A stretch of 64,000 nucleotides of DNA from a virus (Duplodnaviria > Caudoviricetes): the IMG/VR virus record IMGVR_UViG_3300049563_000052, positions 33,020 to 97,019 of that record; one strand, given 5' to 3'. This document shows, one piece after another, positions 1 through 64,000 of the stretch. The translations under genes and the position numbers were made by a program. The notes beneath the pieces were generated by a model. It was not told where the DNA came from and did not search any database. It saw only the letters and a program-made list of their open reading frames with translations. Position 1 is the first letter of the stretch, and each line of letters starts with the position of its first letter.

Positions 1-184
1 CCGTCGGCTCATCCGGGCGTAGCCCGCGCAGCCGCGCCACCAGCGGGCTAAGCGCTCGCGCGGTGTCCGCGTCCACCGTCGACCCCTCTTGCAGCTTCGC
101 GTCCAGGGCGTCCAGCTCGCCTGCCACCTCATCGATCGCCGCCGTCAGCGCCGTGAGCTGCGCCTGGGTCTGCTCACCAACCAT
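1..184 (-). CDS. Hypothetical coiled-coil protein, partial (runs off the left edge; alternative GTG start near 247)
   Basis: Manual translation MVGEQTQAQLTALTAAIDEVAGELDALDAKLQEG...; GGAGG RBS upstream. Confidence 0.6.
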   Translation of the reverse strand, partial: MVGEQTQAQLTALTAAIDEVAGELDALDAKLQEGSTVDADTARALSPLVARLRGLRPDEPT

Positions 185-342
185 CAAGATCCTCCGTATC
201 CGGCCGGGCATGGCCAGCAGATCATCGAGCCACTGCCCCGGGGTCACGGGGGATCATCCTGGCATCCGAACGGGTGAAATCCGCGGCGACATCCGGAAAA
301 AACGGGGGGTAGTCGCATCCGGCGCACCTATAGCTCCGATAG

Positions 343-582
343 CTATAACGAACCGTCCGCGTCCACAGAGCTGCCCACAGCTGGGGACGCGACCAGTGCC
401 CGCATCCGGTCCCCGACCCGGTCGGCGGTCGGGCGGTCCAACCCGAGCGCGAGCAGCCCGGCCAGCATGCCCAGCTCGAACGTTTCCGCCAGCGCCTCCG
501 CGGCGCGCAGCTGCCCGCACGCCGGGCACCGCTGCGCGTCACGCGTGACGTCACGCGGGACATCACGGGGGACGTCAGTCAC
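343..582 (-). CDS. Hypothetical protein with N-terminal DV(P/T)R repeats and CxxC
   Basis: ORF 343..642, probable GTG start at 582; 12-bp tandem repeats at about 535-580. Confidence 0.45.
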   Translation of the reverse strand: MTDVPRDVPRDVTRDAQRCPACGQLRAAEALAETFELGMLAGLLALGLDRPTADRVGDRMRALVASPAVGSSVDADGSL

Positions 583-679
583 CGGCGCACCGCCAGCAGC
601 AGCGACACCCCGAACCACGCCCCGCCGACCAGCACACACCACATGACGACGTCACCCGCCGACCCGCCGATGATCGGCG

Positions 680-874
680 TCACCGGCGACGCCCGCGCGC
701 CTTCCGGGTGCGGGCCGCCTTGCGGGACATCGCCGACCGCTGCCCGTGGGTGCGGCCCCCGTTGGCGATCCGCGCCGCCTGCTGCTTGGTCATGCCGTGA
801 CGGCGCAGCGCTCGATACACCTTCTGCCTGGACGCGTAAACGAACCCGTACTTGCCGCCTCGGCTGGAGACCAT
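680..874 (-). CDS. Small basic protein (YxALRRxGxxKxxAARIxN motif; DUF7218-like)
   Basis: MVSSRGGKYGFVYASRQKVYRALRRHGMTKQQAARIANG...; GGAGG RBS; paralogous to 880..1020. Confidence 0.7.
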   Translation of the reverse strand: MVSSRGGKYGFVYASRQKVYRALRRHGMTKQQAARIANGGRTHGQRSAMSRKAARTRKARGRRR

Positions 875-879
875 GATCG

Positions 880-1020
880 CTACTTCCTCCGACGGCGGCG
901 GGTCTTCTTGGCTGCCGCGTTCGAGATCCGCGCCGCGCTGCTCTTGGAGTGGCCCTTGCGGCGAAGAGCCTCGTACATGCGGGGCCGCTTCAGTGATCGT
1001 TTCCACTTCGTGCCGGGCAT
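880..1020 (-). CDS. 46-aa basic protein, paralog of 680..874 (not in the ORF track)
   Basis: Manual translation MPGTKWKRSLKRPRMYEALRRKGHSKSSAARISNAAAKKTRRRRRK*. Confidence 0.7.
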   Translation of the reverse strand: MPGTKWKRSLKRPRMYEALRRKGHSKSSAARISNAAAKKTRRRRRK

Positions 1021-1099
1021 GGCGTCATGGTGACACGGGCTGACCGCCTACCGATTGCACCGTGCCAACGCCCGGCGCTCACTCGTACGGTGGGCGCTC

Positions 1100-1312
1100 G
1101 TGACCCAGACCCCGTCGCAGACCACCCGTCCCGCGTCCCGCCGTGAAGGCAACGGACGCCTCGCCGCACTCGACGAGATCATCGACAACGTGTTCGACCT
1201 GTACGCGCGGGCGCTCGACACCCAGCGGCAGATCGCCAAGTCGATGCTCGACGTGTTCGCGCCGATGTACTCGGTGGTCGAGGAAGCTCAGCGACTGGTC
1301 CGCGAACGCTGA
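1100..1312 (+). CDS. Small helical hypothetical protein
   Basis: LDEIIDNVFDLYARALDTQRQIAKSMLDVF amphipathic helix; TACGGT -10 at 1086-1091 suggests a leaderless GTG start. Confidence 0.65.
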   Translation: MTQTPSQTTRPASRREGNGRLAALDEIIDNVFDLYARALDTQRQIAKSMLDVFAPMYSVVEEAQRLVRER

Positions 1313-1370
1313 CACCCCCCTCGGCCGAGCTGAGCACCCGGCCGAGAAGTAGCCCACCCGGCCGAGTAGA

Positions 1371-1404
1371 CGCCGGGCCGTCCCTCCCTCGGGGCGGCCC
1401 GGCG
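1371..1404. terminator. Bidirectional terminator hairpin between convergent genes
   Basis: CGCCGGGCCGTCC...GGGCGGCCCGGCG stem followed shortly by TTTT. Confidence 0.6.
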
Positions 1405-1413
1405 GTGTCGTTT

Positions 1414-1803
1414 TCAGCCTCGTGGGCCGTTGTGCGGGCGCTGCCCGCCGAGCAGCAACCTGTACGCGGCCTGTCCGTCCTCCGACTGCGCCCACTCGTC
1501 CGCTTCCGCCTTGGTGGCGTCGAACTCGCCGTCCTTGGCCGCCTGCGCCACCGCCATGCCGCGCTGTTTCAGCGCGGCATGGTCCTGCACCTGCACCACG
1601 CGCAGGATGTCGGCGAGCAACCTGCTGATGTTCATGCCGTCGTCGACGTCGGGCGGGCAGCGAAAGTCGTCGTAGTGACACGCCTCCGCGTAGTTGGCGA
1701 CCTGCCCGAACGCCGGGCCGAGCTCGCCGAGCACCCGGGCCAGATACACGCTGGTGCGTTCGCCGTCGCGGCGCCGCTCCCACCAGTAGGCCGTGTCGGT
1801 CAC
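1414..1803 (-). CDS. Hypothetical phage protein (HYDDF motif)
   Basis: 129-aa ORF with GGAGG RBS and protein-like composition. Confidence 0.7.
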   Translation of the reverse strand: MTDTAYWWERRRDGERTSVYLARVLGELGPAFGQVANYAEACHYDDFRCPPDVDDGMNISRLLADILRVVQVQDHAALKQRGMAVAQAAKDGEFDATKAEADEWAQSEDGQAAYRLLLGGQRPHNGPRG

Positions 1804-1850
1804 CGCGTCAGCCTCCGCTCCGCGCGCTCAGTTGCGTCCATCACGATGCC

Positions 1851-1874
1851 GTATGCGCGCCCGGCGCGCATACT
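1851..1874 (+). promoter_or_regulatory. Operator palindrome overlapping a leaderless promoter (-10 CATACT)
   Basis: GTATGCGCGCC-C-GGCGCGCATAC perfect 11+11 inverted repeat; CATACT 1869-1874 lies 6 nt before ATG 1881. Confidence 0.7.
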
Positions 1875-1880
1875 TGAGTC

Positions 1881-2270
1881 ATGTTCGTCGTTCGGGCCCT
1901 CGTCCAGATCGTCCTCACCGTTGTCGTCGCCACCGCCACGTTCACCGCCGGGATCTTCATCCTCGGCGCCCTCAACATCATCCACCCGGCCACCGCCGCC
2001 GCCGCCCCGGCTGCCCCGGTTGCCGCCGCCCCGGCCTGCTCGGCGCCCACCGCTGAGGCGGGCATGCACTTCGACGACTGCGCCAAGCTGGACGGCGCCA
2101 ACATCGACGACCTGCGCACCGCCGAGGATGACCCGGCCTGGGATTGCCGCACCATGGGCGACCACGTGTGCGGCCCGGACAACAGCCAGGGTGTTGAGGC
2201 CGGGGTGTACTCGCACAACGTGCGCTACATGACCTGGGAGCAGGCGCAGGCGCATCGCGAACTGTCCTGA
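1881..2270 (+). CDS. Membrane-anchored or secreted actinophage protein (EDDPxWDCxTMGxxxCGP motif)
   Basis: N-terminal hydrophobic segment, Ala/Pro linker, Cys motif recurrent in actinophage membrane proteins. Confidence 0.75.
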   Translation: MFVVRALVQIVLTVVVATATFTAGIFILGALNIIHPATAAAAPAAPVAAAPACSAPTAEAGMHFDDCAKLDGANIDDLRTAEDDPAWDCRTMGDHVCGPDNSQGVEAGVYSHNVRYMTWEQAQAHRELS

Positions 2271-2280
2271 TCGGAGCTAC

Positions 2281-2311
2281 GGCCCCGGCCCCTTCCGCGG
2301 GGGTCGGGGCC
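2281..2311. terminator. Terminator hairpin
   Basis: GGCCCCGGCCCC...GGGGTCGGGGCC directly after the stop at 2270. Confidence 0.55.
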
Positions 2312-2444
2312 GCGGCGTCTTCCCGGTCCACCGGCCCGCTCATCATTGACGGAAGCGCGCGGCCGGTGGATTCCCAAGGTTGCCCCTGATCTGGAGGCGA
2401 TGCCCAATTTATCAGGGGGATGAGCGCCCGCCGGGCTCGCTCGG

Positions 2445-2615
2445 CTAGTCCCGCCGCGGTTGCACGGGCCCGCCGCAGTAGCCGCACATCCCGAGCCGTT
2501 GCCCGGGCCGCGGGTAGATGGCGTCACCGCAACACGGGGATCGCTTGGGGAAGTCCTCCCACCCCAGCGTGGGGCGGACCGTGAGCCGGAACACCGGCCG
2601 CGCTGAGCGCGCCAT
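2445..2615 (-). CDS. Small Cys-rich (Zn-ribbon-like) protein
   Basis: SPCCGD...MCGYCGGP; ATG at 2615. Confidence 0.5.
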   Translation of the reverse strand: MARSARPVFRLTVRPTLGWEDFPKRSPCCGDAIYPRPGQRLGMCGYCGGPVQPRRD

Positions 2616-2623
2616 GGCCCGTC

Positions 2624-2914
2624 CTAGTCCCCGCGTGACACCAGCCGCGGCGTGTAATAGCGGTTCAGGAATGCGTCCCCGACGGGCATCGGCTCGTCGG
2701 GGACGCTCGTGTAATAGCGCTCCGAGTCGGGGACCAGGTGTGCCCAGGACCGGGTGCCGTAGTGCTCGGCCATCACGCAGGTGATCCACTGCTGGGCGTC
2801 GATCATGGCCTGGCGGCCGGGTGCGCCGGGCTGCATCGCGGCCGCCATCCGGTCCAGGCACCGCCAGCACGCGACCAGTTCCGCCAGCGGCGGCTTGTCG
2901 TCGAGGTCGGTCAC
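2624..2914 (-). CDS. Hypothetical protein
   Basis: GTG start overlapping the upstream stop; internal RYYT duplication. Confidence 0.6.
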   Translation of the reverse strand: MTDLDDKPPLAELVACWRCLDRMAAAMQPGAPGRQAMIDAQQWITCVMAEHYGTRSWAHLVPDSERYYTSVPDEPMPVGDAFLNRYYTPRLVSRGD

Positions 2915-3279
2915 GATCCCTCCGGCGGTGCGGACGAGGTGATCTGGTCGGCGTCCATCGCGAGCCGCAGCAGCCGCGCCGCCAGCGACCGCGCCTCGTT
3001 CGGGGTGAGGGCCAGATACGGATCGCCGAGCACGGTCAGGGATACCCACACCGGCACCTGCTTACCGTCGTCGGTGCGCCGGCCGCCGCGCTGATCCAGC
3101 CCGGTCTCGATGTCGTCGGGGAAGGTGCCGGTCATGAACATCCTCGTGATCTCTGGGGTGACGATCATGGGGTCGGACACGTACCGCGTTTGGCCGTCCT
3201 CGTCGGTCTCGGCGCGCAGCGGGATGAACGTCCCACCCGGCCCGGTCACGCTGACCTGCGGGTGCAGCGGATCGGTCAC
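2911..3279 (-). CDS. Hypothetical protein (C-terminal LTPNEARSLAARLL motif)
   Basis: GTGA-coupled start; motif common in actinophage small proteins. Confidence 0.65.
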   Translation of the reverse strand: MTDPLHPQVSVTGPGGTFIPLRAETDEDGQTRYVSDPMIVTPEITRMFMTGTFPDDIETGLDQRGGRRTDDGKQVPVWVSLTVLGDPYLALTPNEARSLAARLLRLAMDADQITSSAPPEGS

Positions 3280-3605
3280 AGCGCCTCCAACGCGTCGTAC
3301 AGATCGCCGGGCCAGCCGAAGCCCTGCGGCAGGTCGGTCGCCTCCGATGCGCGGGCCCACGCCTCCCGCACCGCCTCCACCCGCCGCTCCAAGGCGGGCA
3401 GGTCGTTGTCTGCGGCGAGGGCTTCGATGTCGGCGTCGAGTACCCGGTAGCAGTAGCCGGACACCAGCCGCATCGCCTCGACCACCGACGCGTTCGCGCC
3501 GGTGCCCCACCCGAAATCGTCGGCGAGCGCGCGCAGCGTGCGGAAGGTGACGATCAGATCGGCGACGTCGATGTAGTTGGGGCTGCCCTGTTCGGGGGCT
3601 GTCAT
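3276..3605 (-). CDS. Hypothetical protein
   Basis: 109-aa ORF coupled to its neighbours. Confidence 0.65.
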   Translation of the reverse strand: MTAPEQGSPNYIDVADLIVTFRTLRALADDFGWGTGANASVVEAMRLVSGYCYRVLDADIEALAADNDLPALERRVEAVREAWARASEATDLPQGFGWPGDLYDALEAL

Positions 3606-3808
3606 GACGTGACCCGCTCGACGTCCACGGGCCCGCCCGCCTCGTAGTGCGCGATCGAGTCCCGCAGCGCGTTGACCGCCGCCATGATGCCGGGGCTGAA
3701 CGGGTCACCGACGGGCAGCGCCCGCACTCGGGCCTCCATCCAGTCGGCCTGCTTGGTCAGCTCGTCGATCCGAGCGGCCCGGTCGACCGCTTCATCGCCT
3801 CCTGCCAC
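3602..3808 (-). CDS. Hypothetical protein, first gene of the leftward operon
   Basis: GGAGGAG RBS before GTG 3808; TACGAT -10 at 3847-3852 next to an operator half-site. Confidence 0.6.
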   Translation of the reverse strand: MAGGDEAVDRAARIDELTKQADWMEARVRALPVGDPFSPGIMAAVNALRDSIAHYEAGGPVDVERVTS

Positions 3809-4180
3809 GGCGTGTATCTCCTCCCGGCGCGCGTGTATCTCCGGGCATCGTATGCGCGCCAGGCGTGCCGTTTTCACGGGGGCTCGGCGACACCCCGGCA
3901 CCCTGCCAGGCCCGATCGCAGTGTCAACACCGTCTTGACAGCCAGGCGTGTATCTCCAGACTCCGCGGGTGCACACCCCGGCCGCACCCGTTTTAGCGGG
4001 GGCTCGCACCACAGGGCGTGTATCTCCGCCCTGGCGTGTATCTCAAGGGCCTCTTACCAGGACTGCCCCCCACCGGGCCATGCCCCCGCCCCCCATGATC
4101 CCCACCCGAGACCACACCCCCACGTGCGCACACCCGTGTGCGTCACACGTGTATCGAGAGCAAGGTCAGCAGAGATACAC
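3809..4180. repeat. Cluster of GCGTGTATCTC direct repeats plus two CCGTTTTnnCGGGGGCTCG repeats
   Basis: Copies at about 3809, 3830, 3945, 4015 and 4033; partial at 4148; inverted at 4172-4180; second motif at 3868-3886 and 3988-4006. Confidence 0.85.
3922..3940. promoter_or_regulatory. TGTCAA-N7-TTGACA inverted repeat (copy 1)
   Basis: TGTCAACACCGTCTTGACA; its reverse complement matches 48218-48236 at 17/19 positions. Confidence 0.5.
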
Positions 4181-4211
4181 CTATCCTCAGCACCATGATC
4201 AGTAGCAAGCC

Positions 4212-4547
4212 ATGGTGTTGTCACTGTTGTCGCTGACCATGTTGTCGTCGTCGACTGAGCAGTTCGTGCGACCCACTGGCCATCGCTGGCGCAAAGCTGT
4301 TGCGGCTGTGCGCAAACGCAGGCCAATGATCTGCACGCTGTGCGCACAGCCCATCGATCTGTCGCTTGCCTACCCTGACCCTTGGTCCTTCAGCGTGGAT
4401 CACACGGTAGCGATAGCCGAAGGTGGAGACCCGTACGAGCCGAAGAACCTCGAACCAGCTCATCTGATTCACAACATCCAGAAGTCCACACGATCACACT
4501 GGTCTGCGATCGACGCCAGCGCATGGATCGCCGACGAAGACCCCTGA
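4212..4547 (+). CDS. HNH endonuclease (terminase-associated type)
   Basis: CxxC...SVDH...GG...NLEPAHLIHN motif; lies just upstream of the packaging genes. Confidence 0.9.
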   Translation: MVLSLLSLTMLSSSTEQFVRPTGHRWRKAVAAVRKRRPMICTLCAQPIDLSLAYPDPWSFSVDHTVAIAEGGDPYEPKNLEPAHLIHNIQKSTRSHWSAIDASAWIADEDP

Positions 4548-4552
4548 CCACA

Positions 4553-4712
4553 GAGGATCACCGAACATCATCGGTGAAGGATCTTCAAAGGATCACACAA
4601 GGATCATCGCGACCACGTTTGTGCAGGTCAAGCGGGCATAGGGGGGGTACCCGGCCAGTTAGATCATGGCAGACCCGGTGACCCGCTCCGTGCCCGTTTG
4701 TCTCCCCCCGCG
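4553..4712. other. Probable cos/packaging-initiation region
   Basis: Non-coding stretch after HNH with 11-bp-phased AAGGATC repeats, a G-run (GGGGGGGTACCC) and a TCTCCCCCCG tract; HNH plus HK97-type head suggests cos packaging (inference). Confidence 0.4.
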
Positions 4713-4796
4713 ATGCCCCACAGTCGTGATCTTCGGCTGGTGGCTGGTGCGGCGTGTCGGCGCTGGTCTGCGCGATGCCGGTGTCACGGTGTGCCG

Positions 4797-5549
4797 GTGA
4801 CACAGACGCTTCCGCGGCGTACCGAGTACATGCGCGTCGATGAGATGCACGAGGCGGACATCAACCCGAAGGGCCACGACGAGCGCCGCATCAAGCTGTC
4901 CATCGAGCGGTGGGGGTTCCTGGAGCAGCCGGTGCTGGATGAGCGCACCGGCAAGCTCGTGCACGGGCATGGTCGTCTGCACCAGCTGGTCTCCATGCTC
5001 GGCGAGGGGCAGGACCCGCCGGACGGGATCACCACCGACAAGCAGGGGCACTGGTTGTGGCCGGTGACGCGGGGCTGGTCGTCGCGCAGTGACGAGGAGG
5101 CGTTGCAGGTCGGGGTGGCGCTCAACCGGCTGACCGAAGTCGGCGGCTGGGCGGATCTGGAGGGCCTGACGGGGATCTTGGACGCCGCCAACGACCTCGA
5201 CCCGGCGCTGCTGGACGTGATCGGCTACTCCAGCGACGAGCTGGATGATCTGCACGCCACGTTGGAGGAGACGGGCGGGGTGGCGGATCCGCAGGCCCGG
5301 ACGCGGGACGGGATCCCGGAGCGGCTGGACGCGTACGAGCACGCAGGCACCCACACGATCATCTTGGTGTACTCGAACACGGTCTTCGGCTGGGCGATCG
5401 ACAAGCTGGGTCTGGTCGCCGAGCAGCGCGGTTTCGACTCCAACGCCGAGGTGGTGTTGGCGCTGCTGAGCGAGGCGGTCGGGGAGTCGCCGCCGCCGGG
5501 CAGCGCGCTCGACGGGGGAGGTGACGCGGATGCCGGTTCGGCTGCGTGA
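4797..5549 (+). CDS. ParB/Srx N-terminal domain protein associated with DNA modification
   Basis: NPKGHD...SIERWGFLEQPVLDERTGKLVHGHGRL...ALNRLTEVGGW ParB-like motifs. Confidence 0.85.
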   Translation: MTQTLPRRTEYMRVDEMHEADINPKGHDERRIKLSIERWGFLEQPVLDERTGKLVHGHGRLHQLVSMLGEGQDPPDGITTDKQGHWLWPVTRGWSSRSDEEALQVGVALNRLTEVGGWADLEGLTGILDAANDLDPALLDVIGYSSDELDDLHATLEETGGVADPQARTRDGIPERLDAYEHAGTHTIILVYSNTVFGWAIDKLGLVAEQRGFDSNAEVVLALLSEAVGESPPPGSALDGGGDADAGSAA

Positions 5550-6519
5550 GATCCGGGCGCGGCGGCGGCTGACCCCCAAGCAGGCGTCGGAGTTGGTGGG
5601 GCTGACGGCCCCGGCGTACGACCCGACGTTCACCGATGCGGTGCTGGTGCGGGACGCAGGCTCCGGCGCCCCGCAGCTGATCTACACCCCGATCGAGGGT
5701 GGGGTCGGGGACCTGCGGCGGGCGGTGTTGGGCATCGACAAGTGGAACCCGGTGCAGCGGGCCAGCGGCATGTACGGGGACTCCCGCACGTTCGGGTCCT
5801 ATCCGCGGCGGCCGATCTACGGCCGGGAGGGCTGCACCCCGACGCAGCTGTCCACAGAGAACCCGCAGCTGCACGGGGTGCTGCTGCGCTATGCCAACGA
5901 TCTGAGCGCGTCGCTGGCGGAGTGGGTGCCGTCAGTGTTCGCACAGGGCATCGCGGAGGTCACCCCGGTCAAGGCGGAGTGGCGGCTGGGCGAAACCACC
6001 TGGACCTCCGGCGTGATCAACAATTCGACGGTGCTGCCGTACCACCGCGACGCCGGGAACTTCCGGGCCTGGTCGGCGATGCCCGTCATCCGCAGGCAGA
6101 TGGCGGGCGGGGCGCTGCACCTGCCGGAGTACGACCTGACCGTGCCGTGCCGGGACGGGTGGTGTGTGCTGTTCCCCGGGTATGAGCTGGTGCACGGGGT
6201 CACCCCGATGCGGCTGCGGCAGCGCGACGGCTACCGGTTCAGCGTGGTGTTCTATGCGCTGCGCGGCATGCGGGACTGCGCCACCGTGGCGCTGGAGACC
6301 GCACGCGCCCGGGAGATGCGCACCCAGCGGGAGCGCAGCATCGCGGCCCGGCTGGTCACCGGGGAGCCCGCCGACATCCGGGATTACCGCACCGCCGGGG
6401 CCGTCTCTGCCGCCCACGGCCGCGATCCGCGCGTCGCGAAGAAGGCATCCGGGCGGCTGATCGGCGGCCGGGACACCCGCAGCATGCGCCCGGACCCGCC
6501 GCGGGTGGGTGATCGGTGA
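5530..6519 (+). CDS. TET/JBP-family 2OG-Fe(II) dioxygenase (5-methylpyrimidine oxygenase)
   Basis: TSGVINN...YHRDAGN (HxD), LVHGVTP (distal His), RFSVVFY (2OG-binding Arg); GGGGGAGG RBS. Confidence 0.88.
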   Translation: MPVRLREIRARRRLTPKQASELVGLTAPAYDPTFTDAVLVRDAGSGAPQLIYTPIEGGVGDLRRAVLGIDKWNPVQRASGMYGDSRTFGSYPRRPIYGREGCTPTQLSTENPQLHGVLLRYANDLSASLAEWVPSVFAQGIAEVTPVKAEWRLGETTWTSGVINNSTVLPYHRDAGNFRAWSAMPVIRRQMAGGALHLPEYDLTVPCRDGWCVLFPGYELVHGVTPMRLRQRDGYRFSVVFYALRGMRDCATVALETARAREMRTQRERSIAARLVTGEPADIRDYRTAGAVSAAHGRDPRVAKKASGRLIGGRDTRSMRPDPPRVGDR

Positions 6520-7352
6520 TGCCGCGTGGACGTCCCCGCGAATACCAAGTGGCGGTGCCGTCGTTCCGGCGGGCGGACAGCCTCAGCGCGCGGGCGCTGC
6601 CGTGGCTGCTGGGGTCGGGGGTGCGGCCGAGCCGCATCACCGTGTTCACCCATGACCATGACGAGCAGCTGGACGCCTACCGCGCGCTGACCACGTCGGC
6701 CGGGGTGGAGTTGGTGACCACGGACCGGCGCGGCATTACCGCTCAGCGGGAGGCCATCATCGGCGCCTACCCGCCGGGGACACCGCTGGTGTGCGTCGAC
6801 GACGACGTGACCGGCATCGAGGAGGCCCTGGACAAGAAACGGCTGCGGCCCGTCGCCGACGTCGACGCCCTGTTCACCACGATGTTCACGGAGTGCTTCG
6901 CCCGGGACCTGTGGGTGTGGGGGCTGGCGCCGGTGGTGAACGCGTTCTACCTGACCCCGGGCCGGCTGTCCGAAGGACTCAAGTTCCTGATCTTCACGGT
7001 GTTCGGATGTTTCACCCGACCGGGGCATCCGGTACACCGGTTCACCGTGCCTTACAAAGACGAGCACGAGCTGAGCCTGCGGGCGTGGTGGTGGGACGGT
7101 GCGGTGCTGCGGCATGACGGGATGGCCGCCCGCGCGAACTTCTACACGCTGCCCGGCGGCTGCCAAGGCCAACGCACCCCGGCCGCGGTGGCGGAGTCGG
7201 TGGCGAGCCTGCGGCAGCAGTGGCCGGGGCTGATCCGGCTCAACACCCGCAAACGGGACACCGGCTACACGGAGATCACGCTCGCGGCCAAGCCCCGCCA
7301 TGGCGGGCACCCGGCCACGGTCGGGCCGCCGGGACAGCGGAGGTCGGCGTGA
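6516..7352 (+). CDS. TET-associated glycosyltransferase (TAGT/GREB1-like, GT-A fold)
   Basis: VAVPSFRRA N-terminus, GITAQR, VCVDDDV (DxD), KDEHELSL; coupled to the TET gene. Confidence 0.85.
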   Translation: MMPRGRPREYQVAVPSFRRADSLSARALPWLLGSGVRPSRITVFTHDHDEQLDAYRALTTSAGVELVTTDRRGITAQREAIIGAYPPGTPLVCVDDDVTGIEEALDKKRLRPVADVDALFTTMFTECFARDLWVWGLAPVVNAFYLTPGRLSEGLKFLIFTVFGCFTRPGHPVHRFTVPYKDEHELSLRAWWWDGAVLRHDGMAARANFYTLPGGCQGQRTPAAVAESVASLRQQWPGLIRLNTRKRDTGYTEITLAAKPRHGGHPATVGPPGQRRSA

Positions 7353-7708
7353 ACGCCCGGCACGTCGAGCTCACCTGGGAGTACACCCGCTGGACGGGCG
7401 AGGCCCTGGAGCAGGCCATTCCCGGGGAAGCCTGCCGGTACTCCGCGACCGTGACCATGCACCCGGCCGCGCCGCCGCCCGGGGTGGTGGTGTTGGTGTG
7501 GGTGTTGGTGCCGTCGCTGGCCCGGCTGGGCAGCTACGTCGCCGGGGCGCACATGGTGCCGATCGAGGCGGTCACCGAAGAGACGGTCAAGGACGCCACC
7601 CGCACCGCGGTCGGGCATGCCCTGCAAGGCCGCACCGAACAGCTCAAGGCCCTGAACGGCGGCCCGGGTGGGATGGCGTTCCCGCCGCTGGATTGGAAGC
7701 CGGAATGA
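7349..7708 (+). CDS. Hypothetical protein
   Basis: GTGA-coupled start with GGAGG RBS. Confidence 0.6.
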   Translation: MNARHVELTWEYTRWTGEALEQAIPGEACRYSATVTMHPAAPPPGVVVLVWVLVPSLARLGSYVAGAHMVPIEAVTEETVKDATRTAVGHALQGRTEQLKALNGGPGGMAFPPLDWKPE

Positions 7709-7917
7709 CGGACCGGGTCTTCCACGCCGCGCAGGTGCGGCGCGGGCAGCGGGTGCTGATCACCACCACGGATGCGCCGGAGATGGCGCAGGACCGGGCG
7801 GAGATCGTGGAGATGTTGCAGCAGCGGTTCCCGGGGGTGGAGTTCACGCTGCTGTGCGGCGTGAGCGGGCTGGTGGTGACCAGCAAGGAAGACGGCACCC
7901 CCGGGCGGCGGGCGTAG
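7705..7917 (+). CDS. Hypothetical protein
   Basis: ATGA-coupled; MTDRVFHAAQVRRGQRVLITTT... Confidence 0.55.
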   Translation: MTDRVFHAAQVRRGQRVLITTTDAPEMAQDRAEIVEMLQQRFPGVEFTLLCGVSGLVVTSKEDGTPGRRA

Positions 7918-8603
7918 TGGCGACCTCGCAGAACGGCTGGCCCGCGGGGGACGCGGTCCGGCTGCGCATCTGGGACATCCCGGGCACCGCGCGGCGGATC
8001 CGGCTGGCCGACGGGGACGCCGGGTGGCTGCTGGTCGACTTCGCGGCGTGGTTTCACCGCGAGATCGAGCCGATCGACGAGGGTCAGCTGGACGACTGGG
8101 GTTACGCGTTCCGGGTCATCCGGGCCGGGGTGGCATTGAGCAACCATGCGTCCGGGACGGCGATCGATCTGAACGCGACCCGGCATCCCCTGGGGAAACG
8201 CGGCACGTTCCGCCCCGACCAGGTGGCGAAGATCCGGGCCCGGCTGCGGCTGTACGACGGCTGCCTGCGGTGGGGCGGGGACTACACCGGGCGCCCCGAC
8301 GACATGCACATCGAGATCAACAAACCGGCGGGGGCGGTGGCGGCGGTGGCCGCCCGGCTCCGCGGCGGCGCCGCGCCGACCGAGGGGGATGACGAGTTGA
8401 CACCCGAACAGGCCCAGCAGCTGCGGCTGCTGTGCTCGCAGGTGGTGTGGGGCGAGAAGGACGGCCCGGCGCCGTGGGGGTGGCCCACGTGGAACGGCGG
8501 CTCGGGTGAGGTGCTGACCCTCGTCGACTACCTGCGGCGCGCCAACGAACGCGACGAGAAGATCCTCCAGCTGCTCCAAGACATCGCCGGGCGAATGCCG
8601 TGA
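7917..8603 (+). CDS. Endolysin-like peptidase, M15 family
   Basis: SQNGWPA, DDWGYAFR, SNHASGTAIDLN, RWGGDY, DDMHIEI zinc-peptidase motifs as in actinophage LysA. Confidence 0.88.
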   Translation: MATSQNGWPAGDAVRLRIWDIPGTARRIRLADGDAGWLLVDFAAWFHREIEPIDEGQLDDWGYAFRVIRAGVALSNHASGTAIDLNATRHPLGKRGTFRPDQVAKIRARLRLYDGCLRWGGDYTGRPDDMHIEINKPAGAVAAVAARLRGGAAPTEGDDELTPEQAQQLRLLCSQVVWGEKDGPAPWGWPTWNGGSGEVLTLVDYLRRANERDEKILQLLQDIAGRMP

Positions 8604-9373
8604 GCACCGCGTTGCGACTGGTGGCACGGCCGGGGTGGGGGGAGCTGGTGGCGGGGGGATTGCCTGGTCCGGCGCCGCGGGTGCTGCTGTTCACCGGCGG
8701 GGTGGCGTCGCTGTGCGTGTGGTACCTGACGGGGGCGCCGCTGCCGGTGTTTGTGCAGATCGGCGCCCCGTACGAGCTGGCCATGGCGGAGGTGCTGGAC
8801 GGGTTGGCGCAGCGCATCGCCGGGTTCGAGCCGGTGACGCTGACCGGGCCGCCGATCGGGGAGAACGCCGACGTCACCGCCGGCTACATCCCGCATCGGC
8901 ACCTGGCGCTGCTGGTGGCGGCGGCGGCGTGGATGCGCCCCTCGGTGATCTACACGTCGACGGTGCTGGGGGAAGTCGAGGCGGACCGGTCGCGGGCATG
9001 GCACCGGGCCACCTCCCGCGCGTTGGCCGGTGACGGCCCGACGATCCGGGTGGTCGCCCCGGCCGCCCGCATGACCAAGACCGGGCTGCTGCGCCGCACG
9101 CTGCGCGACTATCCGCAGGTGGCGGAGCTGCTGCCGTTGACGCGGTCGTGCTACCTGCCGGTGGGGCAGCCCTGCGGGGCGTGTCCGGGCTGTTTCCGGC
9201 GGGCCGTGGCCGAGTTCCACTGCGGACTGCGGGCGAACCCGCCGCTGCTGCCCGAAGAGGCCGGGTGGGGCAGCGGGTGGGCCGCGGCCCGGCAGATCGG
9301 GGTGCGGCGCTGGCCGGGGCTGGCCGTGGACGGGGCGCTGTCCGGGTTGGCGCTGGCCGGGATCCGGGTCTGA
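8600..9373 (+). CDS. QueC-like (PP-loop ATPase, Zn-binding) protein with degenerate motifs
   Basis: LLFTGGVAS (cf. SGGxDS), YIPHRH (cf. VPxRN), MTK, TRSCY...CGACPGCFRR. Confidence 0.8.
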   Translation: MSTALRLVARPGWGELVAGGLPGPAPRVLLFTGGVASLCVWYLTGAPLPVFVQIGAPYELAMAEVLDGLAQRIAGFEPVTLTGPPIGENADVTAGYIPHRHLALLVAAAAWMRPSVIYTSTVLGEVEADRSRAWHRATSRALAGDGPTIRVVAPAARMTKTGLLRRTLRDYPQVAELLPLTRSCYLPVGQPCGACPGCFRRAVAEFHCGLRANPPLLPEEAGWGSGWAAARQIGVRRWPGLAVDGALSGLALAGIRV

Positions 9374-9376
9374 GCG

Positions 9377-9634
9377 ATGATCTCTGTTGAGGATCGGCAC
9401 CCGGCCACGCAGCACCTCGCGCGGTGGCTCACGCCGAACATGCAGCTGCCGCCGGAGGCGTTGGCGGTGTCCACGCTGTGTTGGGACATCGGCGGGGACA
9501 TGATCGCCCGGCTGCCGGATGGGCCGGAGCTGTCCGAGGGCCTGCGGAAGCTGCTGGAGGCCAAGGACTGCTTTGTGCGGGCCGCGATCGGGGCCGCGGC
9601 TGCCGCCGCCCGCGGACCGGGAGCGCCGCGGTGA
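9377..9634 (+). CDS. Small helical-hairpin protein, Acb2/Tad1-like (DUF7681-type)
   Basis: LPPEALAVS...LPDGPELSEGLRKLLEAKDCFVRAAI, a conserved phage motif. Confidence 0.6.
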   Translation: MISVEDRHPATQHLARWLTPNMQLPPEALAVSTLCWDIGGDMIARLPDGPELSEGLRKLLEAKDCFVRAAIGAAAAAARGPGAPR

Positions 9635-10176
9635 GCCGCAGCACCGAAGGGCTGGGCCGTAAAAGCCCGCGGCTGCGGCGCACCAAAGCCGAAACCGAGC
9701 AGTGCCAGGAGCGGGCGCATTTCCTGCGGACGGTGGGGGCGCTGGACTTCGACCGGATCGCCGAGTCCCCGGACCCGACCGGTACCGGGCCGTCGCTGTA
9801 CAGCAACGCCGCCGCGGCCCGGCAGGCGTACCTGGCGCACGCGACCCGGGTCCGCGGCACCAAAGAAGAGCCTGCCCTGACCGTGCGGGAGCGTCGCGCC
9901 CTCACCGATGATCGCTATGAACGGATACTGCAAGCGTGGATGGTGAAGGCGCTCGGCGGGTCCGAAACCGCGACCATGCTGTGCCTGCGCGCCCTGCACG
10001 ACCAGCAAGAACTGTGGGGGCTGCGGATCCGACCGTCCTCACCCGACATCGAGGAGTCCACCGAGGACGTCGCCGATGACCTCGCAGACCGCCGCGCCAC
10101 CAAACGCTCCAAGGCCCGCGCCGACGCTCTACGGCAGACAAGAGCCCGCCCGCCTACTGCTCCCCCCGGAGACTGA
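9631..10176 (+). CDS. terS: Terminase small subunit
   Basis: HTH-like N-terminus, C-terminal DDLADRR; overlaps the start of terL. Confidence 0.7.
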   Translation: MSRSTEGLGRKSPRLRRTKAETEQCQERAHFLRTVGALDFDRIAESPDPTGTGPSLYSNAAAARQAYLAHATRVRGTKEEPALTVRERRALTDDRYERILQAWMVKALGGSETATMLCLRALHDQQELWGLRIRPSSPDIEESTEDVADDLADRRATKRSKARADALRQTRARPPTAPPGD

Positions 10177-11764
10177 CCGGCTGGTCACGGCGGGCCCGGA
10201 GGTGGTCGAGCTGGCCGCCACCACCGGGCTGTACCTGGATCCGTGGCAGGAGTATTGCCTGGACTGCGCGCTGTGGGAGCAGCCGTCCCCGGAGGACCCG
10301 TCCGAAGACGCCTGGGAGTGGTCGGCGTTCGAGGTCGTGATCTTGGTGCCGCGGCAGAACGGCAAGGGCTCCATCTTGGAGGCGCGGGAGCTGGCCGGGC
10401 TGTTCCTGTTCGAAGAGGACCTGATCCTGCACTCCGCGCACGAGTTCAAAACCTCGACGGAGGCGTACCGGCGGATCAAGGGCCGGATCGAGAACACGCC
10501 GTGGATGCTGCGCCGGGTCGCCGCGAACGGGTTCCAGTCCGCGCACGGCAACGAGGGCATCGAGCTGAAACCCACGAAGGTCATCATCTCGGGGTCGTCG
10601 GGGCGGCACATCTCCGGCGGCCGGGTGTGCCGGCTGCGGTTCGTCGCGCGCACCACTGGCTCCGGGCGTGGTTTTACGGCGGATTTGGTGATCTGGGATG
10701 AGGCGTTCAACCTGCCGGAGACCGTCGTCGGGGCGCAGCTGCCGACGCTGTCCGCGGTCCCGAACCCGCAGCTGTGGTACACGAGCTCGGCCGTGGACAA
10801 GGACGTCCACCAGTGGGGGGTGACGTTGGCGCGGGTGCGGGCCCGCGCGCTGGCCGCGATCGCCGGGGAGCCGCCGCCGCCCGGCGCGGAAGCCGACGAC
10901 GACATGGCCGGGCTGGTGTGGCTGGAGTGGCAGGCCGACGAAGACGCCTTCCGGGCCGCGATGGACACCGGTGTGGCCGCGACCCGCAACATGGCCCGCA
11001 CCCGCAGCGAGTGGGCGGCGTCGAACCCGGGGCTCGGGTTCCGGCTGCGGGAGCGGCGCATCGCCCGCGAGGTCCGCGCCATGGGCCTCAAGACGTTCAT
11101 CGTGGAGCGGCTGAACATCGGGGACTGGCCGGAGCTGGACGAAGACGCCCGCCGCATCGAGACCGACCGGTGGGCGCTGATCGCCGACCCGGGATCCCGG
11201 CCCGGCTCCCCGATCGCGTTGGCGTTCGAGGTGAGCCTGGACGGGCGCACGGCGGCGGTCGCGTCCGCGGGGCGGCGTGAGGATGACGACCGGTTCCATA
11301 TCAAGGTCACCGACCACCGCCCCGGCGGCGGCACGGCGTGGGTGGTGCCGCGGATCATGGATTTGGTCGCCCGATACAACGTCTGCTGCGTGATCTACAA
11401 CCCGGCCGGTCAGGGCGGGGCGCTGGCGGTGGACCTCGAGAATGCCGGGCTGCACCGGTGGCATCCGCACCACCCCGGCAAGGGCGGCATGCGGGGGCTG
11501 TCCGGGCGTGAGCTGGCCATGGCGTGCGGGGAGCTGGTCGGCGACACGACCGCCGAATCCGACCGCCTCCGCCACTGTGGGCAGCAACCGCTAGATGATG
11601 CGGTCAAGGAGGCCGGTACCCGACCTCTGGCGGACGCGTGGGCTTGGGACCAGCGCAAGTCCACCGCCGACATCACCCCACTGGTTTCGGTGACCTGCGC
11701 GTTGCACGGGTTTCGGGTGCACGGCGCGGAAGAGGGAGCGACCCCGTGGGGGGAGTGGGTGTGA
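10076..11764 (+). CDS. terL: Terminase large subunit
   Basis: LDPWQ, VPRQNGKG Walker A, GRGFTADLVIWDEA Walker B, ASNPGLG, C-terminal DITPLVS. Confidence 0.95.
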   Translation: MTSQTAAPPNAPRPAPTLYGRQEPARLLLPPETDRLVTAGPEVVELAATTGLYLDPWQEYCLDCALWEQPSPEDPSEDAWEWSAFEVVILVPRQNGKGSILEARELAGLFLFEEDLILHSAHEFKTSTEAYRRIKGRIENTPWMLRRVAANGFQSAHGNEGIELKPTKVIISGSSGRHISGGRVCRLRFVARTTGSGRGFTADLVIWDEAFNLPETVVGAQLPTLSAVPNPQLWYTSSAVDKDVHQWGVTLARVRARALAAIAGEPPPPGAEADDDMAGLVWLEWQADEDAFRAAMDTGVAATRNMARTRSEWAASNPGLGFRLRERRIAREVRAMGLKTFIVERLNIGDWPELDEDARRIETDRWALIADPGSRPGSPIALAFEVSLDGRTAAVASAGRREDDDRFHIKVTDHRPGGGTAWVVPRIMDLVARYNVCCVIYNPAGQGGALAVDLENAGLHRWHPHHPGKGGMRGLSGRELAMACGELVGDTTAESDRLRHCGQQPLDDAVKEAGTRPLADAWAWDQRKSTADITPLVSVTCALHGFRVHGAEEGATPWGEWV

Positions 11765-12003
11765 AACGTCCGAGCCTGTCGAGCTACGCGATCGCGTTGC
11801 TGTTGATCGGGGTTGCTTTGACCAGCGTCGGCGTGGGCTTCCAGTTTGGAGCGCCGTGGGGCCTCATGCTGTCCGGAGTGGCCTTGACCGTGGGGGGTGT
11901 GGTGATCGTGCGCGATCTGCTGCGGGCACCCCGAGAGGTCCGGCCGCGCCGCCCCCCGCACGCGGTGTCCCAGGTGCGGCCCACCCAGCAGCAAGCGGGG
12001 TAA
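11761..12003 (+). CDS. Small two-TM membrane protein between terL and portal
   Basis: Two hydrophobic segments; GTGA-coupled. Confidence 0.7.
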   Translation: MKRPSLSSYAIALLLIGVALTSVGVGFQFGAPWGLMLSGVALTVGGVVIVRDLLRAPREVRPRRPPHAVSQVRPTQQQAG

Positions 12004-12006
12004 GCG

Positions 12007-13539
12007 GTGCCGGGCGTGATCGAGCAATGGCGCGACACCCGCGCCGCCGTGGCGACCACTGACCGCTCCATCACCACCATCGACGACTACGCCTACGCAC
12101 TGTCCGGGCTGTACGCCGACACCGCTGTGACGTGGGGGTTCGGGCCGGGCAACCAGGACTGGCGGTACGAGCCGGTGGAGCGGGTGGCGTCCAGCTTCGA
12201 GGGCTACGCCAGCCAGCTCATGGAGGAAAACGGCGCCGTCGCCGCCATCATCGGGGTCCGGGTGCTGGCGTTCAGCCTGATCCGGTTCGCGTTCCAACGC
12301 ATGCGCGGCGGGCGCCCGTCGGGGCTGTTCAGCCTGCCGGGGCTGGCGCTGCTGGAGCGGCCGTACCCGGGCGGCACCACCCAAGACCTGCTCGCCCGGA
12401 TGCTCCAGGATGTCGACCTGGCCGGGAACGCCTACGTCACCACGACCACCGGCATCGGCGGGCCGGAGTCGGTGCGGCTGCGCCCGGACTGGGTGCAGAT
12501 CATCCTCATGCCGATCATCAAACCGTCCGGGGAGTTCCTCGGGTATCGGCGGGTGGGCTACACCTACCACGAGGGCGGCATCGAGCAGTGCCGCCCCGAA
12601 GAGGTCGCCCTGTTCGACGTCAAAGAGGTGGCGCATTTCGCCCCGGACCCGGACCCGTCCGGGCGCTACCGCGGGCAGTCGTGGCTGACGTCGGTCATCC
12701 GGGAGGTCGTCAACGACAAGGCGATGGAGCGGCACAAGACCCGGTACTTCGAGAACGCGGCCACCCCGGCGCTGTCGGTGAGCTTGGCGGAGTCGGTCAC
12801 CCCGACGCAGTTCGCCGAGTTCAAAGAGAAGATGAACATCGAGCACCGCGGCCCGGAAAACGCGGGCAAGACCCTGTTCCTGGGCGGCGGCGCCGACGTG
12901 AAGGTGATCGGCGCGCAGCTGGAGCAGATCGGGTTCGAGCATCTGCAAGGCCGCGGGGAGACCCGGCTGGCCGCCCGCGCCGGGGTGCCCCCGGTCATCG
13001 TCGGGCTGTCGGAGGGCATATCTCAAGCCACGTACTCCAACTACAGCCAGGCCATGCGCCGGTTCGGGCAGCTGACCCTGGAGGCGCTGTGGGGTAACGC
13101 GGCCGGGTCGCTGGAGACGCTGGTCCCGCCGCCCGGCGGCGATGCCCGGTTGTGGTTCGACACGCGGGATGTGGCGTTCCTCAAAGAGGACGCCCGCAGC
13201 CGCGCCGAGGTACACCAGATCAAAGCCTCCACGATCAACACCTACATCACGGCCGGGTTCACCCCGGAGAGCGCGGTGGAGGCCGTCGACGCCGAAGACG
13301 TGTCCCGGCTGGTCCCGACCGGCCTGGTGAGTGTGCAGCTGCAACCCCCCGGCGGCGCCCCGCCCACCGCCGCCACGCCCGCCACCACGCCCGCCCCGGC
13401 GGCGGCGGGCACCAAGTCCGCCCGTGACGCCGATGACGAGCTCCCGGAGACGGGGGAGCTGGATGCGGTGGATCGAGAGCTGCATCTGTCCGGGGCGCAC
13501 CCGCATCCGCGGCTGGCGCACACCAACGGGAAAGGTTGA
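12007..13539 (+). CDS. Portal protein (HK97 type)
   Basis: LAGNAY, LRPDWV, GQSWL, FENAATP, GPENAGKTLFL, GVPP, TYSNY. Confidence 0.95.
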   Translation: MPGVIEQWRDTRAAVATTDRSITTIDDYAYALSGLYADTAVTWGFGPGNQDWRYEPVERVASSFEGYASQLMEENGAVAAIIGVRVLAFSLIRFAFQRMRGGRPSGLFSLPGLALLERPYPGGTTQDLLARMLQDVDLAGNAYVTTTTGIGGPESVRLRPDWVQIILMPIIKPSGEFLGYRRVGYTYHEGGIEQCRPEEVALFDVKEVAHFAPDPDPSGRYRGQSWLTSVIREVVNDKAMERHKTRYFENAATPALSVSLAESVTPTQFAEFKEKMNIEHRGPENAGKTLFLGGGADVKVIGAQLEQIGFEHLQGRGETRLAARAGVPPVIVGLSEGISQATYSNYSQAMRRFGQLTLEALWGNAAGSLETLVPPPGGDARLWFDTRDVAFLKEDARSRAEVHQIKASTINTYITAGFTPESAVEAVDAEDVSRLVPTGLVSVQLQPPGGAPPTAATPATTPAPAAAGTKSARDADDELPETGELDAVDRELHLSGAHPHPRLAHTNGKG

Positions 13540-14804
13540 CCATGCGCACGCCCACCGCCGATGACCGGCTGACCCTGTCCGATTTCGTGGACCGCCTCCG
13601 GAAGACCGGGCGCGACCCGGAGCGGCTCATGAACGACTGCCCGGACTTCGCGCTGCGCGCCCTTCTGCGGGGCCAACCGGTCCGCGACAACCTGTCGCGC
13701 ACCGTCGACGAGGAGCTGCGGCACGAAGACACCGCGGACGGTCTGAGCATCGACGGGCACTGGACCGTCTTCAACTCCCTCACCGAAATCAACAGCTGGG
13801 AGGGGACCTACCTGGAGCAGGTGTTGCCGGGGGCGACGAAGAAGACGCTGCGCGACGCCATGCCCAAGATGCAGTTCGACCACGGCCACCACCCGCTGTT
13901 GGGCAGCCTGCCGCTGGGCCGCTGGGACGAGGCCAAGGAAACCGAGCGCGGCTCGTGGTCGGCCGGGCGGATGATCGACAACTGGTTGACGGCGCCGTTC
14001 GCGGACGCGATCCGCGCTCAGACGGTCAGGGGCATGAGCTTCAGATTCAAGGTGCTCAAGGAGAAGTGGTACACCGCCCGCGGCGACCTGATCAAAGACG
14101 ACCGGGAGCTGTTCGACAAGCTGTTCTGGGGTGAGGGCGACGAAGACGAGTACCCGCTGCGCCGCGACCTGATCGAGGTGTCCGTGTCGGAGGCCGGGCC
14201 GGTGGTGTGGCCCGCCTACACCGACACCGACGTGTCCGCCCGCAGCTCCGACGGCTCCCGCATCGTGATCGACCTGGCCGCGCTGGACAAGCGGGCCGCG
14301 GCCGGGCGGGTGGTGGCGCTGCTGGACGCGGAGATGGCGCGCGCCGCCAGCTGCGGCCCGACCCCGCCCGCGGAGGACCCGCGCAGCCGGTGGCAGCCGT
14401 TGGGACGCGCCGAGCTGGCCCGCATGGCCGAAAACGCGGCCCGGCTGGTGCACAATGCCGACGTGGCCGCCACTGCGGTCCACACGCACGAGCCGCAAAC
14501 CACCGGAGAACCGGCCGCCGACCACGCGCCGTCCGCCCCCCACGAACGTGACGCCGCGCCGGAGAGCACCGCGCAGCCCCCGGCCGGGGAGCACTCGCGG
14601 CCAGGGACGAGCACGCCGGAACCGACTCGCAGCGGTCAGCGACCGCTGAACCCCACCGCGCGCAAGATCGATCTGCGTAGCCGTTACCGCGACGTGCTCA
14701 GCGCTGCCCTGGCCCTGCCCCCAATCGATGAGGCATCCAGGGAGAACGCCGATGAGCGGCGAGGACCAGGGCACCGGCACCCTCGATCAGCCGGACGAGC
14801 GTGA
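13536..14804 (+). CDS. HK97-family prohead protease
   Basis: QFDHG, GMSFRF, EAGPVVWPAY motifs; position after the portal. Confidence 0.9.
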   Translation: MTMRTPTADDRLTLSDFVDRLRKTGRDPERLMNDCPDFALRALLRGQPVRDNLSRTVDEELRHEDTADGLSIDGHWTVFNSLTEINSWEGTYLEQVLPGATKKTLRDAMPKMQFDHGHHPLLGSLPLGRWDEAKETERGSWSAGRMIDNWLTAPFADAIRAQTVRGMSFRFKVLKEKWYTARGDLIKDDRELFDKLFWGEGDEDEYPLRRDLIEVSVSEAGPVVWPAYTDTDVSARSSDGSRIVIDLAALDKRAAAGRVVALLDAEMARAASCGPTPPAEDPRSRWQPLGRAELARMAENAARLVHNADVAATAVHTHEPQTTGEPAADHAPSAPHERDAAPESTAQPPAGEHSRPGTSTPEPTRSGQRPLNPTARKIDLRSRYRDVLSAALALPPIDEASRENADERRGPGHRHPRSAGRA

Positions 14805-16359
14805 CGCAGCAGGCCAGCGACGCGGGCCGACTCTCACCCATAGCCAGGCGATCAACCGGCTGCATGATCTGCGCACCCAGATGGGCGCGATCGCAGAGCT
14901 GGACAACCCGTCCGCAGAGGACGACAAGTACTTCTCCGAGCTGGAGATCGAGTTCCAGGACGTCGACGCGCACCGGCGGCGGCTGGAGCGGGACGCGGCG
15001 CTCGCTGCGGTGCGGCAGACCACCGACGGGCTGTCCGCCGTCGGGTATCTGCGCTCCGAGCGGGGTGCGTTCGACAACCAGCGCAACGGCCGCGGACACG
15101 ACGGCTCCCACGGCTACGACCGGGACGCCATCATGGAGCCCGACTCCATCACCGACGCCCGGTTCCGCAACCCGTGGGCGTTCGACGAGGTGCGCACGTT
15201 CGGTCGGGACCCGGATGCGGTCGCCCGCGAGTGGCACTCCCGCGCGCTGAGCGCGTGCGAGCGGATGCCCGCGGCCACCGACGCCATCCGCAAGGCATCC
15301 ACGGACATCATCGAGCGCTGGGACGACGAAGACGGCAACCTGGCCCGGTTCATGCTGGCCGGGAGCCAGCCCGCCTACCTCCGCGCCTGGTGCAAGATTT
15401 TCAAGGCCGGTGACCGGGTCGCGAACCTGTCCGTGGAGGAACGGCAGGCCGTCGCCACCGTTCAGCACATTTCCCGGCAAACCCGCGCAATGTCATTGAC
15501 AGATAGCGCAGGCGGCTATTTAGTGCCTTTCCAGCTCGATCCAACAATTGTATTGACCGCGAATGGATCGGTGAACGAAATTCGTCAGGCGGCCCGCACA
15601 GTGGTCGCTATCGGCGATACTTGGAATGGTATTTCGTCCGGCGCGGTGGCGTGGTCCTACGACGCGGAAGCCGCGCAGGTCTCCGACGACTCCACGACGT
15701 TCGCGCAGCCCACGATCCCCATCTACAAGGCGCAGGGGTTCGTCCCGATCTCCATCGAGGCCATCCAGGACGCGGCCAACGTGACCGCCGAGGTGGCGAT
15801 GCTGATGGCCGCCGGTAAGGACATCCTGGAGGCGCAGGCGTTCGCGGTCGGCTCCGGTGTGGCCATGCCGACCGGGATCGTGCCCTCGCTGACCGGCGGC
15901 GCCTCCGAGGTCACCACGGCCTCCGACACCGCCCTGGCCATCGGCGACATCTACAAGCTGCACGGCAGCCTGCCCGCCCGGTACCGGCGCAACGCGTCCT
16001 GGCTGGCCAACAACCTGATCTACAACATGATCCGCGCGTTCGGGACGACGTACGAGCTGTGGGGTGCGCTGGCCGGGGACCGCCCGACGACGCTGCTCAA
16101 CCGGCCCGCCTACGAGTCCGAGGACATGGACGGCACCATCGCCGCGGGCACCGACTACGTCATGGTTTTCGGTGATTTCAACAATTATGTGATTGCCGAT
16201 CGCATCGGCATGACGATGGAATTTGTGCCGCATTTGTTCCAGCAGACCACCGCCGGTACCGGATTCGGTCGTCCGACCGGGCAGCGCGGCTGGCTGGCCT
16301 ACGTCCGCCACGGCGCCGACTCGGTCAACGACGCCGCATTCCGGATGCTCAAGGCGTAA
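14752..16359 (+). CDS. Major capsid protein (HK97 fold, long N-terminal delta domain)
   Basis: AGGYLVP, PISIEAIQD, PTGIV, LLNRP, FGDFNNYVIADR; AGGGAG RBS before ATG 14752. Confidence 0.95.
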   Translation: MSGEDQGTGTLDQPDERDAAGQRRGPTLTHSQAINRLHDLRTQMGAIAELDNPSAEDDKYFSELEIEFQDVDAHRRRLERDAALAAVRQTTDGLSAVGYLRSERGAFDNQRNGRGHDGSHGYDRDAIMEPDSITDARFRNPWAFDEVRTFGRDPDAVAREWHSRALSACERMPAATDAIRKASTDIIERWDDEDGNLARFMLAGSQPAYLRAWCKIFKAGDRVANLSVEERQAVATVQHISRQTRAMSLTDSAGGYLVPFQLDPTIVLTANGSVNEIRQAARTVVAIGDTWNGISSGAVAWSYDAEAAQVSDDSTTFAQPTIPIYKAQGFVPISIEAIQDAANVTAEVAMLMAAGKDILEAQAFAVGSGVAMPTGIVPSLTGGASEVTTASDTALAIGDIYKLHGSLPARYRRNASWLANNLIYNMIRAFGTTYELWGALAGDRPTTLLNRPAYESEDMDGTIAAGTDYVMVFGDFNNYVIADRIGMTMEFVPHLFQQTTAGTGFGRPTGQRGWLAYVRHGADSVNDAAFRMLKA

Positions 16360-16402
16360 GCGCCGGACCACCGGACCACGGGACCGAAGGGATAGCAGAG
16401 TC

Positions 16403-16846
16403 ATGGCAGACGACAAGGACCAGAGCCAGCAGGGACCGCAGAGCACCGGCGGCACCGCGGCGAGCCGCCGCGCCGAACGCAGCACGGCGGAAAGCCAGCA
16501 GGGCGCGAGCACCGGCCAGGTGGCGACCCGGGACAGCGGGAGCGGGAGCGGGCTGTCGGGCGCGGAGCTCGACAAGAAGCGCCGCTTCGCCGGGGTCACC
16601 GAGGCCGCCGCCGACGAGCTGGAAGCGCTCGAAGTCGACCCGCGGCTGGACAACCGGACCGGGGATCAGCGGCCACCCGCCCCCGGCCTGCTCAAGCCGC
16701 AGCAGTTCGACGGGCCCGAGGTGGGGCACTTCGCCGAGCACGCCGAGCAGGTCGGCGGCGAGTTCGCGGAGGTCACCGGGTCCGGCGGTGAGGTGCGCGG
16801 CATGCGTTCCCCCGGCCGACTCGGCCGCGGCGACCCCGACGAGTGA
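16403..16846 (+). CDS. Hypothetical acidic/low-complexity protein
   Basis: ATG 16403 with AAGGGA RBS. Confidence 0.65.
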   Translation: MADDKDQSQQGPQSTGGTAASRRAERSTAESQQGASTGQVATRDSGSGSGLSGAELDKKRRFAGVTEAAADELEALEVDPRLDNRTGDQRPPAPGLLKPQQFDGPEVGHFAEHAEQVGGEFAEVTGSGGEVRGMRSPGRLGRGDPDE

Positions 16847-16858
16847 TACGGACGTCGA

Positions 16859-17185
16859 ATGGCTGACCTCATGCAGGCCAAGGACGCGTTCTCGTGTTCC
16901 TTGGACAAGAACGGGCGGGTGCCGTTCTCGGTGGGGGCCGGGGACCTGTTCGCCGCCGATGACGAGGTCGTGCGCCGGTACCCGAACAACTTCCGGCCGG
17001 TGCGGTACCGGGACTCCGCCGAGGTGCGCCGCCCGTTGGCGGCGCATCCCGGCGCCGGGGACGAGACCGCGACCGCCGGGCCGGGGGAGCGGCGGTCGCT
17101 GTCTCGGCCGCCGCGTCGAGCGGAGAAGGCGAAGCCGGACCCGGCGCCCGCCCCGGCCGCGTCGACTGCTCCGAGCGAGGTGTAA
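16859..17185 (+). CDS. Hypothetical head-associated protein
   Basis: ETATAGPGERRS motif typical of small post-capsid genes. Confidence 0.7.
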   Translation: MADLMQAKDAFSCSLDKNGRVPFSVGAGDLFAADDEVVRRYPNNFRPVRYRDSAEVRRPLAAHPGAGDETATAGPGERRSLSRPPRRAEKAKPDPAPAPAASTAPSEV

Positions 17186-17187
17186 CC

Positions 17188-17586
17188 GTGCGGGACTCCA
17201 TGTACGACGACACCGCCGCGCGGCAGACGTTGGCTCCGGCGGTGCGCACCAACGGCACCGTGACCGGCAACGCGATCGACGCCCGCGGCTATCAGGTGGC
17301 GATGGTGATAGTCAGCGCGGGCGCGATCACCGACGGAACGCAGACCATCGCGGTGCAGGACTCCGACGACGGCTCCACCAACTGGCAGCCGTACGCCGGG
17401 CAGACCCAGGGGTCGGTGCCGACGTTGGCGACCGCGCAGCAGAACGCGGTCTACCGGCTGGCGCTCGACACCATCCCGCGGCGCTACCTGCGGGTCAACA
17501 TCACCGTGGCGGGCGCCACCACCGGTGGTGCGGTCGGGGCGACGATCCTGCTGCACCGCCCGCTCGGGGACATGCAGGTGACCTAG
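17188..17586 (+). CDS. Capsid decoration/cement-like beta protein
   Basis: VQDSDDGSTNW...RRYLRVNITV jelly-roll-like motif; position after the capsid gene. Confidence 0.6.
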   Translation: MRDSMYDDTAARQTLAPAVRTNGTVTGNAIDARGYQVAMVIVSAGAITDGTQTIAVQDSDDGSTNWQPYAGQTQGSVPTLATAQQNAVYRLALDTIPRRYLRVNITVAGATTGGAVGATILLHRPLGDMQVT

Positions 17587-18321
17587 ATGGCCGGGCGGCA
17601 CCGGGTTGTGCACGGGCGGCACCGCAAGCCGGTGCCGCCCCGGACGGCGGGCGCGACCGTAGCGCGTACCGCGCTGGCCGGGACGGCGCTGGTGGCCCCG
17701 TTCGGGGTGCAGCTGTTGGGCGCACCGGTCGCGGAGGCTGCCGCGGTGCGGCCTGCGAGCGGGTGGGGCGCGATCGTGCACTGCGAGTCCGGCGGCAACC
17801 CCCGCGCGTCCAACGGGACGCACTTCGGGCTGTTCCAGTTCGACCTGCCCACGTGGCGGTCGGTGAACGGGCCGGGGCATCCGCTGAACGCCAGCCCCGC
17901 ACAGCAGATCGCGGCGGCGGAGCGGCTGTTCGCGCGGCGGGGCACGCAGCCGTGGGCGGCGTCGCAGTCGTGTTGGTCCGGGGTGACGCGGGCGCTGACC
18001 ATCCGCTCCGGCCCGGCCCGGGTGGTCGCGGGCGCCACCAAGCCACGCGCGGTGCCCAAGCCGCGGGTGGTGGTCAAGCCGAAGCCGAAGGTGCACGTCG
18101 CGCCGAAGCTCACCCCCAAGCCGCACCCGGCGCCGCGGGTGACGTCACGCAGGCTCACCCCGGCCCCGCCGCCGAAGCTGCACAGCCACCGGGTGATCCG
18201 CGGCGACACCCTGTCGGAGATCGCGGCCCGCAACCGGGTGCCGCAGCGCGCCCTGCACGGGTTCCGCTCCGGCAACCCGAATCTGATCTTTCCTGGCGAG
18301 ATTGTCACCTGGAGGAAGTGA
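17587..18321 (+). CDS. rpf: Secreted resuscitation-promoting factor (Rpf transglycosylase + LysM)
   Basis: GRHR signal-type N-terminus; WGAIVHCESGGN, GLFQF..TW, QQIAAAERL, PW; LysM VIRGDTLSEIA...NPNLIFPG. Confidence 0.9.
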   Translation: MAGRHRVVHGRHRKPVPPRTAGATVARTALAGTALVAPFGVQLLGAPVAEAAAVRPASGWGAIVHCESGGNPRASNGTHFGLFQFDLPTWRSVNGPGHPLNASPAQQIAAAERLFARRGTQPWAASQSCWSGVTRALTIRSGPARVVAGATKPRAVPKPRVVVKPKPKVHVAPKLTPKPHPAPRVTSRRLTPAPPPKLHSHRVIRGDTLSEIAARNRVPQRALHGFRSGNPNLIFPGEIVTWRK

Positions 18322-18590
18322 TGGCAGCCCAAGTCGGGGATCGCTACCGCAACACCAGCGGGACGCTGCTGTACGAGCTCATGCCCGCAGACTGCGAGGC
18401 CGAGGTGCGGCAGGTGGACCCGGACGACGCCGACACCGCGCACGCCGGGACGCTCGTTCTCGAGTTCGACCCGGACCCGGACGGGGACAACGCCACCGAG
18501 CACCGGGCGGCGATCGGGATCACCGAGGACGAACTAGCCCGGGACTGGGCACCGGTCGGCGGGCAGCGCGGGGGTGGGCGTCGTGGCTGA
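18321..18590 (+). CDS. Hypothetical acidic protein
   Basis: TGATG coupling, GGAGG RBS. Confidence 0.6.
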   Translation: MAAQVGDRYRNTSGTLLYELMPADCEAEVRQVDPDDADTAHAGTLVLEFDPDPDGDNATEHRAAIGITEDELARDWAPVGGQRGGGRRG

Positions 18591-19047
18591 GGTCATCCCG
18601 AACGAGGGCCTGGACATCGTCCTCAACATCGTCCCGCGGAACGGCGCGAACATCGCCACCACGTACCTGTTCCTGGCGACCGGGCTGACCGCGAGCACCG
18701 TGCCGGGGCAGACCGCGGTGCTGGCCACGTACGGGGCGGCGGCGTTCGGCGAGGCCGCGTTCACCTCCTACGCCCGGCAGTCGATCGCGTCGGCGTCGTG
18801 GGGGGCCCCGGCGGCAGGCTCCGGCAACGCGTCCGGCGGCAGGCAGTCGTCGGCGGCGCAGGTGAGTTTCCCGGCGGCGGGCGCCTCCTACGGCACCGCG
18901 ATCACGTTCTTCGGGTTGGCGGACGCGTCCGGGCATGGCTCGGAGAAGGCGCTGTTCTACGCGAACTTCGACGACACGACCGCGATCTCTTCGATGGCGC
19001 TCGGCGACATCATCAAGGTCACCCCGACGTACGGGCTGCTGCCGTGA
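18583..19047 (+). CDS. Small virion fibre/adaptor subunit
   Basis: SYARQS...VSFPAAGASYGTAITFFGLADA...LFYANF; similar to 35879..36352. Confidence 0.7.
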   Translation: MAEVIPNEGLDIVLNIVPRNGANIATTYLFLATGLTASTVPGQTAVLATYGAAAFGEAAFTSYARQSIASASWGAPAAGSGNASGGRQSSAAQVSFPAAGASYGTAITFFGLADASGHGSEKALFYANFDDTTAISSMALGDIIKVTPTYGLLP

Positions 19048-19361
19048 GCCGAGCCCAGGTCGGCGGGATCACGCTGCGCGGGGCGGGCATCCTCCCCGGG
19101 CGTCGGCGTCCGCAGTGGACCCGGCTGCGCTGCGGCGGCTGCCGGCACGCGTTCACCGGCAACGCGCACACCGTGCCGGTGTGGCAGGGCAGCCCGTGCT
19201 GCCGCAACTGTTGGCGGCGGGTCAACCTGACCCGGCGCTCCGCGAACCTGCCGGAGTGGGACACCCCCGAGGACGCCTGGCCGGGTGCTGACCCGGACAT
19301 CGTGCGGGACGTCATCCCCACCCACAACGGCTGTCTGATCGTCCCGGGGGTGACGACATGA
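19044..19361 (+). CDS. Zn-finger protein
   Basis: CGGC...CCRNC; coupled on both sides. Confidence 0.65.
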   Translation: MSRAQVGGITLRGAGILPGRRRPQWTRLRCGGCRHAFTGNAHTVPVWQGSPCCRNCWRRVNLTRRSANLPEWDTPEDAWPGADPDIVRDVIPTHNGCLIVPGVTT

Positions 19362-19537
19362 TCGCTCTGTCCGCGGTGCTGCTCATCTTGGCGTTGGTGT
19401 TCTTCCTGGTGGCCGCTGTGATCGGGTACGGGGTGGCACCGGACGGGCGCCCGGCCGGATGGCATCGCACCAACTTTGTGGCGCTCGGCCTGGCCTGCTG
19501 GGTCGCGACCGAGGTCATCGCCCTGTTCGTGCGCTAG
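19358..19537 (+). CDS. 59-aa two-TM membrane protein (not in the ORF track)
   Basis: Manual translation MIALSAVLLILALVFFLVAAVIG...NFVALGLACWVATEVIALFVR*. Confidence 0.7.
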   Translation: MIALSAVLLILALVFFLVAAVIGYGVAPDGRPAGWHRTNFVALGLACWVATEVIALFVR

Positions 19538-19565
19538 GCCGGTGGCTAGCTGTGGCGCGTGATTC

Positions 19566-20774
19566 ATGGCATTAACTCAGTCACAGTTTCGTGGGCGCAA
19601 CGACGACGGATCACAAACGGCCGCGACGTGGAAGGCCGCCGTAAATACGAACTGGTCACAGCCGCTGGATGTAAACTTCCGACTGCGGTTCACCATTGCA
19701 TCTACAGCTATTCAGGCAACAGATTGGCAAGCGTTTTACAGTAAAAACGGTGGGGCCTGGACCGCGATCACGGGATCATCGTTGGTGGTCCGCACCGCGT
19801 TGTCTTCCCAGGTGGCGGAGGGTGAGGCGACAACCCAACAACTCAGTGCGGGGACATTCGTCGCGGGAACGGTTGACGAGACCGATGGGTTCTACGCCTC
19901 CACGTCGCTGACGGCTACCTCGTCGACCGAGCTAGAGGGGGTCTACGTCCTTCGGTCGGCCGACTTGATCGCCGGTGACACTGTCGGGATTCGAATTCAG
20001 CAAGGCAACTTCACCGCGCTTGGCACGTATACGGCTACGCCATCATTCACGGTTAGCGGTACGGGGCTCACGATCCGTGGCGAGGCCAGTAACGCAGTCA
20101 ATACGGCGGGCGCGAATACCCCATCGGTATCGACCCCGGCGGGTACGCAGGTCGGCGACATTATCCTGTGTATTTGCGCTAACGATTGGTTTACCGCGGC
20201 GACATTGCTGACCCCCACGGGTACCGCGGCCTCATCGTGGACGCTGCAACATACCTACGATGGTGGTTCCAACGCTAATCACGTCAAGGTGTGGACCGCT
20301 CCGGCCATCGCCGCCGGTGCACAGACGGTGAACTACGCCTACGGCACGCCGGGCGACGGTAGCGAGGAACGCTATATCCAAATCATCGTGTTTGATGCTA
20401 ATGTGGCATTTGACGCCGCCGTATCCAGCACGATATCCGCGTCGACGGCATTTACCAGTCCGACCGTCAATGCAGCCGGTATCGACGATGTACTCGTGGT
20501 GAATGTCGGTACCAATGGGGCCGCCGGGGTGAGCAACTTCACCATGGATGCAGCGTTGACGATTCTCACCGAGCGCGATGTCGGAACGTTCAGCACTCTT
20601 CGAAGTGGCTATCAGCAGTTGTCGGCGAGTGGGGCGACGGGTACTCGAACGAATACGTGCAGCGTGGCGCGGACCGGGCATGCGCTGTCGGTGACGATGA
20701 AATCCGCGGCGCTGGTGTACGAGCCGCAACAGCCGCAGCCGTACACCGCGCGCCGTCGGGCGTCGCTCTGGTGA
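19566..20774 (+). CDS. Virion appendage/fibre protein, lower-GC gene
   Basis: Thr/Ala/Gly-rich beta domains; C-terminal part resembles modules in 21322 and 36366 (LSASGATGTRT). Confidence 0.75.
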   Translation: MALTQSQFRGRNDDGSQTAATWKAAVNTNWSQPLDVNFRLRFTIASTAIQATDWQAFYSKNGGAWTAITGSSLVVRTALSSQVAEGEATTQQLSAGTFVAGTVDETDGFYASTSLTATSSTELEGVYVLRSADLIAGDTVGIRIQQGNFTALGTYTATPSFTVSGTGLTIRGEASNAVNTAGANTPSVSTPAGTQVGDIILCICANDWFTAATLLTPTGTAASSWTLQHTYDGGSNANHVKVWTAPAIAAGAQTVNYAYGTPGDGSEERYIQIIVFDANVAFDAAVSSTISASTAFTSPTVNAAGIDDVLVVNVGTNGAAGVSNFTMDAALTILTERDVGTFSTLRSGYQQLSASGATGTRTNTCSVARTGHALSVTMKSAALVYEPQQPQPYTARRRASLW

Positions 20775-20787
20775 GGGGGAAGTTCCG

Positions 20788-21309
20788 GTGACTCTGTTCT
20801 GGGCCGCGAACGCGGCGATGCCGACCACCGCGGCCAACGCGCCCGCCGCGACCGTGTCCGGCTGCAAGACCTACCTCCAGATCTCGACCCCGGCCACCCG
20901 CGGCATCGCGCTGGTCGCGTTCGGGGTGGAGTTCGCCGGGCTGCTCACCGTGGCGACCACAGTGGAGGCGGTGGACACCGCCGCGATCGGCGCCACCGCG
21001 CTGACCGCGCACGTCGCCGCCGGGGTGCAGCCCTACGGGATGCACGCGATCGGCGCCACCGCCCCGGTATCGGCGATGACGCTGGGCACCGGCAACACCG
21101 GCTACGCCCCGGGCACCGGCACCGAGGGCACGATCGTCGCCACCCGCACCGGCAAGCTGAAGATCCTGCCCGCGGGCGCATCGAACTACGAGTGGGAGTG
21201 GAGCCAGGGCCGCGAGTTCTGGATCGGGCCGTCCCGGTTCCTGCGGCTCCGGCTCACCACCACCACCACCGCGCCCACCATGAGCTGCTGGTTCCTCTGG
21301 GACGAGTGA
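20788..21309 (+). CDS. Virion structural protein
   Basis: 173-aa beta-rich ORF within the structural cassette. Confidence 0.7.
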   Translation: MTLFWAANAAMPTTAANAPAATVSGCKTYLQISTPATRGIALVAFGVEFAGLLTVATTVEAVDTAAIGATALTAHVAAGVQPYGMHAIGATAPVSAMTLGTGNTGYAPGTGTEGTIVATRTGKLKILPAGASNYEWEWSQGREFWIGPSRFLRLRLTTTTTAPTMSCWFLWDE

Positions 21310-21321
21310 CGGGGACCTGCC

Positions 21322-24300
21322 GTGGCGCTGCTCGGGAGGGCCAGACCGCAGAACCGTCGCCTCACCGAGTCGACGGTCTGGCCCTACCAGCCGATTACCG
21401 GCGTCGGTTCCCGGTTCGCCAACACCGGCACTAACGGCACCACCCAGCTATCGGTGTCGCCGACCGCGGTTGGCGACCTGCTGGTCTTGGTGTCCGGCAT
21501 CAACACGTCGGGGATCACCGTCTCGTCGGTGTCCGGCGGCGGGGTCAGCTCGTGGGCGCGGGCCGCCGGTCCGTTTCAGATGACCACCGCCGCGACGCGC
21601 AACCTGGAGATCTGGTTTGGGCGGATCACCACCGCCGGAGCGGCCACGGTCACGATCACCCCGTCGGCGTCGATCTCCGGTATCCGCTCCGACCTGATCG
21701 CGCAGCAGTTCCATTCACCGTCGGGTGTGTCGGCGGTGTGGGCGGTGGACGCCGGGCAGGGCGGGGGCCAGAACAACACGGGATCGTCGACGAGCATCGC
21801 GTTCCCGACGCTGACCCCGTCCACGAATGATCTTTACTTCGGGTACGGCGTCACCGGCACGAGCACGAGCGGCGCCACCGCCGGGTACACCTACCAGACC
21901 GACCCCAACTCGAACCCGATCATCTACAACGGCGGCGTTCTCGCGCCGCAATCGCCGACGGTCACGCAAACCTCCAGCAACTCCGGGTCGATCGCCGTCC
22001 TGTTCCGGGACACCGCCCCCGATTTCACCGTCTACGACAAGACCGGCGGCTGCGGCGGCAGCTCCGGTCCGGGCGGCGCCAAGACGGTCGTCTCCCCGAT
22101 CGGCGGCACGTTCATCGAGGACGTCAACGCGGTCGTCGGCACCACCACGACCACGACCGGAACCTTCGTCGCCGCCCCCACCGACGGCGATCTTGCCTAC
22201 TGCTACGCGGTGAACAAGCCGTCCACGGTCACCCCGCCCGCCCCGGCCGGATGGACCCAGATTTCCTCGGTCGTCGTCGGCACCGGCACGGACGGGGTCG
22301 GCACCGGCCCGGTCCGGATCACCGTCTGGCATCAGGTCGTGGCCGGGACCTTCACGTCCCCGACCGTGACCAACCCGGCAGGCTCGGTGATCGCCGCCGG
22401 GATCGCCTACATCCGGCCGAACGCCGCGCTCGCCGGAACCACCGGCGTCGGCCACACCACCACCTCGGCGCAGGATCTCGTCGACGACGCCACCTGGTCG
22501 TTGACCGGTGGCGCCGACCTCGGGGTGATCGACAAGGATTTGGTGCTGACCGTCGACGGCTGGTCCAACAACATCGCCTCGGCCGCCTCCCTCGGGTCGC
22601 TGTCCGGTCCCGGGCTGACCGTCGGCAGCTCCTCAGAGCTGACCGATACCCAGCTGAACGTGGGCAACCGCGGCCAGATGGTGGCCAACCTGTTCTGGTC
22701 GATCACCGGCCAGTCCACCGGGGCGCAGACGCACGCGCAAACCCTGAACGCGGCGATGACGAACCGCACCGGCGGCACCCTGTTTGTGCGGATCCGGCCG
22801 CTCGGGCAGCCGCTCGCGGTCATCTACACCAAGACCGGCGGGTCGGGTGGGGCGGGCGCCCCGGGCGGCGTCGAGACGGTGCAGAACCCGGTCACCTCGA
22901 CCAAGGCCGGGGCCGGGGTCGCGGTCGGGGCGCCGGGTGGGGCGAAGACCGTCGTGCGGGTCGCCACGCTGGTCGCCTCCTACAAGGTGGAGGCCAACGC
23001 CGCCGACAACACCACCCTGACCACGCCCTCGTTCACCCCGGCCGCGGGGGAGCTGCTGGTGGTCAAGGCCGGTAACGGCGACGTCCGCGGCACCTTCGCG
23101 GTCAACCCCACCGACACCCAAGACCTGGAGTGGACCCGGCAGCAGTCGTTCTTCTCCGGCACCAACCAGTCCGCGGCGCAGGTCAACACCGCCCGGGTGC
23201 GGACGGCGACGGCGATGACGGTGTCGCTGGCCATGTCCGGCAGCCCTTACTACCACTCGATGATCGTCGAGCGGTGGGCGTGGGGCGGGCTGCACCCGAC
23301 CACCCCCTCCGTGGCCGTGCCGACCACCGGCACCGGCGCCCCGTCCGCGACCGTCACCACCGTCGGCACCGAATCGGCGATCACATGGGTCAACGCGGAC
23401 TGGGTACCGGCCAACCCGAGCTCCCGCGCCTACCGGTCCGGCGCGACCGAAGACGGACTCCAGTACACGGCGGGGATCATCGCCGTGTACTACGCGTGGC
23501 AGCGGGCCTCGGTGAACGGCGCACAGTCCATCGGGCTGACCGCACCCGGCGGGCAGACCTGGTCGATGGTCGGCGTCGAGCTGCTGACCAAGGTGTCCGC
23601 GACCCCGACCGCGACCGCGCCCGCGGACGTCACCGGCTGGGCGGTGAACACCGCGCTCGCGCTCACCGGCACCGACACCGACCCGGACATCGACACCCGC
23701 CGCTGGTCGATCGTGTCCGGCCCGGTCGGGGCCGGGACCACGCTGGCCCGGGTCGCGGGACTGAGTTGGACGCCGACGGTCGCCGGTAGCTACGTGCTGC
23801 GGTACGAGGTCGCCAACTCCGGCGGCTCCGGCTTCGACGACATCGCCGTGCAGGTCGTCACGATCTTCGCCAAGGCCGGGGCGGGCGCCGGGGTGGGCGC
23901 CCCCGGCGGCGCGAAGGCCGTCACCACCAGCAAGGCGGGCGCCGGGGCGGGTGTCGGAGCACCGGGCGGCGCGAAGGTTCGCACTACCGCCACCACCACC
24001 AGCAAGACGGGCACCGCGGCGGGCGTCGGGGCACCCGGCGGGGCGAAGACCGTTCAGGGTGCGGTCACCACCGCGAAGGCGGGCACCGCGGCCGGGGTGG
24101 GTGCTCCCGGCGGGGCGAAGGTCCGCATCACGGCCACTACCACCGCGAAGACGGGGACCGCGGCGGGTGTCGGCGCGCCGGGCGGTGGCAAGGCCGTACA
24201 GAACCCGGTCACGACAGCCAAGGCCGGTACCGCGGCAGCTGCCGGGGCGCCGGGCGGTGTCAAGGCGCTGTTGACAGCCACGACGACGGCGAAGACCGGT

Positions 24301-26124
24301 GCGGGTGCTGCGGTCGGCGCGCCCGGCGGGGCGAAGAGCGTCGTCTCTGGCGCGGCCATCGTCAAGACCGGTACCGCCGCCGCGGTGGCCGCTGCGGGCG
24401 GCGCCAAGGCCGTCCAGAACCCGATCACCACCAGCAAGGCCGGGACGGGTGCAGCGGTCGGGGCGCCCGGCGGCGCCAAGGTGCGCATCACTGCGACCAC
24501 CTACACCAAGGCGGGCACGTCCGCGACGGCGGGCGCCCCTGGCGGCGTGAAGACGTTCGTCCCGGCCGGGGTGATCGTCAAGACGGGTGCGGGGGTTGCG
24601 GCGGGCGCACCGGGCGGGGCGAAGCTGGTCGTCTCGCTGTTCATCGTCAAGACCGGGACGGCGGTCGCGGTCGGGGCGCCGGGCGGGGTCAAGTCCCTCG
24701 CCGCGCCGGGCCAAGTCGTCAAGGCAGGTGCCGCCGCCGCACCGGGCGCACCGGGCGGCGCCAAGACGGTCACGCACCCGGCAACCCAGGCCAAGGCAGG
24801 TACGGCGGCGGCGGTCGGGGTGCCCGGCGGGAACCGTAGCGTCGACCGGGCCCGCACCGGAACCGCTGTGGCCGTGGCTGCGCCGGGCGGCACCAAACAG
24901 GTCGGCGGCGGCGCCACCGTCACCAAGGCGGGCACCGCGGCGGCCGTGGCCGCACCCGGCGGCGCGCAGACGGTCACGCACCCGGCGACGGTGGTCAAAG
25001 CGGGCACCGGCGCGGCGGCCGGGGCGCCCTCGGGTGGGAAGTCGATCGCCGGGGCCGGGCAGGTCGTCAAGGCGGGCACCGCCGCGGCGGTGGGTGCGCC
25101 CGGCGGGGTCCGCACCCGGACGGCGCAGAAGACCGGTACCGCAGCAGCCGTCGCCGCCCCGGGTGGCGCCCGGACGGTCGCGGGGCCGGGGACGATCGTC
25201 AAGGCGGGGACGGCGGCAGCTGTCGCGGTGGGTGCCGGGACGGAAACGGTCGCGCACGCGGCGGTCGTGGTCAAGGCGGGCACGGCTGCCGGGGCCGCCG
25301 CACCCGGTGGCGCCAAGACCGTTCAAACCCCCCAGCAGACGGTCAAGTCGGGTGCGGCGGCAGCGGCCGGAGCCCCGGGCGGGGCCCGCTCGCTTACCTC
25401 CCCTGGGCTCGTCGTCAAGTCGGGCGCCGGTGTTACCGCAGTCGTCGCGGGCGGCGGCCGGGTTCGGGTGTTGGGCCGCACCGGCGCCGCGGTTGCGGTC
25501 GGGGCGCCGGGCGGCGCCAAGACCCTCTCCGGGGCCGGGGCGATCGTCAAGACCGGCAGCGGTGTCGCGGCCGGCGCACCGGGTGGGGCCCGCTCCGCGG
25601 TGCTCGTCAAGGCCGGGACCGCGGCCGTGGTGGTGGTGGCGCGGGGCGCCCGCGCCGGGGTGCTGAACAAGGCCGGGTCCGCCGTCGCGGCGGGTGTGGG
25701 ATCCGGGCTCAAAATATTCGCCCCGCACACCGTGCACACCAAGACCGGGGCCGGGGTGTGCAGCGTGGTCGGGTCCGGGACGCGGATCCGGTGGCTGCTG
25801 CGCACCGGCACCGCGGCCGGGCGCCCGGTGGTGTCCGGGTGGGCGTACGTCAACCCGCGCCGCAAGACCGGCGCTGCGGCAGCGCGGGGCGCCCCGGGCG
25901 GGCAGCTGACGCTGCACGAGTTCGTCCAGTTCGGCCGGGTGTCGGGCTGGGACCCGACCGGGCCTACCGCGGTCGGGGTGCTGATCGGCCTGCCGGGGGT
26001 GGTCGAGGCCCCGATCCGGGTTCCGGCGGTGGTCGGCGGCGCGTCGCCGCCGGGTTCGAGCGCCGTCGTCGACCACACTGGCGCTGTTGCGGATGTTGTC
26101 TTCTGGGATGGGAGTGACGGGTGA
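21322..26124 (+). CDS. Giant repeat fibre protein (beta domains, PKD-like domain, about 30 K[AT]G..GAPGGAK repeats)
   Basis: 1600 aa; WSIVSGP...PTVAGSYVLRYEV PKD-like segment; 20/24-aa tandem repeats. Confidence 0.8.
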   Translation: MALLGRARPQNRRLTESTVWPYQPITGVGSRFANTGTNGTTQLSVSPTAVGDLLVLVSGINTSGITVSSVSGGGVSSWARAAGPFQMTTAATRNLEIWFGRITTAGAATVTITPSASISGIRSDLIAQQFHSPSGVSAVWAVDAGQGGGQNNTGSSTSIAFPTLTPSTNDLYFGYGVTGTSTSGATAGYTYQTDPNSNPIIYNGGVLAPQSPTVTQTSSNSGSIAVLFRDTAPDFTVYDKTGGCGGSSGPGGAKTVVSPIGGTFIEDVNAVVGTTTTTTGTFVAAPTDGDLAYCYAVNKPSTVTPPAPAGWTQISSVVVGTGTDGVGTGPVRITVWHQVVAGTFTSPTVTNPAGSVIAAGIAYIRPNAALAGTTGVGHTTTSAQDLVDDATWSLTGGADLGVIDKDLVLTVDGWSNNIASAASLGSLSGPGLTVGSSSELTDTQLNVGNRGQMVANLFWSITGQSTGAQTHAQTLNAAMTNRTGGTLFVRIRPLGQPLAVIYTKTGGSGGAGAPGGVETVQNPVTSTKAGAGVAVGAPGGAKTVVRVATLVASYKVEANAADNTTLTTPSFTPAAGELLVVKAGNGDVRGTFAVNPTDTQDLEWTRQQSFFSGTNQSAAQVNTARVRTATAMTVSLAMSGSPYYHSMIVERWAWGGLHPTTPSVAVPTTGTGAPSATVTTVGTESAITWVNADWVPANPSSRAYRSGATEDGLQYTAGIIAVYYAWQRASVNGAQSIGLTAPGGQTWSMVGVELLTKVSATPTATAPADVTGWAVNTALALTGTDTDPDIDTRRWSIVSGPVGAGTTLARVAGLSWTPTVAGSYVLRYEVANSGGSGFDDIAVQVVTIFAKAGAGAGVGAPGGAKAVTTSKAGAGAGVGAPGGAKVRTTATTTSKTGTAAGVGAPGGAKTVQGAVTTAKAGTAAGVGAPGGAKVRITATTTAKTGTAAGVGAPGGGKAVQNPVTTAKAGTAAAAGAPGGVKALLTATTTAKTGAGAAVGAPGGAKSVVSGAAIVKTGTAAAVAAAGGAKAVQNPITTSKAGTGAAVGAPGGAKVRITATTYTKAGTSATAGAPGGVKTFVPAGVIVKTGAGVAAGAPGGAKLVVSLFIVKTGTAVAVGAPGGVKSLAAPGQVVKAGAAAAPGAPGGAKTVTHPATQAKAGTAAAVGVPGGNRSVDRARTGTAVAVAAPGGTKQVGGGATVTKAGTAAAVAAPGGAQTVTHPATVVKAGTGAAAGAPSGGKSIAGAGQVVKAGTAAAVGAPGGVRTRTAQKTGTAAAVAAPGGARTVAGPGTIVKAGTAAAVAVGAGTETVAHAAVVVKAGTAAGAAAPGGAKTVQTPQQTVKSGAAAAAGAPGGARSLTSPGLVVKSGAGVTAVVAGGGRVRVLGRTGAAVAVGAPGGAKTLSGAGAIVKTGSGVAAGAPGGARSAVLVKAGTAAVVVVARGARAGVLNKAGSAVAAGVGSGLKIFAPHTVHTKTGAGVCSVVGSGTRIRWLLRTGTAAGRPVVSGWAYVNPRRKTGAAAARGAPGGQLTLHEFVQFGRVSGWDPTGPTAVGVLIGLPGVVEAPIRVPAVVGGASPPGSSAVVDHTGAVADVVFWDGSDG
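23870..25905 (+). repeat. Coding tandem repeat array (60/72-bp units)
   Basis: About 30 units counted by eye in the translation. Confidence 0.9.
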
Positions 26125-26942
26125 GCAGCGTCGGTGAGGTGGTGCGGCTGGGCGCGCACGTCACCGACGAGACCGGCAACGACCTGAACGCGGTCGCCAC
26201 GACGCTGACCGTGACCCGCCCGGACGACACCACGGTCACCGTGGACGTGCTCAACCCGCCCGCGCGCACCGGCTACTACACGGTCGATTACGTGCCGACC
26301 CTGCCCGGCGGGCACGTGTGGCTGTGGACGTTCGATCAGCCCGCCGTGGTGTTGGAGGGCAGCTTCTACGTCTCGACGCCGGGCGTGGTCGGGCTGCTGT
26401 CGCTGGCCGAGGCCAAGAAGATCCTCAACATCACCGACACCCGCAACGACGACGCGATCTCCGCCACGGTGGTGCGGGCGACGGAGCTGGCCGAAACCCA
26501 GATCCGGGAGCTGCTGGTGCGCCGCCCGGTGTCCGAGACCCGGGACCTGGGCTACACGTGGCGCAGCGGCCTGCCGCTGACCTACCGGCCGGTGACCAAG
26601 GTGACGTTGGTCGAGCGGCTGAACGGCGACGCCTCCGTGATCGAGGCGGTCGCCCCGCCCACGGTGTGGGCCGACGAGTTCGGCATCCTGCGCTGCGCCC
26701 GCCCGGCGATGTTCACCGGACTGGTCCGGGTCTCGTACGTGGCCGGGCCCGCCGTGGTGAGCGAGGGCAAACGCGGCGCCGTGGAGTACTTGGTGCAACA
26801 CCTGTGGACCAACCGCGGCGCCGCCATCCGGCCCCGAGTCGGCGGCGGCGACCTGAGCGCGTCGGACGACCCCACCTCCCGTGTCGCGCTGCCGCTGCGG
26901 GTCATCGAGCAGCTGGGCCCGCGCGGGCCGTTGGTCGGGTGA
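26121..26942 (+). CDS. Head-tail adaptor with N-terminal Ig-like domain
   Basis: LLSLAEAKKILNI...DDAI...A.ELAE motif of the gp6/gp15-like family. Confidence 0.8.
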   Translation: MSSVGEVVRLGAHVTDETGNDLNAVATTLTVTRPDDTTVTVDVLNPPARTGYYTVDYVPTLPGGHVWLWTFDQPAVVLEGSFYVSTPGVVGLLSLAEAKKILNITDTRNDDAISATVVRATELAETQIRELLVRRPVSETRDLGYTWRSGLPLTYRPVTKVTLVERLNGDASVIEAVAPPTVWADEFGILRCARPAMFTGLVRVSYVAGPAVVSEGKRGAVEYLVQHLWTNRGAAIRPRVGGGDLSASDDPTSRVALPLRVIEQLGPRGPLVG

Positions 26943-26946
26943 GCGG

Positions 26947-27444
26947 ATGTCCCGCGCCTACCCGGCCATGCTGCGCCTGATCGAGATCTGGGAGACGGCC
27001 ATCGCCGACTCGGTGTACGCCGACAACCTGGACGTCTACTTGGGACCGCTGTACTCCGGCGACCCGGACGACGCGGTGTTCGTCGGCTACGACGGCGACC
27101 CCGGCGGCGAGTTCGAGATGGTCACCCACGTCCAGAACTGGGCGGCGCTCGGCCAACGCGCCCAACATGATCACTTCGATGTGCACTGCTGCATCCTCGC
27201 GATGGCCGGGGTCAGCGACGGCAAGGCGATGAGCGACGCCATGGCCCGGCTGTACGGGATCTGGCGCACGTTGACCGTGGCGCTCAAGGCGGACCCGTCG
27301 ATGGGCATGGGTCCGGGGACGGCGGAGAACGCGCCGGTCTGGGTTACCGACGTGCGCAGTTTCACCAGCTATGTGCCCATCGACCCGGACCGCGGCGTGA
27401 TGCCGCGGATCTCGTTCGACGTGCACGTGGAAACCAGGGTGTGA
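26947..27444 (+). CDS. Head-tail connector/tail terminator
   Basis: Position; acidic alpha/beta pattern, LKADPSMG motif. Confidence 0.6.
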   Translation: MSRAYPAMLRLIEIWETAIADSVYADNLDVYLGPLYSGDPDDAVFVGYDGDPGGEFEMVTHVQNWAALGQRAQHDHFDVHCCILAMAGVSDGKAMSDAMARLYGIWRTLTVALKADPSMGMGPGTAENAPVWVTDVRSFTSYVPIDPDRGVMPRISFDVHVETRV

Positions 27445-27457
27445 GGGAGAGGAAGCG

Positions 27458-27730
27458 ATGACGGTCACGCTGCGGAACCTCAGCGCGGACGACGTGACGC
27501 TGTGGGCTCCGGGGGGAGCGCCGGGCGCGTTCGCCGTCGCCGGGGACGACACGGTGGAGGTGCCCGGGGAGGTGCTGGGCGAGGGCGACGACTACGTCCT
27601 CATCGGCCCGGAGGGCACCACCTGGGACGAAGACGAAGACGTGCCCGGCGAGGTGCGGGCATGGCCCACGACGCTGTGGGCGGTCGAGAGCGGCGGCACG
27701 CCGCAGAAGGGTGGCGAGGACGATGCCTAG
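27458..27730 (+). CDS. Small acidic hypothetical protein
   Basis: RBS GGAGAGG; precedes the major tail gene. Confidence 0.65.
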   Translation: MTVTLRNLSADDVTLWAPGGAPGAFAVAGDDTVEVPGEVLGEGDDYVLIGPEGTTWDEDEDVPGEVRAWPTTLWAVESGGTPQKGGEDDA

Positions 27731-28754
27731 CGGCGCAGGGCTCGACGCACAGCTAGGCGTCGGAGCCGAATCCACGTGGGGCACGTCGGTCACGCCGACG
27801 TTGTTTCTCGAGTTCCTGTCCGAGTCGATGTCGATGGACCCGACGTTCCTCGACAGCGCGGGCATCCGGGCCGGGCAGCGGTACAAGCGGGTCTCCCGGG
27901 TGATCCAGTCCCGCAAGGCGGTGTCCGGTGACTTCCAGATCGAATACGGCACCAAGAAAATGGGCCTGTTGTGGAAGCACGCGCTCGGCTCCGCGTTCAC
28001 GACGCCGACCATCCTCGTGACGCCCGCCTACGAGCAGATCCACACCCCGGGGGACTTCCGCGGACTCGGCCTGACCGTGCAGATCGGCCGCCCGGAGCCG
28101 CAGACGGCGCTGGTGAAGCCGTTCACCTACTCCGGGTGCAAGTGCAGCGAGTGGGAGTTCCACGTCGAGGACGGGTCCATCCCGACGTTGCAGCTGACGT
28201 TGGACGGCCGCGACGAGAGCACCGCGACCGCGCTGACCGCGGCGTCCTACCCGGCCGGGGTCGGGATCTTCAGCTTCGCCAATGCGCAGCTCAAGTTGGG
28301 CGGCACCGCGGCCACCGCCACCGGGAAGACCACCGTCACCGGCGGGGTGGCGGCCTCGACGATCGTGACCGCGATGACGGTGCACGGCACCACCCCGATG
28401 GCCACCGAACGGTACGGGCTGGGCAACGCGGGGCTGAAGGCGCAGCAGATCGAGAACGACATTCCGACGATCACCGGCAGCTTTGACGCCGAGTTCAACA
28501 AGGCCGAGCTCTACGACGCGTTCGCCGGGAACGTGACGCAGTGCGTGCAGATGTTGCTGACCGGCGCCACGATCGGCGCGTCCGGGTCGGTGGACACCCT
28601 GGAGATCACGCTGCCCGCGTGCAAGATGAAGTCGGCGAGCCCGCAGGTCGGCGGCCCGGACATCGTGAGTATGACCACCGAGTTTGAGGCGTACTACGAC
28701 GAGGTCAACCCGCCGATCCAGGTCCGGGTCATCTCGTCCGACACAGCCCTGTGA
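27723..28754 (+). CDS. Major tail (tube) protein
   Basis: QLGVGAESTWGT N-terminus, LTVQIGRP, FTYSGCK; position. Confidence 0.88.
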   Translation: MPSGAGLDAQLGVGAESTWGTSVTPTLFLEFLSESMSMDPTFLDSAGIRAGQRYKRVSRVIQSRKAVSGDFQIEYGTKKMGLLWKHALGSAFTTPTILVTPAYEQIHTPGDFRGLGLTVQIGRPEPQTALVKPFTYSGCKCSEWEFHVEDGSIPTLQLTLDGRDESTATALTAASYPAGVGIFSFANAQLKLGGTAATATGKTTVTGGVAASTIVTAMTVHGTTPMATERYGLGNAGLKAQQIENDIPTITGSFDAEFNKAELYDAFAGNVTQCVQMLLTGATIGASGSVDTLEITLPACKMKSASPQVGGPDIVSMTTEFEAYYDEVNPPIQVRVISSDTAL

Positions 28755-28761
28755 CCCGGCC

Positions 28762-29280
28762 GTGCCACCGGTACCGCTGTTCGACATGCAGGTCGTGGGG
28801 GGCGACCAGTTCCGCCGCCTGGCCATCCGCATGAAGCAGGCCGGGCGTCGGGACCTGCTCGCGGAGCTGCGCAAGGAGTTCCGGGCGGCGTCCCGGCCGA
28901 TGGTCGCCGACGTGCAGGCCGCCTACCGGACGCTGCCGGACATCTCCCCGGCGCACCGCACCGGGGAGCAGGCCCGCGCCAGCGTCGCCAAGGCGGTCCG
29001 GTTGAAGATCAGCGCAGCGGCGACCCGGGCCGGGGTCACGGTGATCGTCGACTCCAAGCGGCTGCCGCCCGACATGCGGTCGCTGCCGAAGGTGTGGGAG
29101 GCCGGGCACTGGCGGCACCCGGTGTACGCCCGCGGTGATCAGCCGCGCTCGGAGTGGAAGTGGGTCGAGCAGCGGTCCACCCCGCGACGGGTGTTCCGCC
29201 GCACCTGCGCCCGGCACGGACCGGACTTCCGCGCCGCCTGTCTGCGCGCCATGGACCAGATCCGCTTCCAGCTCAGCTAA
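28762..29280 (+). CDS. Basic tail-completion (HK97 gp10-like) protein
   Basis: Arg-rich, WRHPVY motif; position within the tail module. Confidence 0.6.
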   Translation: MPPVPLFDMQVVGGDQFRRLAIRMKQAGRRDLLAELRKEFRAASRPMVADVQAAYRTLPDISPAHRTGEQARASVAKAVRLKISAAATRAGVTVIVDSKRLPPDMRSLPKVWEAGHWRHPVYARGDQPRSEWKWVEQRSTPRRVFRRTCARHGPDFRAACLRAMDQIRFQLS

Positions 29281-29291
29281 GGAGCCCCACG

Positions 29292-29693
29292 ATGAAAGTC
29301 CGCCTCGGCGAAGGCGAATGGTACGACTTCCAAGGCGATCGACTGCTGGTCAAGGAGGCCCGCGAGCTGGAGCAGGCGACCGGCATGGGGTTGCAGGACT
29401 TCTCCGACGGCATCCGCCGCGGCAAGATCGACGCCCTCGTGTTCATGCTGTACCTCGCGCAGCGCCGGGCCGGGGTCGCGTGCCGGTTCCGCGACTTCGA
29501 CGAGACGAACATCGCCGATCTCCAGATCGAAGACGACGAAGACACCGCCGCGCCCGCCGAGCCCGGCCCGGAGCCGGACGTGTCGCCGCTGGCCGCGGCC
29601 CGGGACGGCCGCCCCCCGGCCGAGCCGCCACCGCCTACGCCGATCACCCGCGCCGCCCGGCCCCGGAAGAAGGGGGGCAAGGCGACTGGCTAG
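29292..29693 (+). CDS. Tail assembly chaperone (G)
   Basis: AAGGAG RBS; EARELEQATGM motif; upstream of the tape measure gene. Confidence 0.8.
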   Translation: MKVRLGEGEWYDFQGDRLLVKEARELEQATGMGLQDFSDGIRRGKIDALVFMLYLAQRRAGVACRFRDFDETNIADLQIEDDEDTAAPAEPGPEPDVSPLAAARDGRPPAEPPPPTPITRAARPRKKGGKATG

Positions 29694-29917
29694 ACCGGGA
29701 GGTCCGGCGGGCGTTCGCGCCGTGGGCGCGCCCGGCGCAGCGCATCGCCCGGTACTCCATCACGATCGCCTACCGGTTCCACTTCGACCCGCGCGTCATC
29801 GACGAATGGACGCTGACCGAGTTCGACGGCTTCGCCCGCCAGTGTGATCAGTTCGACGAGCAGGAACGCAAGCAAGAACGCGAGACCAAGGCAATGCGCC
29901 GCCGCCCCCACCGGTGA
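29672..29917 (+). CDS. Tail assembly chaperone G-T extension via -1 frameshift
   Basis: -1 frame encodes IAYRFHFDPRVIDEWTLTEF with no start codon of its own; G GGG GGC at 29672-29678. Confidence 0.65.
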   Translation, partial: GGQGDWLDREVRRAFAPWARPAQRIARYSITIAYRFHFDPRVIDEWTLTEFDGFARQCDQFDEQERKQERETKAMRRRPHR

Positions 29918-29934
29918 GCACGAGGGGGTGAGCG

Positions 29935-32900
29935 GTGACCGACCTGTCGTACGACATCGTCGCCACCACCGCCCAGGCCGCCCGCGCCCTGGAGTCGCTG
30001 TCCCGGCAGCTGGAGCGGCTGTCCGACCGGCTGGATGAGATCGACGGCCGCCGCGCCGAAGCCGACGTCGACGTCGACTCCGCGGACGCCGAGGCCGGGA
30101 TCGCCGAAGTCGAGCGGGGCCTGAACCGCATCGACGGCCGCAAGGTCACCGCCAAGATCGACGTCGATAAGTCGTTCGGCGCGATGATGACCAAGCTCGG
30201 CTCGATCACCGGGATGTTCACCAAGGTCGGCGCGGCGGGCGCCGGGCTGATGGCGACCACCCACACCGTGATGGGGCTGGCCGCCGCCGTGGTGGATCTG
30301 TCCGGGCTGATCGGTATCGCGGCGGGTGCTGCCGCGGCCGGGGGGGCGGTCTTCGCCACCTTGAAGGTCGGTACGCAGGGCCTCGGCGACGCCATGAAGG
30401 CCGTCGGTGAGGGGGACGCGAAGAAGCTCGACGAGGCGCTCAAGAAGCTGGCGCCCAGCGCCCGCGCCGTGGTGTTGGAGTTCGCGCACCTGAAACCGGA
30501 GTGGGAAAAGCTGCAACTGGACGTGCAGCAACGCCTGTTCGCCGGGCTGAACAAGGAAGTCGAAGCGCTCGGCAAGACCTACCTGCCGATCCTGCGCACC
30601 GGCATGGATTCGGTCGCCGACGCCACCAACCGGCTGATCAAGAGCACGGCGGATTATCTCAAGGGCGCGGAGGCCACCGGCAACGTCCGAACGATCTTCG
30701 ACAACACCGCGAAGAGCATGGACGCGCTGCACTCGGTGGGCGCCTCCATCGTGTCGATCTTCGGGAACATCGCTGCCGTCGGGTCGAGCTTCCTGCCGGG
30801 GCTCGCGACCAGCTTCGCGCAGGCTGCGGACCGGGCCGCGGACTTCATCGCCAAGGCGAAGGAGACCGGGCAGCTCGCGGAGTGGATGCAGCGCGCCAAA
30901 GACGCCGCGGGCCAGCTCTGGGAAGCGCTGAAGAACATCGGCGGCGCCCTCGGCGGGATCTTCAAGGCGTCCGGCGCCGAAGGTGCGGTGTTCCTGCAAA
31001 ACCTGGTGACGATCACCGGCGCCGTCAACGACATGATCAACTCGGTGCAGGGGCAGGAACAGCTCAGCGCGTTCTTCACCGCCTGCTCCGTGGTGTCCGC
31101 CCAGCTCGGGGACGTGCTGCGCAACGCCGTGCTGCCCGTGCTGGGACAGCTCATCGCCGCGCTCGCCCCGCTGATCGCGCAGCTGGCCACCGGCCTCGCG
31201 CCGATCCTCAATGCCCTCGCCCCGCTGGTGATGGTGTTGGTGCAGTGCATCGCGCAGCTGCTCGCGCCGATCATCTCCGCGTTGATGCCGGTGATCCTCG
31301 GCCTGGTCAACGCCTTGTCGGCGGCCCTGGTCCCGATCCTGCCGCCACTGACCGACGCGTTGATCTCGGTGGTCAACGCCTGCGCCCCGCTGATCGGCAT
31401 CCTCGGCCAGCTCACGCCGGTCTTCGTCGTGATCGCGGAAGCGGTGCTCGGCCTGGTGCAGGCCCTGACACCGGTGATCGGCACCCTGGCGAACGGGCTG
31501 ACCCCGATCCTCCGGTCCCTCATCCCGGTGATCATGCAAGTGGTCCAGATCATCGGCACCACCTTGATCGGCGTAGTGAACGCGCTCGCCCCGCTGTTCC
31601 CACCGCTGGTCGCCGCCATCGGCGCCGTCGTCGATGCCTTCGGCAAGGGCCTGCTGGCCGTGCTGCAAGCCTGCGCCCCGATGTGGCCGCCGTTGATCGC
31701 CGCGCTGGTGCAGATCCTCGCGGCGGTGCTGCCGCTGGTCCCCGCGATCGCCCAATTCGCCGGGCAGCTGATCACCCAGCTGGCGCCGATCCTGCCGGTG
31801 CTGGCGCAGGCAACGCTCAGCGTCATCCAGGCGCTCATGCCGCTGCTGCCGGTCCTGGTGCAGTTGATCACGTCGCTGCTGCCCCCGCTGATGGCGCTGG
31901 TCGTCGGGCTGGCGCCGGTGATCACCACCCTGGCGCAGGTCTTCGGCGACATCCTGACCACGGTCATCCGCGACCTCGTTGTGCCGATCTTGACCCAGTT
32001 GATCACCCTGATCCAAGGCGTGCTCGTGCCGGTGCTCGGCTTCCTGGAGAAGGTCATCCAGCGGGTCTTCGAAAACGCCGGGATCATGATCAGCACCGCG
32101 TGGAACGTCGTGATCAAACCGGTGTTCGAGTTCCTCGCCGGGATGATCACCGGCACGTTGATGCCGACCGTGCAGCAGTTCGAGGACTTCTGGGCGCGCG
32201 GCTGGCAGGGCATGTCGGACTACCTGTCGAACATCTGGAACAACGGCATCCTGCCGGTCTGGAATGCGCTGGTTAACTTCATCCGGGTCACCATCCCGGA
32301 CGCGTTCACCCGCGGCGTCGACATGGTCAAGAACGTCTGGAACGGGATCAAGGCGGCGCTGCGCGACCCGGTCGTGGCCGTCGTGGACGTCGTCTACAAC
32401 AAGGGCATCGTGGCGATGTGGCAGAAGGTCGCCGACTTCCTGCACCTGCCCGGATTGCAGCCCTACACGGTGCCGGGCTTCGCGAGCGGTGGCCCGATCC
32501 GCGGCGGGCGACCCGGCAAGGACAGCGTGCCGCTGCTCGGCATGCCCGGTGAGTACATGCTGTCCAAGGCGGCGGTCAACGCCATGGGCGGGGTCAACCA
32601 GGTCGACCAGTTCCACCGGGTGCTCGCCAACTCCGGCACCACGACCGCCCGCGGCGCCGCGTTCACCATGTACGGCGGCGACCCGGGCTCCCCCGGCCGG
32701 GCGTACCGGCCGCTGGCGGTCGGCATGCAGGCCGGAGGCGCGATCGCGGCCGCGCAGGCATACGCCCGCAGCCAGGCCGGGAAGCCGTACCAGTGGGCCG
32801 GGGTGGGTAACCCGTCGTTCGATTGCAGCGGGTTCATGTCCGCGATCCAATGCGTGCTCCAGGGGATGCCGGTGCACCGGCTGTACTCGACGGCCAGCTT

Positions 32901-33891
32901 CGCGGGCGGGCGCGGCGCGGCCGGGCTGGTCCCCGGGCACGGCGCGTTCACCATCGGGGTGCGGCAGGGCAACCCGGGGCACATGGCCGGGAACCTGGCC
33001 GGGATGCCGGTCGAGTCCAACGGGCGCGGGGTCACCGCCGGCTCGGGCACGTCGGTGGACAGCTTCCCGGCGCAGTTCTTCCTGCCGCAGGTCGGCGGCA
33101 ACTTCATCCCCGGCGGCGGCGGCGGGTTCACCATCGACCCGCTGACCTGGCTGAAAGATCAGATCGGCGACATGCTCGGGCTGGCCGACAAACTACCCGG
33201 CGGCTCCCCGTACCTGGACGCCTTGAAGGCGTTCGGCGGGAAGATCGCCAAAGATACGTGGGACTTCCTGCTGGGCAAGGCGAAGGAGTTCATCGGCTCC
33301 ATCGTGTCGTCGATCGGCGGCGCGATCGCCGGGGTATTCGGCGGCGGCTCCGGGCAAGCCGCGGTGCAGGCCGCCGCGTCGGCGTACGGGTGGGGCACCG
33401 GCCCGCAGTGGGCGGCGCTCCAGTACATCGTGTCCCACGAGTCCGGGTTCAACCCGACCGCGCAGAACCCGACGTCGACGGCCTACGGCATGTTCCAGTT
33501 CCTCGACTCGACCTGGGCGAGCGTCGGCGGGTCCAAGACGTCCGACCCGGGCGTGCAGGCCGCGTTGGGCATGAAGTACATCCAGTCCCGCTACGGCACC
33601 CCGATCAACGCGCAGGCGTTCTGGAACGCGCACCACTGGTACGCCAACGGCGGTCTCGTCACCCGGCCCACGTTCGGGCTGATCGGGGAGTCCGGGCCGG
33701 AGGTCGTGCTGCCGCTCAACCGGCCCGGCCGGGCCGCGCAGCTGGCGTCGGCGGCCGGGTACGGCGGGGACGCGCTCACGGTGGTCGTGTCGGCGTCCGA
33801 GTCCGCGTCCGCGGAGCGGTTGGTCGCGACCGCCCTGCACCAAGCCCGGCTGCGCCGCCTGGCGGGCCGCTACGTGAGCGCACGGAGGTGA
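29935..33891 (+). CDS. Tape measure protein with NlpC/P60-like and lytic transglycosylase domains
   Basis: Long amphipathic repeats; GKPYQWAG...FDCSGFMS; HESGFNPTAQNPTSTAYGMFQFLDSTW. Confidence 0.95.
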   Translation: MTDLSYDIVATTAQAARALESLSRQLERLSDRLDEIDGRRAEADVDVDSADAEAGIAEVERGLNRIDGRKVTAKIDVDKSFGAMMTKLGSITGMFTKVGAAGAGLMATTHTVMGLAAAVVDLSGLIGIAAGAAAAGGAVFATLKVGTQGLGDAMKAVGEGDAKKLDEALKKLAPSARAVVLEFAHLKPEWEKLQLDVQQRLFAGLNKEVEALGKTYLPILRTGMDSVADATNRLIKSTADYLKGAEATGNVRTIFDNTAKSMDALHSVGASIVSIFGNIAAVGSSFLPGLATSFAQAADRAADFIAKAKETGQLAEWMQRAKDAAGQLWEALKNIGGALGGIFKASGAEGAVFLQNLVTITGAVNDMINSVQGQEQLSAFFTACSVVSAQLGDVLRNAVLPVLGQLIAALAPLIAQLATGLAPILNALAPLVMVLVQCIAQLLAPIISALMPVILGLVNALSAALVPILPPLTDALISVVNACAPLIGILGQLTPVFVVIAEAVLGLVQALTPVIGTLANGLTPILRSLIPVIMQVVQIIGTTLIGVVNALAPLFPPLVAAIGAVVDAFGKGLLAVLQACAPMWPPLIAALVQILAAVLPLVPAIAQFAGQLITQLAPILPVLAQATLSVIQALMPLLPVLVQLITSLLPPLMALVVGLAPVITTLAQVFGDILTTVIRDLVVPILTQLITLIQGVLVPVLGFLEKVIQRVFENAGIMISTAWNVVIKPVFEFLAGMITGTLMPTVQQFEDFWARGWQGMSDYLSNIWNNGILPVWNALVNFIRVTIPDAFTRGVDMVKNVWNGIKAALRDPVVAVVDVVYNKGIVAMWQKVADFLHLPGLQPYTVPGFASGGPIRGGRPGKDSVPLLGMPGEYMLSKAAVNAMGGVNQVDQFHRVLANSGTTTARGAAFTMYGGDPGSPGRAYRPLAVGMQAGGAIAAAQAYARSQAGKPYQWAGVGNPSFDCSGFMSAIQCVLQGMPVHRLYSTASFAGGRGAAGLVPGHGAFTIGVRQGNPGHMAGNLAGMPVESNGRGVTAGSGTSVDSFPAQFFLPQVGGNFIPGGGGGFTIDPLTWLKDQIGDMLGLADKLPGGSPYLDALKAFGGKIAKDTWDFLLGKAKEFIGSIVSSIGGAIAGVFGGGSGQAAVQAAASAYGWGTGPQWAALQYIVSHESGFNPTAQNPTSTAYGMFQFLDSTWASVGGSKTSDPGVQAALGMKYIQSRYGTPINAQAFWNAHHWYANGGLVTRPTFGLIGESGPEVVLPLNRPGRAAQLASAAGYGGDALTVVVSASESASAERLVATALHQARLRRLAGRYVSARR

Positions 33892-33895
33892 ACCC

Positions 33896-34783
33896 ATGGC
33901 GGCGCTCGGAGATGACCAGCTCGCGATCGACGACTACGTGATCGGCTACGGCACGGCCATCGACGTGACCGCGTTCGAGGCCGCCTATCCGACGGTGGTT
34001 GATCAGGACAGGCCCGCCCCCCGCGAGGACGGCACGGTGATGGGCATCGACCGGTTCGGCGGGCGCATGGTCACGGTCGACATGGACATCGTGGGCCGAG
34101 ATGAGGGCGACGCACTCAACCTGCTGGAGCAGCTGACCGGCGCGTTCATGGGCGACAACTATCGCGGCGTCCCGCAGTCCTACCAGGTGTTGTCCTACCG
34201 GCTGCACGGCACCAACGAGCAGCGCCGCGTGTTCGGGCGCGGGCGGGCGTGCGCGGCGGCGACCCTGGCCAACGCGCACGTCGGGTTCATCCCGGTGTCG
34301 GCGCAGTTCCAGAGCATCACGCCGTACTTCTACAGCGACGCCGAGTTCGCCGACTCCACCGGGCTGATCCCGGACAACACCGGCGGCCTGACCGGGCCGC
34401 TGATCGGACCGATCTACGCGTCGGGCACCGGCGCCGGGTCGCGCGGGTTCGTCGTCGGCGGCTACCGCCCGGCCTGGCTGGCCACGCGCGTCTACGGGCC
34501 CATCGTGAACCCGATCGTCGAGGTCGTGGACTGCTTCTGGTACCAGCTCGGGCTGACCATCGCCGCCGGGGACGCGATCATCGTGGACCCGCAGCCGTGG
34601 CAGCGGCAGGTGCGGCGCAGCTCCGACGGGGCGAACTGCGCCGGGTTCCTCACCGGCATGTCGGCGTGGCTGGCCGACATGCGGGTGCCGCCGGGCGGGC
34701 ACGAGGTGATCCTGCGCGGCTCCGACCCCACCGGCACCGCCCGCGCGGAGTGCTACTGGCGCGACACGCGGTCCTCGCTGTGA
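33896..34783 (+). CDS. Distal tail protein (Dit)
   Basis: Follows the TMP; PREDG, PYFYS, GPIVNP motifs. Confidence 0.8.
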   Translation: MAALGDDQLAIDDYVIGYGTAIDVTAFEAAYPTVVDQDRPAPREDGTVMGIDRFGGRMVTVDMDIVGRDEGDALNLLEQLTGAFMGDNYRGVPQSYQVLSYRLHGTNEQRRVFGRGRACAAATLANAHVGFIPVSAQFQSITPYFYSDAEFADSTGLIPDNTGGLTGPLIGPIYASGTGAGSRGFVVGGYRPAWLATRVYGPIVNPIVEVVDCFWYQLGLTIAAGDAIIVDPQPWQRQVRRSSDGANCAGFLTGMSAWLADMRVPPGGHEVILRGSDPTGTARAECYWRDTRSSL

Positions 34784-34846
34784 TCTCCGCCCCCGTCCAG
34801 ATGGGATCGTGCCTGTGACGCATGTGACGGGTGGTGCAGGAGTGCT

Positions 34847-35869
34847 ATGACGACCGGCGGAACGCCCTGGTACATCGACCAGAGTGCGATGCACAGCCCG
34901 CGGCTGGCCCGGGTGCTCGGCTACATGGGCACGGGCGGGCGGCAGGGGGTGCTGGACTCGGCGCACTGCAAGGTGTCCGCGCTGGGCACCCCGGGCGCCT
35001 CGGTGACCATCGACCCGGGCATGTTCGCCATCCTGAACAAGGCCACCGGCGGCGCCTACGAAGCCTACTTCGACAAGATCAGTTCGCAGCTCACGGTGCC
35101 GATCACGCCGACCCCGGCGGCGACCCGCACCGACCTGGTCATCCTGCGGGTGGAGAACCCGTACGCGGGCGGGGTCGGCACCGGCACCTGGCCCATCCCC
35201 GCCGACCCGGTCAACGGGCCGTACTGGCAGGCCCGGGTGATCGAGGGCGTGACCCCGACCTACATCACCGACGTCGGCGAATGGAACAACACGTGGTCGG
35301 CGATCGCGCTGGCCCGGATTCGGCGCACCAACAGCTCGATCGTGCAGGCCGCCGACATCACCGACCTGCGCTCACTGCTCGCGGCCCCCCGCATCGTCAT
35401 CCCGTCCAACCCGGACCCGTCCCCGCCGCCGATGGCGCAGCCGCTTTTCAGCGCCGCTACGGAGTTCGGCACCGTCACCACGCTGGCCAAGACGGTCACG
35501 ACCTTCACCGACTACCCGGCCGGGGCCACGTTCAACGTGCCGTTCCCGTCGTGGGCGACCTCCGCCGACATCCAGGGCTTGTTCACCCCGCAGTTCGACG
35601 GCTCCATCTGGGCCGAAGCCCGGCTGATGTTCGGCTCGACCGCGGGCCCGTCGACGTTCGCCGACGAGAACCCGCCCGGTTCGCCGTGGCAGCGGTTGGC
35701 GTGGCCGCTGCTGGGCAGCTACGCGATCCCGACCAACCAGCGCGGCACGGTCGTCCCGGTGAAGCTCCAGATCCGGCACCTCGACCCGCCCAACCACACC
35801 GGCCAGCTCTCCACGCGACGCGGCGTCTACGTGTCGCTGTGGCTCAACTTCAAGCGCGCACCGGAGTGA
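34847..35869 (+). CDS. Minor tail/baseplate protein
   Basis: RTDLVILRVENP, IALARI, ITDLR motifs. Confidence 0.75.
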   Translation: MTTGGTPWYIDQSAMHSPRLARVLGYMGTGGRQGVLDSAHCKVSALGTPGASVTIDPGMFAILNKATGGAYEAYFDKISSQLTVPITPTPAATRTDLVILRVENPYAGGVGTGTWPIPADPVNGPYWQARVIEGVTPTYITDVGEWNNTWSAIALARIRRTNSSIVQAADITDLRSLLAAPRIVIPSNPDPSPPPMAQPLFSAATEFGTVTTLAKTVTTFTDYPAGATFNVPFPSWATSADIQGLFTPQFDGSIWAEARLMFGSTAGPSTFADENPPGSPWQRLAWPLLGSYAIPTNQRGTVVPVKLQIRHLDPPNHTGQLSTRRGVYVSLWLNFKRAPE

Positions 35870-35878
35870 GGTAGCCCG

Positions 35879-36352
35879 ATGGGCAACGTGCCCGCCAACG
35901 CCTACAAGGGCAAGCTCCAGTACTACTGGGAGCAGGCCCGCGACACCGCCGCCGACATCCAGTGCGCGCTCATGCTGGCCGCCGGGAACCCCAGCGACGG
36001 GGCGGTGCAGGACTTCACCACGCTGACCGCGCTGTGGGCGGCCACCGCCGATGAGGCCACGTTCACCAACTACGCCCGCAAGACCGTCACCAACCCGACG
36101 GTGAGCATCGACAACACGCTTGATCAGATCGTGTTCTCCGCGGACTCGCCGATCGCGTGGACCAACGCGGGCGGCGCGACCAACAACACCCTCGCGCGGG
36201 CGGTGTTCTTCTTCGACCCGGCCCCCGGATCCAGCACCGACACCACCCGGCTGCCCTTGTTCTACAACGACATTTCCGCCACCACGGACGGCACCACACT
36301 CCAGCTCACGATCAACCCGGGCGGGCTGTTCGTGGTGAAGAACACCGTCTAA
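35879..36352 (+). CDS. Small virion fibre/adaptor subunit (paralog-like of 18583..19047)
   Basis: FTNYARKTV...IAWTNAGG...LFYND. Confidence 0.7.
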   Translation: MGNVPANAYKGKLQYYWEQARDTAADIQCALMLAAGNPSDGAVQDFTTLTALWAATADEATFTNYARKTVTNPTVSIDNTLDQIVFSADSPIAWTNAGGATNNTLARAVFFFDPAPGSSTDTTRLPLFYNDISATTDGTTLQLTINPGGLFVVKNTV

Positions 36353-36365
36353 GTCGGGGGCTGGG

Positions 36366-39300
36366 GTGGCTGCGGCGACGACACGGGCGCGCGCCCAGGG
36401 TCTCCAGTCCACCGACGCGACGACGCACGCGATCACCCTGCCCGCCAGCATCGTCGTCGGTGAGCTGCTGCTGGTCGGGTTCGCCTGTGACACCGCCACC
36501 ACGACGGTCTCCACCAGCTCGACCGGCTGGACGATCCTGGCCAACGTCCCGCAGGGCACCTCGACCAACCACACCGCCGTGGTGCTCTACAAGATCGCCA
36601 CCGGTTCGGATGCGCTGACCATCAACACCAGCACCGCCGAGCAGTCCACGCACATCTCCCTGGCGATCACCAACGGGGCCGCGCCGAACGAGGCCGACGC
36701 GAACGGCGGCTCGGCGTCGACGACCGCCCCGGCGGCGATCACCCCGTCCGGCGGCACCGCGGACTACCTCGGCGTGCTGTTCACGATGACGGACAGCTCG
36801 ACCGCGGCGACGCAGACGTTCGGGGTCTCCTCCGGCTACTCCAACTCGATCACGCAGAACCCGACGACCACGACGTCCGCGGCGACCAACAGCCAGGAGC
36901 GCACCTACCTCGCGAGCGCGGGTTGGACGCCGGGCGGGGTCAGCCTGAGCACCGCCGAGCAGTGGGTGAGCATCACCGTCGCGGTGCCGTTCGGCGGCGG
37001 CGGCGCCACCACGTACACCAAGACCGGCGCCGGAGCACCCCGCGGCGCCTGCGGCGGCGCCAAGGCATCGGTCGGCTATACCGCGCCCGGCACCGTGTTC
37101 AACCTGGCCAACGTCTGGTCGCTCACGGTGCCCACCGGCCCGCTCGCCGACGCCGACGAGATCCTGCCCGCCCAGCTGCCCACCTACGCAAGCCGCTACT
37201 GGTACCTGGACACGTCCAACCGGCTCGTGGCCACCGCCCCGGTGCAGGGCTCCCACACCTCCGGGTCGCTCGCCACCCGCTCCGAGCTGCGCGAGTGGTA
37301 CCAGGGGGCGCGGGCCGCCTGGTCGTTCGCCACCTCCACGCCGCGGCAGCTCACCGTCACCGGCGTGTTCGACCCGACGTCGATCACCGACTCCAAGGTG
37401 ATGATCGTCGGGCAGATCCACGGGGCCAGCGGCACCCCGCCCATCTACCTGACGGTGGACTTCGACAACCCGTCCCCGCGGCTGCGGCTGTTCGAGAACG
37501 GTCCGGGTCTGATGGACCTGCTGACCAACCTGACGGCCACCACGCAGATCACCTATCGGATCTATGTCGGCGGCGGCCGGTGCAAGATCTGGGCGGCGGT
37601 CGGCACCGTGGCGAACCTGCCCGGCGTCCCGCAGTACGACAAGCCCGCCGCCACCTACTCCGACGGCACCGCCTGCTACCTCAAGGCCCCCTGCTACAAC
37701 AAGTCGGAGGTCCCCGACGGCGGCACCGGCGACGCCATCGCCACGGTCACGGTCCTGGAGCTGTTGCAGGACATGGCGCCGGGCGTGTCCAAGACCGGCG
37801 GCAGCGCGGGCCGGGGCGCGTGCGGCGGCGCGAAGTCGACCGTCACATCGCAGGCCGCGTCGACGCCGGTGTTCCGCTCCAGCTCGATCGGGGCCGTCGG
37901 CTACGCGCAGACCGCGCTGACGATCGCCAAGCCGGTCGGGCTGGTCGCGGGCGACTACCTGTTCGCGCTGCAAGCCTGCGACGGGGATGCGCAGACCTTG
38001 GTCGGGATGAACGCGCCGTCCGGGTTCGCGCAGCTCACCTCGATGAACGGGTCGAACGTCTCCCCGCGGAAGACCTGGGTCAAGCTCTGGTCGAAGATCG
38101 CTTCCGCGGCGGATGCCGCCGCGTCCACGTTCACGTTCCAGGACACCGCCAACTCCGATCACGTCGTCGTGCTGATGGCGATCAAGGTCGGCACGTACGA
38201 CCCGGTCAACCCGATCACGTTCGCCGCGATCACCACCGCCACCGGCAGCTCGACGTCCTCGCATCCCGCGCCGTCGATCGCCGCCGGGGTGGCCACCGCG
38301 ATGCTGGTGTGCGCATTCACCGCCGACACCAACGGCACCCAACGCAGCTACACCAAGCCGTCGGCGATGACCGAAGCCGGGCAGGACGCCTACGACTGGG
38401 TGTGTGCGCTGCTGTGCTACCAGACGTTGAGCGCATCCGGGGCCACCGGCACCCGCACCGCCACGCTCTCGACGTCGCGCCCGTACAACACGATCTCCCT
38501 GATGATCAACCCGGCGCCCGCTGCGGTGATCACCAGCAAGTCGGGTGGGTCGGCGGGGAGCGGCGCACCGGGCGGCCCCAAACAGGTCACGTCGGCGGCG
38601 AAGCTCAAGACCGGCGCCGGGGCGGTCCGGGGCGCACCGGGCGGCGCGAAGACCGTCCAGCACAACATCATCGTCGGCCTGGACACGGTGTACGTCGGGG
38701 TGGCGCAGCTCGCGCCGGACTTCGCCCGGCGGATCACTCTCGGCACCCCGCTCGCGGTCGGGGTGCAGACCGGGACCGGGCCGGGCACCACCCCGGCCCA
38801 TGTGATCCCGTTATCCCCGGTCACGTTCGGTGTCGCGGTCGGCAAGACGTCGGCCTACTCGATGGCGACCACCCCGTTCGGGGTGGCGGTCACCTTCCCC
38901 GGGCTGACCGTCGGGTTCGCGGGCACCCACTCCGGGCCGTCGCTGCGCGGCGTGCCGCCGATCATCGTGTCGGCCGGGGTGCGCGTCATGGCGCAGACGA
39001 TCATCTCCAAGACGTGGGTGCACCGGGAGCTGCCGGTCGCCGACCTGAAAATCAGCTACCGGCTTTCGGGCCCCAACATGATCACCGGGACGATCGATCC
39101 GGAGAACCGGGAGCTGTCGGAGCTGCTGGTGGCGCTGCCGCCGTGGGGGACGTGGATTCACGTCGAGGAAGGCGGCGACGTGTGCGCCTCCGGGATCCTG
39201 CTGCCCGGTCAGACCGAAGCCGACGGGTCGATGACGGTCACCGCGGCCGGGGTGAGCTCGTACGCGGGCCGGATCCCGTTCGTGGGGCCGTCCTACGCCG

Positions 39301-40319
39301 GGGTCAACGTCGACCCGATCGATGTGGTGCGCAAGCTGTGGGAGCACATCCAGGGATTCCCGCGCGGAGACCTCGGGGTGACCGTGGCCGGGGCGTCCGG
39401 GGTGCTGATCGGGCTGCCGCCCACGTTCCCGACCACCGCCCCGCAGCTGACCGGCAAACCCAAGGCGGCGCAGCTCATCTCCGCACGGTTGAAGGGCACC
39501 GACCCGATCAACGGGGACTGGTCGTGGACCGCCGACCCGCCGGAGGTCGACCAGTACCACCAAGAGCTGATGGACGCGTTCCTCGCCCAAGGCGGGCTCG
39601 GTCAGGGCCGCGCCCTGCAAGAGGCGTTCCTGGACAAGATCGTGAAGGCGGCGCAGGACGTCGCCATGACCGACATCTTCAACGCCGAAGGCCCGTTCTT
39701 CATCAAGGCCGACGAGCTGCCCGCGATCGGGCGGATCATCGACCAGCTGGGCAACGACTGCCCGTTCGACTACGTCGAGGAGTGCGGCTACAGCGACCCC
39801 ACGGTCAAGAACATCGTGTGGCACCGGATCCGCTGCCAGTCCCCGCAGATCGGGGACCGGCTGAGCCTGAACCTGACCATGGGCGAGAACATCACCGAGG
39901 TCGGCGCGTTCGAGGAACCCGACGACGCCTACTGCGACAGCGCCTACGTCAAGGGCGCCGGGGAAGGCCCCGACTCGATCATCGGCTACTCCGGGACCAC
40001 CGTGGCCGACCGGCTGCGGATGCCGACGGTGGTCACCGACAAGACGTTGATGACCGCGAAGGCCGCCGTCAGCCGGGCCGCCACGGAGGTCGCCGCGCGG
40101 CTGGCCGCGATCGAGGAACTGGAGCAGATCGCGGTGAACGTGCGGCACCCGAACAGCCCGTGGGGCACGTTCCGGGTGGGCGACGAGATCCTGCCGCGGG
40201 TGCGGCTGCCCTACATCGGGGTGTTTGCCCAGTGGCACCGCATCACGCAGATCGAGTATCAGCCGGAGGCGGGGATCGCGGTGCTGACCCTGACCCGCCG
40301 GGCCGGGTTCGGGAAGTAG
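36366..40319 (+). CDS. Tail protein: fibre modules + PL7 polysaccharide (alginate) lyase + C-terminal baseplate-hub-like domain
   Basis: PL7 motifs RSELRE, QIH, YLKAPCY; hub-like C-terminus (LSGP, GAGEG, FRVGDEI). Confidence 0.8.
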   Translation: MAAATTRARAQGLQSTDATTHAITLPASIVVGELLLVGFACDTATTTVSTSSTGWTILANVPQGTSTNHTAVVLYKIATGSDALTINTSTAEQSTHISLAITNGAAPNEADANGGSASTTAPAAITPSGGTADYLGVLFTMTDSSTAATQTFGVSSGYSNSITQNPTTTTSAATNSQERTYLASAGWTPGGVSLSTAEQWVSITVAVPFGGGGATTYTKTGAGAPRGACGGAKASVGYTAPGTVFNLANVWSLTVPTGPLADADEILPAQLPTYASRYWYLDTSNRLVATAPVQGSHTSGSLATRSELREWYQGARAAWSFATSTPRQLTVTGVFDPTSITDSKVMIVGQIHGASGTPPIYLTVDFDNPSPRLRLFENGPGLMDLLTNLTATTQITYRIYVGGGRCKIWAAVGTVANLPGVPQYDKPAATYSDGTACYLKAPCYNKSEVPDGGTGDAIATVTVLELLQDMAPGVSKTGGSAGRGACGGAKSTVTSQAASTPVFRSSSIGAVGYAQTALTIAKPVGLVAGDYLFALQACDGDAQTLVGMNAPSGFAQLTSMNGSNVSPRKTWVKLWSKIASAADAAASTFTFQDTANSDHVVVLMAIKVGTYDPVNPITFAAITTATGSSTSSHPAPSIAAGVATAMLVCAFTADTNGTQRSYTKPSAMTEAGQDAYDWVCALLCYQTLSASGATGTRTATLSTSRPYNTISLMINPAPAAVITSKSGGSAGSGAPGGPKQVTSAAKLKTGAGAVRGAPGGAKTVQHNIIVGLDTVYVGVAQLAPDFARRITLGTPLAVGVQTGTGPGTTPAHVIPLSPVTFGVAVGKTSAYSMATTPFGVAVTFPGLTVGFAGTHSGPSLRGVPPIIVSAGVRVMAQTIISKTWVHRELPVADLKISYRLSGPNMITGTIDPENRELSELLVALPPWGTWIHVEEGGDVCASGILLPGQTEADGSMTVTAAGVSSYAGRIPFVGPSYAGVNVDPIDVVRKLWEHIQGFPRGDLGVTVAGASGVLIGLPPTFPTTAPQLTGKPKAAQLISARLKGTDPINGDWSWTADPPEVDQYHQELMDAFLAQGGLGQGRALQEAFLDKIVKAAQDVAMTDIFNAEGPFFIKADELPAIGRIIDQLGNDCPFDYVEECGYSDPTVKNIVWHRIRCQSPQIGDRLSLNLTMGENITEVGAFEEPDDAYCDSAYVKGAGEGPDSIIGYSGTTVADRLRMPTVVTDKTLMTAKAAVSRAATEVAARLAAIEELEQIAVNVRHPNSPWGTFRVGDEILPRVRLPYIGVFAQWHRITQIEYQPEAGIAVLTLTRRAGFGK

Positions 40320-40323
40320 GCCG

Positions 40324-40797
40324 ATGACCAGTCCTCGATTCGAGTCCGGCGGCGGCGGCCGCGAACACCTCCCGCGCCACCTCCCGGACCGGCCCGCCCG
40401 CGCTCCCACGCGGGGCACCGTGTGGTCGTATCCGCGGTGTTTCGTCGTGGACGTGCACGACGGCGACACGATCAAAGTGGACATCGATTTCGGGCAGGAC
40501 ATCTGGACCCGGGGCCGGTTGGTGCGGCTGGCCGGGATCGCCTGCCGGGAGCTGTCCGAACCCGGCGGCAAAGAGGCCCGGGACGCGTTGGCGGAGCTGC
40601 TGCCGGTGCAGCTGATGGTGCACATCGACTCGACCGGCTGGGACAAGTTCGGGGGCCGCATCGACGGGCTGGTGTTCCTGCCCGACGGGCGCACCGTGCA
40701 GTCGTGGCTGCTCGCGGAGGGCTGGGCGGTGGCCTGGGATGCCCGCAGCAAGCAGCCCAAGCCGCCGTGGCCGCGGGTCCCGGGCAACACGCGGTGA
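40324..40797 (+). CDS. Thermonuclease (SNase-like)
   Basis: VHDGDTI, VRLAGIACRE, DKFGGRI, LLAEGWA. Confidence 0.88.
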   Translation: MTSPRFESGGGGREHLPRHLPDRPARAPTRGTVWSYPRCFVVDVHDGDTIKVDIDFGQDIWTRGRLVRLAGIACRELSEPGGKEARDALAELLPVQLMVHIDSTGWDKFGGRIDGLVFLPDGRTVQSWLLAEGWAVAWDARSKQPKPPWPRVPGNTR

Positions 40798-40843
40798 GGC
40801 GTGGCAACCCGGTTTCCAGCCGGGCCCGACCTAGCCTGCGGCC

Positions 40844-42988
40844 ATGAGTGCACCCACCGGGATGACGTCCGCGCTCACCTATACCCGGGTGCTGCCCTCC
40901 CCGTCCGAGCGCCGGTTGGCCCAGCAGCTGGCCCGCATGGACGGCGACATCAACGCGCTCTACGACCAGCTGCGCACCGCCCAGCTGGGCACCTCGACGA
41001 TCCAGGGCTCGATGGCCATCCGGGACGCCGATGGGGTGCTGACCGGGATCATCGGGGTGCAGGGCGACGGCACCACCGGCATCACCTACCAGAACGGCAG
41101 CCCGCCCCCGGCGCCCGCCGCGCCGTACCTGACCCCGTTCCCGGCCGGGATCTACGTCGGCTGGAACGGGGACTTCGCCACCGCCACCCGCCCGGTCAAC
41201 TTCCGCAACGTCGAGGTGTACCTGGGCACGACCTCGAGTTTCGTGCCGGGGCCGTCGAACTATTACGGGGTGCTGCGCGAGGCCGGGACGGTGCCGGTCG
41301 GGCCGCTGTCGTCGTCGGGTGCGTATTACGCGGTGCTCATCGCGACGAACATCACCGAGAAGCCGGAGAACGTCGGGACCGGGTTCCGGGCCACCGCGAC
41401 CGCCTCGCTGTACGCCGGTCCGGCGTCGCCGCAGCAGGTGGTGGCGCAGGCCGTGTTGGCGGGCATCATCGACGCGACCGCGCTGGCCGATCAGGCCGTG
41501 ACGGCGGCCAAGGTCGCGGTCGCCGCCATCGACGGCACGAAGGTCGCCGACGGGGCGATCAGCACCCCGCAGCTCGCGGCCGGGGCGGTGCAGGCCGGGA
41601 ACATCGCCGCGCAGACCATCCAGGGCGGCAACATCGCCACCGACACCCTGGACGCGCGCACCATCGGGGCGCTCGCGATCGCCGCGGACGCGTTGCAGGC
41701 CAACTCCGTCACCGCGGGGGCGCTGGCCGCCGGGTGCGTCACCGCCGACAAGCTGGAGGCCAACCTGGTGTTGGCGTCGCGGATGATCGCCGGGACGCTG
41801 TCCGGGGCCCGGGTGGAGATCCACCCGACGCAGGGTCTCCAGGGGTTCCGCTCCGACGGGGCGACGCAGACGTTCTGGCTGCGCGCCGACAGCGGGGCGT
41901 TCACCGCGACCGGGTCACTGTCGACGGCGTTCGCCGGGTCCCGGATCGTGCTGAACTACGGCGGCGGCGAGCCGGACCGGATCCGGTTCTACCCGGACTC
42001 GGGCACGGCGTTCGCCTGCATCGACTCGATCACGTCCACGAACGGGGCCGGGATCGAGATGTACGCCGCGGTGGACCCGAGCCAGGCCAGCAAGCGCGGC
42101 ATCGTGGTCGCCCGCGAGAACTACGCGTCGCTGATCTACGCCACCCCGGACCTGAATACTATTCAGACCGATATCTTCGCCAACCCGACCAACACCCGCT
42201 GTCGGGGCGGCGCGGTGGACCTGTTCGCCGACCGCAACGTGTCCAGCAGCGCGCACATCGGGATGTCGGCCACCAACGGGCCGAGCGTGGACGCGAACAA
42301 CCTGCTCCAGTTCGACGACTCCAACGCCAACGAGCCGCACCTGTTCTGCTCCAACCGGGACATCGGGATGACCTTCGCGTCGTCCCCGAGCAGCGGGCTC
42401 AACTCCCGCATCTACATCATCGGCAACACGCAGACGCAGCGCCGTGACATGTTCCTGTGGTCGGTGCTCTATGAGGGCGACCTGGTCAAGCCGTCCTCGG
42501 CCGTGGTGAAGCGCAACATCGACCCGGCCGCCGACCTGGACATGCGCCAGCACACCCGCAACGCCCGTGCGAAGCGGTTCGAGAAGACCTACCTCGACGA
42601 GGGCGACGTCACCGCCCCGGACGTCGAGGCCGACCCGTCGTCTTCGGAGTACGACCCGGACAACGTCATCCATCTGCGCGGGCCGCGCCCGGCGCCGCGG
42701 CAGCTCGGCCTGATCGCCGAGGAGATGCCGGATCAGGTCGTGCAGACCGTGCACGACGTTCGGCCGGGGGTGGATGTGCTCGGCGTCAACGTGGACGCCA
42801 CCGTGACCCTGCTGTGGCAAGGGCAGGGCGACGTGTGGGACGAGTTCGACCGGCGGGACGCCTCCCCGTTGCCGGTGATCTCCACGACGCTGCCGCCGCC
42901 GCCGCCGACCACCGGGGCGCTGATCTACGAGTTCGGCGGCGAGGTGTTCGCGGTGTTCCCCACCGGGCAACGCAAGAAGATCGTCTAA
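40844..42988 (+). CDS. Tail fibre/spike with C-terminal S74 intramolecular chaperone
   Basis: AVTAAKV/AISTPQL repeats; SSAVVKRNID and LGLIAEEMP motifs. Confidence 0.8.
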   Translation: MSAPTGMTSALTYTRVLPSPSERRLAQQLARMDGDINALYDQLRTAQLGTSTIQGSMAIRDADGVLTGIIGVQGDGTTGITYQNGSPPPAPAAPYLTPFPAGIYVGWNGDFATATRPVNFRNVEVYLGTTSSFVPGPSNYYGVLREAGTVPVGPLSSSGAYYAVLIATNITEKPENVGTGFRATATASLYAGPASPQQVVAQAVLAGIIDATALADQAVTAAKVAVAAIDGTKVADGAISTPQLAAGAVQAGNIAAQTIQGGNIATDTLDARTIGALAIAADALQANSVTAGALAAGCVTADKLEANLVLASRMIAGTLSGARVEIHPTQGLQGFRSDGATQTFWLRADSGAFTATGSLSTAFAGSRIVLNYGGGEPDRIRFYPDSGTAFACIDSITSTNGAGIEMYAAVDPSQASKRGIVVARENYASLIYATPDLNTIQTDIFANPTNTRCRGGAVDLFADRNVSSSAHIGMSATNGPSVDANNLLQFDDSNANEPHLFCSNRDIGMTFASSPSSGLNSRIYIIGNTQTQRRDMFLWSVLYEGDLVKPSSAVVKRNIDPAADLDMRQHTRNARAKRFEKTYLDEGDVTAPDVEADPSSSEYDPDNVIHLRGPRPAPRQLGLIAEEMPDQVVQTVHDVRPGVDVLGVNVDATVTLLWQGQGDVWDEFDRRDASPLPVISTTLPPPPPTTGALIYEFGGEVFAVFPTGQRKKIV

Positions 42989-42999
42989 AGGAGACTCCT

Positions 43000-43293
43000 G
43001 TGGCTGCTGGACTACCACGGAACCGGGTCGACATCGACCAGCGGGCGGGCATGTTGGCGGTGACCGTGCGGAACATGTTCGACGAGATCGACCGCTTCAA
43101 GGCGTTCCTCGACACCATGCCGGACGCCGACCTGACCGCCGCCCCGTACAACTACACGCCCACCGAAGTGGCCCAGCTCAAGAGCGCGTTCGCGGACCTG
43201 GCCCTGCTCGGCGACATCTACCACGGCAAGGACACGGTGGCGACCGCGTACGACTTCGGCACGTTCGCGCAGCTGCTCACCGGTGTGCAGTGA
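43000..43293 (+). CDS. Hypothetical tail-associated protein
   Basis: AAAGGAG RBS before GTG 43000. Confidence 0.7.
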   Translation: MAAGLPRNRVDIDQRAGMLAVTVRNMFDEIDRFKAFLDTMPDADLTAAPYNYTPTEVAQLKSAFADLALLGDIYHGKDTVATAYDFGTFAQLLTGVQ

Positions 43294-43529
43294 CCGCCGC
43301 GAACGGGAGCAGCCCCGACCAGCTGCCGGTGGATGTGCAGCAGATGTTGGCCTATCTGACCGACCTGCACGCCCAGCAGCTCGCCACGGTGAACCTGGAG
43401 GCCGCCAAGTGGCGCACGGCGGCCGTGGGTGCGCAGCAGCGCGTCAACGAGCTGACTGCCCGGTTGGCCGAACTGGAGGACCGGAAACCGGCCACTGTGG
43501 CCGGTGGCCTGCCCGATTTGGACGACTAG
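43290..43529 (+). CDS. Small coiled-coil protein
   Basis: Coupled ORF with heptad pattern. Confidence 0.65.
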   Translation: MTAANGSSPDQLPVDVQQMLAYLTDLHAQQLATVNLEAAKWRTAAVGAQQRVNELTARLAELEDRKPATVAGGLPDLDD

Positions 43530-43605
43530 GGCGCGGCTCCCCGAGGTTGGCCCGGTCCGCGGTTACCGTCCCGAGCGGGGGTGACCAGGGGCCGAGGAGA
43601 CGGAC

Positions 43606-44733
43606 ATGATCGATGTCCTGTACGAGTCACCGAAGGTGGGGACGCCGCGGAAGCCGCCGCGGCAGCGGCACGGCAGGCATCGAGCGCCGACGCCGATGAC
43701 GCGGTGGCGCCGCCAGCTGCGCGTGTGGCTGGCGGACTGCCGGGCCCGGCGGTGGCGCCGGATCCTGTGCGGGGCGCTGGTGTTGGCCGCGGTGCTCACC
43801 ATGTGCGTCGCGGCCGGGGTGTGGGACCGGCTGTGGGGGCCGGGCCCGGACACCATGACACCCCCGGATCCCGCCCCGGCGCCCCGGTCGGCGCCGCGGC
43901 TGGTGTTGTCCGCGGAGCATCCGTCCCCGTCCGGGCGGTGGACCGGGGAGGCCGCCGCGAAGCTGGTCACCGCGTCGGCGACGATCCGGCCGGTGGCCTA
44001 CACGCAGCCGGCCAAGCGTCCGGCCAAGCGTCCGGCGACACGCACGACGACCCGGGCGACGGCGGCGCATCACACCCGGACCCGGGCGGTGCACCGCCAC
44101 CACACCCGTCACCACTACCGGCAGCACCGGCACGCGCAGCCCACCCCCGCCGCGCCGAAGACGGTCGCCAAGCCCGCCCCGAAGACCGTCGCCAAGCCCA
44201 CGCCCACGCCCACCCCGCACCCCCGGCCTGCGGCCGCAACCGCCGTCCACCCTGGCCCGACCCTGGCCCGCAAGCCGTCTCCCACGCCGCGCCCGGCCGT
44301 GAAACCGCTCGTGGTGCCGAAGCTGATCCCGCGCGCCGTGCCGCTGCCGCCGCCCGCGCCGCTGATCTCGGTGCGGTGCGGGGCGGCGGCGCTGGCCGGG
44401 ACGCAGCCGCAGGTGTCGTCGGCCGGGCGGGACCTGATGGCCCGGTTCGGCATCGCGGAATCCAATGTGCTCGGCCGGGCCGCGCGGGGCACAGCCGGTT
44501 CGGATCATCCGGCCGGGCTGGCGTTGGACTTCATGGTGCGCACCAACCGGCCGCTGGGGGATGCGCTGGCCGCGTACGTGCTCGCGCACCGCGCCGAGCT
44601 GCACGTCTCGTATGTGATCTGGCAGCAGCGGATCAACCTCGGCGGCGGCTGGTCGCCGATGGCCGACCGGGGCTCCCCCACGGCGAATCACCTCGATCAC
44701 GTGCACGTGTCGTTCACAGCGGGCGGCTGCTGA
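43606..44733 (+). CDS. Membrane-anchored Pro/Thr-rich protein with C-terminal M15-like Zn peptidase
   Basis: TM helix; SDHPAGLALDF, YVIWQQRI, NHLDHVHVSF. Confidence 0.8.
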   Translation: MIDVLYESPKVGTPRKPPRQRHGRHRAPTPMTRWRRQLRVWLADCRARRWRRILCGALVLAAVLTMCVAAGVWDRLWGPGPDTMTPPDPAPAPRSAPRLVLSAEHPSPSGRWTGEAAAKLVTASATIRPVAYTQPAKRPAKRPATRTTTRATAAHHTRTRAVHRHHTRHHYRQHRHAQPTPAAPKTVAKPAPKTVAKPTPTPTPHPRPAAATAVHPGPTLARKPSPTPRPAVKPLVVPKLIPRAVPLPPPAPLISVRCGAAALAGTQPQVSSAGRDLMARFGIAESNVLGRAARGTAGSDHPAGLALDFMVRTNRPLGDALAAYVLAHRAELHVSYVIWQQRINLGGGWSPMADRGSPTANHLDHVHVSFTAGGC

Positions 44734-44757
44734 AGACCTGACAGCTCGGGGGGATAC

Positions 44758-45195
44758 ATGACGCGGTGGGGGGCCGCGATCGGTCGTGTCGCGATGCTCG
44801 TCCCGGACCGGATCGGGCGGCGCGGCACGGTGCTGCTCACCGCCGGGGTCGCCGACATCGTCTACGGGATCGCGCTGCTCCGCCCCACCGCAGCGCCGGA
44901 GCTGTCGTGGTGGCCCGCATCGGTCGGGCAGCTCGGCGGCGTCCCGCTGCACGTGTGGGGCGTGGTGTGGATCGTCGCCGGGGTGTTCGTGCTCACCGGG
45001 GTATCGCGGCGGCGCACCGACTGGCCGCAGTACGCCGTCGAGGTGGGGCTGACCGCCGGATGGGCGTTCGAGGCGGCCGTGTACTCGTTCGCCACCCGGC
45101 CGTTCGACGTGTGGGGACCGGTCGTGGTGTACACCGCGCTCGCGCTGATCCTGGTGATCGTGTCCGGGTGGGAAGAACCGCGGCGACCGTCGTGA
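44758..45195 (+). CDS. Multi-TM membrane protein (holin-like)
   Basis: About 4 TM segments within the lysis cassette. Confidence 0.65.
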   Translation: MTRWGAAIGRVAMLVPDRIGRRGTVLLTAGVADIVYGIALLRPTAAPELSWWPASVGQLGGVPLHVWGVVWIVAGVFVLTGVSRRRTDWPQYAVEVGLTAGWAFEAAVYSFATRPFDVWGPVVVYTALALILVIVSGWEEPRRPS

Positions 45196-45551
45196 ACCTC
45201 GCCGGATGGATCACCTTCCTCGGGGTCGTCATCACCGCCGTGTTCGGGCTCGTCGGGGCGTGGGCGTCGGCGCGCGCCCACCGGCTGGCCGCGACCCGGG
45301 CCGCCGAAACCGAGCAGATGCAGATGCAGCTCACCGCGCGCGACAACCAGATCGAGGCGTGGCGCACCGACGTCCAGACGTTGCGGCGGGACCGCGCCGA
45401 AGACGAGGCCCGCTGCCGGGAGCAGATCGCCGCGCTGGCCGCGCAGGTGGACGCCTTGATGGCGAACCTTCGCGCCCACGGCGCGCCCATCCCCGATCCG
45501 CCGGTCGAGATCGGCGAAACTGGCGCCGACGGGGAGGGGGGAGCCGAGTGA
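45192..45551 (+). CDS. Single-TM coiled-coil lysis-cassette protein
   Basis: N-terminal TM followed by coiled coil; GTGA-coupled. Confidence 0.7.
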   Translation: MNLAGWITFLGVVITAVFGLVGAWASARAHRLAATRAAETEQMQMQLTARDNQIEAWRTDVQTLRRDRAEDEARCREQIAALAAQVDALMANLRAHGAPIPDPPVEIGETGADGEGGAE

Positions 45552-46615
45552 TCTTTGGGCCGGATGTGTCGCGGTACCAGGGCAGCATCGACCACAAGCG
45601 CATACGCAGCGAGGGCCACGACTTCCTCATCGCGAAGATCAGCCAGGGTCGGTCGTTGCAGGATCCGCTGTGGCCGCGGAACCGCGACGGTGCCCGCGCC
45701 GCCGGGCTGATCACCGCCGGCTACCACTACATCACCACCGATGATCCGACCGCGCAGGCCGCGAACTGCGCGGGATGGATCGGGGACAACCGGGTGCCGG
45801 TCGCGCTCGACCACGAACGCGGCGGCGGCAACATCAACCAATTCCGGGCGGTGCTGGCGGCGTTCCAGCGGGCCGGGCTGCGCGTGGTGCTCAGCTATAT
45901 CCCGCCGTTCTACTGGCGGGAGATCGGGCAGCCGTCGCTGGCCGGGCTGCCGCCGCTGTGGAAGGCGCGGTACGCGTCCACGGCCTCCGGGACGCCGCGG
46001 GCGCTGTACGCGCAGGTGCCCGCGAACTACTGGGACGCGTACGGGGGGATGGCGCCCGCGCTGTTGCAGTTCAGCGACGCCGCGGTGATCGCGGGGCAGA
46101 AATGCGACTGCAACGCGTTCCGCGGCAGTCGACAGGAGTTCGCCGATCTGGTCGGCGGCGGGGGCGGCGGCGTGGTGCCGCGCGAGGAGGGATTGTTCAT
46201 GGCGCTGCCGGACGCGGAGCAGATCGAGCTACGCGACAAGATCCGCAATCTGTACTTCCAGCTGGTCACCGGCGACGGTCAAGGCGGCCCGGCCGGGTGG
46301 GGATGGGAGGCGTTCGCAGGCGGCACCACCGCGGGTGGGCACCCCGAGCGGCTGACCCCGGTCGACTACTGGCGGCGCAACAACGTGCGCGTCGAGGACC
46401 TGGGCAGGCAGGTGCAGGCGTTGCGCGCGGAGGTGGCCGCGCTCGGCGCGCTGCTGCACAACGTGGGCGGCGGCGCCGCGCTCGACCCGCAGGCGGTCGC
46501 GGAGGTGCTGCGGGAGGCGGTCGCGGCGGCCGGGTTCGAGCTGCACGGGCAGCTGGTGCCCACCCAGACCGGGCCGCGCGGCGCCCACGAGGCCCCCGGT
46601 GACCGCCCCATCTGA
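45548..46615 (+). CDS. Endolysin, GH25 muramidase
   Basis: GPDVSRYQG, IAKISQG, GYHY, ALDHE, LLQFSD, DCNAF. Confidence 0.92.
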   Translation: MIFGPDVSRYQGSIDHKRIRSEGHDFLIAKISQGRSLQDPLWPRNRDGARAAGLITAGYHYITTDDPTAQAANCAGWIGDNRVPVALDHERGGGNINQFRAVLAAFQRAGLRVVLSYIPPFYWREIGQPSLAGLPPLWKARYASTASGTPRALYAQVPANYWDAYGGMAPALLQFSDAAVIAGQKCDCNAFRGSRQEFADLVGGGGGGVVPREEGLFMALPDAEQIELRDKIRNLYFQLVTGDGQGGPAGWGWEAFAGGTTAGGHPERLTPVDYWRRNNVRVEDLGRQVQALRAEVAALGALLHNVGGGAALDPQAVAEVLREAVAAAGFELHGQLVPTQTGPRGAHEAPGDRPI

Positions 46616-47192
46616 GCCCGCGCAGCGCCCCACGCTCAACCCGCTGCGGGAGCCCGCGCTGCTGGTGGCGACGCTGTTGGCGCCTGCGGTGCAGACCGGG
46701 CTGCTCATCTGGGGTGGGTTCTCCGCGGAGGGGCAGTCGGTGGTCAACGCCGTCGCGGCGGCGCTGGCCGGGGTGGTCGTGGCGGCGCTGTCGGCGTCGG
46801 ACCGGTTGGCCCCGGCGATCGTCGGGTTGGCCACGGCGGTGCTGGCGTTGGCGGCGTGGTTCGGGTGGGGCCTGGACGCAGAACAGCAGACGGCGATCGT
46901 GTCGCTCGTGAGCCTCGGGACGGGGTTGTTTCTGCGCACGCAGATCACGGCCCCGGTCGATGCGGCGGGCAACAGGGTCACCGGCAACCGAACGGAGCGG
47001 AACGTGGACACCAGAGAATGGCCGTACGACTTCTACGAAGAGGGCGAACCGGATCCCGACCACCCGGACGCCGACCCGGACGCCGACTACGAGCCGGAGT
47101 CAGACACCGCCGGGTTGCCGGTGGTCGATGAGGCCCCGCCGCCGATGGCGAGCACGTTGGAGTTCATCGAGGGCCGGAGGATGGCCGGGTGA
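46599..47192 (+). CDS. Holin-like membrane protein with acidic tail
   Basis: REPAL motif, several TM helices, directly after the lysin. Confidence 0.75.
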   Translation: MTAPSEPAQRPTLNPLREPALLVATLLAPAVQTGLLIWGGFSAEGQSVVNAVAAALAGVVVAALSASDRLAPAIVGLATAVLALAAWFGWGLDAEQQTAIVSLVSLGTGLFLRTQITAPVDAAGNRVTGNRTERNVDTREWPYDFYEEGEPDPDHPDADPDADYEPESDTAGLPVVDEAPPPMASTLEFIEGRRMAG

Positions 47193-48073
47193 CCAGCCCA
47201 CGCCGCGCCGGGCTGGGCCGGGTGTTCGACGGCCACGACGAGCGCAACCTGCGGGAGGAGAACTTGGCCCGGCCACTGCTGGCGCGCCGCGAACTGCGCG
47301 ACATCGACCGGTATTGGCCGATGCCGTCCTACCTGACACGGCCGTTGGACCAGGGCAACACCCCGGAGTGCACCGGGTTCGGGTCCGCGCACGAGCTCGC
47401 GTTGGGCCCGATCCAGGTCGCAGGCATCACCGCCGACTACGCGCACGACCGGTACCTGCGGAACGTGGCCACCGACAACGCGGCGGGCCGGTTCTTCTCC
47501 GGCGGCGGCGCCACCGTGGCCGCGACCATGCGCGCCGCCAAAGCCGACCGGCTCATCACCGGCTACGTGTGGAACCGCGGCCTGACCGACACCGTGGACG
47601 CGCTGACCAACATCGGCCCGGTGTGCCTGGGCACCACCTGGCGGGACGGCATGTTCGACCCGTCCCCGGAGGGGCTGCTGCGGTGCGTCGGCGACGACGC
47701 GGGCGGCCACTTCTACGTGCTGGCCGCGCGGGTGCGGAACCATCCGCAGTTCGGGCGCGGCTGCTGGATGGTGCAGTCCTGGGGTAAATGGGGGGTCGGG
47801 GTGCCGCAGCTGGGCCTGTCCACCGGGTGCGCGTTCATCCGCGACGGCGACCTCGAGAATCTGCTCAAGCAGACCGGCGAGTCGGTGATCATGCGGGACT
47901 TCTTTCTGGTGCCGCCCACCCCACCCGCGGCGCCGTACTTCGCGGCGAACCGCTCCCGGGTGTTCCACGGCTTCCATCCGCGGATCCGCCGGGACCGGGA
48001 GTTCGCCACCTACGCGGAGGCGCTGGGCGCGGGGCTGCGTCCTTGCGCGAGTTGCCGACCCGGATCCGACTAG
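47189..48073 (+). CDS. Papain-like (C1) cysteine peptidase with C-terminal Ada-like Zn domain
   Basis: LDQG..ECTGF, GGHFY, QSWG; C-terminal VFH...FATYAEALGAGLRPCASCRP. Confidence 0.8.
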   Translation: MTSPRRAGLGRVFDGHDERNLREENLARPLLARRELRDIDRYWPMPSYLTRPLDQGNTPECTGFGSAHELALGPIQVAGITADYAHDRYLRNVATDNAAGRFFSGGGATVAATMRAAKADRLITGYVWNRGLTDTVDALTNIGPVCLGTTWRDGMFDPSPEGLLRCVGDDAGGHFYVLAARVRNHPQFGRGCWMVQSWGKWGVGVPQLGLSTGCAFIRDGDLENLLKQTGESVIMRDFFLVPPTPPAAPYFAANRSRVFHGFHPRIRRDREFATYAEALGAGLRPCASCRPGSD

Positions 48074-48217
48074 TGCGGTACCGTCCGCGACGGGCCGCTT
48101 ACCTCCCCCTTTGTGGCCCTGGCAAGTGACCGGCCCGACGACGCGGCAAATCGCCCACCCCCCGGCGCGCCGCCCGGCGGGCCGGTCGTCTCGGTAGGTC
48201 CCGCCCCGCCCCCCGGG

Positions 48218-48236
48218 TGTCAAGACGGCGTTGACG
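48218..48236. promoter_or_regulatory. TGTCAA-N7-TTGACG inverted repeat (copy 2)
   Basis: TGTCAAGACGGCGTTGACG, inverted near-copy of 3922-3940. Confidence 0.5.
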
Positions 48237-48272
48237 CCCCGGCGCCGTCCGGGCCGCGGCCGGGGTGACGGG

Positions 48273-48533
48273 CTAGTGCAGCGCCCACCAGCCCAGCCAG
48301 AGCGCGCCAGCGAGCAACAGCAACGCGGCCACGGCGGTCAGGTTGTAGCGGGCCCGGGTGCGCCGGGACCGGCCCCACGGTCCCCGGGTCGCTTGGGTGT
48401 AGGTGTGGGCGGCGCGGGCCCGGTAGCCGGGCGGCAGCGGGGGCAGCGGCCGCAACCACTGCCGCTCCCGCACCCCCCGCCGCCAGCGATGCCACCAGCG
48501 ATGCGGCGGGGGCCTGCGGTGCCGTCCCGCCAT
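48273..48533 (-). CDS. Basic protein with C-terminal TM
   Basis: GRHRR N-terminus, hydrophobic C-terminus. Confidence 0.55.
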   Translation of the reverse strand: MAGRHRRPPPHRWWHRWRRGVRERQWLRPLPPLPPGYRARAAHTYTQATRGPWGRSRRTRARYNLTAVAALLLLAGALWLGWWALH

Positions 48534-48537
48534 CCGC

Positions 48538-48774
48538 TCAGCCGGGGCGCACGTCAGGTAACGGGCTGCCGTAGGCCACCCAACCCTCGATCTGCCACAC
48601 GTCCTCGATCGGCGTGGTCGGCGGCTCCCGCCACGGCGACGCGTCGTGCGGCCGGTACACCTCGCACTCCCGGTTCCCGCAGTGCCCGCAGTCGGTGCCG
48701 GGCCGGTAGTGCACGTGCGTCACGGCGTCGCAGCCGCACCGGCAGGGCGGGGCGTCCGGATCGCACGGGCGCAT
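48538..48774 (-). CDS. Cys/His-rich small protein
   Basis: CRCGC...H.HYRPGTDCGHCG. Confidence 0.65.
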   Translation of the reverse strand: MRPCDPDAPPCRCGCDAVTHVHYRPGTDCGHCGNRECEVYRPHDASPWREPPTTPIEDVWQIEGWVAYGSPLPDVRPG

Positions 48775-48791
48775 CGCTCACCCCCCGCTGC

Positions 48792-49025
48792 TCACTCGGA
48801 CACGGCCGGGTAGCCACGCCACTCCGGCGGTGCAGCGTCACCGTAGACGGCGATCGCGGCGCCGATTGCCTCCCGCCGGTCCGTGTCGGACAGCGGCAGC
48901 CCGACGGTCGCCCAGATGTCGTCGCGCACCTTCTTGGGTAGCTGGTACCAGTGCGGACGGCAGGCGAACATGCGGTCCGGGACCTGCCGCCCGCACCCGC
49001 CGGGGCAGCGGTGGGTGGCGCTCAT
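48792..49025 (-). CDS. Small Zn-binding phage protein
   Basis: HRCPGGCGRQV...ACRPHWYQLP. Confidence 0.7.
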   Translation of the reverse strand: MSATHRCPGGCGRQVPDRMFACRPHWYQLPKKVRDDIWATVGLPLSDTDRREAIGAAIAVYGDAAPPEWRGYPAVSE

Positions 49026-49693
49026 TCCGCGATCTCCGACTCGAACCCGGCCGCCGGGTCGGACGCGACCGGGTTGGCGAGGATGTCGTCCACGCCTGCC
49101 CGTACCGGGTCCACCTCCGGCGGTGGCCACGGCGCGGCCCGCAGCGCGCGCCCGGCCCGCAGGTTGAACCGTTCGGCGAGCGCGATGTTCACCCCGAGCC
49201 GCAGCGTCTCCAGCATGGGCGCGTCCAGTGGGGACTGCTGCGACAGCCCGGCGATGACCTGGTCGGCGCGGTCCCGGATGGCGGCGTCGGACGGGTCGGC
49301 GGCGGCCAACCCGAGCAGCCCGCGCAGCGTCTCTTCGGTGTGCTGCCGCGCCACCTCCGCGGCCTCGTCGGTGTCCCACCCGGCCACCGAGATGAACAGG
49401 TGCCCGTCCACGGTCAGCGTGACGTAGCCGCGGTTCTCCTTGTTGAACCGCACCCCGACCTCCAGCACGGTCGGCAGCTCGGGGTCTTCGTCGGCGCCGA
49501 TCGCCGAGGCGGTGATCGCGTTGTCTTCGAGTTCGGCGAGCGCGGCGGCGTACCCCACCCGGTAGGCGTCGATGGCCAGCGGCAGCAGCGCGGAGCGTTC
49601 GACGATCAGCGGCAGCAGCGCGTCCATCTCGTCGCCGCGGACGTCGGGGACGTGCCGCCGCCACGCGGCCAAGGTGGTGTCCCGGTCGGTCAC
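49022..49693 (-). CDS. Hypothetical protein
   Basis: Coupled ORF, protein-like composition. Confidence 0.65.
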   Translation of the reverse strand: MTDRDTTLAAWRRHVPDVRGDEMDALLPLIVERSALLPLAIDAYRVGYAAALAELEDNAITASAIGADEDPELPTVLEVGVRFNKENRGYVTLTVDGHLFISVAGWDTDEAAEVARQHTEETLRGLLGLAAADPSDAAIRDRADQVIAGLSQQSPLDAPMLETLRLGVNIALAERFNLRAGRALRAAPWPPPEVDPVRAGVDDILANPVASDPAAGFESEIAE

Positions 49694-50100
49694 GATCCCG
49701 CCTCCGCATCGGCGTCGGCGGCCTGCCGGATCTCGTCGGCGAGCGCGACCCGGCGCTGCACCCGGGCGGTGGCCGGCCGCAGCCGGTCGATCAGCTCGTC
49801 GTTGGCGTGGCTGATCTGGTAGCCGGAGCGGTGCAGGGTCAGCAGGCACTCGTCGAGCAGCAGATCGACGCGCACGAACGCGGAGGCCAGGTCTGGGTCA
49901 TCCATGGGGGACATCGTGCAGGGCGGCGGCGGGCCGTCTTCGGGTTCGCGAGTGAGGTCACCGGCCGGATCGGTGGCCAGCGCCTCCAGCCCGGCCGGTG
50001 TGACTATCCAACCCGCCCGGGTGGGCCAGCCCGCTACGGCCAGTTGCAGCACGGGCAGCGGGGCAGGGGAACGGTCGTTCGTCGTGGTGGTGTCGTCCAT
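49690..50100 (-). CDS. Hypothetical protein (probably leaderless)
   Basis: TACGGT -10 (50108-50113) lies 7 nt before ATG 50100. Confidence 0.65.
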   Translation of the reverse strand: MDDTTTTNDRSPAPLPVLQLAVAGWPTRAGWIVTPAGLEALATDPAGDLTREPEDGPPPPCTMSPMDDPDLASAFVRVDLLLDECLLTLHRSGYQISHANDELIDRLRPATARVQRRVALADEIRQAADADAEAGS

Positions 50101-50107
50101 GGATGTC

Positions 50108-50149
50108 ACCGTATCGCCGCGCGCCGGGCGCGCATGGCGGGGGTACGGT
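50108..50149. promoter_or_regulatory. Divergent promoters (both TACGGT -10) flanking an operator palindrome
   Basis: GCGCGCC-G-GGCGCGCA at 50119-50134; -10 boxes at 50108-50113 (minus) and 50144-50149 (plus). Confidence 0.65.
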
Positions 50150-50270
50150 ACTCGTGCACGAATGCGAACGCAGAGGGTGGGACGGGCCCCGGGGGCCCGT
50201 CCCGACCCGGCCCCACCACGAAGTGAAGACCACCCACAACGGCGAAACACCTTCGGAAAGGAGTCCCTGA

Positions 50271-50423
50271 ATGGGCGACGCCACGGTACCGCACGCACGC
50301 ACGCCTGCACGTGCGTGTCCCTCTGTCGGAGCTGTGCGCGTGGTGTGTCTCCCCCGGTTTGTCGGTGTGTCGCGGGATCGTTCGCAGCGCGGATCGCAAC
50401 CCACCACGAGGGAGGACCCATGA
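50271..50423 (+). CDS. 50-aa leader ORF coupled to the exonuclease gene (not in the ORF track)
   Basis: GAAAGGAG RBS; stop overlaps the ATGA start at 50420; atypical codon usage. Confidence 0.55.
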   Translation: MGDATVPHARTPARACPSVGAVRVVCLPRFVGVSRDRSQRGSQPTTREDP

Positions 50424-51604
50424 TCACAACGATGGACATCGGCCCGGACTACTGGGCCGCGCCGACCGGCTGGGACTACCCGGACGGCTGGCCACGCGAG
50501 CACCCCGGCGTGTCCCCCGACGACGCCCTGGAGGTGTTGCCTCCCGGGCTCGACGACGCCGACCCCGAGCTGTGGCGGGCCTGGCGGCTGACCGGCATCG
50601 GCTCGTCGGACATCTCCGCGCTGCTCGGGCTGCACCGCCGCAAGGCCGCCATGGAAACCTGGGAGATCAAGACCGGCCGGGTGTCGGACGACCTGACCGC
50701 CTGGGACGACGACGACGCGTACACGACGTGGCAGGGCGCCGAATACGGGGTTGCGTTCGAGCCGGTGGTGCGGGACCTGTACGCGGCCAAGCACGGGCTG
50801 ACCATCGTCAAGCCGGGCACGTTCCGGTCGGTGCGGTGGCCGTGGCTGGTGGTGAACCCGGACGGGCTGATCCAGCGCCCGGCCGGGCGCTGGCCCGCCT
50901 CCGACGGCGAGGGCCCGATCGAGGGCTACGAAGGCAAGACCTGCTCGATGTGGCTGGCCGAGCAGTGGGCGGGCGGGCAGATGCCCGACCATGCCGAGCT
51001 CCAATGCCAAACCATGATGGCGGTGCTCGGCCTGGACGGCATGCACGTGCGCTGCTGCATCGGCGGGCAGTGGTCCGCCGACCGGTACGTGGCCCGCGAT
51101 GACGGGCTGATCGAAGACATCGTCGAGCTGACCCGCGAGTTCTGGTATGACCACGTGCTCACCGACACGCCGCCGCCGCCGGACGGCGGGCTGGCCTGTG
51201 AGGAATTCCTGACCCGGCGGCACCTGCACGCCGCGCACGGCCCGACCGCGGTGGCCGACCCGGACGCCGCCGCTTTCATCCTGTCCGCCTGGGCGCAGGA
51301 GCGTGCGGCCAAGACCTACGTCGACGGCGGCCGGGAGGGCAAGAACGTCGCCCGCGACCAGCTCGGCGACTTCACCGAACTGATCGACGACCAGGGCCGC
51401 ACCATCGCGACCTGGCGGCAGAACGGCCCGCTGCGGACCGCCGAGCTGCTCGCCGAGCACCCGGACGAGACCGCCCCGTTCCTGCGCAAGGTCGAGGTGC
51501 TCGACGCCGACGCGTTCGCCGAGGCGCACCCCGACCTGTACACCGCGTACCGCGCCCGGCGGCTACTGATCAAGACCCTGAAGACCACGAAGGAGAACCA
51601 CTGA
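50420..51604 (+). CDS. YqaJ/RecE-like (lambda exonuclease family) recombination exonuclease
   Basis: RLTGIGSSDISALLG, NPDG, YEGKT, LQCQTMM. Confidence 0.92.
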   Translation: MITTMDIGPDYWAAPTGWDYPDGWPREHPGVSPDDALEVLPPGLDDADPELWRAWRLTGIGSSDISALLGLHRRKAAMETWEIKTGRVSDDLTAWDDDDAYTTWQGAEYGVAFEPVVRDLYAAKHGLTIVKPGTFRSVRWPWLVVNPDGLIQRPAGRWPASDGEGPIEGYEGKTCSMWLAEQWAGGQMPDHAELQCQTMMAVLGLDGMHVRCCIGGQWSADRYVARDDGLIEDIVELTREFWYDHVLTDTPPPPDGGLACEEFLTRRHLHAAHGPTAVADPDAAAFILSAWAQERAAKTYVDGGREGKNVARDQLGDFTELIDDQGRTIATWRQNGPLRTAELLAEHPDETAPFLRKVEVLDADAFAEAHPDLYTAYRARRLLIKTLKTTKENH

Positions 51605-53046
51605 TGGCTAGGGACCTGGCCGATCGGGTGCACAGCGCCCGTCGCGGCCGCGGAGACGATCCGGCGGCGGGCAACGGACGCGAGGTCGCCCGCCAGCCCG
51701 ACGACAAGGCGTTGATCGAGGCCGTGCGGAAGATGCAGACCGAGTTCGCCAAGGCGATGGGCCCGATCCGCGGGGAGGCCGCCGAGCAGCTGGTCCGCGA
51801 CGCCACCACCGAGATCCGCCGCAACCCCAAGCTGGCGCTGTGCAACCGGGCGTCGGTGCTCGGCGGGCTCATGACGATGGCGCAGCTCGGGCTGCGGATC
51901 GGGGTGCTCGGGCACGGCTGGCTGATCCCGATGTGGAACGACAAGCGGCGCGAGCAGATGGCCACGCTGATCATCGGGTACAAGGGCTACACCAAGCTGG
52001 CCTACAACGCCGCCGCGCTGCGCGACATCCGCTCCCGCACGATCTACGCCGCCGATGAGTACGCCATCGAATACGGCACCGAAGAGCGGCTGCTGCACCG
52101 CCCGGCGATGACCGCGGACCGGGGCGAGCCGATCGGCTACTACTGCGTGGTCAACCTGAACGCGCGGCAGCCCGGCCAGCCCGGCGGGCAGATCTTCCAC
52201 TTCCGCAGCCAGCCGGAGATGGAGCTGCACCGGGACCGCTACGCCATGTCCCGCGAGTTCGACTGGTCGTCCGGCAAGCCCAAGCCGAAGTACCACGACG
52301 ACGGGCGGCCGATCATCACCGGGCCGTGGCGGGACAACTTCGAGGAGATGGCCTGGAAGACCGAGTGGCTGACGATCGCGCGGTTCGTGCCGATGTCGGC
52401 GGATCTGGAGCTGGCCACGTTCGCCGACGGCACCGCCCGGCTCGACGTGTCCCCGAACAACCGGGACGCCGCGGCTACCGGTGACCGGCTGGGGGACACG
52501 GTGCTGGACGGGGACATCGTCGAGTCCGAGGCCGCCGCCGCGGAGCCGGAGCCGGAGCGGGAGACGATCGACGTGCGCAAGTCGGAGCCGCCCGCCGACG
52601 AGCGCCCGCCCGCCGCCGACCCGGAGCCCGACGAGCAGCCGCCGATGCCGCCCGCCGACGAGCCCGCCGCGGGCAACCGGCAGGCGATGATCCGGGCCCT
52701 GTTCGCGACGATGAAGCCGTGCGGGATCTCCGATGTCGAGGCCGTGATCGTGCTGGTGTGCGCGCTGAACGGGTGGGACTTCGACGACGCGGACCACGCG
52801 CTCCCGGGGTCGCTCGACGACATCTCCGCCGAGCAGCTGACGCACGCCATGCGGCTGCTCAACCAGTGGCGCGCCGACGGCGACGAGGCGCAGATGTGCA
52901 GCCTGCTGCTGGAGCACCGGCCGGACCCGGACCACCCGGTGTGGGACCGGGTCACCGCGGCCCGCCGCGAGCACGAGAAGACCAAGGCCCCGAGCGCACG
53001 CCGGAGCCGCAAGAGCACCACCGAGAAGGAGGGCACCGATGGCTGA
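51604..53046 (+). CDS. recT: RecT-like ssDNA annealing protein
   Basis: NPKLALC, AQLGL, LIIGYKGY, GPWRDNFEEMAWKT. Confidence 0.93.
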   Translation: MARDLADRVHSARRGRGDDPAAGNGREVARQPDDKALIEAVRKMQTEFAKAMGPIRGEAAEQLVRDATTEIRRNPKLALCNRASVLGGLMTMAQLGLRIGVLGHGWLIPMWNDKRREQMATLIIGYKGYTKLAYNAAALRDIRSRTIYAADEYAIEYGTEERLLHRPAMTADRGEPIGYYCVVNLNARQPGQPGGQIFHFRSQPEMELHRDRYAMSREFDWSSGKPKPKYHDDGRPIITGPWRDNFEEMAWKTEWLTIARFVPMSADLELATFADGTARLDVSPNNRDAAATGDRLGDTVLDGDIVESEAAAAEPEPERETIDVRKSEPPADERPPAADPEPDEQPPMPPADEPAAGNRQAMIRALFATMKPCGISDVEAVIVLVCALNGWDFDDADHALPGSLDDISAEQLTHAMRLLNQWRADGDEAQMCSLLLEHRPDPDHPVWDRVTAARREHEKTKAPSARRSRKSTTEKEGTDG

Positions 53047-53485
53047 CATCGAGGAGATCCGCGAGCGGGACTGGGAGCGGCTGACCCCGGAGGGCAAGGC
53101 GCTGGCTGTGATGCTGGTCGGGCTGCGCAGCGGCAAGACGCTGCGGGAGGCCGCGGAGAAGCTGGGCGTCGTCGTCGATCACGTGGTCGACATGAGCTAC
53201 ACCGACGACAACGGCAACGTGAAGGGCCCGAAGGGCACCGTGACGCTGACCCTCGAAGTCTGCCCGGACCCCGACGGCGGGTCCGGGACGGTGCTGGTGA
53301 ACGAGAAGGTGGCGCACCGCTACCCGGAGGACCGCGGCCACGTGCTGTACACGGGCAAGAACGGCACCCTGCACACCCGGCAGGAGACGGCCGGGATGCT
53401 GTTCGCGGTCGAGGACGGCGAGATCCGCACCCTCGGCGATGGCGACGGCGACGATCCGCAACGGCGGGCCGCGCAGGCAGATTGA
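53039..53485 (+). CDS. Conserved phage hypothetical protein
   Basis: KGTVTLTLEV...LYTGKNGTLHTRQ motif. Confidence 0.75.
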   Translation: MADIEEIRERDWERLTPEGKALAVMLVGLRSGKTLREAAEKLGVVVDHVVDMSYTDDNGNVKGPKGTVTLTLEVCPDPDGGSGTVLVNEKVAHRYPEDRGHVLYTGKNGTLHTRQETAGMLFAVEDGEIRTLGDGDGDDPQRRAAQAD

Positions 53486-53497
53486 GGAGGCCGTCCC

Positions 53498-53602
53498 CCG
53501 ATGGGCTGTACCGCTCACGGCATCGGCGCGCCCGACCGCGTAGTGGAGGTTCCCAACACCACACGTTCGGGTCCAGGATGCCTACTCGTAACGGGTGGGC
53601 AT
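53498..53602 (+). ncRNA. Putative C4/CI-like structured RNA (three hairpins)
   Basis: Stems at about 53498-53526, 53531-53571 and 53578-53602; loop GGTTCCCAAC is complementary to 53729-53738. Confidence 0.4.
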
Positions 53603-53702
53603 ACCTCACACACGCACCACAAGCATCATCAGCCTCACGTGTACCAGCCGGGGAGTAGCCGAGGGGGACTCCACGGGCGTACTGGCTGAGTTATTGCTTG
53701 GT

Positions 53703-53773
53703 AAACCATAAACGACGGCCACCCCTGGGTTGGGAGCCGGGGTGGCCGTCGGAGAGGACGATCTCCATGTCCT
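53703..53773 (-). ncRNA. Putative ~70-nt cis-antisense RNA to the rep leader
   Basis: Extended -10 TGCTAACCT at 53780-53788 (minus); 12-bp hairpin 53714-53750 followed by GTTTATGGTTT on the minus strand. Confidence 0.55.
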
Positions 53774-53832
53774 GGCGACAGGTTAGCAGCAATGCACGTG
53801 CATCCGTCCACGACGCCACGCGGGTCCGGTGA
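53767..53832 (+). CDS. 21-aa leader peptide coupled to rep (not in the ORF track)
   Basis: GGAGAGG RBS at 53751-53757; MSWRQVSSNARASVHDATRVR*; TGATG overlap with the rep start. Confidence 0.6.
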   Translation: MSWRQVSSNARASVHDATRVR

Positions 53833-55121
53833 TGGACGGTGCGCAGGCGCAGATTACGGCGCGCATCTGGGAAGACCCGGAATGGCGGGCGCTGTCAGTA
53901 ACAGCGCAATGGCTATACCAGTCCGGGCTGTCACAACACGAAATCACGAAATGTGGCCTGCTGCCGCTGCGGGAATCGCGGTGGGCGGGGCTCGCCGCGT
54001 ATCTTGATATTGACGAGATACAGTCCGCGCGGAAACTCCTGGTCGATACCCGGTTCTGGGTGGTGGATGAGGAATCCGAGGAGGTGCTGTACCGCTCGTT
54101 CATGCGGACGCGCGAGGTGTGGCGCAACAACAACATGCTCAAGGCGGCGTGTCTGGCGTGCCACAGCGCCCGCGGTCCGGGGGTCCGGGCGGCGCTGCTG
54201 CGGGAGCTGCACCGCCTCCCGCAAGATCACATACAGCGGTTGCGTCCGGCCCGCAACGGGCAGCGGCGGCCGTGGCTGGTGTACGTCGAGACGATGGCCA
54301 TGCTCCGCGGTGAAGGGCCGAACGGACCCTTCATCGACAACCCGGACATCGGCCAGCTGACCCTCGACGCTGAGGCGTTCGGCGGGCAGCCGGACGGCCC
54401 GCAGTCCGTTACACCTCCGCCGAACGGCCGTACCGTCGGCGCACCCCCTGGCGATGCACCCGGTGTACGCCGGACGGCGGCTGCGGCTACTCCGTTCTTA
54501 CCGCAAGGCTTGGGGCAAGGCTTGCCCCAAGCCTTGGGTGAACATAAGAACTACGTAGTTGGTGGTACAGAAGGGCAGTTAGGTAGCTGTACCAGCGGGG
54601 TTATCTCTCAAGACGCGCGAGAAGAAACGATCATCGACGTGCCCCCGCTGTTCCCTCCGGGCTGCGGCAGCGTCGACCCCGAAGACGCGCAAGTGATCGC
54701 CATGGCCCGCAGCGAGGCGCGCAAGGCCAACCGGCTGCTCAACCAGCCGTGGCTGCACGCCGGTGCCACGGCGCTCGTCGACCGGCTGACCGCCGACTGG
54801 CCGGTGCCGCCCACCGGCAAGGTCCGCGACCAGTGGCGGGTCGAGGTGAGCACGTTGCTCAAAGACGCCATCCCCGAGGACGCCATCGCGGCCGGACTGG
54901 CGGAATGCGTCGACAAGGGCTACGGGCCGCGGGCATTGGCCACATTCGTTTTCAATCTGGCCAACCGGGGCACGCCGGATTCCCGGGCTGGGCGCGCCGT
55001 AAAAGCGACGCTGTCGCATGTCGGCCCGGATGACGGGCCGGGGCTCGCTGCGTATCTGCCGGGTGCATCATTGCGCGGCACGGCAACTCCACCACGACAG
55101 CTGGGACCCGGAAATGACTGA
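53832..55121 (+). CDS. Replication initiator (RepA-like HTH)
   Basis: IWEDPEWRALS..AQWLY...LSQ...CGLLP...RWA...VDEESEEVLYRSFMR motif of actinophage Rep proteins. Confidence 0.8.
   Translation: MDGAQAQITARIWEDPEWRALSVTAQWLYQSGLSQHEITKCGLLPLRESRWAGLAAYLDIDEIQSARKLLVDTRFWVVDEESEEVLYRSFMRTREVWRNNNMLKAACLACHSARGPGVRAALLRELHRLPQDHIQRLRPARNGQRRPWLVYVETMAMLRGEGPNGPFIDNPDIGQLTLDAEAFGGQPDGPQSVTPPPNGRTVGAPPGDAPGVRRTAAAATPFLPQGLGQGLPQALGEHKNYVVGGTEGQLGSCTSGVISQDAREETIIDVPPLFPPGCGSVDPEDAQVIAMARSEARKANRLLNQPWLHAGATALVDRLTADWPVPPTGKVRDQWRVEVSTLLKDAIPEDAIAAGLAECVDKGYGPRALATFVFNLANRGTPDSRAGRAVKATLSHVGPDDGPGLAAYLPGASLRGTATPPRQLGPGND
54504..54610. other. Probable replication origin inside rep
   Basis: 33-bp perfect palindrome at 54504-54536 built from 12-bp-spaced CAAG(G/C)CTTG units, followed by an AT-rich tract. 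Confidence 0.55.
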
Positions 55122-55845
55122 ACCGTTTGTGCCGTGGTCGCCGAAGGCGATCAAGGAACTGTGCGCGATGGTGTCGGCGGCCGACGGGGAACCGCGCGCC
55201 GATGCCGACTTCGCGATGTGGATGGGCGTCGCGACCACGAACCGATGGCGGCACGCGGAGGCCGTGCAGGCGGTGGTGCAGCTGGCCGGGCGGTGGGGCC
55301 GCTCGGACACCCGGCGGATCCAGATCTTGCCCGGCAGCGTGGACGAGGTCATCCGGGCCAACCGGCAGCAGCCGCGGGCGTGGGCGGAGCTGGAGGCGGA
55401 GCGGCCGGTCGTGGACGAGGCGACCGTGGAGCAGCGGCGCACCGCGATGGCGGCGTTCGTGCAGGGGCAGGTGGCCCGGATGTCGATCGATGCGGCGGTG
55501 TTCGAGCCGGGCGAAACCCTGGAGACGGTGCTGTCCAAGCAGGCCCGGGGCGACTACCGCGGCATCGACTGGTCGGCCGTCGACGCCTGCTCCGAGTGCG
55601 ACGAGGGGGGCATGCGCCGGGACGCGCCGGACCTGGTGTGCACCCACCCGCCGCAGGAACGTCGGGGGGCAGTCGTACAGTCGGGCGCGCATACCCACCA
55701 CGAGGGCACGACCGAAGGAGCTGACGATCATGGTGAGCACGGAGTGGGAGCGGAAGCACCGGCCGCAGCCGGGGACGGCGAGCGCGGAGCTGCTGCGCAC
55801 GGCGGCGGCGCAGGCCCGGACCCGGGGGTGGGCGGTGTTGGCTGA
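55114..55845 (+). CDS. Putative helicase loader/Rep partner
   Basis: Follows rep; C-terminal CSECD...CTH motif. Confidence 0.55.
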   Translation: MTEPFVPWSPKAIKELCAMVSAADGEPRADADFAMWMGVATTNRWRHAEAVQAVVQLAGRWGRSDTRRIQILPGSVDEVIRANRQQPRAWAELEAERPVVDEATVEQRRTAMAAFVQGQVARMSIDAAVFEPGETLETVLSKQARGDYRGIDWSAVDACSECDEGGMRRDAPDLVCTHPPQERRGAVVQSGAHTHHEGTTEGADDHGEHGVGAEAPAAAGDGERGAAAHGGGAGPDPGVGGVG

Positions 55846-56056
55846 CCTGTTCGACGCGGTGGCCGAGTCGCTGGGCGAGATCCCGAACCCGGGCCGGTGG
55901 GGCATCCCCGACCCGGTGGTCGAGCGGGACATGGCCGAGGCGTTGCGCTGGTCGCCGGTGGTGGCGCACGCGGTGCACGTGGCGGAGCGGGTGGTCGCGG
56001 ACGCGAAGCTGGCCGACGGGTCCGCGGCGCAGGCGTGGCTGGGGGATACCCGGTGA
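55730..56056 (+). CDS. Hypothetical protein
   Basis: GAAGGAG RBS, ATG 55730. Confidence 0.6.
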   Translation: MVSTEWERKHRPQPGTASAELLRTAAAQARTRGWAVLADLFDAVAESLGEIPNPGRWGIPDPVVERDMAEALRWSPVVAHAVHVAERVVADAKLADGSAAQAWLGDTR

Positions 56057-56370
56057 ACGGGGACAGCGCGGGCGGGGCGCCGCTGTTCGACGAGCCGCCC
56101 CGCTACCTGCCCGACGACCTGGCCAGCTACCTGCGGTCGCTGATGGCGACGTTGGAGATCGTCGACGGTGCGCGCCGGCTGGAGCTGGTCGGGCTGTTCG
56201 AGGAGGGGTTTCACTCCGGCTACGCGCACGGCTACCGGCGGGGGCACCTGGACGGCGCTGCCACCCGGGACGCCGAGTTCGAGAAGCTGGCGCACTCCGA
56301 GCCCGTGGCGGGCGCGACGCTGGTCTTGCCGCAGGTCCCGGGCCCGATCGAGATGAGGGACGGATCATGA
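56053..56370 (+). CDS. Hypothetical protein (EGFHSGYAHGYRRG)
   Basis: Coupled ORF. Confidence 0.6.
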   Translation: MNGDSAGGAPLFDEPPRYLPDDLASYLRSLMATLEIVDGARRLELVGLFEEGFHSGYAHGYRRGHLDGAATRDAEFEKLAHSEPVAGATLVLPQVPGPIEMRDGS

Positions 56371-56585
56371 CCGCGACCACGCAGGCCGAGCGGGCGGCGC
56401 TGGCCAGTCCGCAGCTGGCGGAGCCCGCGTCGCTGCTGCGGGACCCGCTGTGCGAGGTGGTGGCCCGCTGCGGGGCGCTGGATGAGGCCGCGCTCATGCT
56501 GGCCGACCGGCTGGCGGACAGCCCGGCGGTGCTGCTGCTGCTGATCAAGGCGCATCTGGCGCGAGCGGCGAAGGCGGCGGCGTGA
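56367..56585 (+). CDS. Hypothetical protein
   Basis: Coupled ORF. Confidence 0.55.
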   Translation: MTATTQAERAALASPQLAEPASLLRDPLCEVVARCGALDEAALMLADRLADSPAVLLLLIKAHLARAAKAAA

Positions 56586-56851
56586 CCAAGCCGCGGCTCA
56601 CCACGAGCCAGGTGTTCCGGGTGCTGCTGCGGGATCACTACACGTGCGCTTACTGCGAGTTCCCCGCCGTCGGGGTCGATCCGGTGGTGCCGTTTCGGGG
56701 CGGCGGCTCCGACGCGGACGGCAACCTCGTCGCCGTGTGCGAGCGGTGCCGGAGCTTCGCGACGGGTCCAGCGACGTTCACCGGCCTCGCCGACAAGCGT
56801 GAGTACATCCTGGCCCGGCGCCGTCCCGAGATCGCGAGGTTACGGAAGTGA
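56582..56851 (+). CDS. HNH-fold protein with degenerate active site
   Basis: RDHYTCAYC...VDPVVP..GG...NLVAVCERCR (His to Pro, Asn to Arg). Confidence 0.75.
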   Translation: MTKPRLTTSQVFRVLLRDHYTCAYCEFPAVGVDPVVPFRGGGSDADGNLVAVCERCRSFATGPATFTGLADKREYILARRRPEIARLRK

Positions 56852-57249
56852 ATCAAGCCCTGAAACCGCCTGAGACCGCCGCAACCGAAACGGCGGGCAC
56901 TACCCCTCGCCCAACACGCGTTCGTCGCTCTACGGGCTCACCGTGCGCGCCAAACGCGATGCGGGGGGACGCTGGTGCAGTGCTGAACTTCACGTGTGGC
57001 GGGTGTGGGGCGTCGTGGACGGGGCTGGCGGCGGCGCACTGCTCGGCGTGTCACCGCACGTTCGCCGCGGCCCGGCTGTTCGACGACCACCGCTCGATGG
57101 TCGGCCCGCGCGAGCATGGCAGCTGCCGGAACCCGGTCACGATCACCCGCGGCGGCAAACGGATCATGTTCTGGCGGGAGGGGATGTGGCGCGGCCCGGA
57201 GATGACCGACGAGGACCGGGCGCGCCGCGGCTGGCCCGTCAAACGGTGA
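56848..57249 (+). CDS. FDxHR-type Zn-binding phage protein
   Basis: CGGCGASWTG...HCSACHRTF...FDDHR. Confidence 0.75.
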   Translation: MNQALKPPETAATETAGTTPRPTRVRRSTGSPCAPNAMRGDAGAVLNFTCGGCGASWTGLAAAHCSACHRTFAAARLFDDHRSMVGPREHGSCRNPVTITRGGKRIMFWREGMWRGPEMTDEDRARRGWPVKR

Positions 57250-57980
57250 GCCGCCGCGCAGTGAGCCGCCGCCGCTACCGGGGCCGCCACCGGCGGAAGC
57301 GGCAGGTCGGGCCGGTGTTGGCCGGGACCGGGATCGCGCTGGCCGTGCTGACGGTGCTGCTGATCGCCGGGCTGCTCGCGCAGCGGCCCGGCCCGCCGCT
57401 GCCGGTGATCGCCGCGGCGGGCCCGGAGCCTGCCGGGCCGCGGGTGCGGGTGCTCGTGCCGAGCAGCTCGACGACCCCGCCGCCGTCGAGCTCGACGGCC
57501 ACGCGCACGTCCCGCCGGCACCCGGCGCAGCCGTCCACCCCCGACCCGCCCCCGGCCGCGGCGGCAGCGGATACCCCGATGATGTCGCTGGCTCCGGGGG
57601 TGGTCGACTCGCTCGCCGTGCTGGCCAGCGTGTACGTGACCCCGATCGAGTCCTCGCTGCCGCCGCGGCCGGCCACCGTCCCGGGCCCGGTCGCCCCGGC
57701 GGTTGCCCCGGCCCCGGCGGCGGCGCCGCACCCGGCCGTGGTCGCGGCGGCACCGGTGGACCCGCCCGCCCCGGATCACCCGGACACCACCCCGCACACC
57801 GCGAGCAGCCACGCCGACCCGCCGCCGCCGCCGGACACGCACAGCTCGTCGGCGTCGCCGGACACGCACAGCTCGTCGGCGTCGCCGGAACAGACCTCCC
57901 CGGACACGTCCACAAGCGACTCCGACATATCCTCCCGGGAGCACGGAAAACCCACCACGAAAAGGGACGTGAAGCAATGA
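57246..57980 (+). CDS. Membrane-anchored Pro/Ser-rich protein
   Basis: YRGRHR + TM + low-complexity tail; 27-bp tandem repeat at 57829-57889. Confidence 0.65.
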   Translation: MSRRAVSRRRYRGRHRRKRQVGPVLAGTGIALAVLTVLLIAGLLAQRPGPPLPVIAAAGPEPAGPRVRVLVPSSSTTPPPSSSTATRTSRRHPAQPSTPDPPPAAAAADTPMMSLAPGVVDSLAVLASVYVTPIESSLPPRPATVPGPVAPAVAPAPAAAPHPAVVAAAPVDPPAPDHPDTTPHTASSHADPPPPPDTHSSSASPDTHSSSASPEQTSPDTSTSDSDISSREHGKPTTKRDVKQ

Positions 57981-58345
57981 CAGAAACCGTTCAGGAAACC
58001 GGTAATCCGCATTCCGACCGCACGAACCGGTTTGTGGAAACGAACAAGAAACGGTGCAACTTCTGCAAGATGTTGATCGTGTGGGGGAAGACGGAGCGCG
58101 CCCACCTGCCGGTGGACTACCCGCCGGTAACCACCGGCAACGTGCTGCTCGTCCACGACGACGTCAAGGGCCTGATCGCGCACGTGATCGGCACCAAGAG
58201 CGCCCGGGGCGCCTACCAGTCCGCGGGCTGGCAGCTCTACCAGCACCACCGGCTGTCCTGCCCGCACGCGGAGCAGTGGTCGGGCAAGCTCGCCCGCAAG
58301 CCCGCCGCCCGCAAGGCCGCCGCCCCGCGCCGGAGCCGGGCGTGA
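57977..58345 (+). CDS. Zn-binding hypothetical protein
   Basis: CNFC..IVWGKT...PVD...GNV...HHRLSCPHA. Confidence 0.7.
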   Translation: MTETVQETGNPHSDRTNRFVETNKKRCNFCKMLIVWGKTERAHLPVDYPPVTTGNVLLVHDDVKGLIAHVIGTKSARGAYQSAGWQLYQHHRLSCPHAEQWSGKLARKPAARKAAAPRRSRA

Positions 58346-58974
58346 CCGCACAGCTGCCGCTGGACCTGGACGCGCTCGCGCTGACCCCGGTGACCGGCGC
58401 CGACCTCGCCGACACCTCGATCCTGTCCTGGCAATGGCGGCTGTGGGTGCCCGGGATTCCCGCCCCGCAGGGCTCCAAAGAACCACTCCCGATCTACGCA
58501 GGGAAAGGCCCGAACCGGCGGTTGGTGCGAATCGTGCTGCGGGAATCGTCGAACGTGGCGCTCAAGAAATGGCGGGCCACCGTCGACGCCGCCGCCCGAA
58601 AGGCGTGGACGACCGATCCGTACGGCGGGCCGTTCGACCTGGGCTGCCGGTTCCTCATGCCGGTGTGGCAGGCCACCCGCACCGGGGACTGGCCGACCAA
58701 CAACCGCATCGGCGACCTGTCCCATCTGGTGCGCGCGGTGGAGGACGCGCTGAAGACCGCCGGGGTGATCAAGGATGATCGGTATGTGGTCGGCTACCTG
58801 GGCACCCCGGACACCTCCAAGCGGTTCGCCCGCCCCGGCGAGGAAACCGGCTGCGAGATCATCATGCGCCCGGCCCGGCCGCAGCCCGGCCAGTGGGACG
58901 GGTTCCGCCCGCCCGTGCGGCACCGCACCCCCCGCCCGGCCCCCGACGACCCACAACTCCTGGAGCTGCCGTGA
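58342..58974 (+). CDS. rusA: RusA-like Holliday junction resolvase
   Basis: GIPAPQGSK, DLSHLVRAVEDAL, IKDDRYVV. Confidence 0.88.
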   Translation: MTAQLPLDLDALALTPVTGADLADTSILSWQWRLWVPGIPAPQGSKEPLPIYAGKGPNRRLVRIVLRESSNVALKKWRATVDAAARKAWTTDPYGGPFDLGCRFLMPVWQATRTGDWPTNNRIGDLSHLVRAVEDALKTAGVIKDDRYVVGYLGTPDTSKRFARPGEETGCEIIMRPARPQPGQWDGFRPPVRHRTPRPAPDDPQLLELP

Positions 58975-59216
58975 TCGACCCGCAAGGCCGCGCGTGGTGC
59001 GACGGCCCCCGCCACACCGCCGGTGAGCGCCCCCGCGCGATGGTGTCGTTCACCGTCGCCGGACCGGTCACCGCCACCGGGCAGCTGTGCGTGGACTGCG
59101 CCGAAACCCTGGGCGCCCAGCACGCCCGCGCCATCGCCGAGGCCACCCGCGACGGCGGCCACGGCGGGGTCATGGGCGGCACCATCTCCGTCTCCCCGCT
59201 CGCGCAGGTGCCGTGA
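58971..59216 (+). CDS. Small hypothetical protein
   Basis: Coupled ORF with Cys motifs. Confidence 0.55.
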   Translation: MIDPQGRAWCDGPRHTAGERPRAMVSFTVAGPVTATGQLCVDCAETLGAQHARAIAEATRDGGHGGVMGGTISVSPLAQVP

Positions 59217-59452
59217 CCGCGCCGCGCCGCTGGCAGGACATCGCCCCCGCGGACGCGCTCGACATCGATCTGCGCGCCGACCTGACGATCACCGCGCCGC
59301 TCACCATGGAGGGCGAGCGGTGCCCGTGGCCGTGGGAGCCGCAGCAGCTCGTCGGGGTGCCGCTGGGCCAGTACCACTGCCGATTCTGCGGCGAGATGGT
59401 GATCGCCGGGGTCGAACACCTCGACTACGCCGAACACGCGGAGCGGCCATGA
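59213..59452 (+). CDS. Small Zn-ribbon protein
   Basis: CPWPWEP...GQYHCRFCGEM. Confidence 0.65.
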   Translation: MTAPRRWQDIAPADALDIDLRADLTITAPLTMEGERCPWPWEPQQLVGVPLGQYHCRFCGEMVIAGVEHLDYAEHAERP

Positions 59453-59904
59453 CGTGGCGGCTGCTGGTCGGCGGCGCCCGCACCGGGCAGGCCATCGACG
59501 TCGACGACTGGTCCTCCCGCCGCGGCGTGTGGCTGCCCAACCCGCCCCGCCCGGCGAGCTACTTCGGCCCGCCCGAAGAGCTGTACCTGCCGCGGCTGTG
59601 GTCGCTGCGCGTCGCGCATCCGTGCGTGCCCGGCATGGACCTGTACCGGGAGTGGTGGGTGCTGGTGCGGGCGCCGTGGTCGATGTGGCAGCCGCAGCCG
59701 CAGCTGATCGAGGTGATGATGCGGGCCTGCACGGACGTGTCCCCAGACCTGGAGGTGCTGGAGCCGACCGGCATGCACGCACCGTTCCCGGCGTCGTGGT
59801 GGGCGCCCCGTGACATCCCCGGCCGGTTCGCCACGCTGCTCGCCGAAGCGGTGGCGGCCCGCCCGGGACGGGGCACGGTCATCACGGCCGGTTCGGTGCA
59901 CTGA
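59449..59904 (+). CDS. Hypothetical protein
   Basis: ATGA-coupled; last gene of the rightward operon. Confidence 0.55.
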   Translation: MTWRLLVGGARTGQAIDVDDWSSRRGVWLPNPPRPASYFGPPEELYLPRLWSLRVAHPCVPGMDLYREWWVLVRAPWSMWQPQPQLIEVMMRACTDVSPDLEVLEPTGMHAPFPASWWAPRDIPGRFATLLAEAVAARPGRGTVITAGSVH

Positions 59905-59957
59905 CGCGAGCGTCCGGTCCCGCTGCGCACCCGGCGTCCCGGGGGACCGACCGGAGG

Positions 59958-60182
59958 CTACTCGAGAAACTCGATGTTGATCGTGGTGAGGGCGGGGATC
60001 TCGTCCGCGGACAGCTGCATGTCGGTGGCCTCGTCGGGCAGCCGGTAGCGGGTCACCGCGGTCCACTGGTGCAGCATCGTCGCGGCCTGCGGATCCCAGC
60101 GCAGCCCGTCATAGCGCAATTCCACCGGCACGGTCTCGCCGCGAATGTGCAGCCTGACGTTGCGCGGCGGCTCCGGGGTCAC
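59958..60182 (-). CDS. Hypothetical protein
   Basis: GTGA-coupled. Confidence 0.55.
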   Translation of the reverse strand: MTPEPPRNVRLHIRGETVPVELRYDGLRWDPQAATMLHQWTAVTRYRLPDEATDMQLSADEIPALTTINIEFLE

Positions 60183-60700
60183 TCGGGCCGGTTCTTGCCG
60201 GGGCGTCCGCGCTCGAACTTGCGCACCTCGTCCAGGATCCAGAAGCTGCACCGGCGTTGCAGGTCGTAGCCGGCGGGGAACGGGGCCCGCGACGGGGAGT
60301 CGCTGCGGCCGGGATAGCGGCGGCGGATGTAGCCGAAGTACTCGCCGGAGATGTTGCCCGCCAGCTCCCCGGCCGCCGCCGCGTTGCCGACCCGCACCCG
60401 GCGCCCGTTGACCTCCGCCATCCACGTCTCGGGGTGGAACATCGCGCTGCGGCACACCTTGCCCGCGGGGGTGAGCTGCGGTTCGTGGGGCTTGCCCCCG
60501 CACCGCTTGCACAGGGTTTCCGCGGGGTGCTGGATGCGGCACTTGACGCGGGTGTTCGGGTTCAGGTGCGGGCGGGGCCGGTGCCCACCCTTCTTGGTCG
60601 GCTCGACGATCGCCCCGCACTCGCACCGCACCTTGCCCGCGTCGAGATCGGGCTCGGGTGAATCGGCGACGGGTGCCTCATCGGCGGCGATCGTGGTCAT
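60179..60700 (-). CDS. Putative DNA-binding regulator (Zn motifs + AlpA/excisionase-like HTH)
   Basis: C-terminal FPAG...WILDEVRKFERGRPG; leaderless promoter TATCTT with an operator half-site at about 60718-60729. Confidence 0.6.
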   Translation of the reverse strand: MTTIAADEAPVADSPEPDLDAGKVRCECGAIVEPTKKGGHRPRPHLNPNTRVKCRIQHPAETLCKRCGGKPHEPQLTPAGKVCRSAMFHPETWMAEVNGRRVRVGNAAAAGELAGNISGEYFGYIRRRYPGRSDSPSRAPFPAGYDLQRRCSFWILDEVRKFERGRPGKNRPE

Positions 60701-60735
60701 GGTGCCCAAGATACCGTCCGGGCGCGCATCCTTCA

Positions 60736-60960
60736 TCATCGAGTCCAGGAGTCCATGTCGGACGCGATGGCGCGCAGATGCGCGGCGGCTTCGGCGCACA
60801 CCGCGCAGCCGTCGTCGTGGGTGACGAGCGTTTCGGCGTGATCACCGATGGCCTGCGCGTACACCTGCACCGCGGCCACCGGGATCGGCACGGTGGCCGT
60901 GCCGACCGGCCACCGCCACTGGCCGTCGGGGGCGGCGCCGGTCGCCCACGAGTAGCCCAT
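60736..60960 (-). CDS. Hypothetical protein
   Basis: GGAGG RBS, H..CxxC motif. Confidence 0.55.
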   Translation of the reverse strand: MGYSWATGAAPDGQWRWPVGTATVPIPVAAVQVYAQAIGDHAETLVTHDDGCAVCAEAAAHLRAIASDMDSWTR

Positions 60961-61139
60961 CAGGTCACCTCCGGGTGTTCGGCGCGGTCGTGTTCGAGCT
61001 GCGCCAGATAGCACCACGCCGCCGCCTCCTGCCACGGGTGCGGGCCCAGCGCGTCATCGACGGACACCCGCGCGATCGGCCGCTCGCAGCGGTCGCACCA
61101 CGGCAGGAACACCAGCGGCTCCGGGTTCGGCTCGGCCAT
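60960..61139 (-). CDS. Small CxxC protein
   Basis: Coupled ORF MAEPNPEPLVFLPWCDRC. Confidence 0.55.
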   Translation of the reverse strand: MAEPNPEPLVFLPWCDRCERPIARVSVDDALGPHPWQEAAAWCYLAQLEHDRAEHPEVT

Positions 61140-61240
61140 CAGCGGCCGTTCCGGGAGCCGCGCCAGCTCAGGAACCAGATGACGGTGATGCCGACCCCGG
61201 CGGCGGCTCGGATGATCCAGACGGCGGTGTGCAGGTCCAT
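61139..61240 (-). CDS. 33-aa single-TM peptide
   Basis: MDLHTAVWIIRAAAGVGITVIWFLSWR; coupled on both sides. Confidence 0.5.
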   Translation of the reverse strand: MDLHTAVWIIRAAAGVGITVIWFLSWRGSRNGR

Positions 61241-61749
61241 CACGTCGGCCACCGCAGCTCGACGTCCGGCCGCTGGATGCCGCCGATGTCGCGCACCTCG
61301 TCCCAGCCGCACGGGCAGTTGCGGCACGCACCGATCGGGCGGGCGCAGTGCCAGCCGTCGTCGCGGCGCGCCCACACCAGCCGGTCGCCTTGGTAGAACG
61401 TGCTGCCGACCGGCGGCTCCGCGTCCGTGACGTCCCGGGCCACGCTGCGCGCCTGCGGGGTCATCGTCACGGTGCCGTCGGCGTCGCGCAGGCTGCCCAT
61501 GTCGTCGCGGAGGGCTTCGGCCAGATCCGACCCGTCGCCGAGATAGGCCCAGAAGTCGTCGGCGGATGGGCAGTCGCGGTCGTTCGCGGCTGCCCACTTG
61601 TCGCGCTCGACGGCGATCGTGACGGTGAACGTGGCGGTCAGCATCACCGGGGCCTGGACGGCGTCGACGTGGCTCTGCCGGAACTGTCCGACGTGTTCGA
61701 GGTACTCGCCATCCGGCACCAGATTCGGGTGATCGGTCTGGTCGTTCAT
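61240..61749 (-). CDS. Hypothetical protein
   Basis: GGAGG RBS, coupled. Confidence 0.65.
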   Translation of the reverse strand: MNDQTDHPNLVPDGEYLEHVGQFRQSHVDAVQAPVMLTATFTVTIAVERDKWAAANDRDCPSADDFWAYLGDGSDLAEALRDDMGSLRDADGTVTMTPQARSVARDVTDAEPPVGSTFYQGDRLVWARRDDGWHCARPIGACRNCPCGWDEVRDIGGIQRPDVELRWPT

Positions 61750-62087
61750 CGGGGCCTCCGGGTCCACCGCGGCGGCCGGTAGTCCTGCCGCATCTCCGCG
61801 ATCTGCGGGTCCATGGCGGCGTCGGCGCGCGCCCGCAGCTGCTCCGCCTCACGCTTGGCCGCCCGTTGCCGCGCCGACACCTGCACCCCCCGCACCCCGG
61901 TCAGGATCACCGCGATGGGCAGCGCCAGGAACAGCAGCGCCATCGACCACGGCCCGGTGTACATGAACCCGTGCCACTGCGTGAGGGCGAGCCCGAACGC
62001 GGACACCAACAGCACCACGGTCAGCGCGAGCACGATCCACCACGCGATGCGCAGCGTGCGGGCGCTGATCCCACCCCGGGCGCTCAT
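61746..62087 (-). CDS. Two-TM membrane protein
   Basis: Two hydrophobic helices. Confidence 0.7.
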   Translation of the reverse strand: MSARGGISARTLRIAWWIVLALTVVLLVSAFGLALTQWHGFMYTGPWSMALLFLALPIAVILTGVRGVQVSARQRAAKREAEQLRARADAAMDPQIAEMRQDYRPPRWTRRPR

Positions 62088-62329
62088 CGGGACCACGCTG
62101 CCTCTCCGGTCCGCTCCAGCTGCCGGGCCGCGGCCTCCATCTCCAGATAGCACGCGGCCCGCTCACCTTCCGCGCCGCTGCGGCACGCCCGGATGAACCG
62201 GAAGCTCGCCTGCACGAACATGTCGTAGCGGGGCGGCAGCTCCACCGGCACCATGCCCGGCTCGGCGGGGCCGTTCGCGTCGCCGTCCGGGATCGGTGTC
62301 GCCCATAGCCGGGTGGTGACGACGCTCAT
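62084..62329 (-). CDS. Hypothetical protein
   Basis: Coupled ORF. Confidence 0.55.
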   Translation of the reverse strand: MSVVTTRLWATPIPDGDANGPAEPGMVPVELPPRYDMFVQASFRFIRACRSGAEGERAACYLEMEAAARQLERTGEAAWSR

Positions 62330-62457
62330 GCCGTCCGCCCCTCGTCTCGGATGATTTCGGCGACGCGGTCACGCAGGCACTTCTCGACCTGCGCGAGCGG
62401 ATCGGGGGTCTCGTCGGGGATGACCCCGCAGTGGGGGCAAGGGCTGGTCCGATACAT
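62326..62457 (-). CDS. Small CxxC protein (leaderless)
   Basis: MYRTSPCPHCG...; start 7 nt from the -10 box. Confidence 0.6.
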   Translation of the reverse strand: MYRTSPCPHCGVIPDETPDPLAQVEKCLRDRVAEIIRDEGRTA

Positions 62458-62464
62458 GCCGCCT

Positions 62465-62493
62465 ATTATGCGCGCCGGGCGCGCACGGGGCAA
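62465..62493 (-). promoter_or_regulatory. Housekeeping-sigma promoter TTGCCC-N17-CATAAT with operator palindrome in the spacer
   Basis: -35 at 62488-62493, -10 at 62465-62470, TGCGCGCC-G-GGCGCGCA at 62469-62485. Confidence 0.75.
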
Positions 62494-62553
62494 TGTGGGG
62501 GTTGCTGCGGCGCGCCTCCCCATACCTGCGCTTTACACGCGGAGGCTGTGCCG

Positions 62554-63996
62554 ATGCGTCGCGCACTGTCTACAGTCGCCGTACTCCTTGCGGCTCTGTC
62601 CCTCGCCGTGGCCGCCCCCACCTCCGCAGGCGCCGCCCCCGACCAACGCCAAGACGATGCCCGCAGCTCGCACTTCGGGTTCATGTTTCCGGAGCTACCC
62701 GGGTTCACCTCCCCGTCCAACCAGGACCTGGCCGACCTCGCGCAGACCCAGCTCGACCCGAACGCCGACAGCGAGAACAACCAAGACCCCGAGATGACGT
62801 CGGTGTACACGTACTTCGGGCAGTTCATCGATCACGACCTGACGTCCGACAGCTCCCCGCCGCCGACCGGCCCCGTCGACCCGACCACCCTGACCAACGG
62901 GCGCACCTTCCGGTTCGACCTGGACAGCGTGTACGGCGGCGGGCCGGACGTGTCCCCCCAGCTCTACGAAGCCGACGGGCAGCATTTCCGCGTGCAGAAC
63001 CCCAACGCCAACGGCGTCGTCGACCTGCCCCGCAACCCGGACGGATCCGCGATCCTCGTCGAGCCCCGCAACGACGAGAACGAGGTGATCTCGCAGATTC
63101 ACACGTCGTTCCTGCTGCTGCACAACAAGGAGATCGACCGGGGGCTGTCGTTCGCGGACGCGCAGCGCCGCGTGCTCGACCTCTACCAGTGGCTGGTGAC
63201 CAAGGAGATCCTGCCGCACTTCGTGGGCGAGGACCTCGCCGCCAAGGCCCTGTCCGGCCGGTTCCAGCACTTCTACCAGCCCGGCAACCCCAACGCGCCC
63301 ATGACCCCGGTCGAGTTCAGCGTCGCGGCGTACCGCTTCGGCCACTCCATGGTTCGCAGGGCTTACGAGCTCACCAACACCACCGGCAAGATCCAGGTGT
63401 TTTCCGCGACCCTGCCGGACCTGCGCGGCGGCCGGGCGTTGCCCGCCGGGCGGCAGATCGACTGGGGAAACTTCGTTTCCGAGCTGGAGCGCCCGGAGAA
63501 CGTTGTGCACGTCAACAAGTCCCGCAAGATGGACACCCTGATCTCCAGCAGCCTGTTCGTGCTGCCCATCCCCGGCGCCGAAGCCACCGGCAGCAACGTG
63601 TTGGCGTTCCGGAACATGGTGCGCGCGAAGTTCTACAACCTCGCCGACGGGCAAGACGTCTCGACCGCCATGGGCGTCGACCCGATCACCCCGGATCAGC
63701 TGGGCCTGGCCGCACCGTTCGATAACGGCACCCCGCTCTGGTACTACGTCCTCGCCGAGGCCAGCCGCACCACCGACGGCAAGACGCTGGGCCCGGTCGG
63801 CGGGCACATCGTGGCGGACGTGTTCGTCACCCTGCTCCAGATCGACAAGGACAGCATCTTGCGCGGCGAGCGTCGCTTCACCCCGTCCGCGCCGGAAGCC
63901 CCCGAGGGCACCTTCGACCTCGGGGACCTGTTCGTGGCGGCCGGGCTCGCCACCCGCCCGGACAACCCGTCCGGGCCCACCCCGCGCGGGACCTGA
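62554..63996 (+). CDS. Secreted heme peroxidase (peroxidase-cyclooxygenase superfamily)
   Basis: Signal peptide; TYFGQFIDHD, LDSVYG, RNDEN, EFSVAAYRFGHSMVR, PLWYYVLAEA, LGPVGG. Confidence 0.92.
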   Translation: MRRALSTVAVLLAALSLAVAAPTSAGAAPDQRQDDARSSHFGFMFPELPGFTSPSNQDLADLAQTQLDPNADSENNQDPEMTSVYTYFGQFIDHDLTSDSSPPPTGPVDPTTLTNGRTFRFDLDSVYGGGPDVSPQLYEADGQHFRVQNPNANGVVDLPRNPDGSAILVEPRNDENEVISQIHTSFLLLHNKEIDRGLSFADAQRRVLDLYQWLVTKEILPHFVGEDLAAKALSGRFQHFYQPGNPNAPMTPVEFSVAAYRFGHSMVRRAYELTNTTGKIQVFSATLPDLRGGRALPAGRQIDWGNFVSELERPENVVHVNKSRKMDTLISSSLFVLPIPGAEATGSNVLAFRNMVRAKFYNLADGQDVSTAMGVDPITPDQLGLAAPFDNGTPLWYYVLAEASRTTDGKTLGPVGGHIVADVFVTLLQIDKDSILRGERRFTPSAPEAPEGTFDLGDLFVAAGLATRPDNPSGPTPRGT

Positions 63997-64000
63997 CCGC

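Follow-up and report, generated by a model that had tools for sequence, protein, structure and literature searches.

Related systems

Control of a replication initiator by an antisense RNA acting together with a leader peptide is a textbook feature of enterobacterial plasmids. In the IncFII plasmids R1 and R100 the components are reportedly the CopA antisense RNA, the tap leader peptide and repA, as set out by Blomberg, Nordstrom and Wagner in 1992. The locus described here belongs to a soil actinophage known only from metagenomes and is predicted to have rep preceded by a short leader ORF and by an opposite-strand promoter and hairpin for an antisense RNA of ~70 nt; we infer that this layout resembles one that some plasmids use for limiting their own replication. 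Features in common with R1/R100 are a short leader ORF whose translation would be needed for Rep and whose stop codon adjoins or overlaps the rep start, a predicted counter-transcript of ~70-90 nt with its promoter in the leader region and a stem-loop at its proposed end, and an mRNA carrying the complementary stem-loop. The phage Rep, however, is unrelated, having no match to Pfam IncFII_repA and matching PHROG phage replication-initiation families instead; the phage antisense RNA is predicted to cover the leader Shine-Dalgarno sequence (SD) and AUG directly, whereas the plasmid target lies just upstream, and its promoter lies inside the leader ORF. The phage locus also shows no sign of a CopB-type second layer and no conserved structure sequestering the rep start, and the element is a tailed phage rather than a plasmid. 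A cmscan of positions 52500-55000 on both strands (E <= 1) returned no Rfam CopA (RF00042) and only a chance snoRNA match. The likeness to R1 and ColIb-P9 proposed in the initial annotation is one of logic only, given the lack of a CopA or other Rfam match and a Rep that is not an IncFII RepA.

The I-complex plasmids (IncI1 ColIb-P9/R64 and IncB pMU720) use RNAI/Inc RNA, a leader named repY or repB, and repZ or repA (PMC10286972). The three-part logic would be the same, with Rep depending on translation of the leader and the antisense RNA preventing that translation; the phage Rep and RNA are unrelated to those of the plasmids, and the phage origin is apparently inside rep, not downstream. Two further I-complex features were considered for the phage locus and rejected: an IncI-type activator pseudoknot, as the energies of duplexes between the loop and the region upstream of rep were no better than those of shuffles in three lineages, and sequestration of the rep start that is opened by leader translation, as no conserved helix was found.

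Other systems share parts of the arrangement. The lambda pO promoter and oop RNA also represent a small leftward transcript from a promoter that is convergent with early rightward transcription and immediately upstream of an initiator gene with its own origin (PMC3985674); there oop is the antisense of the cII 3' end, and O translation is not under its control, whereas the phage RNA would stop near 53703, leaving ~220 nt to the end of the upstream gene, and would span the ribosome site of the rep-coupled leader. In hok/sok (with its mok leader) and P1 c4-icd-ant a downstream gene is translationally coupled to an upstream ORF that an RNA keeps from being translated; there the regulated product is a toxin or an antirepressor, while here it is a replication initiator. 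The phage leader peptide is hydrophilic, unlike the small hydrophobic toxin of hok/sok, and the coupled gene encodes a 429-aa Rep; same-strand complementarity of the c4 type was not found at the phage locus. Extrachromosomal mycobacteriophage prophage replicons offer an RNA role in actinophage replication and RepA-like initiators (PMC7157519). Those replicons belong to parABS temperate phages, whereas neither ParB nor integrase was found in the 97-kb record analyzed here. Leader-peptide/antisense control of repA does not appear in those passages of the paper that a term search picks out, with 0 occurrences of 'leader' and 1 of 'antisense'; the paper describes the timing and capping of replication as poorly understood for mycobacteriophages.

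Organization of the region upstream of rep

The window is the whole 64,000-nt stretch of DNA that was analyzed, with a GC content of 71%. Upstream of rep a YfdP-like gene ends at 53485, leaving a gap of 345 bp; a gap of ~350 bp is kept in all syntenic relatives. Every element that the initial annotation had placed here was found within <=1 base of its proposed position, and the arrangement is kept in five further metagenome lineages. The features are as follows:

53700-53712, minus strand: U-rich tail UUUAUGGUUUACC, directly after the hairpin
53703-53773, minus strand: predicted cis-antisense RNA of ~71 nt, the complement of the leader AUG and SD, followed by the hairpin and U-rich tail
53713-53751, minus strand: hairpin of 13 bp with a 13-nt loop, the proposed antisense terminator; its complement is the target stem-loop in the rep mRNA leader
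53751-53757, plus strand: SD of the leader, GGAGAGG, conserved in all lineages
53767-53832, plus strand: leader ORF of 21 codons, absent from the called genes, with a stop codon that overlaps the start of rep (TGATG)
53780-53788, minus strand: predicted extended -10 of the antisense RNA, TGCTAACCT, in leader codons 5-8, with bases invariant in five lineages
53792-53803, no strand: 12-bp palindrome ATGCACGTGCAT, which may serve a regulator, in the spacer/-35 zone of the predicted antisense promoter
53832-55121, plus strand: rep, replication-initiation protein of 429 aa, without an SD of its own

Leader ORF and its junction with rep

The leader SD lies 9 nt 5' of the ATG at 53767, the stop codon TGA (53830-53832) shares its A with the rep ATG (53832-53834), and rep has no SD of its own, GGAGG-like sequence being absent from the <=15 nt upstream. 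The open 21-codon frame alone is not evidence, because ~68% of random frames of this size are estimated to stay open in DNA of this composition. Comparison with relatives shows conservation: the SD, the start codon, the TGATG junction and the -10 bases are all kept. In every lineage 6-9 nt separate the SD, which reads GGAGAGG, GGGAAGG or AGAAAGG, from the start codon. The leader is present in the window, in L002 and L013 (18 codons), and in L005, L011 and L010 (21 codons); the combination of leader SD, 21-codon ORF and TGATG with no SD before rep is conserved in five close lineages. Not one base of the junction CGGTGATGG varies; the peptide itself, MSWRQVSSNARASVHDATRVR in the window, is poorly conserved. 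Leader length changes in frame, although the evidence for frame-preserving indels is a single event (L002). Strict coupling between leader and rep is not universal, since in L025 the leader has 56 codons and stops 6 nt before rep, which there carries an SD-like GAGGGG.

No conserved helix covers the rep start across the lineages; a 7-bp stem occurs in the window only, and unpaired probabilities in the initiation region range from 0.21 to 0.57. Two other reading frames were considered and set aside: a second ORF, running from GTG 53742 to a conserved TAG, loses its frame through a 1-nt insertion in L010 and lacks a start codon in L025, and the frame of a minus-strand ORF starting from the CATG palindrome is not conserved.

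The predicted antisense promoter

The extended -10 within the leader had been called perfect; this holds against the actinobacterial consensus TGnTAnnnT, the promoter rules following from a putative host assignment, and does not hold against TATAAT, of which TAACCT matches 3/6. Across five lineages, with Rep identity down to ~41%, the only invariant bases in leader codons 5-8 are TG.TA...T, and over an 18-nt stretch the invariant positions are exactly these and one flanking G; the comparison covers the only five lineages with DNA, four of which are fairly close to each other. The versions of the element are TGCTAACCT, TGCTACTGT, TGCTACTCT, TGCTAGCCT and TGTTAGTCT. Their register relative to the leader start codon is identical, including in L025, which was recovered through protein homology and not through a DNA pattern. 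The key A(-11) is paired with the third base of leader codon 6, a codon that reads GTT, AGT, GCT or ACT (Val, Ser, Ala or Thr), so that the third-position T is always kept; T-ending codons are rare, with T3 at 4.3% genome-wide and a usage of 1-4% within the Val, Ser and Ala families. The motif TGNTANNNT is depleted genome-wide, with 3 occurrences on both strands of the window (128 kb of strand) against 11.8 +/- 3.8 expected from dinucleotide shuffles, and this site is one of the three. The locus offers a clear example of a putative promoter read from the substitution pattern within a coding frame.

Transcription is predicted to start at A53773, 7 nt downstream of the -10, this start being placed from the position of the -10. 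No -35 element is conserved across lineages. A simple consensus scan called neither promoter nor terminator here; its rules exclude -10 hexamers of this kind and 13-nt loops. The window, L005 and L010 share the core of the adjacent palindrome, TGCACGTGCA, which a deletion has removed from L002.

The hairpin and the predicted antisense RNA

The hairpin reported in the initial annotation is present, with arms of 13 bp (53713-53725 and 53739-53751) in place of the 12 bp given there. The 96-nt minus-strand segment that holds it (53695-53790) folds at -45.9 kcal/mol (z = -4.25 against shuffles). In the alignment 98.1% of cells pair on the minus strand, and the covariation upstream of homologous rep genes takes the form of three compensatory changes, each altering both sides of a pair. 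G-U pairs in the stem occur on the minus strand only, the same positions being A-C mismatches on the plus strand. Nucleotide conservation of 78-86% is confined to the span from the hairpin to the -10, and the flanks are poorly conserved; over 53709-53788 identity to L002 and L005 is 78-81%, compared with 18-30% in the non-coding flanks.

On the minus strand the hairpin is followed by TTTATGGTTTACC, with 5 T among the first 8 nt; the U count over these positions is 5 in the window and L002 and 3 in L005, and the tail is weak in L025. Termination at the hairpin is uncertain because the tail is U-poor in L005 and L025. The tail bases also form a minus-strand TANNNT, found again in each of the three close lineages whose hairpin is complete (window, L002 and L005). 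On the plus strand no U-tract follows the hairpin. The prediction is a counter-transcript that runs from the promoter within the leader and would end at the stem-loop. The loop does not point to targets in trans, YTGGGAG occurring 9 times against 13 expected.

Rep and its candidate origin

Rep matches phrog_8064 (E 1.3e-38) and phrog_3171 (E 1.1e-33), both described as 'replication initiation protein', and Gordonia and Arthrobacter phages have homologues with a replication-initiator annotation. The ATG start of rep is conserved. Pfam gave no match at E <= 0.01, NCBIfam none, and a sequence search of the PDB none; the AlphaFold2 model has a pLDDT of 46.9 and is too poor for fold comparison. Inside rep there is a 16+16 palindrome at 54504-54536, with GGCTTACCCAA repeats at the same place in relatives, and a conserved AT-rich stretch at 54543-54600 that is the GC minimum (48%). 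The origin appears to lie within rep rather than downstream of it.

Distribution in relatives

No close DNA relatives were found among cultured phages or plasmids, and searches with the Rep protein and with the alignment found no related loci in viral contigs or genome contigs; a DNA pattern scan added only L011 and L013, its three other matches being due to chance. The cultured actinophages Toast, P1312, StevieBAY, Mufasa8, APunk and Portcullis lack both the gap and the leader cassette, rep directly adjoining the upstream gene. Twelve prophage Rep homologues were found among 801 actinobacterial genomes, most with their own SD and without the cassette; in distant prophage relatives plus-strand terminator-like hairpins precede rep. 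A Pseudonocardia prophage relative has a hairpin, SD, 12-codon ORF and TGATG before rep, and DnaB after it; it has no minus-strand -10 and carries a plus-strand TANNNT upstream of the hairpin, so that a leader of this design need not be accompanied by the antisense RNA. The P0005 contig has a 420-bp gap before rep.

Proposed mechanism and alternatives

Sequence and its comparison show the elements, how far these are conserved and the strand preference of the hairpin; promoter firing, the RNA end, leader translation and the sign of the effect are inferred. The explanation we lean towards, with somewhat better than even confidence, is that a cis-antisense RNA masks the leader ribosome site and so throttles coupled translation of Rep. 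Synthesis of Rep in this phage clade would then be set translationally by the leader ORF and the antisense RNA. The rightward rep mRNA probably comes from upstream, since the 345-bp gap contains no plus-strand TANNNT; it would bear the stem-loop, a strong SD and the 21-codon ORF with its stop overlapping the rep ATG. Because rep has no SD of its own, ribosomes would reach it by finishing the leader (termination-reinitiation). The sigma-A-type extended -10 on the opposite strand of leader codons 5-8 would fire leftward from ~53773, giving an RNA of ~70 nt that is the exact complement of the leader start codon, spacer, SD and stem-loop and that would end at the hairpin. The two RNAs would pair, perhaps beginning at their complementary loops, and this would mask the leader ribosome site and possibly trigger cleavage of the duplex, so that less Rep is made. 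As the antisense gene sits on the replicating genome, antisense dose would rise with copy number, which would amount to negative feedback. The core of the initial annotation, a rep-coupled leader ORF with a counter-transcript running from the in-leader promoter to the hairpin, is in this way supported comparatively, and the transcript itself stays predicted.

It is unlikely that the locus works by leader-coupled translation only, with a nonworking -10 and a hairpin that serves as a plus-strand 5'-UTR or inter-operon element (an mRNA stabilizer, a processing site or a U-less attenuator). The Pseudonocardia relative fits such a design, as do the plus-strand hairpins of the distant prophages and the cultured actinophages in which rep simply abuts the upstream gene; left unexplained are the invariance of exactly the TG.TA...T bases and the rare T-ending codon kept through four amino-acid identities, and on the plus strand the wobble pairs of the hairpin become mismatches and the U-tract is absent. 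Conservation of the promoter would also suit a convergent promoter of the lambda pO type, interfering with rightward early transcription into rep and its internal origin, with the RNA incidental or aimed at another target. In lambda the convergent pO reduces transcription from pR and adjusts replication, for the most part without oop RNA acting in trans (PMC3985674), and the origin-like iterons and AT-rich region within rep recall lambda O. We consider interference as the chief effect rather improbable: the minus-strand-specific hairpin comes directly downstream of the promoter and the RNA would exactly overlap the leader SD and AUG, which suggests that the RNA as such is under selection. The two effects, interference and antisense pairing, are compatible with each other.

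Binding at the DNA level, by Rep or another phage regulator, to the inverted repeat 53713-53751 and/or the palindrome 53792-53803 has very little probability. Initiators often autoregulate at inverted repeats; the record encodes an HTH_3 protein, and GCACGTGC palindromes cluster in the early region, all 4 in the window falling within 48.7-53.8 kb. The compensatory changes, however, alter the sequence and keep the pairing, the asymmetry between G-U and A-C would be meaningless for duplex DNA, and the hairpin arms have no similarity to the iterons inside rep. The last candidate, a plus-strand RNA processed from the upstream gap that pairs with the leader ribosome site in the manner of P1 c4 or P4 CI, would draw on a second conserved block at 53577-53650 whose hairpin has G-U pairs favoring the plus strand; in none of three lineages does complementarity between the gap and the leader initiation region exceed that of shuffles, on which ground this pairing was rejected as scarcely credible.

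If the masking of the leader by an antisense RNA were confirmed, high-GC actinophages would have evolved an antisense/leader limit on initiator synthesis separately, here for a lambda-O-like initiator with an in-gene origin. It would provide a handle on the timing and capping of actinophage DNA replication, both poorly understood, and at ~120 bp the locus could give actinobacterial genetics a small, portable cassette for RNA control.

Phage lifestyle and other control

The initial annotation had suggested that RNA, and not a repressor protein, possibly gates lysogeny or immunity; this is unsupported, as no integrase, serine recombinase or ParB was found in the 97-kb record, which does encode an HTH protein, of the Cro/CI type, and has a palindrome-bearing divergent control region 3.6 kb upstream of rep. 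With no detectable integrase or partition genes the phage is probably virulent, or at least not a plasmid prophage. We raise only tentatively, as a possibility that is open to doubt, that such a phage uses a plasmid-style, gene-dosage-sensing antisense RNA and leader for negative feedback on its own initiator. If true, copy-number control logic would operate in lytic phage replication, through a module with an evolutionary origin separate from that of its counterparts on enterobacterial plasmids.

Phage genome and replication initiator

The window, bases 33020-97019 of a 97-kb IMG/VR record, has a GC content of 71% and displays the following gene order:

~10.1 kb, terminase, start of the gene order
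after the terminase, structural genes, with the tape measure at 21.3-26.1 kb
45.2-48.1 kb, lysis module: endolysin, holin, peptidase
within 49904-51604, YqaJ exonuclease domain, rightward early block
51604-53046, RecT, rightward early block
53039-53485, YfdP-like protein, rightward early block
345-bp gap between the YfdP-like gene and rep
53832-55121, plus strand, rep, 429-aa protein, early block

Rep matches PHROG 'replication initiation protein' families (E 1e-38 and 1e-33). All of its relatives from cultured phages belong to actinophages (Gordonia 80, Arthrobacter 41, Mycobacterium 22, plus others), several of them with a RepA-like initiator annotation, and a distant copy is found in a Pseudonocardia prophage with DnaB next downstream; on these grounds, 'actinophage replication initiator' is a reasonable label. 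The label rests on HMM similarity because the structure model is too poor (pLDDT 47). Rep is shared at 51-61% identity only by a small metagenomic clade (P0002, P0003 and P0004), whose contigs keep the order YqaJ, RecT, YfdP-like gene, ~350-bp gap and rep. A DNA pattern scan anchored on the start of the leader ORF preceding rep, with the hairpin, -10 element and junction left out of the pattern, yielded two extra variants. The locus L025, a more distant lineage reached by protein homology alone, encodes a Rep 57% identical to that of P0005, itself ~41% identical to the window Rep; its rep, too, is separated from a YfdP-like gene, by a gap of 420 bp.

Leader ORF and proposed coupling to rep

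The RBS GGAGAGG (53751-53757), a 21-codon ORF (53767-53832) whose TGA shares one base with the rep ATG, and a rep gene without its own RBS are all present as described in the initial annotation; no Shine-Dalgarno sequence precedes rep in the window or in any close lineage. An open 21-codon frame at 71% GC means little by itself. The arrangement is nonetheless conserved in close relatives: across the lineages compared a strong leader Shine-Dalgarno sequence lies 6-9 nt 5' of a conserved start and the leader/rep junction CGGTGATGG is invariant; one length difference occurs (9 nt, in the related locus L002), and the peptide otherwise varies freely. L025 is an exception, with a 56-codon ORF that stops 6 nt before rep and an SD-like GAGGGG for rep. 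A hairpin, AGGAAGG, a 12-codon ORF and TGATG also precede rep, independently, in the Pseudonocardia relative. In cultured actinophages rep adjoins or overlaps a longer upstream gene, which is a small HTH gene (StevieBAY, APunk, Portcullis), an ssDNA-binding gene 14 nt away (Mufasa8) or a hypothetical gene (Toast, P1312); close spacing of rep to an upstream ORF therefore seems general, the short leader being this clade's version.

The Pseudonocardia sp. prophage locus (L029, 2363-2505) also carries a plus-strand TANNNT and a 14+5-bp hairpin ahead of the distant rep; a further hairpin sequesters the SD ahead of the 12-codon ORF and TGATG, and the rep neighbours are SSB upstream and DnaB downstream. 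In this locus rep is leader-coupled, and no antisense promoter is evident.

Predicted minus-strand promoter

The extended -10 previously noted on the opposite strand of the leader is present as TGCTAACCT (minus strand, 53788-53780). Leader codons 4-9 from the window, L002, L005, L010 and L025 were aligned on the leader start codon and read on the minus strand; of the 18 nt only TG.TA...T and one flanking G are invariant in the five lineages, and the three N positions of the -10 and all other neighbouring positions vary (TGCTAACCT, TGCTACTGT, TGCTACTCT, TGCTAGCCT, TGTTAGTCT). The invariant positions match those that define an extended -10 of the TANNNT class used in actinobacteria, and their constancy in this putative promoter is the strongest result of the analysis. 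Codon 6 reads GTT (Val), AGT (Ser), GCT (Ala) or ACT (Thr), its first two bases changing and its third-position T, the complement of promoter A(-11), staying constant; T occupies only 4.3% of third positions in this phage, and GTT, AGT and GCT account for 1-4% of the codons in their respective families. The pattern is opposite to that which would be expected from peptide constraint.

The 9-mer -10 motif is depleted, with 3 occurrences on both strands of the 64 kb versus 11.8 +/- 3.8 in dinucleotide shuffles. For TANNNT the depletion is strong (25 plus-strand and 33 minus-strand sites versus ~184 per strand in mononucleotide shuffles). A consensus scanner, whose rules exclude the TAACCT hexamer and the 13-nt loop, called no promoter or terminator at the leader and hairpin. 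Plus-strand TANNNT is absent throughout the gap in three lineages, therefore the rightward rep message probably originates upstream of the gap; the closest such site to rep, at 50144, belongs to a divergent control region. Separately, 13 of the 58 TANNNT sites are packed in an AT-rich patch at 19.67-20.44 kb (19670-20440) inside a structural-region ORF, which includes one of the window's three TGNTANNNT sites (20396-20404, plus strand).

Hairpin and extent of the conserved block

The hairpin is present, with arms of 13 bp (53713-53725 and 53739-53751) rather than the 12 bp first reported. On the minus strand, the window, L002 and L005 all form 14 pairs of the consensus stem. The stem of the window is shorter by one C, and in it a fifteenth pair (columns 32/53) coincides with a gap in the alignment. 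Covariation upstream of homologous rep genes, proposed as a check, is observed: with L025 included, minus-strand pairing reaches 98.1% of cells (slid controls, 27-67%), and in three pairs both partners have changed (two from A-U to G-C, one from C-G to G-C). All wobbles (two independent positions in the main stem, one more in the inner extension) are G-U on the minus strand and A-C mismatches on the plus strand; no plus-strand-specific wobble occurs in the hairpin across the compared lineages. This modest but consistent bias favours a minus-strand RNA and speaks against a purely DNA-level palindrome. The minus-strand tail past the hairpin is UUUAUGGUUUACC; the U-rich tract claimed there holds for the window and L002 (5 U in 8) but is poor in L005 and L025, and termination exactly at this tail is the weakest link of the model. 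From the hairpin to the -10, nucleotide identity is 78-86%; the DNA immediately upstream has 18-49% and the remaining leader 24-63%; thus the conserved block coincides in extent with the predicted RNA and its promoter.

A second strongly conserved gap block (53577-53650; 73-82% identity) contains the hairpin GATGCCTACTCG-TAA-CGGGTGGGCAT, with G-U pairs on the plus strand only; the block has no significant complementarity to the leader.

Proposed mechanism and known systems

An RNA from ~53773 would be perfectly complementary to the leader's first codons, its AUG and spacer, the Shine-Dalgarno sequence and the stem-loop; in the most economical reading, it would block 30S binding to the leader and so block coupled Rep synthesis. 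A same-strand RNA of the c4/CI kind, made from the gap, was rejected, as a search for complementarity to the leader gave no support. The proposed antisense control of Rep through the leader, with a predicted RNA, is well supported by the comparison of lineages.

The IncFII plasmid R1 uses the same antisense and leader logic. I-complex plasmids likewise control rep in this manner (PMC10286972). The likeness to plasmid copy control extends to this logic but no further: no conserved helix over the rep start was found in the lineages compared, nor a loop-to-rep pseudoknot, an Rfam family match at the locus or a plasmid-type Rep match for the 429-aa protein. Transcriptional interference by the convergent promoter may add to the antisense effect, as for lambda pO, a convergent promoter acting in this way (PMC3985674); lambda likewise has a small convergent RNA adjoining O. 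No description of antisense and leader control of an actinophage rep was found in the literature searched; one study covers RepA-dependent and RNA-primed prophage replicons, and its passages matching the searched terms contain no such control (PMC7157519).

Early control region

A divergent control region (50098-50423), with a minus-strand gene starting at ~50100, heads the early operon; its elements include the following, all conserved in L002 and L005:

50143-50152, GGTAC-containing palindrome GGTACGGTAC
50179-50203, hairpin
50284-50292, GGTAC-containing palindrome ACGGTACCG
strong RBS GAAAGGAG
50271-50423, 50-codon ORF, stop overlapping the exonuclease start (ATGA)

A 184-aa open frame located ~1 kb ahead of the window encodes a Cro/CI-type HTH_3 domain (G000:C1:31964-32050; 26 bits, above the Pfam cut-off), a candidate phage regulator. 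With this protein and the palindromes of the divergent region, the suggestion in the initial annotation of control by RNA rather than by a repressor protein can stand at most as control by RNA together with protein. Nothing links the leader/antisense element to lysogeny or immunity, a role also suggested there; the 97-kb record has no detectable integrase of the tyrosine or serine type and no detectable ParB. The minus-strand TACCGT in the divergent region lies within a fully invariant block and resembles an operator half-site more than it does a demonstrable promoter.

The palindrome GCACGTGC occurs four times in the window (48711, 50307, 51043 and 53794), a count no more than chance; all four fall in a 5.1-kb stretch of the early region, two of them inside the two small leader-type ORFs, and the palindrome may be a regulator site.

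Origin-like region within rep

An origin-like region (54504-54600) lies within rep, similar to ori-lambda inside gene O. It features a perfect palindrome with 16-nt arms (54504-54519 and 54521-54536), in whose place relatives carry 3-4 iteron-like GGCTTACCCAA repeats, and, 3' of it, an AT-rich, nucleotide-conserved stretch (54543-54600; 48% GC, the region's minimum). On the Rep model the region maps to a low-confidence linker, residues 163-304.
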